A DNA stretch of 64,000 bases, from NCBI GenBank assembly GCA_965206595.1, contig OZ242214.1, forward strand, positions 960,001 through 1,024,000, given 5' to 3'. The first letter of the stretch is position 1. Each line of letters starts with the position of its first letter. The position numbers and the translations under genes were made by a program. The notes under the pieces were generated by a model, which searched no databases, had not been told where the DNA came from, and saw only the letters and a list, made by a program, of their open reading frames with translations. Shown piece by piece: positions 1 to 64,000 of the stretch. The DNA is from Candidatus Latescibacterota bacterium (lineage in GTDB: Bacteria > Latescibacterota > UBA2968 > UBA8231).

Positions 1-1114
1 GATACAGGCATAAGTGTGGTTTGTATGCCTGAATGTTTGCTGGCTGAAAATGCGCAAAGGTCAGCGAGCTGAAACGCGTCGTGTCGAGCCGCGCCAATAC
101 CCTGGCCGCCCCGGCCGCCGGCCAAAAGTCGAGAATCGGTCGCTCATCACCGATGTCATAGCCGATCACGGCTCGGTCACCGGCGATGGCGTCGACCCAG
201 GGTTTGACGTATGCCTCGGCAGCGTCGGGGCCCCCTTGTCCGAAATGATGAAGGATAGGACGCACACGCGCGCTCATGCGCATGCCGGTTTGCTCGGCCG
301 CCTTGGGGGTGGGGCCGAGCGTCAGGCTACCGTCATGGATATGCAGGAATGCCGATTGTTTGTAATTCAGGTGATGCCTTGCCATCACATCGAAAACGTG
401 ACGGTGCGTGAGGTGGTGTTCCCCGATATCCGACGAGTCATCATACATCCCGAAGGGAAAGAACTCACGCAAGACAGCCGGTTCAGCCAGCGGGCCGTCA
501 CTTGTCATTGAAAGCCATTGCCCTTCACGTTCCTGCTCCGTGGCGCTGAACTCACGCAAGCGCATCCAGTCGATTTCCAGTTCTGCGGGATGTTTGCAAT
601 GAACCTTGATTGACAAGCCAACCAAAGCCTGCGGCCGCCATGCCTCGGGAATCGCCTCATCCGGAAACAGGCGCCACGCTGTCGTCTGCCATTGGACCAG
701 GGGAGAAATATAGAAAGTGACCGTTCTCTCCGATCCGTCGGCAGACAGATACGTTGGCTGAACCTCCACGTGGATGACTGGATCCGGAGCAGTAAGCCTA
801 TGGCGTATTTCCAGCATGGGATTGTTCCCAAGCGACAACTCACCAAGCTTTGGCCACGTCAGCTCTGCGCGATCCTCCATTTTGTCGAACTGTCCCCCAA
901 GGGTGACAACACCTTCCCTTGAATGAAAGATCAGACGATCGGGCTCTGAGTTTTTCGAACTTCCGTTGATGAAGACGGGCTTGTCGGCACCATTCAGATT
1001 GCCGCCATCGAAATCCGTTCGCCAGGCTTCCTTCATATCTTCTCCCAAAACCGATTTGTTTGTAAACAAGATCACCAAGAACAGACACCAATATCTGCAA
1101 CAACTCTTTGCCAT
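1..1114 (-). CDS. Secreted putative glycoside hydrolase (GH-A-like TIM barrel), runs off the left edge
   Basis: Hand translation gives an open frame from ATG 1114 (RBS GAAAGGGG) to base 1. It has an N-terminal hydrophobic leader (MAKSCCRYWCLFLVILF), FFPFGMY and VIGYDIGDERP motifs. It is absent from the ORF track because no stop lies in the window. Confidence 0.65.
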   Translation of the reverse strand, partial: MAKSCCRYWCLFLVILFTNKSVLGEDMKEAWRTDFDGGNLNGADKPVFINGSSKNSEPDRLIFHSREGVVTLGGQFDKMEDRAELTWPKLGELSLGNNPMLEIRHRLTAPDPVIHVEVQPTYLSADGSERTVTFYISPLVQWQTTAWRLFPDEAIPEAWRPQALVGLSIKVHCKHPAELEIDWMRLREFSATEQEREGQWLSMTSDGPLAEPAVLREFFPFGMYDDSSDIGEHHLTHRHVFDVMARHHLNYKQSAFLHIHDGSLTLGPTPKAAEQTGMRMSARVRPILHHFGQGGPDAAEAYVKPWVDAIAGDRAVIGYDIGDERPILDFWPAAGAARVLARLDTTRFSSLTFAHFQPANIQAYKPHLCLY

Positions 1115-1177
1115 ATCAAGGGCCCCTTTCTACCGATAATATCAAAAACAATCAAGCCGCCACAAAATGGATACGGG

Positions 1178-1236
1178 AAGGCGAGGCGGCCGTCGCGGCC
1201 TGTAATCGCGCCGTCGGTGGTGTCGACGATCTGCAC
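1178..1236 (-). pseudogene. 59-bp remnant of a TonB-dependent receptor paralogue
   Basis: 54/59 identical to 4183-4241; encodes VQIVDTTDGAITGRDGRLA. Confidence 0.7.
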
Positions 1237-1350
1237 TCTTGGGGACTCTGAAACCGGGGAGTAACCCCTTCAGCCTCGCGCAAGTTCATCGATTGCCCAC
1301 CCACCCAGCTCGGGGCATCTCTTACCTCGTACCCGTGCCGGGACGGACCG

Positions 1351-2121
1351 CTAATTCTCCTCTTCCAATTCCGGCAGCAGCACGTACTTCACCCACCCGA
1401 AATCCGGGTCGATCTCGAGCGCCTTCTGAAAGGCCGCCCCCGCCGGCTCCCTTTCGTCCCTGTCCATATAAGCGAGGCCGAGCCAGGCGTAGGCTTCGCT
1501 GTGCCCCCATGCAGGCTCGACGGGTTCGGCAGGCTTCTCCAGGGCAAAGAGCTCCGCGGCCCGCTGAAATCCCTGCATGGCCCTTTCCTTGTTGCCTCCG
1601 AACATCCTGGGAGTGTTGTAATCGCCGATGGCCGCGCTCAGCACCACGCGCGGATTGTCGGGGGCGAGCTCCATGGCCTTCTTGATAGCCTTCCCGGCCT
1701 TGGGTCCGATGAACATGCTTTTGACAGAACTCAGGCCGATCTGGCGGCCGTACGCGCTTGAAAGCAGGGCATGGGCTTCCGCCGCCTCCGGATCGATCCG
1801 GGTCGCTTCCTTCAGATGCCCCACCGCGCTGTCGAGGTGTTCGGAAGCGGCGTCCTTGTTCTTCTCGCCCTCAGCCAGCAGCAGGTTGACGATGCGGAAA
1901 TCGGCCAGGGCGATGTAGTAGTGCGACCACGCGGCCAGGCTGGTATCGGCCAGGGCGCGCTCGAACGTCGCCCGGGCCGCGTACATCGCATCGAGGGACC
2001 CCTGGTTTTCTCCGGCATGCAGCATTCGTCTTCCACTGACGAGAAGAGAATCCGCCGATTGCGGGAAGGCGGGACAGGCGATCGAGAGCATGAAAGCGAG
2101 GGAGAGCGGAAAGCGCAGCAT
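1351..2121 (-). CDS. Secreted tetratricopeptide-repeat protein
   Basis: Signal peptide; TPR motifs AEAHALL, KAMELAPDNPR, EAYAWLGLAY...FQKALEIDPDF. Confidence 0.85.
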   Translation of the reverse strand: MLRFPLSLAFMLSIACPAFPQSADSLLVSGRRMLHAGENQGSLDAMYAARATFERALADTSLAAWSHYYIALADFRIVNLLLAEGEKNKDAASEHLDSAVGHLKEATRIDPEAAEAHALLSSAYGRQIGLSSVKSMFIGPKAGKAIKKAMELAPDNPRVVLSAAIGDYNTPRMFGGNKERAMQGFQRAAELFALEKPAEPVEPAWGHSEAYAWLGLAYMDRDEREPAGAAFQKALEIDPDFGWVKYVLLPELEEEN

Positions 2122-2148
2122 GGTTGGCCTCTTTGGTGAAGATGAAGG

Positions 2149-4367
2149 TCAGTAGTTCAGGGAGACGGTGGTGCCGAAGTAAACGGACCGGCGAAAGAGG
2201 GAGGTGCGCGGCCGTCGCCGGGTATAGTCGATGCTGTAATCGTAGTCGAGCACGTTGGCGCGGTTGAGCAGGTTGTTGACAGCGAGGTAGAAGACCGCCC
2301 GGTGCCCGGAGCCGAAGAACAGCAGATAGCTGAACTGTCCGTCCACCTGTTGAAAGGAGGGCAGCCGTTCCGAGCCGACCGGTCCTTCCACCGGCAGGTA
2401 GTAGCCTCTGCCCGCCACGGGCACGGCATCGACGACCGGGGTGATGGGACGGCCGCTGGCGTATCTCAGGGTCAGGCCGCCGCTCAAGGTGCGGACGATC
2501 CGCATTTTCGCGACCCAGGTCAGGTTGTGGGTGATATCGAACGGTGAAGGAGCTTCTTCGCGCAGCGTCTCAAACCCCAGGTGGCGCACCTGCATCCGGC
2601 GCGAGCGCAGCAGACTGTAGGCCATCCAGCCGCTGAAGCGCGTGTCGAGAAAGGCGCCGTACTTGCAGAAGAGGTCGACACCGGAGGCCCGCCCGCTGCC
2701 TGTATTTGCAAGGTTCAGGACGGGGTCATCCAGCACCAGATTGCGGTAGGGCTTGTAGTACCCCTCCAGCCGCACCAGGAACCGCCCGCGTTCGTGGTGC
2801 AGGCCGCCGATCCAGTGCTGGGCGCGCTGGGGTCCCAGATTCGGGTTGCCGCTGGTGGGGTTGTATGCGAACGGGGCGGGGAACTGGTGGTAGATGCCCC
2901 AGGCGAGCCGGGCGTTCGTGTCTTGCGAGAGCTGGTATCGCGCCGACAGGCGCGGGTCCACGACCAGACCGCCCCCGAGGCTGTGGCGGTCGGCGCGCAT
3001 ACCGGCATTGGCGACGATGCGGCGCCCTGGTTTGAAATCGACCTCGAACCAGGCGCCGGTACGCCGGGCGCTGTAGGAGGCGTCGAGCTCGAAGACCTCT
3101 GCCTCCGGGTCGAGGATGTCGCCCTGGGGGATGCTGCCCACGAAGCGGTTGCCGGCGTGCTCCACTTCGCTCCCGAAACGCAGGATCCCGAATGCCCCGA
3201 GGAAGCGTTCCCAGTCCGTGCGGATCTTGCCGGTCAGGTCGCTGGGAGTCAGGTCGAGGTTGCCCAGTTGCCGCCGGGCCGAGTGCCGGTTGAGCGAGGC
3301 GCTGGTCCGGATGGACCAGTCCGCCCATACATCCGTCCACTGGAGATTGTGCAGTGAGTTGTCGCTGCGGCCCCGGTAATGGCCGTCGAACGAAGGCTCG
3401 GCCACGCGCACGCCGATCTCGTTCCCCCCGTTGAAGCTGAACAGCTTGAGGCGTCCGGTCGGCGAGTACCGGTAGACCAGGTTGAGGTTGCCGTCGCGCC
3501 CCCGCGGAGTGATGACGAATCCGTCGCGGTGACCGTTGAGGCGGAACATGAGATCGGTAAGGCTGAGATTCTCCGTGAAGCGCAGGCCGAGCTTGTCCTC
3601 GACAAGGGGCAGGTCGAGTCCCACGGAGCCGGCGGCAAGGCCCAGACCGAGCGTATAGCTCCGTTGCGCGGGCATGTCCAGGCTCTCCATCGCCAGCACC
3701 GCGGAAAGCGCGTTGCCGTAGCGGGCGGAGAATCCACCCGTGGAAAAGGCCGTGCCCTTGACCATGAACGGAGGGATCGTGCCGAACACCCCGCCGGTGG
3801 GGGATTCGTACCGGTAGGGATGGACCACCGTGGCCTGGTCGAGCAGAACGACGGTCTCGCTCACGTCGCCGCCGCGGACGAAAAGGCCGGCCCCATCATC
3901 CACGGTGGCCACCCCGGGGAAGGTCTTGAAGGCGCGGAAGATGTCGGCGGAAGCCCCCGGCGTCGTGACCACATCGAGGGGGGAAAGGGTGACGGTCTCG
4001 TCCTCCCCGGTGGTGTAGGTGCTGGCCGTGACGAAAAGGTTTCGCCGAGCTCGATGAGGGCTTGCCGCAGCACCAGGCGAACCGTCGCGGTATCGCCCGC
4101 GGCCAGGTGCAGGGTCTGCCGGGCCGGTTCGAAGCCGATGAAGGTGGCGGCCAGGCCGCGCCCTCCGAGGTGCCGGGTGGAAAAGGCGAAACGGCCGTCG
4201 CGGCCCGTTATGGCGCCGTCGGTGGTGTCGACGATCTGCACGTTGACGAAGGCCATCGGCCGCTGTGATTCGTCGACGACCTGTCCCTGAACGAAAGCCC
4301 TGCCCTGCGCCAGGGCCGGCAAGGAGAAACAGGCGCCGAAAAGGAGAGCCAGCACTCGCGCGCGCAT
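2149..4367 (-). CDS. TonB-dependent receptor with N-terminal carboxypeptidase-regulatory-like domain, frameshifted at ~4034-4037
   Basis: ORFs 3861-4367 and 2149-3972 join if one base is removed from an A4 run (gives ...FVTASTYTTGEDETVTLSPLDVVTTPG). Plug motifs LFVRGG and STGGFSARYGNALSAV; NNLLNR; terminal aromatic residue. Confidence 0.85.
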
Positions 4368-4368
4368 C

Positions 4369-4704
4369 TCAGAGCCTGGCGCCGGCGATCACCGTCTGCA
4401 GGGCCTCGAGGTGGGTCTGCAGGGCCTTGGCGCCTTTTTTGGTGAGGCGGTACCAGGTCACCGGCCTGCGGTTCTCGAAGCGCTTGGACACGCCGAGGTA
4501 GCCGGCGTCCTCCAGCTTGCGCAGGTGCGCCCCGAGGTTGCCGTCCGTCTCCTGGAGGAGCTGCTTCAGGCTGGTGAAGGTCATGGCGTCGACGTCGGCC
4601 AGCAGCACGCAGGCGCCGAGGCGGCTGCGGTGTTCCAGCAGCTTGTCCAGCCGAACCAGGCCCCCGGAGGTGACCTCAGCCGGTTGCGACGGCTTCTTCA
4701 TCAT
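4369..4704 (-). CDS. Winged-helix transcriptional regulator (HTH_34/ArsR-MarR-like)
   Basis: FTSLKQLLQETDGNLGAHLRKLEDAGYL...TWYRLTKKG. Confidence 0.9.
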   Translation of the reverse strand: MMKKPSQPAEVTSGGLVRLDKLLEHRSRLGACVLLADVDAMTFTSLKQLLQETDGNLGAHLRKLEDAGYLGVSKRFENRRPVTWYRLTKKGAKALQTHLEALQTVIAGARL

Positions 4705-5263
4705 CCCTCGGTTTCATCCACAGGGCGCTGGCCACGAGAGCCGCGGCCGTGGCCAGTCCGACGATAGTCCAGGGCCAGGCCGGGATGTGGTCGACCGCGG
4801 CCGATCCGCAGATGAGCAGGACCCCCGGCCAGAGGGTGCGCCGGTCGAGGTGCAGACCGCCCAGGAAGAACACGGCGCCGGAGAGAAGGGCGAAGAGCTG
4901 ACCGATTACCCAGCCGTCGAACCGGTGGGAGAAAGCGATGGACATCACCGCCACCCCGCCGAAGAAGATGCAGCCCCAGTGCAGGGCACTCCTGGCGCCC
5001 AGACCGGACCTGAGGAGTCCCCGCTTCCTCTCCTGCCGGGTGCCCAGGCCGAGGCTGACCAGGAAGCCGGCGGCCGGGGCGACCATCCAGTACACGGGGG
5101 CGTACTCCATGGCGAAATCGTTGAGAGCGTACCCGGCGGCGATGATCACCGCCCACATGAGGGTTATACCCAGGTAGCGGTACTGCCCCTCCTCCCGCCG
5201 CTCCACCGCCTGGCGGACGAAGGACACGTCCTCTTCGAGCTTCTGCGTCACGTTGGGTTCCAT
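4676..5263 (-). CDS. Integral membrane protein (about 6 TM)
   Basis: RBS GAAAGGAGA before ATG 5263; several hydrophobic segments; overlaps the wHTH gene. Confidence 0.8.
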   Translation of the reverse strand: MEPNVTQKLEEDVSFVRQAVERREEGQYRYLGITLMWAVIIAAGYALNDFAMEYAPVYWMVAPAAGFLVSLGLGTRQERKRGLLRSGLGARSALHWGCIFFGGVAVMSIAFSHRFDGWVIGQLFALLSGAVFFLGGLHLDRRTLWPGVLLICGSAAVDHIPAWPWTIVGLATAAALVASALWMKPRDDEEAVATG

Positions 5264-5334
5264 TCGTGAGTCTCCTTTCGCGGCTGCCGTCCCGGGAGCC
5301 GGGGGAGCGGCGGCCCTTTCCATTTGGTAAGGCT

Positions 5335-5397
5335 GCAGAGTTTTTCCAACTCATGCAGAGTTCTCTATAAAATAGAGTTGACAGGCCCATTGTCAAC
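5335..5397 (-). promoter_or_regulatory. Sigma70-like promoter and candidate operator of the membrane protein-wHTH-TonB-TPR operon
   Basis: Minus strand TTGACA (5396-5391), 16 bp, TATTTT. The palindrome CTCTAT-AAA-ATAGAG (5363-5377) overlaps the -10. AACTCT(A/G) is repeated, and GTTGACA-N7-TGTCAAC gives two opposed -35 boxes. Confidence 0.5.
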
Positions 5398-5438
5398 TGT
5401 TTATTCAATACAGAATCCCCTACGTCTGGAGGCTACCC

Positions 5439-5921
5439 ATGAGACATCCGAAGAAAGCGACGCTGGCGATACTTGCCCTGCTGCTGTCCGTGCACGCCGG
5501 TCTGGCCCTGCCTGCGCCGCCCGACTCGGTGGTGGCAGCGCCATTCACCCCGGCGGGGGTCCAGGACCAGGGCCGCTTCATCCTCTTGATTTGGAATGCG
5601 GTGGAGGGAGCGGACGGATACCGGATTTACCGGGAGATAGCGGTCACTACGGGCACCGATGAACAGGGAAACCTGGTAGAGCAGGATCCCCCCGAGACTG
5701 CCCTCGTGCGGTGGGGCAGCATCGATCCAATGGAGCCTGTCGTCAGGGTCGTCGTCGCTACCGTGGACAGCGATACGAACAGTCTGTGGGCGGTCACGAC
5801 GGTGCAGAATACCGATGACGGGCCGGTGGAATCGGAGCCGGTGTACTTCCATGTACAGGTGGAAGGGATAGCGACGGGAGTGCAGGCACGCAGTTGGGGG
5901 GCTGTGAAAGCCGCCCAGTGA
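5439..5921 (+). CDS. Secreted FN3-like protein with C-terminal SWGAVK tail
   Basis: Signal peptide; LIWNAVEGADGYRIYR is FN3-like; ends ATGVQARSWGAVKAAQ. Confidence 0.75.
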   Translation: MRHPKKATLAILALLLSVHAGLALPAPPDSVVAAPFTPAGVQDQGRFILLIWNAVEGADGYRIYREIAVTTGTDEQGNLVEQDPPETALVRWGSIDPMEPVVRVVVATVDSDTNSLWAVTTVQNTDDGPVESEPVYFHVQVEGIATGVQARSWGAVKAAQ

Positions 5922-6270
5922 GATCACTCTTTCGGCGCGGAGAAGCCAAAGGCTTCGAAGAGCACAACCCCCGCCTGGTGCCTGCTTGCGCAATTCCGCG
6001 TGAATTCGGTCGCCGCTTCATTACGCGCGCAGGCACTATTCCGGTTCTCGATGGACTACCCCGAGTCCAGCCGGAGATTGACCGCCTTCTCAGGCTCGTC
6101 CTGGCGATCCCGGTCCTCATCCTGTCGTCCTGATCACTGCCTCCCCTTCTGCGGTTCCAGGGTTTGGTCGAGGATCGGGTGGTTTCGTCAAAAGGGTTGC
6201 TATCGGCCTTCAGTAGTCGACGGTCTCAGGTTGTCCGAGAGCCAGTGGGTGGTAATGTTTTTGGGACCCT

Positions 6271-6540
6271 TTAAATTCCTTGCTGATCCCTTCCATTATC
6301 GCTATCTCGGCTTCCGACCTTTACTAATCTGTCTTCGGGCGTCATTGACAGGACGACTGTGTCGCTGGCGAAGCTAGGCACGTTGTTGTCCAGTGCGATC
6401 ACCTGCAATCTGCCTTGATAGTTTTTAACTTCCGCCATCAGCAACCGGTAGGTATCATCGCGACGCTCGAGTGCCTTCATTGGATCGAAATACAAACCCT
6501 CTGGAAAGGCCATCAGCCTGGATGTCCTGTCGTCGCTCAA
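6271..6540 (-). pseudogene. Probable C-terminal fragment of an ABC/SMC-like ATPase
   Basis: YRLL...LQVIALDNNVP...RLV resembles the last strands of such ATPases; no N-terminal part; lower GC. Confidence 0.4.
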
Positions 6541-6701
6541 GTAAACCGGTCCTATCTTCTGACAATCACACCATTGTTGTAAGTAAATCCAGAAATTTGT
6601 GACGGATAGCCGGATATGCGGTGCATCATTGGCGGAAAAATGCTTCCGCTGTATTCCTTTAGAAGTTGTGTGGCATCGTTAGTGAAATGAAGGAAATAGA
6701 T

Positions 6702-7199
6702 TCAAGAAAATCGGCGTTCGCCAACACGGCGTGCGTGATCAGCTATCGCAGTAAGCGAACGTTCATGTTCCAATGCTGCACGTATGGAGTTGATCACCTC
6801 CGTGCCTGGCAACCTTGATAACTTGGCGCGGGAAATACCGAATCGGGAAGCCCCCAACTCGACGATTTGCTTCTTCAAATACCGTTCGTCACTGAGAATC
6901 CTTTCGACCTCTTCACCAGCCATGGACGCAAGGTCCGGCGGAAGTTCGATTGGCGGCTTGGTGCCCGATTTGTGGTGTTTTGACCCTGTAGACGCATGCA
7001 ACAATTCTGGCAACTCATCAATGGTGCGGGACTTGAAGGGCTTCAATACCTCTGCAAGACGACTAAGCCCATCGCTCATTTGTGGATTACCAGTTCGGGC
7101 GTCCGCCTGCATGCCTGCCAAGCGAGACAGGTATTTTACAAGATCGCCAACCAGCAAGTCGGTGTTACCCTTCTGGGTCTGTGCTCCCGCTTTTCTCAT
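6702..7199 (-). CDS. Hypothetical helical protein, translationally coupled to the ParA ATPase
   Basis: ATGA overlap with the parA stop at 7196-7199; 165 aa. Confidence 0.75.
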   Translation of the reverse strand: MRKAGAQTQKGNTDLLVGDLVKYLSRLAGMQADARTGNPQMSDGLSRLAEVLKPFKSRTIDELPELLHASTGSKHHKSGTKPPIELPPDLASMAGEEVERILSDERYLKKQIVELGASRFGISRAKLSRLPGTEVINSIRAALEHERSLTAIADHARRVGERRFS

Positions 7200-7906
7200 A
7201 GGGCATCAATCCGATTGAGAATGTTTTGAGTCAGAGCTTCAAATTGGGCGTGGATGCCGCGACCACCGATATTTTGCGAAGATGAGCGGTCAAAGACCGG
7301 AACCCGGCCAGTCAGGGCTTCGGATACACCCGTACCTTGATGAATAAAGGGTTCTAGGAGAAGATTTCCCCACCGCCTTTGCATGGACCTCAAGTGTTGT
7401 GTGTGATCGTTGGTATAGCCCGAATCTGCATTACCCGCAACCTGAATACGACAGACCACTAATCCAACCAGTTGAGTTTCAGAGACGAACATTCTTCTCT
7501 CTTCGCCCATCGCTGCCAATTCATTGAGTCTGACATCTATACCGGACTGGATCATGTTGCGGAGATGAGGAGCGCCTCGCTCCATAACGGCTTCCGGGAC
7601 TACAGGGACAATATATCCATGGCTGGCGGCAATGGCATTCTGGGAAACTATCTTGGTTGCCGGGGCGCAATCGAAAAGGATATAATCGTAGGAACCATCG
7701 GCACCCGTATCCTCGATCCAGCGAGACATTAGAGTACGTTTGTTCCACTCGGATTGAATGGCGTTCCCTTGATGCGATGCCGTGAGTTCGATTTCCGTAT
7801 CATCCAAGGCAAGATTTGCGGGAACAATGTGGATATTTGCATAGCTGCCGTGCACACCGAACTGAGATGGCTGGATGATTTCTCTACCGGGCGCTTGGTG
7901 GTATAA

Positions 7907-9286
7907 CTGGACTTTTGCAAACTCCGCTTTTTTACTAAAGTTTGAGATGTGCGACAATTCGCTGCTCTGTCCACCCTATTGAGGCTTGGTCCACTACCCA
8001 GGAGATGGTTTTGCTGAGCGTCTCTCGCGACACGGCTCGACAGGCTTCGCCAATGGTCGTCAGCACGGTATGAGCCCAGTCACGCGCACGGCCCTGCCGC
8101 ATCCGTGCCATGAGCAGACTGTGCGTCAGCATCACGAGGTACCTATGCCGGGTCTGGCCCTCGCCGCTGCGTAACTGACAGTCTCCCATGCCCAGATGGT
8201 GCTTGCCGTCCCGATGAAAAGTCTCGGTGCCCGTCCAGCGTTTGCGATAAACATTCAGAATACGACTGATCTCCCAGTGCACGCGATTGGTCAGTAGAAA
8301 CTTGACCGCTTCCCTGCCGTTCTTGCGATCCCACAGGATCACCAGGCGAACCCGGTGCTCGAGCTTGGGCAGACTCAGGGTTTTGGTGAAATACCATTGT
8401 TTGCGCTTGCCGATGCTGACCTGTTTGCGATCCTCGGGCGGGATATTCGCAGCCACTTCCGCGGCCTTCATCAGGCCGCCCTTGAACTCGACCTTGCGGT
8501 TGCTCTTCAGGGCTCCTACGTAGCCGCGCTCATGACTATGGAGGTGATCGAGACACTCGACACTGCTGAAGTAGCAGTCGAAGGCGAAATCGCCCGGGAT
8601 CTGTCGGAACACGACCCAGTCCACCAGCTCTTTGAACAGCTCGGTATGGCTCTTGAAGGAGGGGTCCGTCTCCCCTTCCCGGCCCTTGCGAAAGCGACGG
8701 AATTCCAACGGATAGTATTTCCCCGAGGTGCACACGTAGTTGGCGATGACGTAGTCGTGCGCAATCATATGGCGCTTGTCCGAGTGATCCCAAAACCACC
8801 CCACATCCTCGATCTTTTCTCCGCTGTGGCCGACCAAGGTGTTGTCGATGGCGATCACCCCGCGCCCTGAATAGCGCGTCGAAGGGTGCTCCTGCAACCA
8901 TTCCAGGCGATGTTCGTTGAGCCATTTTCCGTCCCACCGCACCTGCGTAATCCAGCGGTTCAGGCAGGACTGATCGGTGGTCTCGACGAACTCGGCGTTG
9001 ATCGCCGATACATTTTTGCGTTCGGCCACCATCAACCCGGTTAGATACTCGCCAAAGTGACGGCGCTCCGGGGCGTTGGCGAAGAGGCCGCCGAACTCGG
9101 CCACCGCTTCTTCAACCACCGTGGGAAAATCAACAATACCTGGCATGAACAACCTCTCTCATGGCCAGGGGAAACCGAGGCCGGGGATGCCTTCGTCCTA
9201 CCAAACATACCAAGTTCCATCGAATTCGTGCTACCCTCTAATCCTTGACCGATTATCCAGGAATTCTGCCTTTTGCAAAAGTCCAG
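7907..9286 (-). mobile_element. IS701-family insertion sequence
   Basis: 15-bp terminal IR CTGGACTTTTGCAAA (7907-7921) / TTTGCAAAAGTCCAG (9272-9286); no clean TSD found. Confidence 0.85.
7935..9146 (-). CDS. IS701-family DDE transposase
   Basis: IAIDNT, FDCYF, YRKRWTGTETFHRDGKHHLG. Confidence 0.85.
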   Translation of the reverse strand: MPGIVDFPTVVEEAVAEFGGLFANAPERRHFGEYLTGLMVAERKNVSAINAEFVETTDQSCLNRWITQVRWDGKWLNEHRLEWLQEHPSTRYSGRGVIAIDNTLVGHSGEKIEDVGWFWDHSDKRHMIAHDYVIANYVCTSGKYYPLEFRRFRKGREGETDPSFKSHTELFKELVDWVVFRQIPGDFAFDCYFSSVECLDHLHSHERGYVGALKSNRKVEFKGGLMKAAEVAANIPPEDRKQVSIGKRKQWYFTKTLSLPKLEHRVRLVILWDRKNGREAVKFLLTNRVHWEISRILNVYRKRWTGTETFHRDGKHHLGMGDCQLRSGEGQTRHRYLVMLTHSLLMARMRQGRARDWAHTVLTTIGEACRAVSRETLSKTISWVVDQASIGWTEQRIVAHLKL

Positions 9287-9754
9287 GTGGAGCCAAGAAA
9301 ATTTCGGAAAATAAGGTCGACGGTTTCTCCTGAACCCGCGGCCTGTTCCCAGGCGCTAGTTCCCAAGCAGACTATCGATAGACTGCTTTGGTGGTCCATA
9401 TCGACGAGCAATACCCGCGCACCGTGAAACCTCGCAAGGCCAGCGGCGAGATTAAATGCGAGCGTGGTTTTTCCTACGCCCCCTTTGAAATTGATGACAC
9501 TGATACGTTTTGCCATTCGTAGTTCTCCTCTTTTAAAGACAATTTAGTCTAAAAAGACGCGAGTCTGGAGTGGTTGTCAAGGGAGTTTCTACGTTTGCAC
9601 TGCGGTCAAGGTCCGTCTTCTAGACCGGGGTCAGGTTCGAAGGCTTTTCCGGCCGTTGGAAAGCCCCTGGCTTTATGGGAGCTATGATACACCGGGGGAA
9701 AGGCCGACCACGCGTAGATTAGGCAGTCCTCCTGCAAGACAAGGGCGGCCAAAA

Positions 9755-10479
9755 TTACCACGCCAACCCCACCCCCCGCTCCCGCAGATCCGCCCGCTGG
9801 CGCTCATAGTCCGGCATGAGCCGCCCCAGGGCCCGCCAGTAGTCGCGCCCGTGGCCCCGGTGCCGAAGGTGCACCAGCTCGTGGACCACCACGTAATCCA
9901 CCAGACGCATGGGGGCCTGGATGATGCGCCAGTTCAGCCGGATTGTCCCGCTGCGGTTGCAGCTCCCCCAGCGCTTCTGCTGGTCCGCGATAACCACCCG
10001 GGGCATCGCGACGCCAACCTTCGACCGCCACGCCTCCACGCGTTCCGGCAACCGCTCCGCGGCGTGACGCCGCAGCCACGCGACCAAAGCCGCTCTCACG
10101 TGATCCCTCTGCCCCTCCCCCGCTGGCGCGGGCACGTGCAGCCACCCCCCGCGCAGCTTCGCCTCCCCCGGCCCCCCGGAATCAACCTTCAGCCGGTAGT
10201 GCCGTCCCAGGTACATCACGCTCTCGCCGCTGACGAACTCCCGCGGCGGAGGAGGATCCCCCGACTCCACCCCCCGGAGCCGCTTCACGATCCACGGTGC
10301 TTTCCGCCGGACCATCGCATCCAGTCGGCTGGTGCTGATCTGCTCCGGGGCCACGAGCAACACCCAGCCTCCGGAATCCACCGTCACCGCCACGGTCTTC
10401 TTCCGCCGGGCGCTGCGGCGGATGGCATAGGTCAGGCGCGTATCCCCCCAGGCGATCTCCGAAGTTTCCAGGCTGCCGG

Positions 10480-10483
<4 letters not shown>
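9755..10483 (-). CDS. M48/YgjP-like (DUF45) zinc metallopeptidase associated with type I R-M
   Basis: KRWGSC...IRLNW...DYVVVHELVH; coupled to the hsdR stop. Confidence 0.9.
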
Positions 10484-13491
<3,008 letters not shown>

Positions 13492-13495
<4 letters not shown>

Positions 13496-14257
13496 GCGGC
13501 CTCGGTGTCCGGGGTGACGCGGAGCTCGCCGGTGAGAAGGGCAGCCATAAGGGACTGTTTGGCTCTTTGAAGTCCCTCCATCTTCTCCTCTTCTACTTGC
13601 AGCCTAATCTCAAATCCACCGAGTACCCCTTCCATCTCGTCTTGTTCCGAGAGCGGGGGCAGGGGAACTCTCAGATCATGGATTGGACCTTGCGTAACGA
13701 GCGGCTGTCCAGATTTCTTCCGCAGCTTGGCCAAGTTCTCGAACTGCAGAAGAGGGGTCAGAAACCCAACGTTTACCGGCCGCAGCCAGTCCCGAGTATA
13801 GAGCGCGTTATCAGACACCCAACAAGCCCGATCCGGGCGGTGAACTACCCCACAATATTCCCCGACTCGTCCAACTACCAAGAGTGGCGGCTCCGCGTTC
13901 GATGACGACGTAAACCCGGCAATACCATTACCACCGAATACAGGGTATGGATTCTCGGTCGAGGTGGTCTCTTCGAGGGATCGAACCGCGATGCTCTTGC
14001 CACTTGTCAATTTGAAGATTTGCCCCAACTGAACTACTTCCCACTCCGCTGGAATCTCCCCAATCTCCGTCTGCTTGAACCGCGTGTGCCGGCCCGGCAG
14101 GCCCCGCGTGAGCAGCTCCTGCATCAGGCCGCGCTTGACGACCTGCACTTGGTCGATGACCGCCTGAGTCTTCTCGATGGCGTCGTCCACCGAGGAGAGG
14201 ATGGCGGCAATCTTGCGCTGCTCGGGAACGGGCGGAATCGGAACATTCAGGCTCTTC
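13492..14257 (-). pseudogene. hsdS: Type I R-M specificity subunit, 3' half only (one TRD), truncated by IS256
   Basis: PIPPVPEQRKIAAILSSVD, TEIGEIPAEW, PLPPLSEQ, LLTGELRV; low-GC TRD. Confidence 0.9.
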
Positions 14258-15684
14258 GGGCAAGTCCCATTTTCAGTTGAAACAAAGCACAGGCTCGGTT
14301 GAATAGATCAGCCCGTCATAGCGAGCTGTTTGATACCGAGCTCGCCTTGCAGGGCGTGCCGCATCGTCGGTAAGTGACGGTAGCCCTTGACCCGGCGCAG
14401 ACGCGGTTCGATGTCCAACAGCGCCGTGGCTACCCAGCGGTGACGCTGCGATGAGTTGCTCCAGCGCCGCACGTTATGCGTCAACTGCTCCAGGAGACCG
14501 TTGACGTTCTCGATGCAGTTGGTGGTACGGAAGGAATTCTTCAACATCGGCATCACTCCCAAGCGGTGCAGGGTGAGGGTCTCTTCCAGGCCTTCCTCGA
14601 GGCTGCGCAGGGCGGACTGGTTCGTCAGCTCCAAGCCCGGTTTGAGCGCCTCCAGGGCAGCCTTGGCCTCCTCGTACGTCGCTTGCCCGTAGGCCGCTTC
14701 CATTTTGTAACGGATCCGGGCCTGCTCGCTCTTGGGCAGATACGAGACGACGTTCTGGCGTTTGTGATACTGGCAGCGCTGCACGCAGGCATGCCCTTTC
14801 AGCACCGACCGCACCGCCTTGTACAGTCCCTTGCCGCCGTCGAGGACGACCAGCAGTCCGGCTTCATACTGCAAGCCTCGTTCGACCAGATCGGACAGGA
14901 AGCGCCGGCAGACGCGCTCGTTCTCGGTGGCCGCCTGCACGAAGCCTAGCGGAATCTTGTGTCCGTCCAGGGTGACGCCCAAGGCGATGAGGATCTCCTC
15001 GTCGGCGAAGCTCTTGCCGTCGAGAAACAGCGCCACCAGATCGTATCCTTGCAAAGATCGCTCCTGGAATTCGGCCAGCTTTCGCGCCGTGCCTTTCACG
15101 TAGCGCCGCGACACCGAGGAACCGGACCGGCCGAAGGCGGCCGGGACGGCCTCGGCGCAGGCCTCGTAGTCGCGCGTGGCGATCCCTTTCAACACGCGCA
15201 GCAACAGACCCTCGTCCTGGTTCCGGGGCCTCTGCAGGGCCGGGTAGGCCGCCAGCGGCACCTCGGTCCGGCTGGCCACATTGCGCACCCGCGGCACTTC
15301 GACCCTCAGTTTCTGATCGCCCAGATACACCGATCCGGACTGAGATCCCCAGCGGCGCACCGGCTGCTCGGCCCCCTTGCGCTGATAGCGCGGCCCGGCC
15401 AACTCCTCGACCGCCCGTTGCAATTCCTCGGCGACGGCTTGCAGACCCAAAGGAATCAGGCATTGGATCCCCTCGATGCGCGTATCCAGATCGCCGGTAA
15501 GGGCGGCGGCCTCCGCATTCACGGGGCCGATTTCCAGGCTGCGTTTGACCTGCTTCCGGGGTCCTGATAGCTTGCTCATGGCAGGCTCCTTTCTGTTACC
15601 TGATACGAGGTTTTCCGCAAAAACTTCCCGTACCAAGGTAGCGAGGGGAGCCTGTGCTGTTTCAACTAAGATCGGGACAATGCC
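14258..15684 (-). mobile_element. IS256-family insertion sequence
   Basis: Imperfect IRs of about 37 bp (GGGCAAGTCCCATTTTCAGTTGAAAC... / ...GTTTCAACTAAGATCGGGACAATGCC); flanks do not match, so no TSD. Confidence 0.85.
14308..15579 (-). CDS. IS256-family transposase
   Basis: LFLDGK, VVLDGGKGL, QRCQYHK, RTTNCIEN. Confidence 0.92.
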   Translation of the reverse strand: MSKLSGPRKQVKRSLEIGPVNAEAAALTGDLDTRIEGIQCLIPLGLQAVAEELQRAVEELAGPRYQRKGAEQPVRRWGSQSGSVYLGDQKLRVEVPRVRNVASRTEVPLAAYPALQRPRNQDEGLLLRVLKGIATRDYEACAEAVPAAFGRSGSSVSRRYVKGTARKLAEFQERSLQGYDLVALFLDGKSFADEEILIALGVTLDGHKIPLGFVQAATENERVCRRFLSDLVERGLQYEAGLLVVLDGGKGLYKAVRSVLKGHACVQRCQYHKRQNVVSYLPKSEQARIRYKMEAAYGQATYEEAKAALEALKPGLELTNQSALRSLEEGLEETLTLHRLGVMPMLKNSFRTTNCIENVNGLLEQLTHNVRRWSNSSQRHRWVATALLDIEPRLRRVKGYRHLPTMRHALQGELGIKQLAMTG

Positions 15685-15716
15685 TTCTCTTATCCCCCTT
15701 CTGAAAGGAGAGACCT

Positions 15717-16745
15717 ATGGTGACGGGGCGTCCATTACCGCCGTTAGAGCTGAGTCCGTCGGACCGGGAACGATTGGAATCGATGGCCAAATCCCGGAGC
15801 CTTTCCCACGGGTTGGTGCGGCGAGCCGAGATTAGTCTGCTGGCCGCAGAAGGCTGGCCCAATGAAGCCGTCGCCGCCGCCGTGGGTGTGACGCGTGCTA
15901 CGGTCGGCAAGTGGCGCCGGCGCTTTCTCGAAAACGGGCTCCCGGGCTTGCATGATGAGCTGCGCTCAGGGGCGCCACGATCGAGTACGGATGAACAGGT
16001 AGCCGAGGTGGTATACAAGACCCTGAAGACCAAGCCCAAAGACGAAACACAGTGGTCGGTGCGCTCCATGGGCGAAGAAACCGGCTTGACCAAGGACGCG
16101 GTTCATCGCATTTGGCGCACGTATGGTTTGCAGCCCCATCGACACAAGCACTTCACGCTTTCCACCGATCCTTTCTTTGTCGACAAAGTACGGGATATCG
16201 TCGGCTTGTACCTGAATCCCCCCGAGCACGCCCTGGTGCTGTGCGTCGACGAGAAGAGCCGGATCCAGGCGTTGGAACGAAGTCAGCCCATGCTGCCCCT
16301 GGGACTGGGATACGTGGAAGGGATTACGCACGATTACAAGCGCCATGGCACCACCACCCTGTTTGCCGCCTTGGACGTAGCCACCGGGGAAGTGATGACC
16401 CAGTGCAAGCCCCGTCATCGTCACCAGGAGTTCCTTCAGTTCCTGCGCCACATCGAGGCCCACGTCCCCGCTGACCTCGATATTCATCTCGTCGTCGACA
16501 ACTACGCCACGCATAAGCATGCCAAGGTCAAGCGATGGTTGGCACGGCGTCCCCGATTTCACGTTCACTACACCCCCACCTATGCTTCGTGGCTCAATCA
16601 GGTGGAGATCTGGTTCAATATCCTTACCCGCCAGGCGGTTCGCCGGGACTCGTTCCGCAAGGTGTCGGAGCTCATCGAGCGCATCGAACGCTACACGGCC
16701 AAATGGAACGCCAACGCACACCCTTTCGTCTGGACGGCTACCTGA
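15717..16745 (+). CDS. IS630-family transposase, 3' end probably truncated
   Basis: [40 protein letters not shown]; stop codon lies in an IS66-type end. Confidence 0.9.
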
Positions 16746-16753
16746 ACGGTTAC
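16742..16753. mobile_element. Orphan IS66-type terminal repeat
   Basis: CTGAACGGTTAC, identical to the IS66 right end at 20335-20346. Confidence 0.6.
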
Positions 16754-17118
16754 CTCCACCCATCCTGACCGCCCTGCACGAAGACGTGGCGGATGGCTTC
16801 GTTATTTGTGCGGGCGCACATCGCCTGTTGAAACAAGCGACCGTTTGTGAGGAAGCGAACAAATCCTTCTGGTTGCAACTTGTCGGCACCGGGATCACCA
16901 CAACATGGGCAGCCCACCTCGGTGCCGTATGCGCTCAAGCCAAGTGGCCGGCGATTACCTGTATGAATATCTGGGAGAGCCAACTCATCACCGAACCGAT
17001 CGAGTTGCGCGGCGGTTTCTACCGTGTGTCTGAAAAACCGGGTATTGGTGTGGAAGTTGATCAAACAGCCATGCAGAGATACGAGGTGGACTACTCCTTC
17101 GTGGACCTGCCCCGCCAG

Positions 17119-17972
17119 GAACCTATCTCAAAATAGGCAAACTTAAACTTATTCTCGAAATAACAGTGATGTCCCATTGGTGTATGGTCAATCTGACCGA
17201 CATGCAATGGCAACGAATCCGCCATCACTTTCCTGAAGAACTTCGTCCCAAGAGCCATCCGGGTCGCAAACCGGTTTGCACGCGTGATGTTTTTGAAGCC
17301 GTCCTTTGGATTCTAAACACCGGGGCTCAATGGCATATGTTGCCGCCGTGCTATCCGAACTACAAAACCGTGCATCGCCGTTTTCAAAACGGGTGTCGTC
17401 AAGGGGTGGTACGCGAAGTTCTCATGGACCTGGCCCAGACCCTTCACGAGCAAGGGGGCCTGGACGAATCGGAGGCTTTCATCGATGGCATGTTCTCGGC
17501 GGCCAAGGGTGGAGGTGCCGATATCGGCCACACCAAGCGAGGTAAGGGGGTGCGGGTCATGGGGATCGTGGACGGCAATGGGCTTCCCTTGTCGGTGAGC
17601 ACGCATGCAGCGAACCATCATGAAGTGACGCTGGTTCAGTTGACCTTTGACTTTTACCTCATCGAAGACCAACCTGACAACTTGATCGGCGACAAGGCGT
17701 ACGACAGCGATTCGTTGGATGAAGAACGTAAGAAAGACGGGATCGAGATGATCGCCCCGCATCGCCAGAATCGGACCAAGAAAAAGACTCAGGACGGACG
17801 GCGATTGCGGCGTTATGTGCGGCGTTGGATGGTTGAGAGATTCTTTGCTTGGCTTCAATGGCAGCGTCGAGTGATCACTCGCTGGGAATTGTATCCGGAG
17901 AATTTTCTTGGCTTCGTCCAACTTGCATCCATTTTGATTTTACTTAAACAATTTCAATTTTGAGATAGGTTC
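17119..17972 (+). mobile_element. IS5-family insertion sequence
   Basis: Perfect 16-bp IR GAACCTATCTCAAAAT / ATTTTGAGATAGGTTC. Confidence 0.88.
17166..17963 (+). CDS. IS5-family transposase
   Basis: LTDMQW, WILNTGAQW, GDKAYDSD, RRWMVERFFAWL. Confidence 0.9.
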   Translation: MMSHWCMVNLTDMQWQRIRHHFPEELRPKSHPGRKPVCTRDVFEAVLWILNTGAQWHMLPPCYPNYKTVHRRFQNGCRQGVVREVLMDLAQTLHEQGGLDESEAFIDGMFSAAKGGGADIGHTKRGKGVRVMGIVDGNGLPLSVSTHAANHHEVTLVQLTFDFYLIEDQPDNLIGDKAYDSDSLDEERKKDGIEMIAPHRQNRTKKKTQDGRRLRRYVRRWMVERFFAWLQWQRRVITRWELYPENFLGFVQLASILILLKQFQF

Positions 17973-18383
17973 ATGTCTATCGCTATGCCCGCGCCAGCAG
18001 AGAAACCACCTACTACGGCTGCAGCAAACAGGAACTCCATGCGGTCTATCCGAACGACGCCATGCCTGCTTCCGAGACGGGATCTTCTCTGGAAGCCGTT
18101 CCCGACGACGGAAGTGATGTGTTCAAGGAACTCCATGATGCCGTGCAGGGCGGCAGGACTGTGCGCCGGCTCGAGCAATAAAGGGGCCTGGACCCGGCCG
18201 CGAGTCTCCGCTGCAATCAACCGGCCGTAGGATCTGAACCGCGGCCGCGAATCCCGGATTACTCTGCATCAAACCGGATCCAACCATCCATCTGCCCCTG
18301 CTGGCCATCTCGCTCCTCTTTGTGGCTCCACCGCTGCCAGCGGGGATGGGAGCGGGGTTGCTGTTAAAGAAACGACTGAACAT

Positions 18384-18773
18384 TCAAGATGCGGGAACAC
18401 CAATCGAGGCGTGGATCTGTGCAAACATCCACACCTCATCAACTTTTTCCAACACGCCCGTCATTCGCATCACGAACTCCTCCAGTGTGCCTTGCCATTT
18501 GAGTCGCCACACCTGACGCGTGTAGAACCACCCGACGTTTTCCCGTTCATGGACGTCAAGATTGATAAACTTAATGCTGAAATCCTCTGTGCTTGCGACG
18601 TGGTTTCGGTAATACGCCGCGATCTCTGCGCCCCCCTCAACAACTTCATCAGAGTCGGTGCCGATCTTAACATAGTGAGAGGCAGGACGCATCATTGCAA
18701 TGAGGGTTTCAGCATCTCCAATAACAAGCGCGTCAAAATACGCCCGCACCGTATCATGCGCATTCGACATCAT
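18384..18773 (-). CDS. SnoaL/NTF2-like protein
   Basis: RMTGVLEKVDEVWMFAQIHAS C-terminal signature. Confidence 0.8.
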   Translation of the reverse strand: MMSNAHDTVRAYFDALVIGDAETLIAMMRPASHYVKIGTDSDEVVEGGAEIAAYYRNHVASTEDFSIKFINLDVHERENVGWFYTRQVWRLKWQGTLEEFVMRMTGVLEKVDEVWMFAQIHASIGVPAS

Positions 18774-18843
18774 GAAATCCCGTAAGGGCATCCCAATTGC
18801 GGCAATCCCACATGTGTCGATGCGTATCGACGATGGGTAGCAT
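18754..18843 (-). pseudogene. N-terminal stub of an amidohydrolase
   Basis: Strong RBS followed by MLPIVDTHRHMWD (DxHxH motif), then an early stop. Confidence 0.55.
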
Positions 18844-18863
18844 GGTCTTTCCTTCCTTTATTA

Positions 18864-20346
18864 GTAACCGTTCAGTCTCCCTGCAGTAGTTTGCGCATGT
18901 AAAGAAATACCTAAGCGGGTTTTCGGGTTCGTCGGTATTTTCGGATTGGTTGTGTGTTGCAGATTCTCCGGATACGAGCAACCCCATGAAGAGACCCCCT
19001 GAGGGTGCGATTTCCGAAGGCGACTTGCGTCAGCGCATTGTCCAGCTCGAGCGGATCGTGGAACAACAGACGTCCCGCATCGCCGAGCTGGAGCAGGAAT
19101 TGGCCCGTCGCAAGGGGCGATCCCGCCGTGGCGCTCAAACCTCCTCGTCGGGTTCCTCCACGCGGCGTACCGATGCCTCCGGCCGTCGCCGGTCCTCGGG
19201 GCGCTCGCCGGGCGGACAGCCCGGGCACGAAGGACCCGGCCGCTCGTGGGTATCGGTCGAGCAGGTGGACGAACGGATCCCGGTCAAGCCCAGCCATTGC
19301 CACGGATGCGGGCACCCGTTGACGGGAGACGATCCTCATCCGCAGCGTCACCAGGAAGTCGTCATCCCGCCGCTGCGGGCCGAGGTCATCGAGTATCAGT
19401 TGCACACCCTGCGCTGCGCTCACTGCGACCGCCTGACCGCAGCCGGTTGGCCCGAGGGCGTATCGCGGCACACCTTCGGTCCCAGCGTGCAGGCCTGGGT
19501 CGGCCTGCTGGCCGGGGCCTACCGGCTGAGCAAGCGCAACATCCGGGCGCTGTTGTCCGACGCCTTCGGCCTCGAGGTGTCGCTGGGTACCGTCAGCCGG
19601 CTGGAACGGGAAGTGGCTGCGACCCTGGCGGCTCCGGTCGAGGAGGCGCGCGCCTTCGTTCGCCGACAGGGCCTCGTCAACGTCGACGAGACCGGCTGGC
19701 GCCAGGGCCGCGCCAAGGCCTGGTTGTGGACCGCGGTGACCGAGGGCGTCACCGTATTCTCCATTCGCCCCAGCCGGGGACGCGACGGGGTCGATGAGAT
19801 GCTGGGTGCGGATAACACGGCGGTGGTCGGCTGCGATCGCTATTCGGCCTATGGGCATCTGCCGCTTCGACGCCGGCAAGTGTGCTGGGCGCATCTGCGG
19901 CGCGCCTTCGAGGAGTTCGTGGCCCGGGGCGGAGAGGCCGGGCGCGTCGGTCACCACCTGTTGGACCGCAGCGAGCAGCTGTTTACCTGGTGGCATCAAG
20001 TCCGCGACGGCACCCTGTCCCGCGCCCGCTTCCAGGACTATATCGACGATTTGTGTCTGCGCTTTCGTTTTCATTTGTGCTATGGGCAGCGGTTCGCCGA
20101 CGCCAAGACGGCGGCCACCTGCGGAAATCTCCTCGACCTCGGGCCGGCCCGAGCGCCTGCTCACGGTGCGCGATACCCTGGGCCAGCAACAGCGCAACGT
20201 CCTCGACTATCTCAGGATGGCCTGTCAGGCTGCCGTGTCTCAGCAGCCGGCGCCCTCGCTGCTGCCTTCAGCCCACTCCCCCATTCGTTAATATTCTGCT
20301 ACCATTCCGCCCCCGGCCCCAACCTGCCAGGGAACTGAACGGTTAC
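18864..20346 (+). mobile_element. IS66-family insertion sequence (tnpC only) with 8-bp TSD
   Basis: IR GTAACCGTTCAG / CTGAACGGTTAC; TSD CTTTATTA at 18856-18863 and 20347-20354. Confidence 0.92.
18986..20291 (+). pseudogene. IS66 TnpC transposase with internal deletion and frameshift near 20145
   Basis: GGQPGHEG, CHGCG, VDETGW, QVCWAHLRR; the PTNNxAER segment is missing. Confidence 0.85.
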
Positions 20347-20359
20347 CTTTATTAAGTGG

Positions 20360-20869
20360 TTAAATCTCAACTCGGCTCTCGTACACCTGGGCATGACCAC
20401 TTTGGTCCGACGCAAAAACCACGTAGCGTTCACCCGGGGAGAAATGCGGATGCGGATGCGTGTGCTGCGGCGCATGGACCGCGACCACTCGCACCACCAC
20501 CTCCTGTTCCCGCCCCACCCGGATCATCTCCCGCGCCTGCGCCACCAAACTGCACCAAGTGGTCTCGCACAAATTGTGGATGCCGTGGCTCGACAGGTAT
20601 ATCGAATACGCGTAGTGCGAGGGCACCGGCGTGACGACCAACGCCGCCTCGGCGATCCCGTCCCTGACCAATTCGCGCACATCGTAAGCCCGCACGCCGA
20701 GCGCTGCGGCCGCCCGGTCGCAATGCTCCTCGACCGGATCGACGCAAGCCACCACCTCGACCCAGTCTTCAAGCGACGGCAGCAAAGGCTGATAAATGGT
20801 GCTGGCGCGATTGTAAGGATTTCGGCGCCTTTCTGATCCGAAGCTCCTTCCGGCGGGGGGCTCGAGCAA
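20360..20869 (-). pseudogene. Chimeric remnant: Gfo/Idh/MocA N-terminus fused to an oligogalacturonate-lyase/TolB-like C-terminus
   Basis: VVACVDP...LVVTPVPSH...HNLCET followed by HPHPHFSPGERYVVFASDQSGHAQVY. Confidence 0.6.
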
Positions 20870-20955
20870 ATCAGGTGAGGAAAGTCACTTCAGCGTCCAC
20901 ATAGTAGGCGCATTGACTGCAATTGACTATTATGCGCCGGTGAGGAAACACCCCC

Positions 20956-22125
20956 ATGAAAATCGAATCGATCGACTTCCAAATCCTCGAAAGCGATCCC
21001 GTTGAACCGGAGTGGCGTCCACTGCGGGCGATGCGAGAGTATCCGGGGTCGACCAAGGTGCGGTTCGGGCATCGGCTGTTCAGCGGGGACGGGATCCGCT
21101 TGGAGCCCAGGCCGGCTTACACGTGTCTGCTCCGGATCCGAACCGATGCGAATCTCGAGAGCATCGGATCCTTCTCCTCCGGCTGGGGGAAAGAGGATCT
21201 CGAGTGGGGGGCGCGTACGTTCAAGGTCCAGTGGGAGCCGGAACTCGTCGGGCAGGATGCACTGAATCGCGAGTATATGTGGCACAAAATGTGGATGGCC
21301 CGGCGCTACTTTCATATGACATCGACAGGTCCTCTCGCTTTGATCGACACGCTTTTGTGGGATCTGGCGGGGCTCCACGCCAGGTTGCCTGTCCACAAGC
21401 TGCTCGGTGGATTTCGCGATCGTGTCCCGGCCTATCTCACGGAAACGGGCATCCCCTACGAAGACACGCTGAAGTCGGCGCAACGGGCAGTGGACGAGGG
21501 TTACAAGGGGTTCAAGGACCACTCGATGCTGGGCGTCGAAACAAACCTCGCCCTCGCCAGGGACATCCGCAGTCTGGTCGGCAACGAGATGGCATTAATG
21601 CACGATCCCGTCCAGCAATACACCGTTGAAGATGCCATCAAAGTGTCGCGCGGGTTGGAAGAGCTGGGGTACATATGGATCGAAGAGCCCCTGCAGGAGT
21701 TCGACATCAACGGGCTGAAACGTCTTTCCGACGCGGTTGATCTACCGGTGATGGCGCTCGAATCGATACATGGAAATCCCTACCTGGCGACGCCCTATCT
21801 TGTGGCGGGAGCGATCGATATCGTGCGGAATACCGGGCTCGGGATCACCGGCAAGATGAAGCTCGCGAATCTTGCAGAGATGTTCGGACTGAATGTCCAC
21901 GGTGGAGGGGCGCAGGTTGTGGCCGCGACCCGAAACGACGACTGGTGGGAAGTGGGGGCGTGGCTGCCGACGGTCGCTGACCGCTCGATTTCTGCGGCAT
22001 TTGCTGGCCTGATACGGGAAACTACGGAGGTCAGGGACGGCTATATGTATGTGCCACAGACGCCTGGGTTGGGGCGGGAGATAGACTGGGCGCAGATTGA
22101 GGCGAGGACCATTTTAAGGGTGTAG
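20956..22125 (+). CDS. Mandelate racemase/muconate lactonizing enzyme family protein
   Basis: IDTLLWDLAG, GYKGFKDH, LMHDP, WIEEP, PQTPGLG. Confidence 0.9.
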   Translation: MKIESIDFQILESDPVEPEWRPLRAMREYPGSTKVRFGHRLFSGDGIRLEPRPAYTCLLRIRTDANLESIGSFSSGWGKEDLEWGARTFKVQWEPELVGQDALNREYMWHKMWMARRYFHMTSTGPLALIDTLLWDLAGLHARLPVHKLLGGFRDRVPAYLTETGIPYEDTLKSAQRAVDEGYKGFKDHSMLGVETNLALARDIRSLVGNEMALMHDPVQQYTVEDAIKVSRGLEELGYIWIEEPLQEFDINGLKRLSDAVDLPVMALESIHGNPYLATPYLVAGAIDIVRNTGLGITGKMKLANLAEMFGLNVHGGGAQVVAATRNDDWWEVGAWLPTVADRSISAAFAGLIRETTEVRDGYMYVPQTPGLGREIDWAQIEARTILRV

Positions 22126-22184
22126 CCGCGTTTTTACGCAGCCATCGTGCGGGGTTGAAATGAACAACAACGACTGAAAAAATG
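22118..22184. mobile_element. Orphan end of an ISKra4-like element
   Basis: First 28 bp GGGTGTAGCCGCGTTTTTACGCAGCCAT identical to 31252-31279. Confidence 0.75.
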
Positions 22185-23405
22185 GGCTCCTCTGGAGAAT
22201 CTGTGGGTGAGGAGGGGAGGCTGCGGCGATGGGAATAGAGGAGGCCAGGTAGCCCAGGCGCATCATCCCCCGGTATGTTGGGACAGTCCACCAAGACGGA
22301 ACCCAACTACCTGTGGAGGGAATGATGCGCCTGATCACGGTACTAAACCGGTGCACGACCTTCAAGCGGTTTGTGTTTGAGGGCAGTCATTTTGACCGGC
22401 ACGGAAGGATAATGGTGAGGATAAGGCCACGGAAAAACTCCCGGGGCGCGTGCAGCGGCTGCGGTCACTTGGCCCCCACCTATGACACGGCCCCCGAGGC
22501 CCGGCTGTTCGAGTTTGTTCCCCTCTGGGGGTTTCCGGTCTTTCTGGTGTATCGCATGCGCCGGGTTGCCTGCAAAGCCTGCGGCCGGGTGGTCGTCGAG
22601 AAGGTCCCCTGGAGCACGGGCAAGCACCACCTGACCGACCTCTACCGCTGCTTCCTGGCCCAGGGGGCCAAAAAACTGTCGTGGATCGAGGTGGCGCGTT
22701 CCTTCCGGACCCGTTGGGACAAGGTCTACCACTCCGTCCAGTACGTCGTGGACTATGGGCTCGCTCATCGCTGCCTCGACCAGGTCACGGCCCTCGGCGT
22801 GGATGAAATCCAGTATCGTAAGGGGCCTCATTATCTGACGTTGCTGTACCAGATCGACCCCCACCGCCGCCGCCTGTTGTGGATGGGCGAGAAGCGGACG
22901 AAGAAGGCCTTGAACGACGGCTTTACCGAACGGGAGCAGGAGCACCGGCGCAAGCAGGAAGCCGACGGCGAGCAGGAGCCGACCCGTTTCCTCGACCAGA
23001 AGCGACTCCCAAGGCTTGAAGCTGTCGGAGCTATTGAAGATGAACCTGCGGACGGTCAGAGCCTACCTGCTCAAGGAGGACTTCCAGCGCTTCTGGGACT
23101 ACACCTACTCCGCGTGGGCTGAGAAGTTCCTCCAGCGCGGGTGTTTCCGTACGATGAGAAGCAACATCGAACCGATGAAAGACATCGCCGGAATGCTGCG
23201 GCGTCACCAAGAGCTCATCCTCAATTGGTTCAGGGCCAGGAAGCAGTTCAACAACGGCATGGTCGAGGGCTTGAACCTGAAATGGAATCTGACAGGGAGA
23301 AAAGCATTCGGATGCCGCACCTTCAAGGCACTCCAAATCGCTTCATTCCATCAGCTTGGCGATTTACCCGAGCCACAATTCACCCACGAATTCTACTGAC
23401 GAGCC
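22185..23405 (+). mobile_element. ISL3-family element with internally deleted, frameshifted transposase (22313-23399)
   Basis: Imperfect IRs GGCTC...GTGGGTGA; LGVDEI, RAYLLKEDF, NGMVEGLN; no TSD. Confidence 0.85.
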
Positions 23406-24004
23406 GAATTTATTGACTACTACAACGACTGTATTGTTCTGGTGATCGACGGAGATCACGGCGGCGGTGCGGGTAGTGACAACATTGTCTCGGTGGAAGA
23501 GGCCGCGGAAATTCGGAACAGAAGCCAGGAATATTTCGCCATCGCCCGCACCCCGGAAGGGCCGATTCTGGATGAAACGTTCACCAGGTCCAGGTCGGGA
23601 GAGTTCGCCTGGACGGTCCTGCCCCCTTATGGGGACGGCGGAGAGGGGGGTGGCCGGAGAAAACCCGATCATCAGCGTGATCGAGCTGTACGTCACCCCG
23701 TTCGACCGCTGGGCGTGGGACGACATCGAGGGGAGCGCGGTCAGCGATCTGGCCCCGAACAAAACAATCGGCTTCGGGATCATGGTGAATGAGGAGGACC
23801 CTCCTGAAGACGAATGGGGCGCGCCCTGGGTCGAAGCCTCGCAACCTGTCGATCACTACAGTCGATCACTACAATGGCATTTGGGCCCTGCAAGCCGACG
23901 GCTATCTCGACGGCCTGCTGCTGCCTCCGGAAGGCGAACTGGAAGACAGCGCGGTCGAGTCGGTATCCTGGGGCCGGATCAAGGCCGCCCTGGAGATGGA
24001 GTAG
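23406..24004 (+). pseudogene. Tandem paralogue copy 1, 5'-truncated by ISL3, two frameshifts
   Basis: IDGDHGGG, AWTVLPPYGDGG, VIELYVTPFDRW, ends SAVESVSWGRIKAALEME. Confidence 0.85.
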
Positions 24005-24071
24005 CCGCATACCCGGCCATCCCTGACGCCGCCACCGATCCTTCGATGGCGTCCAGCAAGGAGGAAGATTC

Positions 24072-25025
24072 ATGGCCCCTTCCCATCCCAGCAAGCAGTT
24101 GCAAGCCCTCGGCCTGCTTATCTGGCTGGCCGTCTCCGCCGGAGCCCACATCGGCGACCGCTTGTACCCGATCCACTATCTCAGCGACGAGATGCTGGAA
24201 AAGATCGACCTCAAGGACGGCTCGGTGGAGGAGTGGCAGGAGCTGATCAGCGAGCCGTCCATGACCCTGCTGGATTTCAGAGAGGTAAATGACAGGTCAC
24301 TCGATCCGTCCGACCTCGACTTCCGCATCTGGCTGGCCTGGCACGACGACCCCGCCCGTTTCTACGTGGCCTACGTTGCCAGCGACGACATATACCAGAA
24401 CACCCACGAGTACAACGTCAGCGAAACTTCCGTACGAGATTTAATGATCCTGCATGACAGTATCACCTTCGTGATCGACGGGGATCACAGTGGTGGTGCG
24501 GGCTGTCCCGGTAATTGCTCCATGGAAGAGTGGACGGAGATTCGCAGGCGAAGTCAGGAATACCAAGCCATCGCCCGAACCCCTGACGGCCCGACCTTGG
24601 ATGACAGGCCGACCAGGTATTTGTCGGGAGAGTTCGCCTGGACGGTCCTGCCCCCCTACGGGGACGCCGGCGGAAGCGTGGCCGGAGAAAACCCGACCAT
24701 CAGCGTGATCGAGCTGTTCGTCACGCCGTTCGACCGCTGGGCGTACGACGACATCGAGGGGAGCGTGGCCAGCGATCTGACCGCGGGACAGGTCGTCGGC
24801 TTCGGGATCATGTTGTATGACGAGGACCCACCTGAAGACGAGTGGGGGCATGTCTGGGTCGAAGCCACCCAGCCTGTCGATCACTCCAATGCCATCTGGG
24901 GGATGCAGGAGGATGGGTATCTCGACGGCATGCTGCTGCCCCCCGCCGGCGCGGAATCCGGGGAAGACAGCGCGGTCGAGTCGGTTTCCTGGGGCCGGAT
25001 CAAGGCCTCCCTGGAGATGGAGTAA
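24072..25025 (+). CDS. Tandem paralogue copy 2: secreted acidic protein, possibly CBM9/DOMON-like beta-sandwich
   Basis: Signal peptide ending AGA-H; DGSVEEW, RIWLAW...RFYVAYVASDD, DSITFVIDGD, GFGIMLYDED; tail SWGRIKASLEME. Confidence 0.85.
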   Translation: MAPSHPSKQLQALGLLIWLAVSAGAHIGDRLYPIHYLSDEMLEKIDLKDGSVEEWQELISEPSMTLLDFREVNDRSLDPSDLDFRIWLAWHDDPARFYVAYVASDDIYQNTHEYNVSETSVRDLMILHDSITFVIDGDHSGGAGCPGNCSMEEWTEIRRRSQEYQAIARTPDGPTLDDRPTRYLSGEFAWTVLPPYGDAGGSVAGENPTISVIELFVTPFDRWAYDDIEGSVASDLTAGQVVGFGIMLYDEDPPEDEWGHVWVEATQPVDHSNAIWGMQEDGYLDGMLLPPAGAESGEDSAVESVSWGRIKASLEME

Positions 25026-25038
25026 GGAGGGAAAGCAG

Positions 25039-26005
25039 ATGACTGGTATGCGAATCGAAAAGCATTGCTGCGCCGCCCTGGGCCTCGTCCTGTGGCTGGC
25101 CGTCTCGGCCGGGGCTCACGTAGGCGACCGCGTGTACCCGATCGCCTACCTCAGCGACGAGATGCTGGAACGGATCGATCTCAGGGACGGCTTGGTGGAG
25201 GAGTGGCAGGAGCTGCTCGGCGAACCCACAATGACCACCCTGGATTTCGGGAGTATGCTGGATCCTGATCCGTCCGACCTGGACTTCCGCATATGGCTGG
25301 CCTGGCACGACGATCCGGACCGTTTCTACGTAGCCTTCGTGGCCAGCGACGACGAGTATCAGAACACCCACGACTACAATGTCAGCGAAACCTCCGTACG
25401 GTCCCATATGGACCAGCATGACAGTATCACCCTGGGGATGGACGGAGATCACAGCGGGGGTGCGGGCTGTCCCGGTAATTGTTCGGTGGAAGAATGGACG
25501 GAGATTCGCAGGCGAAGTCAGAAATACGACGCCATCGCCCACATCCCTGACGGCCCGACCTTGGATGACCGGGTGACCAGGGAGGCGATGGGTGAGTTCG
25601 CCTGGATGGTCCTGCCCCCCTACGGGGACGCCGGCGGAGGCGTGGCCGGAGAAAACCCGACCATCAGCGTCATCGAGCTCTACGTCACCCCGTTCGACCG
25701 CTGGGCGTACGACGACATCGAGGGGAGCGTTACCAGCGATCTGACTGCAGGACAGGTCATCGGCTTGGGGATCCAGGTGTACGACACGGACCCGGCCGGA
25801 GACCCACCTGAATTCGACGGGTTCGCGCTGCCTTGGTCATCCGACCCCATTGAGCATAATGTTCTCTACTGGGCCATCTTCGGCATGCAAGAGGACGGCT
25901 ATCTCGACGGCATGCTGCTGCCCCCCGCTGGCGCGGAATCCGGGGAGGACAGCGCGGTCGAGTCGGTATCCTGGCCGGATCAAGGCCCCCCTGGAGATGG
26001 AGTAG
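25039..26005 (+). CDS. Tandem paralogue copy 3, 2-nt frameshift inside the C-terminal tail
   Basis: RBS AAGGAGG; same framework; TCCTGGCCGG at ~25969-25978 versus TCCTGGGGCCGG in copies 1 and 2. Confidence 0.85.
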
Positions 26006-26153
26006 CGGGCGTACCCGCTGTCCCGTCGTCCTCCCTACGCCACCACCCTTACCTCGGGCCGGCCTGACACTTGGCCAGCCTGCATTCCTTCGGCTCCGGG
26101 AAATCCCGTGGCGGTGCCGGCGATTTTTCCGAAACCAGGATCGCTCCCGCCGG

Positions 26154-26822
26154 CTACAGCAGCGGAAGAGCCTCTTCCAGAGAGATCTCCCTGAAGCTCT
26201 GGCGAGCCCCGTCCCGCGGCATGCCGTCGAGGAAGCGCTCGCGCCGCCGCTGCCAATCGCCGTCCCCTTCCACCGAGTCGAACATCGCCGCCGCCCAATC
26301 GCGGATCGGTTCCGCCTTGGAGGTGGCGACCTCGAGGGTCGGCTCCTCCACCTGCCCCTCCTCTGAGTACAGGAGGCAGCGCCTGACGTTGCGCTCCAGG
26401 CTCGCCATCTGCACCCGCTGAAACTCGTTGCTCCGCGGCGGCCGGTCAGGCAGCAGCAGGATGCCGACGCCGCGGTCGGTGATGGCCGCGGCGGTTTCGT
26501 TGGCCCCTTCGGGGACCGGCACGTCCTTGCGCCCGGGCCAGATGTCGAACATGGAGTACGACGCCGGCGGCTGCCGCCGTTGGAACGAGAAGAAGTCGGG
26601 GTAGGCGAAGAAGTCGCCCCCCTCCTCGCGGTAGCGGTCGTAGAAGGCGGTGACGCAGGCCATGATCAGCAGGGTGGCTCCCGCCCCTTCGCAGCCCTCC
26701 GGAGCGAACAGCCCGAGCCGGTCGGTCCTGGCGAAGCCGGCGAAGTAGCGGGCGTGCGTCGTCGCCTGCCCGCGGTCGACGATCTCGAAATCGGTGCTCG
26801 CGAAGACTGCCGTGCTGTGCAT
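26154..26822 (-). CDS. Hypothetical protein
   Basis: RBS AAGGAGA; MHSTAVF...; GC-biased codons; no family recognised. Confidence 0.7.
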   Translation of the reverse strand: MHSTAVFASTDFEIVDRGQATTHARYFAGFARTDRLGLFAPEGCEGAGATLLIMACVTAFYDRYREEGGDFFAYPDFFSFQRRQPPASYSMFDIWPGRKDVPVPEGANETAAAITDRGVGILLLPDRPPRSNEFQRVQMASLERNVRRCLLYSEEGQVEEPTLEVATSKAEPIRDWAAAMFDSVEGDGDWQRRRERFLDGMPRDGARQSFREISLEEALPLL

Positions 26823-26869
26823 GTGCTCTCCTTGTGCGTAAAGCGCGAGGACTTTCGTGCCGTGAATAG

Positions 26870-27688
26870 CTACAGGTCGAACAGGGAGGGCGGGTCCCCC
26901 TCCGGATAGCGGTCGAGGTATCTCTGAATGTACTTCCGGGTCACGGGGGGCATGCGGTCCAAGTGCCCATCCCGGGTCAGCGGCTCGCGCTGTCCGTGCT
27001 CGTGAGCCATCACCGTGGCCCCGGCGCTCCAGAAGGCGCAGTGCAGGGTCCAGCGCTTGCGCCCCTCCGGGTTCCAGCCGCGGTGCCAGAGGTTGGCGTT
27101 GTAGTAGGCGATGTCCCCCGGCTCCAGGCCGACGACGAGGGCGTTCGGCATCGCTCCGGATTCGCTGCGGGACGCCTCGATCTCCGCGGCCGTCGACGCC
27201 CGCCGGTGACTCCCGGGGACGATGTGGAGGAAGCGGTCCCCGGCAACGAGCGGCGCGTTGAACTGCACGAAGCTGCCCTCGTGCCGGCGCAGGTACGCGG
27301 TCTCGTCCGCGTCTCCCGGACGGCACAGGTCGCGGTGCCATTTCTGGGTGTACGGCTGCCCGCCGCCCCCGGCGAGCATTCCGAACAGGCAGTGGCGTAC
27401 CTCCCCGCCGCTAACCAGGGCCTCGAGATGGGGTGCGAGGTCCGCGTCGATCCAGTCGGCGAAGGCCGGGTGGTACTTGTCGGGGTTCAGCAGGTGGCCG
27501 GTGCGTGCCGGCAGACGGAGCTCGCGGTCGATCCAGCCCAGCTCGCATTCTCCCGCAAGGCCCTTGTCGATCATCCGCTCCACCCCCTCGAGAAGGGCCT
27601 GTACGCGGGATTCCGCAAAGGCCTGCCGCAGAACGAGGACCCCTTCCGTGGCGTACGTCCCCTGGTCTTTTTCCGAGATGGCCTTCAA
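26870..27688 (-). CDS. Phytanoyl-CoA dioxygenase (PhyH) family protein
   Basis: KWHRD, LHIVPGSH, LEPGD, LWHRG; TTG start inferred. Confidence 0.85.
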   Translation of the reverse strand: MKAISEKDQGTYATEGVLVLRQAFAESRVQALLEGVERMIDKGLAGECELGWIDRELRLPARTGHLLNPDKYHPAFADWIDADLAPHLEALVSGGEVRHCLFGMLAGGGGQPYTQKWHRDLCRPGDADETAYLRRHEGSFVQFNAPLVAGDRFLHIVPGSHRRASTAAEIEASRSESGAMPNALVVGLEPGDIAYYNANLWHRGWNPEGRKRWTLHCAFWSAGATVMAHEHGQREPLTRDGHLDRMPPVTRKYIQRYLDRYPEGDPPSLFDL

Positions 27689-27873
27689 CGGTGGATCAAT
27701 CTCCGTGAACAGTTGGCGGTCCGGCGCTGCCCGCCTTGTCTCACGCCTTCCAAGCGCCGTGCCGCGGTCCCTCCTTCGGGGCGCCGCGGCGTTTGCCTGA
27801 ACCGCGGGCGTGGAGTCGTGCGGAAATGTAACGCCCTTCGCACAACCATCCGCGGTTTTAAACTTGCCCGGCT

Positions 27874-28311
27874 TCATCCAGACCCAATCCCGTCAAATTC
27901 GCAATATGCCCTGCCAGCTCGGCTTCGTACAGCCGCCAGATCACGCATGCAATACGCGATCATCAGCACTTTACCCGAGGTTGCAGATGCGGCAATCAGT
28001 TCCTGGCAGGCCGCTTCATCATTGGCCATGGGTTTTTCGAGCAGGACGTGAACGCCCGCATTGAGACAGGCACATCCTGCGGAAGAGTGCAAATCGTGGG
28101 GCAGCGCGAGCAATACGGCATCTACCGTGTCCAGGATCTCGCGATAATCCGTCGCCACACAGGCTCCGGGAAATTGCTGCGCGACTGCTTCTGCGCGTTC
28201 GGGAACGACATCGACGGCAGCGGCCAATGCGACCCGGTCGCTCAGGGTGTGAAACCGCCGCATGTGGACACCCCCCATGCCGCCACATCCGATCATACCC
28301 AGTTTGATCAT
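27874..28311 (-). pseudogene. Gfo/Idh/MocA oxidoreductase, N-terminal domain only
   Basis: IGCGGMG, HVLLEKPMA; homology ends after IAYCMR. Confidence 0.8.
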
Positions 28312-28737
28312 GTGCCTTTCCCTTTCCCTTGGCCGGGGTTCACTCCTGTAGAGTCCGATAGCTGACTGATATGAATAAGGGCTTTTTTGAGGGGGTCAGG
28401 TCAAGCGGTGCAGGTGTCTTGGGAGTTGCCCGGCGCAGGCTTCTCGGTCGGCGGGAAAACCCCGCTGAAACTGCGATCCGCCCTCGGGCAATCCAGCCGG
28501 CTGCACGGGGCGCGGTAACCTTGAGTCATGCGGTAAGGCCCCCGTCTTGTTCTTCAAACAGAACCTGCCCCCGCCGCGGGACCGTTGAAGGGAGCGGGCG
28601 TTTTTTGGTGTCTCCGGTACCGGCTCGTACTTTTTCTGTCCGCACAACTCCTTGCGCCGGCGCCGCACTTTTCGTGCGCCAATCATCATCCGCACCTTCG
28701 CGACAACTCCATGGCAAATCAGGAAACAGGCATATCA

Positions 28738-30825
28738 ATGAGAAACAGTCTGCTCCTTCCCGCCTCGCTGACCGCCCTCTGCCTCTTCGCGCAATGCGGC
28801 GATCCCGGGCAGGAACCGCCCGCGCCGCAGACCCCGGAGGCGGCTCCGAAATACACCGGCGATCTTCCCGACCTGCGGTCGCGCGGCGTCCTGCGGGTGA
28901 TCGTGCCGCTGGATGCGATCTCCTACATGCCCCGGCAAGGGGAGCAGGTGACCCTCGACTACGACATCGCCCGCGACCTGGCCGAGGCCCTCAAGCTGAA
29001 AGTCGAGCTGGTCGAGGTCGGGGATTTCTCCCAAATGATGGGTAAGCTCCTGGAAGGGGAGGGGGACGTGGTCGCCGCCAGCCTGACCATCACCCCGGAC
29101 CGGCAGAAGCGGACGGCGTTCTCGGTCCCCTATCTCCACGTCGACGAGTACCTGGTCACGAGGTCGGGGGGGGATCTCCCCGAGACGGTCGACGACCTCG
29201 CCGGCATGGAGGTCAGCGTGCGCAAGTCGAGCTCGTACTACGGGACCCTGGTCGAGCTTCAGAAGCAGGTCCCGACCCTGCGCATCGACACCGTGGAGGA
29301 AACCCTCAACATCGAGGGAATACTCGCAGGAGTCGCCGGCGGCAAGTACGAGGCGACCGTGGCGGACGCGCACCTGTGGCAGGCCCTGTCCAGTTACTAC
29401 GACGGTCTGGCGACCCCGCTGGTGCTGGCCATGGAGCGGCCGATCGCACTGATGATGCGGCCAGGCGACAGCGAGCTCAAGGCGAAGGTGGACGAGTTCC
29501 TCCACGCCCGGCAGTTCACGCGCGGGGGCCAGCAGGAGTTCACCGACGACCTGCCCGGACTGATCGAACGCGGCCGCTTGCGCATGATCACGCGCAACAA
29601 CGCCATGACCTACTTCATCCACCGCGGCCTGCAGGTCGGGTTCGAGTACGAGCTGATGAAGAAGTTCGCTTCCGAACATGGCCTGCGTCTCGAGATCGTC
29701 ATCCCGGACAGCCACGCCGAGTTGCTGCAGTTCCTGAACGAGGGCAAGGGGGACGTCGTGGCCGCGGCCATGACCATAACCCCGGAGAGGCAGGCCCTGG
29801 CCGCCTTCAGCCGGCCCTACAACGAAGTGGACGAGCTGGTAGTGGTACGGGCGGACAACGATACGATCTCCAGTCTTGGCGACCTTGTCGGCCGCACCAT
29901 CCACGTGCGCGCCAGCTCCTCGTTCTACACGACGCTGACGGCCCTGCAGGATTCCCTTGAGGGCCTCGAAATCGTGGCGCTGCCGGACGACGTGGAGACC
30001 GAGGATATCCTCGCCGGGGTCGAGGAGGGCCTCTACGACATCACCATGTGCGACTCCAACCTGCTCGAGGTGGAGCTCGCCTACGGCCGCCGGCTGAAAG
30101 CGGCCTTCAGCATCAAGTCGACGGAGCTGGGCTGGGCCGTGCGCAAGGGGAACCCGGCCCTGCTCGCGTCGCTCGACCACTACGTGAAACGGGAGAAGGG
30201 CGGCCTCTTCTTCAACATGATGAAGAAGCGGTACTTCAAGAACTCGCGGGCAATCGCCCGTGCCAAGGACTCCATGCGGGTCGACCTCGGCGGGCAGCTG
30301 TCCCCCTTCGACGGGCTGGCGAAGAAATACGCGGTGCGCTTCGGCCAGGACTGGCGCCTGCTCACCGCGCAGATGTACCAGGAATCGAAGTTCGATCCGG
30401 ATGCCGTGAGCTGGGTCGGGGCCCAGGGACTGATGCAGATCATGCCAAAAACCGGGCAGCAGCTGGGATTCAGCAACCTGCAGGATCCCGAGGAGAGCAT
30501 CCACGCCGGGGCCAAGTACATGCACCAGCTCCTCGACCGCTTCGGCCGCGAGATCCCGGTGGAGGAGCGCATCCGCTTCGCCCTGGCGTCCTACAACGTC
30601 GGCTACGGCCACCTGCTCGACGCCCGCCACCTGGCGCGGGAGCAGGGGTGGGATCCCGACCGCTGGTTCGGCCAGGTGGAGGAGGCGATGCGCCTGCTAT
30701 CGCAACCGGCCTACTACAAGCGGGCGCGCTACGGCTTCTGCCGCGGCGGCCAGCCGGTGCACTACGTCGAGAACATACAGGACCTGTACGGCGCCTACGT
30801 CGCCATACTGGAGAACGCGAGGTGA
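28738..30825 (+). CDS. mltF: MltF-like lytic transglycosylase with two substrate-binding domains
   Basis: Lipobox-like LFAQC; two SBP_bac_3 repeats; YQESKFD, GAQGLMQIMP, ASYNVG. Confidence 0.88.
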   Translation: MRNSLLLPASLTALCLFAQCGDPGQEPPAPQTPEAAPKYTGDLPDLRSRGVLRVIVPLDAISYMPRQGEQVTLDYDIARDLAEALKLKVELVEVGDFSQMMGKLLEGEGDVVAASLTITPDRQKRTAFSVPYLHVDEYLVTRSGGDLPETVDDLAGMEVSVRKSSSYYGTLVELQKQVPTLRIDTVEETLNIEGILAGVAGGKYEATVADAHLWQALSSYYDGLATPLVLAMERPIALMMRPGDSELKAKVDEFLHARQFTRGGQQEFTDDLPGLIERGRLRMITRNNAMTYFIHRGLQVGFEYELMKKFASEHGLRLEIVIPDSHAELLQFLNEGKGDVVAAAMTITPERQALAAFSRPYNEVDELVVVRADNDTISSLGDLVGRTIHVRASSSFYTTLTALQDSLEGLEIVALPDDVETEDILAGVEEGLYDITMCDSNLLEVELAYGRRLKAAFSIKSTELGWAVRKGNPALLASLDHYVKREKGGLFFNMMKKRYFKNSRAIARAKDSMRVDLGGQLSPFDGLAKKYAVRFGQDWRLLTAQMYQESKFDPDAVSWVGAQGLMQIMPKTGQQLGFSNLQDPEESIHAGAKYMHQLLDRFGREIPVEERIRFALASYNVGYGHLLDARHLAREQGWDPDRWFGQVEEAMRLLSQPAYYKRARYGFCRGGQPVHYVENIQDLYGAYVAILENAR

Positions 30826-31025
30826 TTGGGAAGGGAAGTAGGGATCGCCGTGGTTAACGTCCTCCATCAGGAGACCGAGACGGACCGCCTTGTTTGCCCG
30901 TCGCTGACCGGTTTATTCTTTGGGGGCGGGGAAGAAGAACGGCAGCATTACGTAGTAGCTCATCGGCCTCCGGTGGCGGCTCGATGACCGTGGGCCTAAT
31001 GCGGTCATATCGCGAGAGGTACGGA

Positions 31026-31217
31026 ATGGATTATCATAAGTATGTCTTTTGGAAGGATGGCGATATGTGGCTTGGTTACCTGGAGCGCTATCCCGACTAT
31101 TGGACCCAAGGTGAGACGCAAGAAGAGTTGCGAGAAAACCTGAAGGATCTGTACGGCGACCTCACAGGCGGCCTTATCCCTTGCGTGCGCGAGGCTGCTG
31201 TGTTGGAAATCGGATGA
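31026..31217 (+). CDS. hicB: HicB-family antitoxin (short form)
   Basis: WLGYLERYPDYWTQGETQEELRENLKDLY. Confidence 0.85.
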   Translation: MDYHKYVFWKDGDMWLGYLERYPDYWTQGETQEELRENLKDLYGDLTGGLIPCVREAAVLEIG

Positions 31218-31251
31218 AGCGGCGAGACTTGATCCGAGCTTTGGAAAGTAT

Positions 31252-32787
31252 GGGTGTAGCCGCGTTTTTACGCAGCCATGGTGTAGGGTTGAGAGGTAGT
31301 CTTTTTAAGGTGCCAGTTCCAGAAAGCCTGCCATCGTTTCGATTGCACGTGGATTCGTAAGTTGAGAATCTGCTGTCCGCCTTCGCGCCTCCAGCGCATG
31401 CCGCTGCGTTTGAGTCGATGGCCGACCAGGGTCTTGGCGGCCGCCTCCACGGGACCACTGGAGAGGATCAAGCCCGAAGCGTGATAGCCGGCGTAGTCCA
31501 TTTTATCCCGGTTGTTGCGGAAGTAGCCCAGTTCGGTGGTCGCCTGACGATGGCGTTGTGATCCTTTTGGGAGTTGGCGCCGATGGTAGGCCAGGGAACG
31601 GATCAGGCCCTGAACGGCACCGGGCTCATGGCGCAGTTTGTGGCGCCATCGTCGATACCAGCGAAAAGCTTTTCCCGACCGCTTGCCGAAGAGGTGCTCG
31701 GCGGCGTGGTAGAAGTCGAGAATGCGGGTGAAGCCGTCGAACACCCCGAGCCCATCCATGGTACGCCAGATCTCGCGCTTGCCGTCGGCCAACACCACCC
31801 GGTGCTCGTAGCTCCCTTGCTGCAGCGCCCGATCCGTCTGGTTCACCAGGCCGTTGACCAAAGTTTCCATTTTCGCCTCCGGCATACGGGCGGCATAGCG
31901 CACGTCGACGCGTTGGGGTTCCTCCGCCTCGGGATCCAGCGGCGTCAGGTAGGTGGCGACCATGCCCACCCCCGCCTCTTTCCAGGCCGTGGGGGCGCTG
32001 TCGGTTTCGCTGTCCATCGGTCGTTCGGCGGGCCGTCCGCGCTTGGGTGCCGGTTCCCGCAGGGGCACGGTAACTCCGTCCCAACTGACCACCAGGGTGT
32101 CGCCCTCGGGATCCAGCGGCGCCGCTGTTTGCAAGGCCAACTCGAGTTGTTCGGCGTGGTCCTCGGCATACTGTCCGACCCGGGTCAACAGCTGCTGAAT
32201 CGCCGTGCGCGAGGGCGGCTCGGGCAGCAATTCACGCAAGCTGTTCTCGACCTCGGCAGGGACCATGCCGGCGCCCAGAAACGCCGTCAGGCGCTCCCGT
32301 TCCGGCACCATGAATCGCTTGACCATGCCGCAGCGCTCATCCAGAGGCACCCGACTCGGTCCGCCGCGATCGGGCTGATACAGCCGCCGCGCCACCACAA
32401 CCTTGCCCCACAGGGTCATCCACTCCTTGTCGACCACCTGCTTGAATCGGTACACCTTCCCCTGGTGTACCACGGTGTCGTCGCCCAATTCACAAGCTTG
32501 GGCCAAGCGTTGGAAGCCGCTTCGACCGATGTCGTCCAAACACGATCGAAACTCCCCCAGCATCTGGCGAAAGGCATCCGGTCCTGCTTGCCCGGACTGC
32601 AGGCGATGTTCCCACTGCCGGACATTTTCCTGCAGGTTGGTCAGGCGAGCGCTCAAATCTTGCGTATCTTCCATCCGGGACCCCTTTCCGGTTTTTGGGC
32701 GTAAGTGCATATACCCAAAAGTACAACTCGTACCCGGACTTGGGGTCCCACTCTTGTTAAGAAATGCGTAAAATGGAGGCTACACCC
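31252..32787 (-). mobile_element. ISKra4-like insertion sequence with 8-bp TSD
   Basis: IR GGGTGTAGCC / GGCTACACCC; TSD GAAAGTAT at 31244-31251 and 32788-32795. Confidence 0.9.
31268..32674 (-). CDS. ISKra4-family (UPF0236-like) transposase
   Basis: VSWDG, LADGKREIW, LDFYHAAEHL, SGPVEAAAK, RLKRSGMRW. Confidence 0.85.
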   Translation of the reverse strand: MEDTQDLSARLTNLQENVRQWEHRLQSGQAGPDAFRQMLGEFRSCLDDIGRSGFQRLAQACELGDDTVVHQGKVYRFKQVVDKEWMTLWGKVVVARRLYQPDRGGPSRVPLDERCGMVKRFMVPERERLTAFLGAGMVPAEVENSLRELLPEPPSRTAIQQLLTRVGQYAEDHAEQLELALQTAAPLDPEGDTLVVSWDGVTVPLREPAPKRGRPAERPMDSETDSAPTAWKEAGVGMVATYLTPLDPEAEEPQRVDVRYAARMPEAKMETLVNGLVNQTDRALQQGSYEHRVVLADGKREIWRTMDGLGVFDGFTRILDFYHAAEHLFGKRSGKAFRWYRRWRHKLRHEPGAVQGLIRSLAYHRRQLPKGSQRHRQATTELGYFRNNRDKMDYAGYHASGLILSSGPVEAAAKTLVGHRLKRSGMRWRREGGQQILNLRIHVQSKRWQAFWNWHLKKTTSQPYTMAA

Positions 32788-33071
32788 GAAAGTATGGGTT
32801 GTATTTTCATTCGGCATGGAGCCAAGCACGACTGGTATCAAAATCCGCGGACCAAGCTGTCCCAACCTGTTCCTCGCCACCGGGAGATTAATGATCAGTT
32901 GGCAAGGCGCATTATCAAAATGCTGGCGCCGTAAGTCGTCCACTGACAGGATTTTCCCCCACCAGACAATAGGCGATGATTAAAGAAAGAACTGATACTC
33001 CTTAGGTATCAGGGGTTCCATCTGCACCTTACTTAAAGTTTTAAAACTATACCACTACCGATTTTGTCCCC

Positions 33072-34312
33072 TCAGGAGTACCGCTGCCGCACCGTCCGCT
33101 CTCGATCCCTGGCCCGGTCCAGGGCGTGAGGGAAACGCGGGTTGGGCAGGGTGTTCGGTCCCGGTTCGTAGGGGAAGCGCTTCTCGACGTCCACCACCAC
33201 CTCGATGCCCAGGCCCGGGCCGTCCGGCAGGGTCACCCAGCCGTCGACCGGCCGCGGTGGATCCTCGAGCAGCTCGTAGCGGAACCCGTTCGGGTACATG
33301 AAGAACTCGCAGATGTGACCGGTCGCGGCGGCGGCGGTCAGGGCAGGTTGGCCGCGGTTCCGATCGAGGACTGCCAGTTGTGGGGGACGATGCGGATGCC
33401 GTGCTCTTGTGCAGCGCCGGCGATGCGCAGGTCCTCGGACAGGCCCTGCCTGGACGCGTCGATCTGCATGGCGTCGTACACCCCCCGTTCCAGCCACGGG
33501 CGGATTTCCTCCAGGCTTTCCAGGCTTTCGCCGCCCCACAGCATGACGTTGGGCATGCGCTCCTTCAGCGCGAGGTAGTCGTCGAACTGGGCGGGTCCGG
33601 TGTCTCCCATCGGCTGCTCGAAGAAGAGGAAACCGAGGTTGTCGATGACCGGGGCGATCTCCAGGCACTCCCCGTACGTCCATGAGTCGTACCCCTTCTT
33701 CTCGAGGCCGAGGTCGAAGTTCGGGCCCACGGCCTCGCGCAGCCGCCGGCAGACTTCTCCCAGCTCGGCCGGGGTAACCTCGGCTTCTTCCCAGTCCGTC
33801 CCGGGGCGCCACTTGAAGGTGTCGAACCCCATCTCCCGGTACTGCAGCGCTTCCTGAATCAGCTGCTCGGCGCCGAACGGCTCGCCGTCGCCGCGGTCGT
33901 GCCAGGTCCAGTTCACCCCGCCGCTGGCGTAGACCCGCACCCGGTCGCCGCGCTCCGGGGCGAGCAGCCGGTGCAGCGGCTCTCCCTTGGCCTTGCCGAT
34001 GAGGTCCCAGCAGGCGATGTCGGCCCCTGCGGACAGGCCCAGGGTCTCGACGTCGAACGGGTTTCTGCCGATCAGGTGCCGGAAGTCGCCGTCGCCGTCC
34101 GCCGGCTCGACGCCGATGCCGACCAGGCCCTCCGCCGTGAAAACTTCCAGCAGGCCGATGTCGACCTTGGTGAGCACTACCGGGCCGCACTCGTGGACAT
34201 ATCTGCCGTCGGACGGCTTCGAGGTCAGGCGAGTCAGCGTGGCGCCGGTGATGGTGAGGTTTTCGCGGCCTGTGCGGTCGGCGATGGGGGTCGGGCTCGT
34301 GGCTTCGCTCAC
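33072..34312 (-). CDS. Mandelate racemase/enolase-superfamily protein, frameshifted near 33340
   Basis: DIACWDLIGK, FKWRP, FFEQP, PHNW; tail LPDGPGLGIEV in another frame. Confidence 0.8.
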
Positions 34313-34390
34313 TGTCTTTCTCCGTGGAAGAGATGGGCGCTTTGGCGTTGAAGGGTACGCCCCCCGGGCCCAAGGCGTCAGGCCGGTGCC

Positions 34391-35329
34391 TCAGCCTCCG
34401 GGAGGGGACGGGCTCCCCAGGGCCCCGAGCATGGAACCGGCGACGACCAGCAGGGCCCCGCCGACGCGGGAGGGGCTCAATTCTTCCGGCCTGGCCAGGT
34501 CCGGCAGGAGCAGGGCGAACATGCCCGCAGTGACGAAGACGACCACCGGCGACAGGGAGAGGAGAACCCCGATCCGGGAGGCCTCGATGTGCTCGGCGGC
34601 GTTGGCGTAGCAGAGGTAGGAGGTGAAGGTGAGGACGCTGGTGGCCGCCAGCAGGCCGAGGTGGATGGGGTCGAGGCGGCCGTAGTCGGCGAACCGCACC
34701 AGGGGGAACAGGAGAATCGTCCCGGTGGCGTAGATCGGCAGCAGGATCGCCTCCGGAGGCAGCGCGGTCAGGAGCTGCTTCTGGCTCAGGAGATAGACCG
34801 CCCAGGCCACCGCCGAGAAGATCAGCAGCAGAATGCCGAGGCCGAACCCCTGCAACTCGCCGGCCAGGTCTCCGTAGCGGGGGCTGAAGAACAGCGCCAG
34901 GCCGGCGAGCAGGAGGGCGATCCCCAGCCACTGGAGCCGGCCGAAGGACTCGCCGAACAGGAACAGGCCCCCCAGGAGCATCAGCATCGGGGCGAGCTGG
35001 ATGACCACCTGGGCGGTGCCGGGGCTGACGTAGCGGAGGGCGGCCATGAAGGTCAGGTAGTTTGTGAGCAGACCGGCGACGCAGATCGACAGCAGGAGCA
35101 GGCGCCTGCCGCGCAGGCGGATCAGCTCGCGGCCGCCGCGGCGCATCACCATGGGCAGGAGCAGGGCCGCGGTGATGGCGAAACGCATCCATCCGACGGC
35201 GGTAACCTCCAGGGATTGCACGAGGATGGCCTGCAGCACCGGCTGCGTCCCCCACTGGAAGACGGCGAGCGCGGCGAGAGACAGTCCGAGGGCAATGCGT
35301 CCGCTCGCACTGTGCCGGGTCACTGCCAC
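34391..35329 (-). CDS. EamA/DMT-family transporter
   Basis: About 10 TM helices in two EamA repeats. Confidence 0.88.
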   Translation of the reverse strand: MAVTRHSASGRIALGLSLAALAVFQWGTQPVLQAILVQSLEVTAVGWMRFAITAALLLPMVMRRGGRELIRLRGRRLLLLSICVAGLLTNYLTFMAALRYVSPGTAQVVIQLAPMLMLLGGLFLFGESFGRLQWLGIALLLAGLALFFSPRYGDLAGELQGFGLGILLLIFSAVAWAVYLLSQKQLLTALPPEAILLPIYATGTILLFPLVRFADYGRLDPIHLGLLAATSVLTFTSYLCYANAAEHIEASRIGVLLSLSPVVVFVTAGMFALLLPDLARPEELSPSRVGGALLVVAGSMLGALGSPSPPGG

Positions 35330-36282
35330 TTCTCGATCTCCACGAGGGCGGCGGCGATTCGCCGTCTCAGCTCCTCCGCGGATTCAGGCGTCCACTGGTA
35401 GAAACCGCGTCCCGTCTTCGCCCCGAGCTCGCCGCGGGCCACCTTCTCCCGCAGCAGCGCGGGCACCTCCGGTCCGGAGGCGAGATGGGGGAGGAGGTTG
35501 CCGGCGATCGAGGCCACCAGGTCCCAGCCGGCGAGCTCGAATACCTCGAAGATGCCGGCCGTCGACCAGCGGCGGCCGATGCTGTTGCTGAGGGCGTAGT
35601 CGATGTCGCGGGGGGTGGCGACCCCGTTCTCGACCAGCCAGAGGGCCTCGCGCAGGAGCGCGAACTGCAGGCGGTTGAGGACGAACCCGGGGACCTGTCT
35701 GCGGACGACGATCGGGCGCTTGCCCACGTGTTCGAGCAGGGAGCAGACGGCTTGCAGGGAGGCGTCCGAGGTCGCGCTTGCCGGCACCACTTCCACCAGG
35801 GGAATGAGGTGGGGCGGGTTGGCGTAGTGGGTGACGAGAACGCGGTCGCGCCGGTCCGTCTCCGGAAGGAAGCTGTCCGGCATCAGTCCCGAAGTGTTGC
35901 TCGCGAGAATGGCGCGCTGCGGGCAGAGGCGGTCGAGGTCGGCGAACACCCGGCGCTTGAGCTCGAGGTCCTCGTACACCGATTCGATGGCGAAGTCCGC
36001 CCCGGAGACCGCCTCCTCGAGATCGGGGGAGCCGTGCAGGCGGGAGGGGACCGCCTCCGCCTGTTCCACGGTGATGCGGCCGAGGCCGGCGAGGTAGTCG
36101 AGGCCGGCGTCGATGCGGGCGCGGGCCCGGTCCAGGCTCGCCCGGGTTCGCGCATGCATGCGCACTTCCAGGCCGGCGAGGGCGAGCTCCAGGGCGATCC
36201 CGTGGCCCATGAGGCCGGCCCCGACGACGGCGACCCGCTCGATCCGGTCCGCGGTTACGGGAGGTTCCGCGGGCGGCCTCAA
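35320..36282 (-). CDS. 3-hydroxyacyl-CoA dehydrogenase family protein
   Basis: VVGAGLMGHGIA, ASNTSG, HYANPPHLIPLVEVV, GAKTGRGFY. Confidence 0.9.
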   Translation of the reverse strand: MRPPAEPPVTADRIERVAVVGAGLMGHGIALELALAGLEVRMHARTRASLDRARARIDAGLDYLAGLGRITVEQAEAVPSRLHGSPDLEEAVSGADFAIESVYEDLELKRRVFADLDRLCPQRAILASNTSGLMPDSFLPETDRRDRVLVTHYANPPHLIPLVEVVPASATSDASLQAVCSLLEHVGKRPIVVRRQVPGFVLNRLQFALLREALWLVENGVATPRDIDYALSNSIGRRWSTAGIFEVFELAGWDLVASIAGNLLPHLASGPEVPALLREKVARGELGAKTGRGFYQWTPESAEELRRRIAAALVEIEKWQ

Positions 36283-37016
36283 CGGGGTCCCGCGGGCAGC
36301 GGGATGCCGATGGCGGCGAGCTGCTCCTCGACCTGGCCGGCCCAGCCGCGGTTGGCCGCCGGGCTCGCCGGGCTCGGATGCAGGATCTGCCCCAAGTGGA
36401 AGGTGCCGTCCCCGAGGGCGGCGCGGGCGCGGTCCCAGCCGAACCTGCCGACCCCGAGGACGAACGACGGCGACACGTGCTCGGCGATCTGCCGCAGGGC
36501 GCGGTCGCAGGCGGCGAACAGGGGTTCGCGCTCGGCCGGGGGCAGCTTGTCGGGGGTGCGGTTGCGGCCGCTCTCCTCGAGGAAGGCCAGCGGGCAGTAG
36601 TTCCAGACGAAGAAGCTGTCGAAGAAGCGGTCGGCGGTGCCGAAGCGGTCCCGCGCCCACCCCCAGAAGCGGCGGCCGCTGACCTCGCTGCGCTGGCAGT
36701 CGAAGCCCTCGATCGCCCGCCGGGGGTGCTGGGAGCGGGGCCGGCTCACCCCGCGGTCGATGCCGAGCCAGTCCCTGACCAGCTCGACCTCTCCGAACGG
36801 GACCCCGGTCTGCATCATCCCCCAGGGCCCGGGGTTCATGCCGACGAGCAGTACCTTGGCGCAGCGCCGGCAGTAGCGCTCGAGGTAGGCGGCGTGCGCT
36901 TCGAAGGCGTACGCCAGCGGGTTGTACACGTGCGCGACCGGGGCGGCGAAGCGCAGGCTGCCCGCGGCGCGGCTGAGGGCACGGGCGACGGCGACCGGCG
37001 CGGGATCCGGCGTCAC
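36279..37016 (-). CDS. SMUG1-like (family 3) uracil-DNA glycosylase
   Basis: GMNPGPWGMMQTGVPFG, SEVSGRRFW, NYCPL, HPSPAS. Confidence 0.9.
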   Translation of the reverse strand: MTPDPAPVAVARALSRAAGSLRFAAPVAHVYNPLAYAFEAHAAYLERYCRRCAKVLLVGMNPGPWGMMQTGVPFGEVELVRDWLGIDRGVSRPRSQHPRRAIEGFDCQRSEVSGRRFWGWARDRFGTADRFFDSFFVWNYCPLAFLEESGRNRTPDKLPPAEREPLFAACDRALRQIAEHVSPSFVLGVGRFGWDRARAALGDGTFHLGQILHPSPASPAANRGWAGQVEEQLAAIGIPLPAGPR

Positions 37017-37993
37017 TCGCTGTACACCGCCTCGATCAGGCCCCTCATGTAGCCGATCGCGTAGAGGCGCTCCATCGAGTGGGTGTCGGCGAAATCCTTC
37101 CAGGTCAGCTGCGGGAAGTGGTCGGGGCGCGCCACCCCCTCGTACCCGCTGTCGCGGTAAGCCCGGACGCAGGCCGCCATGTCGTGCTTGCCGTCGTCGT
37201 GGAAGGCCTCGTCGAACTTCTCCGGGGTCCCCCTGATGTCGCGGAAGTGGACGAAGTGGACCTTCTTCTGCTCTCCGAAGTGGCGGATGACGCTCGGCAG
37301 GTCGTCGGTCATGAGGCCGAAGTTCCCCTGGCAGAGGCCGATGCCGTTCACCGGGCTGGGCACGAGATCGACCATCCTCTGGTAGTTATCGACGCTGCTG
37401 ATGATGCGGGCGACCCCCTGGATCGGCGACAGCGGCGGGTCGTCGGGATGCATGGCGAGCTTGACGTTGGCTTCTTCGGCTACCGGAACGACGCGCTCGA
37501 GGAAGTACTTGAGGTTGTCCCACTGATCTTCCTCGGTGATCTCGCCGTGCTCGCCGGCCGGGTGGGTCCGGTTGAACTCCTCGAGGTCGAAGCCCGTCAC
37601 CTTGGCGCCGCCCCGAGTCGGGATGTCGGAGGAGGTGCGGATGACGAAGTGGACGGGCATCCAGGCCGGGCACCAGACCGGGATGCCGGCGGCCCCCATG
37701 TTGCGGATGAACTCGCAGACGACGGCGATCTCCTCGTCGCGGCCTGGCCGGGCAAGCTTGATCTCCTCCATCGGGGGGCGGCTTTCGATCACCGAAAGCT
37801 GGTAGCCCATCCTTTCGTACTGCGCCTTGAAGCGGGCCAGCGAGGCGCGGCTGAACGGCTGCGCCTCGTCCTCTATCGATTTGCCCGGGAGCGGCTCGAG
37901 GCCGAAAGTGCCGACCGCGTGCGCGACGCCGCACTGGCTGCCGAAGGTCGATACCGCCTCTGCTTCCGGGCCGAGCGCCAAAGCGATTTTCAC
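37013..37993 (-). CDS. uxuA: Mannonate dehydratase family protein
   Basis: KLAMHPDDPP, CQGNF, FVHFRD, RPDH, AIGYMRGL. Confidence 0.88.
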   Translation of the reverse strand: MKIALALGPEAEAVSTFGSQCGVAHAVGTFGLEPLPGKSIEDEAQPFSRASLARFKAQYERMGYQLSVIESRPPMEEIKLARPGRDEEIAVVCEFIRNMGAAGIPVWCPAWMPVHFVIRTSSDIPTRGGAKVTGFDLEEFNRTHPAGEHGEITEEDQWDNLKYFLERVVPVAEEANVKLAMHPDDPPLSPIQGVARIISSVDNYQRMVDLVPSPVNGIGLCQGNFGLMTDDLPSVIRHFGEQKKVHFVHFRDIRGTPEKFDEAFHDDGKHDMAACVRAYRDSGYEGVARPDHFPQLTWKDFADTHSMERLYAIGYMRGLIEAVYSE

Positions 37994-38916
37994 AGGTTCT
38001 CCTTCCGATCGGTTTCGAGAATCACCGCGACCATCTCCCCTTCGAGCACGCGCGGAAAGGTGCGCAGCACGAGAATGTGCCCGCCGCGCTCGGCGCGCAT
38101 CTCGTGCACCGCGGAGCCGAGGGGGTCGCACACCGTGCCGAGCAGGTCCCCCTCGCGCACGCGCTCCCCGAGCTGTACGGCGGCTTCGAAATAGCCGGTG
38201 ACCGGCGTCTGGTTGTGCAGCCCCATGTCGCCGGAGCCGGGGCGGTCGTCCTCGACCACGTGCTCGACCCGCGAAACGGGCGCCGGGCGCGCGATCATGT
38301 CCAGCGTGGCCATGACGTTCAGACAGCCTTCGAAGTACGCTTCCGCCCCTTCCGGATCGCACCTGCCCGAGCCCTGGTACTCGGCGTAGATCGCGGCGAC
38401 GCCAGCGTCGCGGGCAACCGACAGGGAGCGGCCCTGAAGCGTCGCGGTCGTGCCCCAGATCACCGGCAGGTTGAAGGCCCGCGCCATGGCGCGCTGCCTG
38501 CCGAGGATTGCAGGATCGGGGAGCAGGCCGTACCCCGACATCGGCCACACCGAGGAAGGGGAGCCGCCGGTGTGCAGGTCGATGTAGCAGTCGGCCGAGC
38601 GGATCAGCTCGCTGAGGGCGTGGGCAATGCGCATGGTCACCGAGCCGTCGGGGTCGCCGGGGCAGACGCGCGCCAGGTCGAGGCCGTCCTCCGCGGTGCG
38701 GGCGCCGCGCAGGTAGGCCGCCTCGTTGACGACCGGCACGAGGGTGAGGCGGCCGCGAAGCTCATCGCGGCAGGTGCCCTGGAAATGGGCGATCAGGCGG
38801 CGGACGGCGACCATCGACTCGAACTCGTCGCCATGCACTCCCCCGGTGATCAGCAGGTGGGGCCCGGGACCGGAGCCCTCGATGACGGCCCGCTGCAACT
38901 CGACGGCGGCGCTCAC
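37990..38916 (-). CDS. Succinylglutamate desuccinylase/aspartoacylase (M14-like)
   Basis: GGVHGDEFE, DLARVCPG, IDLHTGG. Confidence 0.88.
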   Translation of the reverse strand: MSAAVELQRAVIEGSGPGPHLLITGGVHGDEFESMVAVRRLIAHFQGTCRDELRGRLTLVPVVNEAAYLRGARTAEDGLDLARVCPGDPDGSVTMRIAHALSELIRSADCYIDLHTGGSPSSVWPMSGYGLLPDPAILGRQRAMARAFNLPVIWGTTATLQGRSLSVARDAGVAAIYAEYQGSGRCDPEGAEAYFEGCLNVMATLDMIARPAPVSRVEHVVEDDRPGSGDMGLHNQTPVTGYFEAAVQLGERVREGDLLGTVCDPLGSAVHEMRAERGGHILVLRTFPRVLEGEMVAVILETDRKENL

Positions 38917-39743
38917 GGTAGCTGCCAGCGGCTCGGGTTGATGCCGGGCGCTTCCGACGCCATGCCGGGCGGCTTGTTGCCCCCCTCGGGAATCCAGATG
39001 CGGCCGCTGCGGTCCCCCATCAGGCGGCGCACCTGCGGCGACAGTTTGGCGACCTCCACCTCGTCCCAGGGGGCGATCGGTTCGGCGGGCCCGGCCCAGG
39101 TCGGCCGGTAGGAGAGCTGCAGCGACTCGCGCGCGTACGTGCCGGTGTTGGGGTAATTGCCGTGGAAGACATTGTTGTTGAACACCAGCGCCGCGCCGGC
39201 CTTGCAGGTCACCATCACCTCTTCCGGGTGCTCCTCGTAGCGCAGGTAGGGGTTGGCCTGGTTGTGGAAGCTCAGGTGGGTGCGCGGCACGACGCGGAAG
39301 GGGGAGACCTCGGGCACGAGGTCGTCGAGGTAGTAGAGCACCCGCAGCAGCCTGGGGCAGGTGTACTCCGCGGCGAAGATATTCGACCCCCAGGGCTGGC
39401 CGTCGCAGTGGAGGCTGATCCCGGGGTGGCCCGGCTCGGAGCGGCCGTAGTCGTAGGACATGGCGACCACCTCGCCGCACAGGGTTTCGAGGAACTCGAT
39501 GGTCGGCGGCCAGGCGATCAGCTCGGTGACGGCACCGCCGGCGAACTGTACCGCGGACTTGCCGCGCTGGTGGACGCTGTAGTCGACGTGGGTGGTTTCG
39601 AACCCGGCGCACTGGCTCTTGAGCCGGGCGATGAGGTCGGGCGGCAGGCGCTCGGGAAGGATGACGTACCCCTCCACCTCGAGGTGGCGGATGCATTCGC
39701 CGAGAGAGATCCGGCTCCAGTCGCGGTCGTCGATGCGGGGCAT
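38913..39743 (-). CDS. Phytanoyl-CoA dioxygenase family protein
   Basis: LHCDG, YYLDD, VVPRTH, FHGN. Confidence 0.85.
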   Translation of the reverse strand: MPRIDDRDWSRISLGECIRHLEVEGYVILPERLPPDLIARLKSQCAGFETTHVDYSVHQRGKSAVQFAGGAVTELIAWPPTIEFLETLCGEVVAMSYDYGRSEPGHPGISLHCDGQPWGSNIFAAEYTCPRLLRVLYYLDDLVPEVSPFRVVPRTHLSFHNQANPYLRYEEHPEEVMVTCKAGAALVFNNNVFHGNYPNTGTYARESLQLSYRPTWAGPAEPIAPWDEVEVAKLSPQVRRLMGDRSGRIWIPEGGNKPPGMASEAPGINPSRWQLP

Positions 39744-40083
39744 GGTGCGGGTTCCGTTGGTTGCCGTGGGCGCAGGTTCCGGGCTGGAAGAAACGCCCCC
39801 GCAATCCCCTGTCAATCGCTGCACCGACGGCCGAAGGGTAGGGGTCGGTTTGGAGAGGCGGTGCCGGTTTCAGGTGCCGCGCTTCAGGCCGGCGGGCAGG
39901 CAGGGGCAGCCGCCGGGGCTTCGGGGACGCTGCTTCGACCAGATCCACCCGCCAGTCCGCTGGACGCTCTTCTCCGAGGGCGGCAGTTTACGTCTTCGCC
40001 CCCGTGGAACCCGGTTCGCTATCGGGCGTCCTTTCTTTTTTCCGCAAGATTCGATTTCTCTACTCTGACACAAAGGAAGCACG

Positions 40084-40593
40084 ATGAAGGAAAGCACGAT
40101 GAACTACACTTTCGGTGCCGCGGTCGTTGTTCTCTGCCTCGGAATCTCCGGGTGTTCGGGTGAGCCGCCGACAGGGGGAACTCATGATTCGGATGTCCTC
40201 ACGGCCAGCGGTGACGAACACATCCGCGACGGCGGCGGCGAAAACGGTGGAGAGGCTGGCGAAGAGTCGGGTACCGCCCTGTCGCTGAACGAGACCTTCG
40301 ATAGTGTCAGAAACGGTGTTCGGCTGGTGATGTCCTACGAGGCGGATGACAATTCATTCACCGGTACTTTGAAGAACACGACCGGGGAGACCTTGCAGGA
40401 AGTGCGCGTCGAGGTCCACCTGTCCAACGGCAGGGAGCTCGGTCCGACGACTCCGGTCGATCTCGATCCCGCCATGGAACGGAAGGTGAGGCTGGTGGCG
40501 ACCAGCAGGGATTTCGACGCCTGGACCCCTCACGCGGAGGTAGGACTGGGCGAGCACGCCGGATCGGACGAAGGAGGCGGAGAGCACGACTAA
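40084..40593 (+). CDS. Hypothetical lipoprotein
   Basis: Lipobox ISGC; G/E/H-rich termini. Confidence 0.7.
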   Translation: MKESTMNYTFGAAVVVLCLGISGCSGEPPTGGTHDSDVLTASGDEHIRDGGGENGGEAGEESGTALSLNETFDSVRNGVRLVMSYEADDNSFTGTLKNTTGETLQEVRVEVHLSNGRELGPTTPVDLDPAMERKVRLVATSRDFDAWTPHAEVGLGEHAGSDEGGGEHD

Positions 40594-40638
40594 GGCCGGC
40601 CCCGGTGCGGCGCGCCCCGGGGACAGGGCCCTCAAGCC

Positions 40639-41549
40639 CTAGCCCATCTGCAGGAGAACCTTGCCGGTGAGACCGGCAGCCATCAGGCGGAAGCCCTCGT
40701 CCGCTTCTTCGAGGGGAAAGCGGTGGGTGATCAGCCGCTCGACATCCAGGCCGGCCCGGTGGAGGGCGAGCATCTCGGGGAACTCGCTGAAGTGGTAGTA
40801 CCAGGAACCGACCGCGGTGATGTCGCGGCGGATGAAGTCCGCGCTCGGGGGCAGCTCGACCTCCGGCTGCTCCCCGTTGAAGACCACGGTTCCCGCGGTG
40901 CGCACGGCGCGGAAGCACTGCCTCGCGGTCTCGGGTCGGCCGGCGGCCTCGATACAGACGTCCGCTCCCCTGTTCCCGGTCAACCGGCGGATCGCCTCCG
41001 GCACGTCCTCGGGGACGCCGGCGTCAATGGCGTGGGCGGCCCCCAGTTTTCCCGCGAGGCCGAGCAAATCGCGACGCATTCGACAGGCTCGTTCCTGAGC
41101 TTGGTCGAGGTGTGGTAGGGGACGCCGAACCCGTCTCCGGTCAGCAGCACCCCCGCATCCCAGGGAACGTCGTCGGGCAGCACGTGGCAGGCCCTGGCCG
41201 CGGTGACGAAGCGCTCGGCGTGGGTGCTGCCGTGGTAGCTCCGCTCCTCGCACCAGGTGTACTGGCCGCGGGCGCAGCAGGGACAGTCCCCGCATCCGCT
41301 GATGGCGCTGACGCCGACCCGCTGTCCAACCCTCGGGGCGCTGACGCCAGGACCGACCCCGGAAATGACGCCGGCGGCCTCGTGTCCGGAGTTGCCGGTT
41401 TCCATGCCTTCACCCCGGTAGGCTTTCAGCTCGCTCCCGCACAGGGCCGAGACCCGGGTGTCGACGAGCACCTCGCCGGGGCCCGGTTCCGGGTCGGGGG
41501 CGTCGACGCAGACGACCTTCTCGTCACCGAGGAGACGTAGGGATTTCAT
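40639..41549 (-). pseudogene. Zn-dependent alcohol dehydrogenase, frameshifted and internally deleted
   Basis: CGSE, GHE, CGDCPCC...C in one frame; C-terminal ITHRFPLEE...GKVLL in another; GxGxxG absent. Confidence 0.8.
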
Positions 41550-41840
41550 GGTGTTTCAGGGATCGCGGCCGCGGGGAAGGGGCGCCGCAGGGGCGGGCAA
41601 GGGCAATCCGTAGCGAAACATGGACGCGGCAACGCGGACGCGGAGGGGGCGGAAACTCACGAGAGTCTCGGCGAGGGAGCAAAGGGCGGCGCCCGACAGT
41701 GAGGGCGGAAAGGTTCGCCTCAGGGGGCCGCAGTTCGAGCCGTTTATCAATGCTCATGTCCGCAGGAGCGAGCCGCCATTCAGGCCACGGTCCGGGGGAA
41801 GGCCACCGCCTCCGAGAACAGCGGCCCGAACCAGCTTTCA

Positions 41841-42838
41841 TCACGGGCCGTCAAGCGGCAGCTCGGCCTCGAGGTCGACGGGGCGCCGCGCGGCGATGGA
41901 GCGCCTGACGGCGGCCTCGACCTGAAGCTCACGCAGGCCTGCGATCCCCGGGACCGGAGGCGGCTCTCCGGCGCGCAAAGACTGCAGGTAGGCTGTGACG
42001 GACTTGGCGAACGAGGCCCTGTACTGGTCCCAGCGGGACTTGTCCTTCGGTATGGCGTGCAATTCGCGGCGGCCTGAGGCGTGATCGAGCACCTCCATGT
42101 CGCCGTCGAGATCGCGCAGGTGAATGCGGTCCCCCTCGAAGTTCAGAGTCAGCTCGAAGAGGGGAAGGTCCAGTCGAGAGCGGAGGTGCCGGTCAGGGTG
42201 CCGGTGGCGTCCCCGGCGGTGCGCATGGCAGCGGTGACGTCCTTGGCGGCGGCACGGCCCCCCCGGGTCCCTACGCTCTCCAGGGCCGCGAGTTCGGCTA
42301 CCGGTCCCGCGAAGTGGTGGACCAGGTCGATGGCGTGGCTCCAGCAGGCGAAGTGGACGAGCCCGGTGAAGTTCACCACCGCCCCGAAGGAACGGTCGGC
42401 GACGATCTGTTTGGCCAGCATCACCTGATCGAAGAAGCGGTAGTTGAAAACCATGGCCGTCTCGCAGCCGCAGGCATCCGCCTGCCGCATGAGGGAGCGG
42501 GCGTCGAGGAAGTCCTGCTCCCGAACCCCCGCCTGCCCGTCGCGGGCGACCAGCGGCTTTTCGAAGAACAGCCGCTTCGGTCCGTGGGCGAGCAGAGCGG
42601 AGGCGGCTTCGAAGCGGTCGTTCTCCCTGGTCAGCACGAGGATCGCATCAGGATTCCAAGCGACCAGGTCCCCCGGAGACTGGAAAGCCTGCCCTCCGAA
42701 ATCTGCGGCGAACTGCCCGGCCTTGCTCTGGGTGCGGTTGTAGTAGCCGAGCTCGACGTCCTTCTCCGCGGTCAGGCAGGGCATGTAGTTGGCCCTAGCG
42801 ACGTTGCCGGTTCCGGCGATGCCGATTTTCAAGGGCAT
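41841..42838 (-). CDS. Gfo/Idh/MocA oxidoreductase, frameshifted near 42160
   Basis: GIAGTGNVA, FFEKPL, FNYRF; C-terminus in ORF 41841-42098. Confidence 0.78.
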
Positions 42839-42879
42839 GTCAGGGTTTTATTGCGTTGGTTCGAGCCTGTTCGATCTTG

Positions 42880-43728
42880 TCAATCTCCATCTCGACCAAG
42901 ACCCTGCCTGGTGTTAATTCCCAGCTCTTTGACAAGAGCTGGGAATTCCTCAACCGACGTTGAAATGTTCATTACGTCGGCGCAAATTTGGGTAGCTTCG
43001 AGAAAATACTCCTGAGACAAACCATGTGAGAGGCAAAATATGGACTCTAGCGCGTCAGAATCTAGACCTGCGTAAATAGCTGAACCAGAGTGTGATGCCA
43101 GGCATCCAATTCGATAATCGAATAAATATCTTTTTTCAAAGGAGGTGCCAAATTGCTGAGCACGTTCCCTGATATTCATACCGGACCAATGTATTGGTGG
43201 CTTACATGAGTTTGGCTTAGCGCCTTTTGTCTTTCCCCAGTGCTTGACAATCTTGCCGCGTATATCCTCCTCCTTTTCCGGTTGCGAAACGAGCTTACGC
43301 TGATGTGCATCCTGAGTTGAGACATCGGGGTTTCGGTCCGCAAATTCCACGTAGTCTTTCGCCATTTGAAATCTCTCGATTTCAGGAAAGGCATGGAATT
43401 TTGCCACCATTTTTCCGTTTGTATCTGCATCCAACAGCTTTATGTCGAGGAGAAGTTCAAAAAGAGCTCGTGCTACCGTTGCTGCAGCCTGAAAGTGACG
43501 TGGATCATTCAAACGGATCAATGATTGAACCCAGGCATACATTCGGAAATAGGTGCCAGTTATCGCAGTTTCCTTATCTGTTTTTTTGAGCTGATCTCTT
43601 AAGACGGGAATCATTACTTTCTGCGCGAATTCCCCAATAGCATCGGTGCCTTGGTAGAAGGCCTCAGTTTTTTCTCGAACCGAATATTCGGGCTCTTCCG
43701 CTTTGAGGAGATCTTCAAATGTGGCCAT
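42880..43728 (-). CDS. Low-GC hypothetical helical protein (DUF5677-like)
   Basis: ARALFELL, HWSG...RERA, Y...LASHS pattern. Confidence 0.65.
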   Translation of the reverse strand: MATFEDLLKAEEPEYSVREKTEAFYQGTDAIGEFAQKVMIPVLRDQLKKTDKETAITGTYFRMYAWVQSLIRLNDPRHFQAAATVARALFELLLDIKLLDADTNGKMVAKFHAFPEIERFQMAKDYVEFADRNPDVSTQDAHQRKLVSQPEKEEDIRGKIVKHWGKTKGAKPNSCKPPIHWSGMNIRERAQQFGTSFEKRYLFDYRIGCLASHSGSAIYAGLDSDALESIFCLSHGLSQEYFLEATQICADVMNISTSVEEFPALVKELGINTRQGLGRDGD

Positions 43729-43783
43729 TGTGGTTGTCTTGTACTGGGTTGTCTACGAGTCTGCCGGTAAATCCAAGTTGGAT

Positions 43784-44908
43784 TTATTCGAACCTTGCGT
43801 CATGCAGTCGCCAATACACGTCGGTTTCCTTGAGGGCCTCGTTTTCCTTGGCATAGTCCCAGGGGATCTTTCCTTCTGTGTTTCTAGTCGCCGGGTCGGC
43901 ACCTGCGTCTAAGAGCGCGGTGATGACAGCGGGATTTTTGTTGCGCGCCGCAGCGTAATGGAGGTAGGTGTTGCCATGCTTGTCCCGTGCGTTCGGGTCC
44001 CCGCTGGTTTTCAGTAGGGCAGCGATCACGGTGGGATTTTCGTTGCGCGCTGCAGCGTAATGCAGGAATGTGCTGCCGTAGTTGTCCTGTACGTTGAGAT
44101 CGGACGCAGAGTTCAGCAAGGCAGGAAGGATTTCCGGGTTTTTGTTCCACACCGCCGAATGCAAGAAGGTGTTTCCGTGCTTGTCCCGTGCGTTCGGGTC
44201 CGCCCCGGCTTTCAGCAAGACGGAGATGGTTTCCAGATCTTTGGTGCACGCGGCAGCAAAGTGCAGGGAAGTAAAGCCGTTTTTGTCCCGTGAGTTTGCG
44301 TCTGCCCCAGCGTCCAGCAAAGCAGCGATGACGTCAGGGTTTCGGTCTCGGGGATTTCGTCCGAGATCCTTGGAAGCTGTTGGTGTTCTGGCAGAGTCAG
44401 GTGGAAATTCAGCATAGATATCTTTATATCCCTCCGCCAAGGCCGAACCCGAACCCGATCTGATAAACTGTGAGTAACTTACACCTAGACTTTCCTCGAG
44501 TTTCCTTATCTGTCCGAATGCTCCGGTGCTATAGGCATACCAGACTCGGTCAGGAATTACAATCCTTGGCATAAGCAAAAAAGTAGTGATGACTTCCGGA
44601 GGTTTGTTTCGAAGGCCCGCCCGATGCAGGGGGGTATAACCTTCTTTGTCCCGCGCGTTCGGGTTGGCCCCAGCCTCTATCAGGGGCGTCAGCAAGGAAG
44701 GGTTTAAATGGACAGCGGCATGGAGAGGGGTATTGCCCTCTTTGGTCCGAGTGTTCGGGTCGGCACCGGTCTGAAGGCATCCGGTTACCTCTTCGACGGT
44801 GGCGGTTTTAAAAAACTCTTCTGTGTTCCAGCCATCGCAGTCGGTACCCACGGTCGGTGCGGCCGGGAGCAAGAGGTATAAGCTGAAAACGGCAACAGTT
44901 GATTTCAT
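43784..44908 (-). CDS. Secreted ankyrin-repeat protein
   Basis: Signal peptide; repeated GADPNARDKxGxTxLHxAA. Confidence 0.92.
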   Translation of the reverse strand: MKSTVAVFSLYLLLPAAPTVGTDCDGWNTEEFFKTATVEEVTGCLQTGADPNTRTKEGNTPLHAAVHLNPSLLTPLIEAGANPNARDKEGYTPLHRAGLRNKPPEVITTFLLMPRIVIPDRVWYAYSTGAFGQIRKLEESLGVSYSQFIRSGSGSALAEGYKDIYAEFPPDSARTPTASKDLGRNPRDRNPDVIAALLDAGADANSRDKNGFTSLHFAAACTKDLETISVLLKAGADPNARDKHGNTFLHSAVWNKNPEILPALLNSASDLNVQDNYGSTFLHYAAARNENPTVIAALLKTSGDPNARDKHGNTYLHYAAARNKNPAVITALLDAGADPATRNTEGKIPWDYAKENEALKETDVYWRLHDARFE

Positions 44909-44969
44909 GGCAATTCCATTTCGACGGGACTGACGGCCCGCAACCTTCCTCGGCCTATCCCCAACGTCC

Positions 44970-46034
44970 CTACCGCCCCCGCAGGTAACGCCCGATGCGC
45001 TTGAGCCCCTCTTCGATCTTGTCGACGTCGAGGGCATACGACAGGCGCACCCGGTCCGGGGAGCCGAACCACTCCCCGAGGTAGGTGATGACCTTGTAGC
45101 GCTCGAAGAGGTCGCGGACGAAGTCGAGGGGCTCCTCGACCCGGGGCATGACGTAGAAGGCCCCTTCCGGTTTCCACAGGTCGAGGCCGAGGTCGGACAG
45201 GCCCTGGTAGATCAGGTCGCGGCGGTGGCGCCAGACCTCGAGCTGCTTCTCGGCGAAGTCCGAGGAGACCCCCACAGCGGCAAGGGCCATCTCCTGGCCG
45301 AGGATGTTGGTGTTCATCGAGGTGTGCGTCTTGACGGCGATCACCTCCTCGACCAGCTCCTGGTCGACGGACCAGAGGTAGCCGACCCGGAAGCCGCACA
45401 TGGCGTAGGTCTTGGAGAAGGAGTTGATGGTGACCACGTGCGGCCCCTTGAGGAGGTAGTTCTCGCGCACGTAGATCAGGTCCTTGTAGACCTCGTCGGA
45501 GAGCACGTACACCCCGAGCTCGCTGGTGAGTTTCTCGATTTTGGCCAGGGTCTCGATCGCCTCGACCCGCCCGGTCGGGTTGGAGGGGGAGTTGACGATT
45601 ACGGCGCGGCAGTCCCCGACCTTGGCGGCGAAATCGTCGAAGTCGATGCGGCCGTCGATGGTGTCGGTGTAGACCGGCTCGAGGCCGGCGAAGCGCGCCA
45701 TGTGCGGGTAGGAGTAGTAGTAGGGGCGCGCCATCAGGACCTTGCCGCCGGGCCCCTGCTTGCGGGCGATCACCCGCAGCACGAGGTCGAGCGCTTCGGA
45801 GGCGCCGTTGGTGATGACGAAGCTGTGGGGGGTCGAGTCGGGGTACTGACCGGCCAGCGCCCGGCGCAGCTCCACCATCCCCTGGATCAGCCCGTACTTG
45901 AAGTCGCGGTAGTGGGGGAGAACGTGGTACGCCTCGGGAGGCGGGGGCAGGTCCGGCTGCCCCGATCCGAATGAAATGACGTCGTCCCCCTGCACGCCGA
46001 TGAAGGTCGCGGGGGACAGCTCTTCTTTTCCCAT
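44970..46034 (-). CDS. PLP-dependent aminotransferase class I/II
   Basis: NSPSNPTG, SDEVY, SFSKTYAMCGFRVG. Confidence 0.92.
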   Translation of the reverse strand: MGKEELSPATFIGVQGDDVISFGSGQPDLPPPPEAYHVLPHYRDFKYGLIQGMVELRRALAGQYPDSTPHSFVITNGASEALDLVLRVIARKQGPGGKVLMARPYYYSYPHMARFAGLEPVYTDTIDGRIDFDDFAAKVGDCRAVIVNSPSNPTGRVEAIETLAKIEKLTSELGVYVLSDEVYKDLIYVRENYLLKGPHVVTINSFSKTYAMCGFRVGYLWSVDQELVEEVIAVKTHTSMNTNILGQEMALAAVGVSSDFAEKQLEVWRHRRDLIYQGLSDLGLDLWKPEGAFYVMPRVEEPLDFVRDLFERYKVITYLGEWFGSPDRVRLSYALDVDKIEEGLKRIGRYLRGR

Positions 46035-46057
46035 CCTGGTCTCGTTATGAAGGTTGT

Positions 46058-47170
46058 TCAGAAAACCGGGTTGTCGCCTGCGAACACCTGCCGCGCATGG
46101 GGGGAGAGTCTGCCGGCGGCCAGCATCCGCTCCGCCCAGTGCGGCGGTACTCCCTCCGACCACTTTCCCGGCTCGGCATTGGGGTCGGGGCTCCGGTAGG
46201 CCATCAGCAGCCCCCAGCGCACGGGGGCGTCGGGCGCCCGGTAGCCGACGAAGTGCGGCATGTGGTGGACGAAGGAGACCATGCTGCCGGGCGGAATCCG
46301 CAGGTGCACGATCTTCAGGGGCTCGCCGGTGAAGGCGTGGATCTTGCCCGGCAGCCAGTCCCTTTCCATCTCCTCGTCCCCCTCGTTGCGGCCGCCGTCC
46401 CATTTGTAAGGTATGCGGTAGAGGTGAGATCCGGGAATTACCGCGAGCTCGCCGCCGTGCTCGTCGTCGGCCCCCTCGGGGTAGCAGAGGGTGCGGATGC
46501 ACTGCTCCCGCAGGTACTCCTTCGTTAGGGCGCTGCCGTCCCCGACCCGGTCCTGGACCTCGTAACTGCCGTCGCGGTACGGGTGGCCGTGCCAGCGCCG
46601 ACCTCTCGACCCGGGGGAGCGGTTCATCAGCACCAGGTGGTCGAGGACGAAGCGGTCGCCGAATAGCTTGCCGAGCAGCTCCATCATCTGCGGATGCGCG
46701 GTGATGACGTCGAGGATGAAGCCGTCGTACGCCGCGGCCCAGTACTCCGGCATCATCCCCTCGGAGTCGACACCGGGGGTGACGAGGGTGGGCTCCGGAC
46801 CGAAGAGCCCGTGTTCGTGCATGTAGGCGCGGCCATCCCCAGGGAGGCAGCGGACCGCTTCGCAGCCGCCGAGGGTGCGCTGCCGCGCCTCGATGCCGAG
46901 TTCTTCGGGTGCGGGCGGTTTCAGGCCCCGGGCCGCGTAGTCGATGGCCCCCCAGTCGGTCGCCATGATGATGTCGTCGTTGAGCTGCTGCAGCCTCTCG
47001 AGACTGGCGGTGAACCGCTCCCGGCCGGCTTCGGTGAGGACCCCCTCCCAGACCCAGTACCCCTCGCGCTCGAAAGCGGCGCGGTCGAAGGCGGCCAGGA
47101 CCTCCGGCCGCAGCAGCTCGTCGAGGCGGGCGGGGACCGCTGCCGAGTCCGTGGTGGTATCCGTCGTCAT
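46058..47170 (-). CDS. Phytanoyl-CoA dioxygenase-like protein
   Basis: FEREGY, RWHGH, LAVIPGSH, PGSMVSF...H. Confidence 0.8.
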   Translation of the reverse strand: MTTDTTTDSAAVPARLDELLRPEVLAAFDRAAFEREGYWVWEGVLTEAGRERFTASLERLQQLNDDIIMATDWGAIDYAARGLKPPAPEELGIEARQRTLGGCEAVRCLPGDGRAYMHEHGLFGPEPTLVTPGVDSEGMMPEYWAAAYDGFILDVITAHPQMMELLGKLFGDRFVLDHLVLMNRSPGSRGRRWHGHPYRDGSYEVQDRVGDGSALTKEYLREQCIRTLCYPEGADDEHGGELAVIPGSHLYRIPYKWDGGRNEGDEEMERDWLPGKIHAFTGEPLKIVHLRIPPGSMVSFVHHMPHFVGYRAPDAPVRWGLLMAYRSPDPNAEPGKWSEGVPPHWAERMLAAGRLSPHARQVFAGDNPVF

Positions 47171-47238
47171 TGATTTGATCTCCGGCCGCTGCGGGAGGCA
47201 ACGGCTGACCGTGCCCCGGTTTCAATGTGCCGATCCCA

Positions 47239-47838
47239 TCAACACTTCCTCAGCCGGTCGAGGAGGGCCTTGGAGTGAGGACATGCGGCTTCAACGAGGG
47301 CGGGGTCGGCCTGCGCCAGCAACTCGAACGAGACTTTGCCCTTGGCGTAGGGTCTTTGGCATTCTGCGGTCGCGCGTTGGAGCGCCTCGATGACCCCCGC
47401 CTTGGGAACGGTTTCCAGCTGAGGCCATTGACCGAGCGCATTCTCCCTGAACTTCCGGCCGAAATAGCGCTTCAGCGAATTGCGGTCCGCCAGCAACCAC
47501 GTTTCCATCAGCTGCACCATCAGAAATGCCTGGTCGTCGCCGGTCCCCCGCGGCCGGTGCCAGCCATCGCGCGCGCGCAGATGTTGCCAGACCGAATGTT
47601 CCGCCTCGAGAGCATCCTCACTGTCAACGAGGAGAAGCGGCACGCGTTTCGGGTCGGGATACTCAATCGCCCTTGCAAAGAGATCGAAGGTTCGATCTCG
47701 TCCGCCTCCGCGCACTACTCGGGGCAGATGGTCCTCCAATCGTGCAGCTGCAAAAAAGGCCGTTCACGAGCGGCGGAAGAGGCGTTCCAGGTTCTGGTCC
47801 CTAGCTCCTCCGCCCTCGATATAGATGACGGCCCTCAC
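47239..47838 (-). pseudogene. DUF4276-family protein with in-frame TGA at codon 25
   Basis: VRAVIYIEGGG...RRS*TAFF (stop at 47764-47766); LLVDSED, MVQLMETWLLAD, YAKG. Confidence 0.8.
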
Positions 47839-49035
47839 CAGCGATTACCGCCGAGCTCCCCCGAACTCCAGAGGTCGCCGAGGCTGTACTGGTCCAACCA
47901 TGTCCTCAATCTCTCACCGTCAAGCCGCTCGAACCGCGACTCGCCGTTGTCCTGCTCGCACACTACGATGCTCGAGGGGGTAGTCGGAGAGGGCATCGAC
48001 CAACATGTGAGAGTGAGTGGTGACCACGATCTGCATACGCTGAGAGGCGTTGACGAGCAACTCAGCGACCTTGGCGACAACGTCGGGATGAAGGCCCAGC
48101 TCCGGCTCCTCGATGGCGACCAGGGACGGCGGCTCGGGATGCAGCAGAACGGCCAGCAGGCAGAGGTAGCGCAGGGTGCCGTCGGACAGGCGGCTCGCTG
48201 GAATCTGGCGTCCGTCCCCTTCCTCCAGGAAGAGGGACACCGTCCCACCCGTAACCGGGCAGTTGACGTCGACGATGCCGTCGAAGAGTTCCTGCAGCTC
48301 CTTGAGAAGTTGCCGCTTGGCCGGCCCTTGGAAGTGCGACAGCACGAGGGCGAGGTTCGCCCCTCCCTCGTTGAGGAAGTCGGGGCGGTCATGCGTGCTC
48401 TGGTTCCGGCGCCATTCCGCCCCGGGACCGAACGACCAGTTCCGATACAGGCGAATGCGCTCGTAATGGTTCTGCAGTCGGTGCATCTCGGGGTAGGTTT
48501 GGGCATCGCGAACCTGGGACAGAACGGATTGCTCCGGACTTGACCGCTCGTGTTGGAGAAGGAGGTCAAGCGTGTCGGATGGCCAGGAGTGGGGTCCCCC
48601 CTCCGGTCCATAAGCCAAGTCGAACGTGTGATATCCCTGGAGAAGGCGGTAGCAGAACCCGGCTTCGGCCGGGGTCGCGGATTTTCCCGCGTGCTCGATG
48701 CGTTCCCCGGTAACCTCGAAGAGCCCGCCGTGGTCGGTGAATTCCAACACGTGCCGCAAGGGGGCTTCCTCCCCGGAATCGTTGATCACGGCTTCCAGCG
48801 TCGCCTTGCCCGGCGATTCATCCCCTTTCCAGAGCCACTCCCACACTCCTCCTCCGCGTTTGATCGGTCCTGAGAGTTCACGCGGCGCCGCGCCGAGCAA
48901 ACCCAGCACTTCCAGCAGGTTCGATTTTCCCGAACCGTTCGGGCCGATCAGGACGTTCAGGGGTTCCATGGGCAGATCGATTCCCTGCGGTCCGAAGGAC
49001 AACAGTCCCGAGACCTTGAGTCTCCGAATCATCAT
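47835..49035 (-). CDS. AAA_15/AAA_21 ABC-type ATPase, frameshifted near 47976-47980
   Basis: GPNGSGKSN, LSDGTLR, IEEPELGLHP, TTHS; tail LGDLWSSGELGGNRW in the next frame. Confidence 0.88.
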
Positions 49036-49133
49036 GCCGGCTTCCGTCCTGCTTGATTCGTTCATGGGTTAGCCGAATTCACCCGTCCACATGGGTCCGC
49101 AATTCTAAAGTACGACCTCTCACCGCAGCAGCC

Positions 49134-49991
49134 CTAGCTGGGGGCAAGGCCCGCCATGGAAAGGGTGGTCCGGTGCATGACGCGGCGGAAGCGGCCGTCC
49201 CAGGGCCGGCCGCGATGCAGGCAGCTGACGTTGTCCCACATCACCAGGTCGTGCCGCTTCCACTCGTGGCGGTACACGAAGGCCGGCTGCGTCGCCCATT
49301 CGAGAAGCTCCGCCAGCAGGGCGCGGCCCTTCTCCACCGGCCAGCCGACGATATGGGTGGTGTACGAGCCGACGAGGAGGACCTTCTCGCCGCTCTCGGG
49401 AATCGTGCGCACCAGCGGCTGCGGCGCCGGGGGCGTGTCCTTGAGGAACTCGTCGTCCATCAGGCCGGGGGCGACCTGCTGCCGCGACCAGGCGATGCTG
49501 TGCTCGGCGACCAGGTCCTCGATCAGCTCCTTGCGCTCGTCGGTGAGCGTGGCGTAAGCGGCGCGCAGGCTCGCGTACTCGGTCTCGCCTCCTGCGGGCG
49601 GCACCTCCTTGGCCGACAGCAGGGAGCCGCGCAGCGGCACCTTGCGGAAGGAGCCGTCCGAGTGCCACAGGGTGTTCCCCTTCTGGTAGAGCATGCGCTG
49701 GTCGTCGGGGGGGATGACCTCGCCGTTGTCGTCGACGTTGCAGATGACGCCGACGGGGCCGCCGTCGCCGACCGGGTCGCTGGGGATGGTCATCTCGAGG
49801 GGGCCGAACCCCTCGCTGAAGGCGACGTGCTGCTCGTCGCCGATCTCCTGGCCGCGAAAGAGGAGGACCGAGTGCCGGTGGAAGGCCTCGCGCAGAAGGG
49901 CGAAGGTGCCGCTGTCGATGGGGGAAGCGATGTCGACGCCGTGGACCTCGGCGCCGATGTGCTCACTGATTTTTTCGATTCTCAGGGTCAT
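49134..49991 (-). CDS. TauD/TfdA-family Fe(II)/2OG dioxygenase
   Basis: WHSDGSF, GGETEY, MWDN...HR, MHRTT. Confidence 0.92.
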   Translation of the reverse strand: MTLRIEKISEHIGAEVHGVDIASPIDSGTFALLREAFHRHSVLLFRGQEIGDEQHVAFSEGFGPLEMTIPSDPVGDGGPVGVICNVDDNGEVIPPDDQRMLYQKGNTLWHSDGSFRKVPLRGSLLSAKEVPPAGGETEYASLRAAYATLTDERKELIEDLVAEHSIAWSRQQVAPGLMDDEFLKDTPPAPQPLVRTIPESGEKVLLVGSYTTHIVGWPVEKGRALLAELLEWATQPAFVYRHEWKRHDLVMWDNVSCLHRGRPWDGRFRRVMHRTTLSMAGLAPS

Positions 49992-50393
49992 GTCTGGTTT
50001 CTCCGGGGGCTGCTGCTTCGGTGACTGGAAGCGGGGACACCGGGCAGCCGCAATGCCGGTCGACCGGCGGACGTGCGCTCCTTCAGGTGCTCCGCTTCAG
50101 GGATGAAAATCCAACTGCCGGGGACACCGGGCAATCTGTCGGAAGTTCGGGCTGCGCCAGTGAGACCTGAATCGGTGCAACTCAGGGTCAAGGGAATCGG
50201 TTATAGGGCGACCGGTGAGACCGGGTTTGGTGCAACCTGCGAGTGAAGCGGGAAGAGGAATCCGGAAAGCCTCGAGCCGGCGCATATACGAGGTGGTGCG
50301 ATCGCGCCCCCGGAACAGCCAACCATTCCGCCCTCCATGCTCCAGCGGTGGGGACAGTGAATATGGTTCCTGCCGTGAGCCCGGGGGGGCCTG

Positions 50394-51446
50394 CTACGCG
50401 GGAGCTTCGTTCCCCCAGGGATACGACTCGACGAGGAGCAAGCGGTCGGACGCGGGCAGCCGGACCCGGGCGCCCTCCCGGCCCGAGGAGGAGCAGATGG
50501 CGAAACCGATCTCGGTTGCGCGCCGGGCTTCGGGGACGTCGCAGGCGGTGCGCCCTCCTTCCTTCACGGCGCGCACCAGATCGGCGACCATGTCCATTCC
50601 CGCCGGCCAGCCTTCCGCCTTCGGCGGCAGGGGCAGCGGCTCTTCGGATGCGTCCTTGTGGATGCGGGCTGCGGCGGCGTCTGCGAACACCGAGATGCGC
50701 CCTTCTTCCGAGGTGATCTCGAAGGCGGGGCCCTTGGGCCCGTCGCAGGTGACGAATGCGGTGAGGCCGTTCTCCATGCCGATCTGCGCCCGGCAGGGCG
50801 GGTCGCTGCGGCGGCGTTCGTCCTGAGAATCGCCGGGGTCGAGAAAGCCGCTGACCCAGGTAGGCTCCGGGTCGCCGAGAAGCATGAGCATGGCGTCGTA
50901 CCAGTGGCATCCGTGGTTGATCGTATTCGGGATTCCGTAGGCGACGAGGTTGCTGATCTCGCCGACCGGGGCGGCCGCAAGGGCGGAGCAGAGCGCCCGG
51001 TACGCAGGGTCCCAGCGGCGGTCCAGGGCGAAGGCCAGGGGAATTCCCTCGCAGGCGGCGACGACGCGGTCGAGCTCGGCGAGGCTGGTCACCAGCGGTT
51101 TGTCGCAGAGGATTCCCCGAACTCCGGCCGTCACCGCCTGTTCGATCTGATCGGCGTGCATGGTCTGCCGGGTGGCGATGCAGACGAGGTCGGGCAGGAC
51201 CTCGTCGAGAAGCTGCTCGTAGTTGTCGAAGGCAGGCACCTCACCCCAGACCTCCCGCCAGCACTCGACGAATCCGGCGCGCTCCGTTTCTCCGTAGTCG
51301 AAGACACCGGCGACTTCGGTTTCAGGATGGGCGCAGAAGGCGGAGGCGAAGTTGTGGCTCCCCGGCTTGCGCAGGAACTGCCGGTGGCAGCCGGCGATGG
51401 CGACGCGCAGCATGCGCTCAGCTTTCTGTTCCCGGGTGCCCGGCAT
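50394..51446 (-). CDS. Gfo/Idh/MocA oxidoreductase
   Basis: CIATRQTMH, ILCDKPL, NHGCHWYD. Confidence 0.85.
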   Translation of the reverse strand: MPGTREQKAERMLRVAIAGCHRQFLRKPGSHNFASAFCAHPETEVAGVFDYGETERAGFVECWREVWGEVPAFDNYEQLLDEVLPDLVCIATRQTMHADQIEQAVTAGVRGILCDKPLVTSLAELDRVVAACEGIPLAFALDRRWDPAYRALCSALAAAPVGEISNLVAYGIPNTINHGCHWYDAMLMLLGDPEPTWVSGFLDPGDSQDERRRSDPPCRAQIGMENGLTAFVTCDGPKGPAFEITSEEGRISVFADAAAARIHKDASEEPLPLPPKAEGWPAGMDMVADLVRAVKEGGRTACDVPEARRATEIGFAICSSSGREGARVRLPASDRLLLVESYPWGNEAPA

Positions 51447-51494
51447 TGGGCTTGTACCCGGGAGCGTGGCTGCCCGGGGCGAACTCGAGTTTCG

Positions 51495-51584
51495 TCATGC
51501 TCCGGAGCCCGGGCGCGAGAAAACCTCCGCCTCCGGTTCGAACCTGAAGGCGCGGTTACCTGCGGCGTACGTGAGGAGTTTCAT
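51495..51584 (-). pseudogene. 29-aa chimeric deletion scar
   Basis: MKLLTYAAGNRAF followed by RFEPEAEVFSR, which copies the C-terminus of the upstream M81 gene (RFEPRPEVFSR). Confidence 0.5.
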
Positions 51585-53089
51585 GTGGGTTTCCTGCCCC
51601 GGCGCGAGAAAACCTCCGGCCGCGGCTCGAAACGGACGCCGTCGTCGAGCGGATAGACCGGCCGCCTGCAGATGGTGTGCCCCAGGCTCGGAAGGTTGGC
51701 GCTCGTGGATCCCGGGGCGTCGATGTTGAAGTTCGCCGCGGCCCAGGCGGTGAAAAAGCGCTCCTGGCAGTGGGGGGACTTCACCACGACGAGGTCGAAC
51801 AGCCGCGGGTCGCAGCCGTGGGCGAAGAAGAGGGAGCGGTCGAGGAGATAGACCGGACGCGAAGTGACCACGATGCTCATGCGGCCGGCCAGAAGCAGGG
51901 CGGTGTCGCCGGCGTCCTGGCGGGTCCCCCAGGTCTCGAAAGGGTAGGGGCCGGTGCGCAGCATGGTGACGGTGGCCTCGATCTGCAGGGGGGTGAAGCG
52001 GGGATCCAGGGTGCCCCCCAGCGAGAAGCGGCCGGTGTTGCCGACACCGGTCTCGAAGGCCTGCCGTACCGCCGGGGGGTCGACCAGCGGCGCGAGAACG
52101 GTTCCCTCGTAACCGGCCTCGAGCAACGCCGCGAGGATGAAGTTGCTGTCGCCGCTGGCTCCGGAGCTGGTGGCGTCCGCGGCATCTGCGAAGATCGCCG
52201 TGCCTTCGAGGCCGCGCGCCTTTTCGATAGCCTCTTCTACCTTGACGAGCGACGCCTGCATGCGGGCGCGGTCGGGCCAGAAACCGCGCGCCAGCTCCAG
52301 CGCCTCCGTTTCAGCGGCCTCGGGGTCGCCGTCGGTGACCACGAGGCTCTGCGAGCAGAGCTCGGGCACGTCGGTGAAGGGGTTGCCGATCATCATGCCC
52401 GCGGCCAGCGTCTTCCCCGAGCGCTCCAGCTCCTGCGCACGGCGGATGGTCTCGCCGTAGATGCCGGTCTCCGTGATCAGCTCGTCGCCGCGCACCAGCG
52501 CCGGAACCGGAACCCGGGCGACGACGGGGCGCAGCCCTTCGTCAAGAATGCGCAGCAGCAGGCGGGCGGCGCGCGCGCCGGTGTCGGCGAAGTCGACGTG
52601 CGGGTAGGTGTGCAGCAGGGTGAGGGCGTCGCAGTGCTCGAGCATCCGCCGCGTGAGGATGCCGTGCAGGTCGAGGGAGATGACGATGGGGAGGTCCGGC
52701 CCCACAAGCCGCCGCACCTCCTGCAGGAGGTACCCCTCAGGATCGAGTTCTTCGGTGGCCCCCATGGCCCCGTGCAGGGTGAAGTAGAACCCGTCGGCTC
52801 CCCCGCGATGCTCCCGCTCCACCGCCCCGAGGAGCTCCGCGGCGAGGCGCTCGAAGTCCTCTTGCACCAGGGGGCCGGAGGAGCAGGCGTCCCCGCCCCA
52901 CAGCGGAACCGGCTCGACGTCAGGCCTCCCCTCGAAAACTTTAAGGGCCCCGCTGACGTAGGTCTCGATGCCGCGATGATGGGAGAACAGCTCTCCGCCC
53001 CGCCTGATGTCGAAGTCCCCGTACCGGGTCTCGACCGGGTTGAAGGAGGAGATCTCCTGCATGCACTCGGCTACGAGGATTCGGTACAT
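51581..53089 (-). CDS. M81/MlrC-family metallopeptidase
   Basis: MQEISSF, LHGAM, DPEG, DLHG, TYPHVD, VVVKS. Confidence 0.9.
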   Translation of the reverse strand: MYRILVAECMQEISSFNPVETRYGDFDIRRGGELFSHHRGIETYVSGALKVFEGRPDVEPVPLWGGDACSSGPLVQEDFERLAAELLGAVEREHRGGADGFYFTLHGAMGATEELDPEGYLLQEVRRLVGPDLPIVISLDLHGILTRRMLEHCDALTLLHTYPHVDFADTGARAARLLLRILDEGLRPVVARVPVPALVRGDELITETGIYGETIRRAQELERSGKTLAAGMMIGNPFTDVPELCSQSLVVTDGDPEAAETEALELARGFWPDRARMQASLVKVEEAIEKARGLEGTAIFADAADATSSGASGDSNFILAALLEAGYEGTVLAPLVDPPAVRQAFETGVGNTGRFSLGGTLDPRFTPLQIEATVTMLRTGPYPFETWGTRQDAGDTALLLAGRMSIVVTSRPVYLLDRSLFFAHGCDPRLFDLVVVKSPHCQERFFTAWAAANFNIDAPGSTSANLPSLGHTICRRPVYPLDDGVRFEPRPEVFSRRGRKPT

Positions 53090-53095
53090 GGCCGC

Positions 53096-53842
53096 TCAGT
53101 GTCCGTAGTCTGATTTAAGGGTCGATTCGTCCCGCCAGCTCGGACTTCTCAGCTCCGCCTCCCTGGTCTTCTTCGCCAGGCAGGAGCAGTTCCGGGCCAG
53201 GACCTCGAAGAGGCGGTTGGCGACGAGCCGGTGCCCGAGGTCGTTCTGGTGCACCCCGTCGTAATGGACCGTCCATGGCGCTTCACCGCTGGCCTCGAGA
53301 AGGTCGGCGTAGAGACAGCCCAGTTCTTCCGCGACCTCGGCGGTCGCGGCGTTGAAGCTCTTGAACAGGGGCAGGTTGGCGTGGCTCCAGGCCGCGCCCC
53401 CTACGGTGAAGTCGGTCATGAAGTAGGGACCGGTAAGCAGGATGAGCGGGTCAGCGCGCACGCGCACGCGCCGCACCAGCATGGCGAGATCCTCGCGGAA
53501 CTGCGGCAGCGGCGTGCCGCCGCGGGCGTCGTTGAGGCCGTAGGAGATGATCAGCAGGTCGGGGTCGTGGGCGAGGACGTGCTTCTCCAGGCGCTCCGAG
53601 GCGGCCGGCTTTCCGCTCTCTTCATAGGAAGGGCTGCGGGTGGAGATGAGGTTGGCGCCGATCCCGGAGTTGACCACCCGCGCCGGCGTCTCCTGGAAGT
53701 CGTTGATGAGGCCGCCGAGAACGGCAACCCAGCAGCGCTCCGGGGAGGTGCTCCAGCCGCCCGCGGTGGTGCTCTCCCCGAGGGCGACCAGGCACCGGAA
53801 TTCTTCGGCGTGCCAGTTTTTCTTTGAATTCAAGGAATTCAA
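53096..53842 (-). CDS. SGNH/GDSL hydrolase
   Basis: LGESTTAG, NSGIG, YGLND, DGVHQN. Confidence 0.88.
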   Translation of the reverse strand: MNSLNSKKNWHAEEFRCLVALGESTTAGGWSTSPERCWVAVLGGLINDFQETPARVVNSGIGANLISTRSPSYEESGKPAASERLEKHVLAHDPDLLIISYGLNDARGGTPLPQFREDLAMLVRRVRVRADPLILLTGPYFMTDFTVGGAAWSHANLPLFKSFNAATAEVAEELGCLYADLLEASGEAPWTVHYDGVHQNDLGHRLVANRLFEVLARNCSCLAKKTREAELRSPSWRDESTLKSDYGH

Positions 53843-53897
53843 GGGTCGATTCCTCCAGGGCCTGATCGCTGACTACATACACTTACCGAATAAAATT

Positions 53898-55361
53898 GGG
53901 TCTATCCGGGTTTTTCAACGCCGAAACGTAAGTACGGAAAGTACCTGAGCCCTTGCTGTTCATCTGAGTACATGACAAGGCCATAGGTCGTTCCCTATGC
54001 TTGGTGTATCCCCATCAAGCACTCCCCAGGAAAGGGAAGGGAAGGCGACCTATGACCGCTATGAAGTTCGTCTCCAAGCTGTTCAAGTTCAAGGGGTTTG
54101 GCGCTGTCGACGTGTGCTTCGAAGGACACGGGGAGGAAGCGGCCGTCGTGGTCTCGGTGCAGCCCCACAACAATGGGTGCCGGTGTCCCCAGTGTGGGCG
54201 CCGGGGCAAGATCGTACGGGTCATGGAGCCCCGCCGCTGGCGCGACGTCCGCATCTGCGGCCGTACCGTCTGGTTGTACCACCGCCCTCGAGAGATCCGC
54301 TGTCCGACCCACGGCCGGCACGTCGAGGAGGTGCCCTGGGCGGCGCCCTCGGCCCGGGTCAGCTACCGCTTCGAATACCTGCTGCTGACCTACTGCCAGT
54401 GGATGCCGCAGGTCACCGCCGCGCGCTTGCTGGGCCTGGCTCCTTCGACCCTGTCCGACCAGGTGCACCGGCTCATCGAGCGCCGGCGTACAGGCCATCG
54501 CATCCGCGCGCTGACGACCCTCGGCATCGACGAGATCTCCTACGCCAAGGGCCATAAATACGCCACCCTGGTCTACGACCTGGAGCGCTCCTGTGTCGTC
54601 TGGATCGGCAAGGGCAAGGCCCGCGAAACGATCGATACGTTCTTCCGGGACCATCTCAGCGCCTTCCGGAAGGCCCGTATCCGCTGGGCCTGCTGCGATA
54701 TGAGCGAGACCTTCATCGGCGCCATCCGCCAGCACTGCCCCAACGCCCAGCTCGTCCTGGACCGATTCCACGTCGTCAAGGCCCTCAACGAAGCCGTCGA
54801 CGAGGTGCGCAAGGAGCAGTGGCGGCAAGCCTGCGGCGAGGACCGCAAGCTGCTCAAGGGCCTGCGCTGGGTGCTGCTGCATCACTCCGCCCGGCGCTCG
54901 CCAAAGGACCGGCGCACGCTCCAAACCCTGGAGAAGGCCAACCGCCGCATCTACCGCGCCTGGCGCCTGAAGGACGAGTTCGAGCACTTCTGGCGCTACA
55001 AGGCGCGCTGGGCCGCCGAACGCTTCCTCAAGAAGTGGACGACGGCGGCCCTGCGCAGCCGCCTGGAGCCCCTGCGCAGGTTCGTCAACACGGTGCGCAA
55101 GCATGCGGCCGGCATCACCGCCTTCGTCGACACGCACCTGACCAACGCCGCCGCCGAAGGCCTCAACCGCATCATCCGCATGGTCAAGAACCGCGCCAGT
55201 GGATTTAAATCTCTGGATGCCTTTGCCGACCTCATCTACCTGTGCGTCGGAGACCTCGATATCCCTGCGCAGATTCCGGCCCGATTCCGTACAGTGTGAA
55301 CCCCTCAAAATCTCATTGGGGAAACGCTATAAATACCACGTTGAAAAACCCGTATATAGCC
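53898..55361 (+). mobile_element. ISL3-family insertion sequence with 8-bp TSD
   Basis: IR core CGGGTTTTTCAACG (53907-53920) / CGTTGAAAAACCCG (55339-55352); TSD ATAAAATT. Confidence 0.88.
54052..55299 (+). CDS. ISL3-family transposase, apparently intact
   Basis: CPQCG, GIDEI, CCDMS, DRFHVV, TNAAAEGLN. Confidence 0.93.
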   Translation: MTAMKFVSKLFKFKGFGAVDVCFEGHGEEAAVVVSVQPHNNGCRCPQCGRRGKIVRVMEPRRWRDVRICGRTVWLYHRPREIRCPTHGRHVEEVPWAAPSARVSYRFEYLLLTYCQWMPQVTAARLLGLAPSTLSDQVHRLIERRRTGHRIRALTTLGIDEISYAKGHKYATLVYDLERSCVVWIGKGKARETIDTFFRDHLSAFRKARIRWACCDMSETFIGAIRQHCPNAQLVLDRFHVVKALNEAVDEVRKEQWRQACGEDRKLLKGLRWVLLHHSARRSPKDRRTLQTLEKANRRIYRAWRLKDEFEHFWRYKARWAAERFLKKWTTAALRSRLEPLRRFVNTVRKHAAGITAFVDTHLTNAAAEGLNRIIRMVKNRASGFKSLDAFADLIYLCVGDLDIPAQIPARFRTV

Positions 55362-55555
55362 ATAAAATTGGAAGCCTGAGTTCACCAAGGGTTACCTATT
55401 CTGTGATAGTATTTACCAAATCATTAAATGTCCAAAAATGTCCAAATGTCCGAAAAAATATCATCCATAGATCATGAAAAATTGCTATGAGGTTACCCCG
55501 ATTTCACGGACAGTTTCCGTTGGGATTTTTTCCCTTTGGTAAGTGCCAATTTCCC

Positions 55556-55591
55556 TAATAAACTGACAATCCGTAATAAACTGACAATCCG
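55556..55591. repeat. Perfect 18-bp tandem repeat TAATAAACTGACAATCCG x2
   Basis: Read directly in an AT-rich intergenic region. Confidence 0.85.
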
Positions 55592-58185
55592 TCCTCAGGT
55601 TTTATCGTGATGTCGATGGCGCTTGTTCCGGTGATTGATCCACAGGAAACAGATCAGCCCGAGATGGCTGTAAGCGGGATGGCTAGGGGTATAGTCTGGT
55701 TCCAATCCATCAGGTTTGCTGTCCCTTGGGGTGCAGGGACTTCGAGCTGACTGACCAGGTAGCGACGGCTTTTCGGTAAGCGGCCCCTCGATGTCCTGGA
55801 GGGCAGATTCTGCGGCTCTCTGGCCGGGTCTTGGATGCGTTTGTCTGTGTCTGTTTGTGCAGGTCACTGGTCTTCTTTCACAGGCCCTACCTGCCAATAG
55901 ACTGAACCCGGATGCGTTGGTGTCTCACGCTATTTTGCGTGGGGTTGGCTAATTGTCCTTGAAGGTAGTTCCGGAGGCATTATCGCAGCAGGGTGAGTTT
56001 TCGCGTCTGAACGTTCTCGGTTGTAACCAGCCGGTACAGGTAGACGCCGCTAGCCAAGGAGCGGCCCCGGTCGTCGCGGCCGTTCCAGTGAATCCGGTGG
56101 CCCCCCACCTTTTTCGGTCCCCGGTGCAGCACCGCCACCCGTTGCCCGGTCAGAGCGAATACCTCTAGCTGGGCCGGACCTGGACGCAGCAGGAACCAGG
56201 AGATGACGGTCTCGCTGTTGAACGGGTTGGGAGCGTTCTGATGCAGTTGCGGTCCGTCGGGCAGGCCGATCCTCTCTCGAGCGAGGGCCAGCAGCTTGCT
56301 CCGCGCCGGATCCGTGAAGTGGTCGGCGAGGAGGAAGAAGTCGCCGAAGTCGACGCTGCCGCTGCCGTCGAGGTCGAAGCGAGGATCGTTACCTCCGAAG
56401 GCGTCGGCGAACAGGAAGAAGTCGGAAAAACCCGTCTCGCCGTCTCCGTCGAAATCCGGGGTGGCCTTGGCCGTGGCGGTGAAAGCGACCGGGTCGAGAC
56501 CGGCCACAGATACGGTGACCGTGTTGGCACCCGGTTCGCTGCCCAGGGTCAGGGTGGAGGCGGCTTGGCCGTTTTCATCCGTTGTGTCGATTGTTGCCGA
56601 AAGACTTCCGCCGCCGGCGGTGACCGCGAACCTAACGGTGACTTCGGCAACAGGATTACCGTGCTGGTCCAAAACGGAAACCACGAAGGGATCAGCCAAG
56701 CTGGACCCCGCAGCAACCTGCTGATCTTCCCCCGAGAGTTTGGTCAGGATCTGGGGATGGGGTAGGACAAGCTGCAAATCCCACAGCAGGGCCGTGCCGT
56801 CCTGTGAACCCGACGCGAGAGTAGTTCCGTCGGACGATAACACCACCGAGGAGACGTCACCCGCATGTCCCTCCAAGGTGGCGGTAAGGGACCCTGTCGC
56901 CACGTCCCACAACCTGACCGTTTCATCCCCTGCCCCGGAGGCGAGGGTTCTTCCGTCGGATGAAAAAGCAACAGACCAGACCGCACCGGTATGTCCTTCC
57001 AGGGTGAACACTTCCTCCTCTTTCGCTACGTCCCACAACCTGACTGTTCGATCGTATCCCCCTGATACGAGACTCGACCCGTCTGGCGAAAAGGCCAATG
57101 AGTTGACCAACCTGGTATGACCTGACAATGCGGCAACGTTGAGCCCCGTGTCTGTGTTCCAAAGAAAAATCGTCCCGTCCTGTGATCCGGTGGCCAGGGT
57201 TGAGCCGTGGGATGAGAAGGCCACATCTTTGACTCCATCCGGCACGGACAGAGAAAGGGAAAGGTCTCCGGTAACGACGTCCCACAGCTTGACATCCCCA
57301 TAGAATGTTGCGGAAGCCAGTCTCGTCCCGCCGGGCGAAAACGCCAGCGACTCGACCTCGTCGGTGTGCCCTTCAAGAGTAGTAAAATTCCCGGTGTCAA
57401 CATTCCGTAAACGGAGCTCCCAAGTGGACGCTGAAGCGAGTGTCCTTCCATCCGGTGAGAAGGCCACAGAATTAACGCCGGTCTCAAAACTCTCAAGAGT
57501 GGCGATTTGGTGCTTGGTTGCAACGTCCCAAAGTTGGACCGTGCCATCAGCATATCCGGTCGCGAGAGATGACCCATCCGGAAAAAAAGCAATCGATTGG
57601 ACCGAGGGTGTAAATCGTTCGAGGGTAGCGACATTGTGCGTGGCCACCTCCCACAGGTTGACTTCGTAAGCGGACCCTGAAGCCAGGGTGGTCCCGTCGG
57701 GGGAGAACGCCACCGATTCGACGGCATCAGAATGCCCGCCCTTGAAGGTAGCTGTCAGAAGGCCCGTCTCGAGGTCTCGCAGCCGGATGGTTTTGTCCAA
57801 CAAACCCGCAGCAACTGCTGTGCCGTCCGGAGAGAACGATATCGAATTGACAGTCTGAGGCCACCCCAACCAATCGTCCAAGTGTCTATAGCTTACGATT
57901 TTCTGCCTGGTAGCCAGATCCCACAAGTTGAGAATTCCATCCGTTTCTCCGGCCGTAGCCAGCATTGCGCCGTCGGGCGAGAAGGACAGCGCATGCACTC
58001 CATTTTCATGTCTCAAAGTGGCGGTGGCTTGTCCTGTTGCCGGGTCCCAAAGCATAACTGTCCCATCGTGCGACCCGGAAGCCAGGCTCGTTCCGTCAGG
58101 GGAGAAGGCTACTGTATATACCACATGGTCATGTTCCTCGAGGGTGGCGATATGCTCCCCCGTGCTCACCTCCCATAACCTCACC

Positions 58186-59763
58186 GGGTGTCTTAGCTGA
58201 TTGTTACGGTTTCGGTGGTTGTTTTCAGGTTTTCGCGGTACTGCTGAAAGACCCGGTCAAGCGTTCCATTGTACAAGGCGCAGCGCAGGGCCAGAATGGC
58301 GTTGCTGTTTTCCTTATACCACCAAGCGCCCGACCGTTTCAGACGAACATGGCCGATGAAGCGATGCGCCGATTCGATCGCCCCCGACCCGATCGGGTAT
58401 CCCCCCTTGCGATGGCTGCCGAAATCGACTTGGTGCAGTCGCTTTTGCAGGTAGGTCAAGGCCGTGCCGATGGCCTCTCCGGCCTCTTCCGAGAGCGGCT
58501 GCATGCGCTGCAGCCCCCAGACCACGCCGGTGCCCTCGCCGCAGAACAGGCAAAGCCAAGGTCGCTTCCAGCCAATGGGCAGCACGCGCCGCATCGGCGC
58601 CGTATTGGGCCTCGGCCACCGCGTGCAGGTAGCGGCTGCAATGGGAGTAGTCGAGGATCTGACGGGCGCCGGGGAACAGCTCTTCCACCCCCTTCCAGAT
58701 CCACGGAGCGCCATCTCCGATGGCACACAAGCGCACCTGATCCTCCGGGATCAGCCCCGCCTCCTTGACCTGGCGCAAGGCCGCGCCGAAGGCCTGTTCG
58801 TTGCCCATCTGGTGCCAGGAGATCAGCTGCTCGATGCGCTCATCGTCTATCAGGTAGAAGCGAAAGCCCTTGGCTTCGTGGTATTCCCCCTGCCAACGCC
58901 TTCGCCGAGACCGGCTCTTCTTGCGTCCGGGACGGGTGCCTTTGGCGGTCTGGGGACGACGGGGCACGTCGGCCTTAGTCGATGGCCAACACCACGATGG
59001 GCCGCCACTTGCGACCGGCGGCGGCGTGCGCAATGCGATCCTGGATGTCGGCCGCGTCCGGACACACCTGCAGCACGTCCAACGACCCGGTCTGTTGCAG
59101 CACCTCGTGAATCACACAATCGCTCATCGACGCGTCGGTGAGCTCGTCCAACAGTTCGGCGGCGCGCCGGTGGGGCATCTCCAGCCCCAGCTTGACCCCG
59201 GCCTGCTGCACGTCCCACTGCTTGCGCTGCGCCGACAGACCGAGAGCTTCGTCCAGCGGATAGAACCCGTACTGACAGCCAACGCAGTAGAAATAGGGAC
59301 GCTCCAAGGTCACCGGCCCGAGCAGCGTCTCCTGCGTGCGCGAGCGAGACGGGCGCGCTCGCAGCAGGCCTTTGCACTTGGGGCAGGCCGCCTCTTCCTG
59401 GGCCAGGAAATGGCCGTGGCGGCGTTCGACGAAGGCTTCCACCAAGGCCGCGGGGAGCCCGGAGCGCTCTTGAGACATCGCCGCGGTGATCTCCATCAAC
59501 GTCGGCGCACAAGATCCGCGCGCGCTCATTTGCGCCTCCACCCGATCCAGCCATTGGTCCAAGGCTTCATGCGCCCGGCTTCGAAAGCGGTCCTGACTCT
59601 GCCGCTCCTGAAAAACTTCCAGAGAGAGAATCGCACTCATCGCTCCCCTTCTTTCTGAAATCAGGGGAGCGCGCCGCAGGGGATGCGGCAAAAGAAAGCA
59701 ACTTACTGTAAAATATACACATACGCCACCTGAATTGCGCTATGACAATTACTTAAGACGCCC
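58186..59763 (-). mobile_element. ISKra4-like insertion sequence with frameshifted transposase (58193-59640) and 8-bp TSD
   Basis: IR GGGTGTCTTA / TAAGACGCCC; TSD ACCTCACC; IGDGAPWIW, LDYSH, IGSGAIESA, RLKRSGAWW. Confidence 0.88.
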
Positions 59764-60687
59764 ACCTCACCCTGTGGTCGAACCTGACCGTGAACTCGTC
59801 AAACTTCACAAAATTGTGGTATGCGGTGGCGAGCAGGGAACCATCGGGAGAAATGGCTATCGAGTATACGTGAACCCGGTTCTCATCCACCGTAATACGG
59901 ACAAGGTCCTCTCCTGTGGTCACGTCCCATACAATGGCGGTGCCGTCGTGCGAGCCCGAAGCAAGGGTTGCTCCGTCAGGAGAGAATGCCAGGGATGTTA
60001 TCTGGCTTGTATGCCCAGAAAACAGGGCGAGTTCACGGAAGGTGTAGACGTCGAAGATCCAGATACCGATGGTACCCGCTGCTGCCAGATATTGACCGTC
60101 GGGGGAAAAGACCAATGCCCTTTCGTCCGCGCTGAACGCTCCTTTTCCCAAACGGCCTGTCGCACCAGCAGGCAAATGCCTCGTTCGATAGTCAACGTCC
60201 ATGGGAGGAATTGGGGACCCTACTCCCATAGCGTTGAAGGTCACCAGGTCCAACCCGGGAACGGATACCTGGACGATGTTCGTTCCCGGATATGGCCCCA
60301 GGGTGAGGATCTGTTTGGCCACACCGTCGGCGTCCGTAATTGCCTTGGCGAACGTGTATTTCCCATTTAGCTTTCCACCTCCGTCGATGATGGAAAAGGT
60401 GACAACCACTCCTTCTATTCCATTGCCAAGTCGATCCCGCACTTCAACGACAAAAGGTCTGTCCAATTCGCCGTTCGGCAGGCCTTCTTGGTGTTGGCCG
60501 GCTATCGCCTCCAGCGCCTGGGGACGCGGCCCAAAATACCGGGACATATCCCAAAGGTTCGCGGTGTAATCCCATGCTCCCGAAGCCAGGGTCGATCCAT
60601 CGGGCGAAAAGGCCACAGAATGCACCTGGTTCGTATGACCCAAAAGGGACAGGATATGAGACCTGGAGGCAACGTCCCAAAATTCAA

Positions 60688-62547
60688 CCTTTGTTATTCA
60701 TTCAACCCGCGCATAAGCGGACATAGGCGCTTCCGAGACCCCTTTGCTTAGCCTCAGAGGCTTGCGTCCCTTCTATAGTCGGCTTTTTGGGTAGAGCCGT
60801 CTCCTTATCTCTACCGACCTTGTTGAAATTGTACGCGCCTTCTCGAAGACGCTTGCCTTTGCGAGCCCATCATCCCGACCGACCCGCCCTGCGCTTACGC
60901 CATCGCCGCGTCCACCGGTTTGAGCGTGGCCAGAAATCTCCACAGACGATCCCAGGCAGCCGCCGTCCCTTGGGTCAGGATGACGCCCACCCTGCGCCCA
61001 TGCAAGGTGACGCGGGACGGCAGGCGCAGGTAGCGCCGTCGAAAACTGTCCAGGCTCAGGGCCGTCGTCGAGCGTCCGTATGTGCGGGGCCGCCCGCGTC
61101 GGGCCTCGGCGCGTTCGGCGGCCTGGCGGCCCAGGTGAAGCAGGTTGTAGGCCAGCAGGTTCAAGGTCAGAAGCGCCTGGTTGGCAGCGAAGGCATCCCG
61201 GGACGGGGTGCGCTGACGCGGCTCTCGACCCCGGTAGTGTTGCTTGCGACGGGTGGTAGAGGAGAGCTGAGGCTGGAGGGTGGAGCTCAACTCGCCGAGC
61301 ATGCGCTCGAAAAGGCCGCGCTGACGATAAAAGGCGACCAGGTCGCGGCCGCTCATCGTCTGGGGACTCTGGTCGGTGATCAGGAAGAAGTGGCGGGCGA
61401 TGGGCAGCTCTTCCGTCTCGGAAGGGACCAGGACCAACACCACCCGCCGGGGCTGCGCCCAGGACCTGGCTTGATAGCGCAGCTCGCGACAGCGAAAACC
61501 CTCTTCCCGCAGCTCTTCCGGGTGCTGCGCCAGCTCCTGCTGATAGCCTTCCACCCAGGCACGAGCCAGCTCCTCCAGGCGCGCATTCTTCTTGATGCGC
61601 GCCACGTACGAGGTGTCGGCCCGCGCTTCCAGCTCACTCAGGAAAGACCCGCTCACCGAGGCCGCGTCGAAGCGCAGGATGAGGCGCCGGGCCAGATGCG
61701 ACTGAATCCAGTCCAAGCGCTTGCCGAGAGCCTCTGAGGCGCCCTCATGGGCGTGCACGTTGCCCGGCCGCAGCACGGCACCGAAGAAATCGCCCGTCTG
61801 CGCCGAGCCGAGGAGCAGGGGATGGTACCCCGAGGCGTGGAAGTAGCCGTTGTATTCGACCCCCGCCTGGTGCCCGTGCGCCGGCATCGGCAGGGCATCC
61901 ATGTCGACGGCCAACTCCTCGTATTTCATCCGTCCTTCCAGCAGCCGGCAACGAGACCGGGCGCTGCGCAGGACGGCTTCCTCCAACACCTCGCGGTTAT
62001 AGGCAGTCGAGGCTTGCTCGAGCAGGCGCGACAGCGTCGGCTGACTGGCCAGTCCCTGCGGCCGGTCTTCGTCGCCGCTGCGCAACGGCGCCTGCCCTTT
62101 GCGATCGCTGACCGCCAGACGCAGGATCGGATCTTGGCGCAACGCGTCGGCGTCGGCGGCGTGGGTCCAGCCCTGTGCCAGCAGCACGATCTGTGTGCGC
62201 AGCAGCTCCGGCAGCGGGTGCGTGATCTGGTCTTGGGTACGGAGATCCTCGAAGTGGGCGTCGACCCAATCCAGAACCCGGCTGTGTTCGAGCAGTTGAC
62301 GCAACATCAGCGCACCGGTGTCGCTGCCAAGGTGGGTGGGGCGGGCTTCGATGTGGATGGAGCGGTTGAAAGACGGCTGAATCGGCCCGGCTTGCTCGGA
62401 CTCGGTGTGTGACGGTAATTCACCCATTGGGTGTCCTACTGTGTGATGGGTTCAAAGGGCGATACTGCCTTGTGTTTCCCTCTGAAATCTAAGCATGGGA
62501 GGCACCCAGTACAGCCCTCTCCACTAAAATTCCATGAATAACAAGGG
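60688..62547 (-). mobile_element. IS1380-family insertion sequence with 5-bp TSD
   Basis: IR CCTTTGTTATTCAT / ATGAATAACAAGGG; TSD TTCAA. Confidence 0.9.
60895..62427 (-). CDS. IS1380-family transposase
   Basis: LASQPTLSRL, HGHQAG.EYNGYF, LRPGNVH, FYRQRG, FAANQ. Confidence 0.9.
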   Translation of the reverse strand: MGELPSHTESEQAGPIQPSFNRSIHIEARPTHLGSDTGALMLRQLLEHSRVLDWVDAHFEDLRTQDQITHPLPELLRTQIVLLAQGWTHAADADALRQDPILRLAVSDRKGQAPLRSGDEDRPQGLASQPTLSRLLEQASTAYNREVLEEAVLRSARSRCRLLEGRMKYEELAVDMDALPMPAHGHQAGVEYNGYFHASGYHPLLLGSAQTGDFFGAVLRPGNVHAHEGASEALGKRLDWIQSHLARRLILRFDAASVSGSFLSELEARADTSYVARIKKNARLEELARAWVEGYQQELAQHPEELREEGFRCRELRYQARSWAQPRRVVLVLVPSETEELPIARHFFLITDQSPQTMSGRDLVAFYRQRGLFERMLGELSSTLQPQLSSTTRRKQHYRGREPRQRTPSRDAFAANQALLTLNLLAYNLLHLGRQAAERAEARRGRPRTYGRSTTALSLDSFRRRYLRLPSRVTLHGRRVGVILTQGTAAAWDRLWRFLATLKPVDAAMA

Positions 62548-64000
62548 TTCAATCACACCCAAATCGCCTGAACCCAAGGCAAGAACAAAGCCATCGGGCG
62601 AAAAGGCCAAGGAAAAAATGGTTCCCGAGTTGCTGGTAATGGTGTTGATTCTTTGTCCCGTGGTTACGTCCCACAGTCGAACCGTTCCATCCAGATTGGC
62701 CCCGGAGGCGAGTGTGGAGCCATCCGGGGAGAACGCTAAAGACAGGACCCAACTCGTATGACCTTCCAGGGTTGTGATTTCGCGGCCGGTCTCAATTTCC
62801 CATAGCTTGATCGTGTGGTCATATGACCCGGAAGCCAACATCGCTCCGTTCGGCGAAAGTGCCACCGCCGTGACTGGCTCCGCATGCCCCTCCAGTGTGG
62901 CTGTTTCACGGCCGGTCTCAACTTCCCACAACTTAATCGTATGGTCATAAGATCCGGAAGCCAGAAGGGTCCCGTCGGGCGAAAACGCAACCGATACCAC
63001 GGGACCTGTATGCCCAGCGAGGGCACCTATTTCCCCTCTCCTTTCCAGGTTCCACACCTTGACCGTGTGGTCCACTGACCCGGAAGCCAGGATGGTTCCG
63101 CCGGGGGAAAACACAACCGCCAGGGCATCGTCAGACTCGGAGAGACTGCCGATTTCCATCCCCGTCTCCACGTCCCACAGTCTGATGTTTTCACCATAGG
63201 CTCCGGTGGCAAGTGTTTTCCCATCCGGGGAGAATGCTACAGAATGGACCTGATTTTCATGCCCTTCAAGGGTCACAGGCTTTGGTTTCGAATCCGACTC
63301 CAGTGTGATTTTTTTGCTCCAGACATTCCCGTCCAAATCGATGGTCCATACCTGAAGGGGATGTTCAACAGGATCTGACAGACTGGTGAAGCTATTGGAT
63401 GGGAAGACCCCATTGTGTTGGAATTCGATGACCGCATTTGTTTCCCCGTCCATCTCGCGGCAGGAAATGACTTCAGGAAACCCGACGGCCGGATGTGGCT
63501 TTGCTGTCTCAACGGATAAGATTACTTGATGAAGACCGTCCGGATCATTGACCTCGAGTCTAACCGCAACGCTTGTCGAGCCCGGTGGATATAAGAGGGA
63601 CGAAAGAAGCTCGATGGTTGAATTCTCACTCTCCTCGTCTCCAATATCGGAATTGAAGTACGGATGCACCGATAAATAAGCGCCGCTGCACATGGATAAT
63701 TTCCTCAAGTAATCCCCGTAGGACATGATGAATGCATCATCGCGGAAATCGTGGTGTAGCCCGAAGGCATGTCCAAGTTCGTGAGCCACCGTTTTTAGTG
63801 AAAAACCGGCAGGAACCAACGCATAGCCCCTGCCCTTTCCGTCGTATCGACCTCCCCCGCTTGCCCGCCCGTCAATCAGGTCTGAGCTATTGTCAATGAC
63901 GAACAAGTACACGTTGGCCGCCCCGGTATCAAACACTTCGCGGACTTCACTCATCACCCCGTCGAAGGTATTGTCGAGATAATTGCTGTCAGGGTGCTGT

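Follow-up and report, generated by a model that had tools for sequence, protein, structure and literature searches.

Three gene copies lie head to tail in the window studied here, a 64,000-nucleotide stretch of a Candidatus Latescibacterota genome, and the initial annotation had read them as secreted paralogues in which a fixed framework carries mosaically shared loops, in the manner of an antibody-like, diversifying repertoire of binders. The locus thus raises the questions of whether its copies exchange segments, by what kind of mechanism, and whether loop diversity is itself under selection. Taking the array, the fold and the loops together, we consider it likely that they belong to a multigene family that evolves by birth and death, with gene conversion of the ordinary kind, and not to an antibody-like system.

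The three copies and the adjoining insertion sequence

The three copies are direct repeats on the + strand, spaced 1029 and 964 nt apart, and all of the motifs quoted in the initial annotation were found in them, but only copy 2 is intact (Table 1). Pfam DDE_Tnp_ISL3 and Zn_ribbon_ISL3 match ORFs 22313–23122 and 23016–23399 of the ISL3-type element that precedes copy 1, of which at least 12 near-identical (95–99.9%) copies or parts occur genome-wide, the longer ones having ~232 nt more. The pieces of copy 1 match P0001, the protein encoded by copy 2, in three frames (tblastn; 983415–983648, 983623–983862 and 983858–984001 in genome coordinates), because a G6 run is one base too long and 13 nt are duplicated in tandem. 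This duplication is unchanged in short-read contigs of runs X1, X4 and X9, and the X5 contig lacks 12 letters of it. The missing 5′ part of copy 1 lies at G000 574,919–575,300, on the − strand, and adjoins another copy of the same insertion sequence. An IS insertion split the gene, and a ~408-kb inversion between two IS copies then separated its halves. Run X9 shows loose ends at 23405, the junction between the IS and copy 1, and an A>G variant at 23644, beside the G6 run, is present in runs X4 and X5.

Copy 3 retains all 28 residues that are invariant across a 114-sequence alignment, but as a result of a 2-nt deletion the conserved ending GRIKASLEME is replaced by a 35-residue unrelated extension. 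The deletion site is spanned gap-free by contigs from four runs, each of a different study, and the frameshifted ending recurs in P0010, which derives from another assembly. The picture of the locus is thereby corrected to one in which one copy is an IS-split pseudogene and another lacks the C-terminal tail; the array is decaying here, with copy 1 split and its halves parted by inversion, the tail of copy 3 lost and copy 2 alone complete.

Our search for repeats in 22000–27000 revealed nothing beyond the three gene copies. Matches to the sigma-54 consensus (≤2 mismatches) numbered 26 against 25.5 expected, with none upstream of copy 2, and a sigma-70 and terminator scan of 22100–26400 gave no usable result. 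Shine–Dalgarno sequences were read for copies 2 and 3 only.

Table 1. Features of the locus (positions are those of the window).
Feature	Position	Strand	Remark
ISL3-family insertion sequence, internally deleted (~232 nt gone near 23000–23008)	22185..23405	+	right end abuts copy 1
Copy 1, 3′ part of IS-split gene (family residues ~125–317), pseudogene with two frameshifts	23406..24004	+	
G6 run with a base that copies 2 and 3 lack (frameshift 1 of copy 1)	23645..23650	+	DNA alignment
13-nt tandem duplication, 23848–23860 / 23861–23873, gtcgatcactaca x2 (frameshift 2 of copy 1)	23848..23873	+	
Copy 2, intact gene, 317 aa (P0001): signal peptide, CBM9-fold domain, linker, tail SAVESVSWGRIKASLEME	24072..25025	+	
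Invariant framework block, residues 78–100, DPSDLDFRIWLAWHDDPARFYVA; recombination breakpoint in relatives	24303..24371	+	
VR5 of copy 2, residues 249–282, most variable loop, copy 1 type	24816..24917	+	entropy profile
Conserved C-terminal tail of copy 2, SAVESVSWGRIKASLEME	24969..25022	+	
Copy 3, 342-aa ORF (P0002), tail lost	25039..26067	+	
VR5 of copy 3, strongly diverged homologue with indels	25777..25890	+	
2-nt deletion site in copy 3, tcctgg^ccgg against tcctggggccgg in copies 1 and 2	25974..25975	+	

Predicted fold and distribution of the family

The CBM9/DOMON-like β-sandwich that had been proposed for these proteins is supported by the predicted structure. The AF2 model of copy 2 (pLDDT 81.4, pTM 0.82) aligns with 1i82_A over 188/189 residues with Z 18.1, rmsd 2.5 and 14% identity, and Foldseek gave E 1.4e-8. 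At the sequence level, Pfam CBM9_1 matches 9 of 114 relatives at E ≤ 10, with 0.033 as the best value, and one distant member that has the tail (G000 220389–220610) scores 31.1 bits, the cut-off being 23.4. In searches of PDB sequences, neither P0001 nor the 114-row profile gave more than chance-level matches.

By this prediction the family has the same β-sandwich as CBM9-2 of Thermotoga maritima Xyn10A (PDB 1I82; PF06452). CAZy defines a CBM as a module within a carbohydrate-active enzyme, whereas the proteins described here are stand-alone and secreted rather than glycoside hydrolase modules, all 48 full-length copies in the genome being single-domain; long ORFs containing the domain were judged by eye to be read-through frames, not fusions. 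The family further differs from CBM9 in having ~70 additional residues in variable loops, a conserved C-terminal tail and tens of paralogues per genome. BACUNI_03838 of Bacteroides uniformis (PDB 4JPQ), a putative carbohydrate-binding protein that is likewise stand-alone, shares the fold (Z 15.6, 201 residues, 6% identity), and is not known to have any expansion, tail or variable-loop architecture. The proteins of the present family would bind a ligand, probably a glycan.

The same superfold is also that of NxrC (7B04 chain C, Z 11.8) and EbdC (2IVF chain C, Z 10.7), DOMON-like haem b subunits that belong to molybdoenzyme complexes and ligate haem through Met/Lys, and the domain could accordingly be read as a DOMON-type haem b or metal-binding module instead of a carbohydrate binder, as might also fit the conserved H26, H91, H112, H139 and Met41 and a mature N-terminus that would be His in 42 of 48 paralogues. 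Nonetheless, the matches to CBM9 and to the Bacteroides protein are clearly higher, CBM9_1 is the only recurrent weak Pfam family and gives one match above cut-off, no partner genes adjoin the family genes here, and Gln replaces the N-terminal His in six paralogues. We regard a haem- or metal-binding role as improbable and retain the CBM9-like reading.

Our tblastn search of the 7.05-Mb genome gave 92 matches, corresponding to 48 full-length and ~41 partial ORFs, with 27 of the 48 full-length genes in clusters of at least two such genes and with IS copies adjoining family fragments. The full-length copies encode 293–342 aa and have their own start codons, with a signal peptide and tail as the only additions to the domain, and the secretion originally proposed is supported by signal-peptide-like N-termini (read by eye) and a helix predicted at residues 8–25. 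Within this Latescibacterota family every sampled genome (63/63) contains a match, compared to 0/30 and 0/19 in two sister families, and the relatives form 929 clusters at 50% identity (E ≤ 1e-3). We would therefore describe a lineage-specific, greatly expanded family of apparently Sec-exported single-domain proteins, typically ~290 aa long and composed of a CBM9-type β-sandwich, a flexible linker and a short tail. It bears no Pfam or NCBIfam name (the NCBIfam search was empty, and copies 2 and 3 match no Pfam family at E ≤ 0.01), a scan of metagenome_contigs with P0001 gave no relative, and no paper describing it was found in the portions of the literature accessible to our search. Related clusters in Gemmatimonadota and Poribacteria are an Atlas lead only. 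The tail motif occurs at most 12 aa from the stop in 77 ORFs genome-wide, namely 64 family members and 13 others that include two PD40 β-propeller proteins, and is probably a sorting or docking tag.

Tests for recombination among copies and relatives

The non-concordant pattern that had prompted the mosaic reading is real in the DNA. Counted over sites at which copies 1–3 differ, copies 2 and 3 agree against copy 1 at 81, copies 1 and 2 against copy 3 at 56, and copies 1 and 3 against copy 2 at 23, and the second class clusters in alignment columns 740–850, the big loop at copy 2 residues ~249–282. In this loop, VR5, copy 2 is 79–82% identical to copy 1, A94 and X87 compared to 49–64% to copy 3 (A94, B94, C94 and X87 being genes of the syntenic arrays L031 and L053 in two sister genomes). 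In a tree of the loop segment, copy 2 still groups with copy 3 (60% bootstrap). At third positions the loop of copy 2 has diverged to a similar degree from copy 1 (0.36) and copy 3 (0.42), whereas at first and second positions the values are 0.15 and 0.33 respectively, which indicates that the protein sequence of the copy 3 loop changed fast. Nor is the copy 3 loop unrelated to the others, as had been stated, for it keeps DPPE...W...P[VI][DE]H...AI[WF]GMQEDG; it contains a 12-nt insertion resembling, by eye, a duplication, and tblastn and blastn searches of the whole genome for a donor of its VR5 returned the locus itself only. The pattern of the three copies in the window requires no recombination.

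A different picture emerged from the orthologous arrays. The N-terminal segment tree joins copy 2 with X87 (bootstrap 91) and A94 with C94 (97), and the middle segment tree joins copy 1, A94 and X87 (100) and B94 with C94 (100). B94 and C94 are 98–100% identical over ~400 nt but only 71–84% in the N-terminal part, where C94 is 87–93% identical to A94, and informative sites of C94 favour A94 over B94 by 16:8 to the left and 2:75 to the right (Fisher 5.8e-11; breakpoints in these informative-site tests were picked after the data had been seen). Alleles behave similarly: over residues 1–77 P0003 agrees with P0007, an allele of copy 1, at 79/79, and thereafter with copy 2 at 236/240 (1.6e-18), and P0004, P0006 and P0005 change partner at VR5 (5.6e-4 to 2e-5). 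The breakpoints of P0003 and C94 map to the invariant framework block of Table 1, where the 5′ fragment of copy 1 and copy 2 have identical runs of 47 and 42 nt, and where 26–41 identical nt are found even among paralogues 52–67% identical overall. With 30–50 identical nt kept in the framework blocks of neighbouring copies, ordinary homologous recombination probably swaps whole segments from time to time, gene conversion or unequal crossing-over yielding genes in which the nearest relative is not the same for the N-terminal, the middle and the loop-5 part.

Accelerated change in the copy 3 loop, without any recombination, suffices for the three copies of the window, and a history free of recombination would make the mosaics found elsewhere assembly errors. 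Short-read unitigs do collapse in the framework (depth 862 at 24270–24366 compared to ~20 in unique sequence), so that contigs built from short reads, that of P0003 among them, could be chimeric. However, the contigs carrying C94 and X87 are 6.78 Mb and 2.18 Mb long and should span 1-kb repeats (read type unrecorded), the discordant placements have 91–100% bootstrap, and B94 and C94 differ in the N-terminal part, where C94 resembles A94, despite near identity over ~400 nt. A wholly non-recombining history is hence very unlikely in our judgement. P0003 itself comes from a 23.5-kb contig of unknown assembly method and could be a chimera formed via the 47-nt identical block.

In the PHI test, the array at 6976–6984 kb gave z −21.9, a value reached in 0/500 shuffles, and the 446–456 kb array also gave 0/500; the signal was weak for a 23-member clade (8/500 at third positions), and neither the full set of 48 paralogues (485/500) nor the 6470–6479 kb array (110/500) reached significance. 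Arrays, pseudogenes, discordant segments and the PHI values of the first two arrays agree with birth-and-death evolution with interlocus conversion. Recombination via framework blocks, as first suggested, is thus well supported in the syntenic arrays of the sister genomes, more weakly in metagenomic alleles, with breakpoints in invariant blocks, but copy 2 of the window cannot be counted as a mosaic. A table of loop types in 26 close relatives contained, in our own reading, no recurrence that alone forces recombination, so that the case rests on segment identities. The longest-identical-run test, tried as evidence of conversion, was set aside as confounded by conserved blocks.

Loop variation, selection and known diversifying systems

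The entropy profile upheld the notion of a fixed framework with variable loops, variation being limited to five inter-strand loops (VR1–VR5), which are probably for the most part additions to the 189-aa CBM9 core. Strands are fixed, as are certain acidic and aromatic residues, and VR1–VR5 change fast by point substitutions and indels. That the loops assort as cassettes, on the other hand, was not borne out, since no variable region is common to otherwise divergent paralogues (0 of 1128 pairs).

Loop dN is ~3.5 times framework dN, and in the four youngest paralogue pairs loop dN/dS is 1.04, 1.00, 3.2 (34 replacement : 3 silent) and 0.61; the three values at ~1 or above may reflect episodic positive selection. 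Moreover, VR5 is wholly different in the positional orthologues copy 2/B94 and copy 3/C94, whose flanks are 92–95% identical. Together with ~90 loci per genome, variation restricted to loops and the existence of recombinants, these data lend some credence to an adaptive binder repertoire, in which different ligands, such as host or matrix glycans, would exert positive diversifying selection on the loops, and framework-guided recombination would be favoured as a source of new loop combinations. Over 24 independent pairs, however, loop dN/dS is 0.51–0.61, like that of the signal peptide (0.59), and a codon test, made by pairwise counts on extant sequences, found a nominal replacement excess at 2 of 261 codons, below the chance expectation at p < 0.05. 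The label of antibody-like diversification is not supported by these values. Further points against such a repertoire are the 1128 pairs without a shared loop on a divergent framework and the closest alleles, which differ outside the loops (by eye, P0001 and P0003 at four of residues 78–317, none in VR5, and P0002 and P0010 at three residues, one of them in VR4). An adaptive repertoire therefore seems unlikely, and loop change appears to reflect mostly relaxed constraint, not selection for diversity.

Synonymous divergence is also higher in loops than in the framework (0.29–0.46 compared to 0.26 when summed; 0.72 compared to 0.29 between copies 2 and 3), and homogenisation of the framework could thus be more pervasive than assumed. 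At conserved residues, codon usage predicts a codon identity of 0.37, and 0.49 was found; the values are no higher for the breakpoint block (0.53, with 0.39 predicted) than for the remainder (0.47, with 0.37 predicted), and therefore give no sign of selection on the framework DNA sequence.

The mosaic appearance and the 41 partial ORFs are all that would speak for a programmed antibody-like or antigenic-variation-like system, based on silent-cassette conversion or on mutagenesis by a diversity-generating retroelement (DGR). Neisseria pilE/pilS, Borrelia vlsE/vls and Treponema tprK undergo antigenic variation by segmental gene conversion, with framework blocks as recombination substrates, and have mosaic genes in which such blocks flank variable segments, as here. 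Unlike them, the present family has no single expression site and no set of silent, promoterless cassettes: its 48 full-length copies are complete genes that share no loops in the pairwise comparison, its fragments adjoin IS copies, the copy 3 loop has no donor, and the events came to light in comparisons of species and of strains, none within a population. DGRs likewise concentrate variation in ligand-binding loops of a stable fold, but here there is no template repeat, the repeats at the locus being the gene copies, and loop mismatches are not adenine-specific, the 109 mismatches between copies 1 and 2 (A in copy 1 at 28 and in copy 2 at 20) being distributed across every type of base pair. 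The initial remark that the window holds no recombinase or reverse transcriptase stands as regards the latter, none being near the window copies: RVT_1 matches the genome just twice, at 2.64 and 6.11 Mb, with the window at 0.96–1.02 Mb. Programmed diversification is thus largely refuted here, and we rate it as extremely unlikely.

With a known fold and gene conversion of the kind ordinary in tandem families, the mechanism is not new. What is new or little known is the expansion, within a single Latescibacterota family, of a stand-alone exported CBM9-like protein to ~90 loci per genome, the confinement of its variation to five loops, and a short C-terminal tail common to unrelated exported proteins. 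If the loops set specificity, the family would offer many related binders, naturally assembled on a common scaffold, which would help in asking what these uncultured bacteria attach to or harvest. More speculatively, and in our view doubtfully, it could be a germline-encoded combinatorial receptor library of Latescibacterota, made of dozens of tagged surface CBM9-like binders with five hypervariable loops for different glycans. Were this true, framework blocks would be kept partly to re-assort loop sets between copies, as a slow bacterial counterpart of segmental-conversion receptor systems, with no need for a dedicated enzyme.

Read depth over VR5 of copy 2 (24755–24948) was near 0–3 in runs X4, X5 and X9, with flanks covered. 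Joints across this loop were seen also in X1, where the loop exists, and may thus derive from paralogues.

A tandem array broken by an insertion sequence

Three direct gene copies occupy 23406–26067 on the + strand. Copy 2 is preceded by a Shine-Dalgarno sequence and has a signal-peptide-like N-terminus ending AGA/H, followed by a ~265-aa domain, a Pro/Gly-rich linker and the C-terminal SAVESVSWGRIKASLEME. Copy 1 is spread over three reading frames, the shifts coming from one additional base in a G6 run (23645–23650) and from a 13-nt tandem duplication (23848–23873), and in copy 3 a 2-nt deletion has swapped the tail for an unrelated 35-residue extension. Short-read contigs from four runs (X1, X4, X5 and X9), each from a separate study, indicate that these lesions are not errors of the window assembly: three of the four runs are identical to it over the copy 1 duplication region (in an X5 contig, 12 of the 13 letters are missing), and the copy 3 deletion site is spanned gap-free by contigs from every run. 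P0010, from a second assembly, is copy 3 with the identical frameshift.

Features of the array, and variable regions (VR) in copy 2 residue numbering
Feature	Position	Strand	Description
ISL3-type element	22185–23405		right end abuts copy 1; Pfam DDE_Tnp_ISL3
Copy 1	23406–24004	+	starts at family residue ~125, directly after the right end of the ISL3-type element
Copy 2	24072–25025	+	intact, 317 aa (P0001)
Copy 3	25039–26067	+	342 aa (P0002); 2-nt deletion between 25974 and 25975
VR1	residues 69–78		column entropy
VR2	residues 114–129		column entropy
VR3	residues 143–160		column entropy
VR4	residues 176–189		column entropy
VR5	residues 249–282		column entropy; largest, with indels

The genome (G000) has at least 12 copies or partial copies of the ISL3-type element, all nearly identical. 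What copy 1 lacks at its 5′ end (residues 1 to ~124) lies 408 kb away on the opposite strand (G000 574,919–575,300), is 96% identical over 126 residues to P0007, an intact copy 1 allele, and borders the opposite end of another copy of this element, which is in inverse orientation (element copy and 5′ part together, G000:C1:573695–575300). Beyond it comes the sequence found upstream of the array in the sister genome G094 (87–92% identity; G000:C1:575485–578289), a displaced ancestral segment of transporter and PhyH-like genes syntenic with positions 1–3404 of the G094 array, L031. One half of copy 1 ends with GATTTTAT and the other begins with GAATTTAT, which, read by eye, would form an imperfect 8-bp target duplication. 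In the simplest history, an ISL3-type element would have inserted into copy 1, splitting the gene, and two copies of the element would then have inverted the intervening ~408 kb, carrying off the 5′ half; the inverted half and flank beside an inverted element fit such an inversion.

The window copy of the element and four others lack ~232 nt found in longer copies (gap near window 23000–23008), which accounts for its split transposase ORFs. Family fragments adjoin further copies or ends of the element at G000 574,918 and 3,853,184–3,853,455. The array is flanked by an IS66-family transposase ORF (18950–20338) and by two short GFO_IDH_MocA N-terminal-domain ORFs (20360–20869, 169 aa; 27874–28311, 145 aa), both possibly truncated genes. 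The surroundings have the look of a region rich in IS elements and in part decayed.

A family of putative binders on a CBM9-like scaffold

Copies 2 and 3 match no Pfam or NCBIfam family by name. An AF2 model of copy 2 based on 114 relatives (pLDDT 81.4, pTM 0.82; the tail and first 10 residues below 50) superimposed on 1i82_A, the CBM9 module of Thermotoga maritima Xyn10A, over 188 of its 189 residues (VIA Z 18.1, rmsd 2.5 Å; Foldseek E 1.4e-8). Next came 4jpq_B (Z 15.6), a free-standing carbohydrate-binding protein from Bacteroides, ahead of two DOMON-like haem subunits, NxrC (Z 11.8) and EbdC (Z 10.7). The link is weak at the sequence level, CBM9_1 being detected at E≤10 in nine of 114 members, but a distant tail-bearing member (ORF 219621–221099) scored 31.1 bits, above the Pfam cut-off of 23.4. 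The superposition and this score therefore bear out the initial annotation's guess of a CBM9/DOMON-like sandwich. Going by the model, these would be binders of lectin or CBM type built on a CBM9 scaffold; since they are not enzyme modules, they fall outside what CAZy defines as a CBM.

The fixed framework with variable loops described in the initial annotation was likewise recovered: column entropy among 48 paralogues and 114 relatives defined five variable regions, all between predicted strands, while the strands and 28 residues do not vary. Because the model spans 261 residues versus 189 in CBM9, we infer from it that the loops may largely be insertions relative to the CBM9 core. In most close relatives VR3 starts with a C-x3-6-C pair (GCPGNCS, GCDHDCS, GCSAVFDCAG; copy 2 residues 145–149, window 24504–24518), possibly closing a small variable loop by a disulfide; the copy 1 type (GSDNVS) lacks it. 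Predicted AxA cleavage would leave a mature N-terminal His in 42 of the 48 paralogues (residue 26 in copy 2, window 24147–24149) and Gln in the other six, and there is a second fixed His, His139, in the unvarying motif DGDHSGG.

A tblastn search with copy 2 gave 92 matches in the single-contig, 7.05-Mb genome, where ORF extraction yielded 48 clusters made up of 48 full-length ORFs and 41 partial ones, 27 of the full-length genes sitting in clusters with at least two such genes. The motif of the C-terminal tail ([STA]W[GA]x[ILVM]K[ASTND], at most 12 residues from the stop) is terminal in 77 ORFs, with 86 occurrences anywhere in six-frame ORFs. These 77 comprise 64 family members and 13 non-members, among them two PD40 beta-propeller proteins and window ORF 5382–5918 (+; 179 aa, signal-peptide-like start, no Pfam match, ending ...ARSWGAVKAAQ). 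Copy 3 lacks the motif.

Among 5.8 billion proteins we found 634 relatives, and in a representative library 929 clusters at E≤1e-3 (670 at E≤1e-10). Titled genome records bearing the family are Candidatus Latescibacterota MAGs. Matches occurred in 86 of 151 sampled genomes of the phylum, including all 63 of the window's taxonomic family, with none in two sister families (0/30 and 0/19) and weaker ones in several others. The ESM Atlas clusters nearest to P0001 (scores 0.91–0.97) are unnamed proteins, partly with CBM9_1, their commonest known phyla being Latescibacterota, Gemmatimonadota and Poribacteria; this is only a lead that these phyla have comparable free-standing proteins of CBM9-like type. 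The parts of the literature consulted held no description of such a family.

Recombination through the framework and evolution of the loops

Syntenic arrays that share the downstream flank occur in two sister genomes: L031 in G094 (intact genes A94, B94 and C94) and L053 in G087 (X87 and the broken Y87). Segment trees conflict with strong support: the N-terminal segment joins copy 2 with X87 (91), A94 with C94 (97) and copy 3 with B94 (84), and the middle segment joins copy 1, A94 and X87 (100) and B94 with C94 (100). C94 is 87–93% identical to A94 over its first ~225 nt and then 90–100% to B94 (informative residues 16:8 versus 2:75; Fisher 5.8e-11); the contigs bearing C94 and X87 measure 6.78 and 2.18 Mb. 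Among metagenomic proteins, P0003 equals P0007 over residues 1–77 (79/79) and copy 2 over 78–317 (236/240), and P0004, P0006 and P0005/P0013 switch partner at VR5. Breakpoints in these comparisons, that of C94 included, were picked post hoc, and P0003 could be an assembly chimera, because its breakpoint block has identical runs of 47 and 42 nt. PHI gave a signal for the six-gene array at 6.976–6.984 Mb (z −21.9; 0/500 shuffles), the array at 0.447–0.456 Mb (0/500) and third positions of a 23-member clade (8/500), and none for all 48 genes or the array at 6.470–6.479 Mb. Crossover points map to blocks that do not vary, DPSDLDFRIWLAWHDDP (24303–24371) among them. Framework recombination, as the initial annotation had proposed, thus does occur in the family.

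The evidence argues against the DIVERSIFYING, antibody-like repertoire also proposed there. None of 1128 paralogue pairs shared a loop (a variable region ≥80% identical and ≥0.12 above framework identity), and loop identity falls to random level once framework identity is ~80%. Nei-Gojobori dN/dS was 0.24 in the framework and 0.51–0.74 in loops for 11 independent pairs, and 0.28 and 0.51–0.61, with 0.59 in the signal peptide, for 24 independent pairs including a sister genome. Two of 261 testable codons had a nominal replacement excess, whereas purifying selection was seen at 75, of which 60 are framework codons. The four youngest pairs gave loop values of 1.04, 1.00, 3.2 and 0.61, so that loop evolution may be neutral or episodically positive. 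Reverse-transcriptase genes occur only at 2.64 and 6.11 Mb in the genome, and loop mismatches show no adenine bias. Family copies are complete genes rather than cassettes, and most differences between the closest alleles lie outside the loops. Likeness to pilS/vls-type systems is confined to conserved blocks serving as recombination substrates; mosaic genes arise here as in any tandem multigene family.

Copy 2 itself had been read as mosaic, drawn from both of its neighbours. The non-concordant site pattern stands (copies 2 and 3 agree at 81 sites, 1 and 2 at 56, concentrated in VR5, and 1 and 3 at 23), but a simpler account than recombination fits it. Copy 1–copy 2 identity in VR5 (0.76–0.82) is not above framework level, and the copy 3 loop is the aberrant one (0.33–0.64), with anchor residues still recognisable and no second copy anywhere in the genome. 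Third-position divergence of copy 2 in VR5 is similar from copy 1 (0.36) and copy 3 (0.42), versus 0.15 and 0.33 at first plus second positions, and in the VR5 tree copy 2 still pairs with copy 3 (60%), whose branch is long. These data point to rapid in situ divergence of the copy 3 loop; the copy 1 type is probably the older array state, kept in copies 1 and 2 and the orthologues A94 and X87. The VR2–VR5 combination of copy 2 recurs in P0003 and is thus not peculiar to the window assembly. Depth over the copy 2 VR5 region (window 24755–24948) is ~0–3 in X4, X5 and X9 contigs, which could reflect strain-level loop replacement or merely contig drop-out; X4 and X5 contigs show perfect matches to the neighbouring unique part (24366–24652), and a 255-nt X1 contig covers the VR5 region with zero differences.
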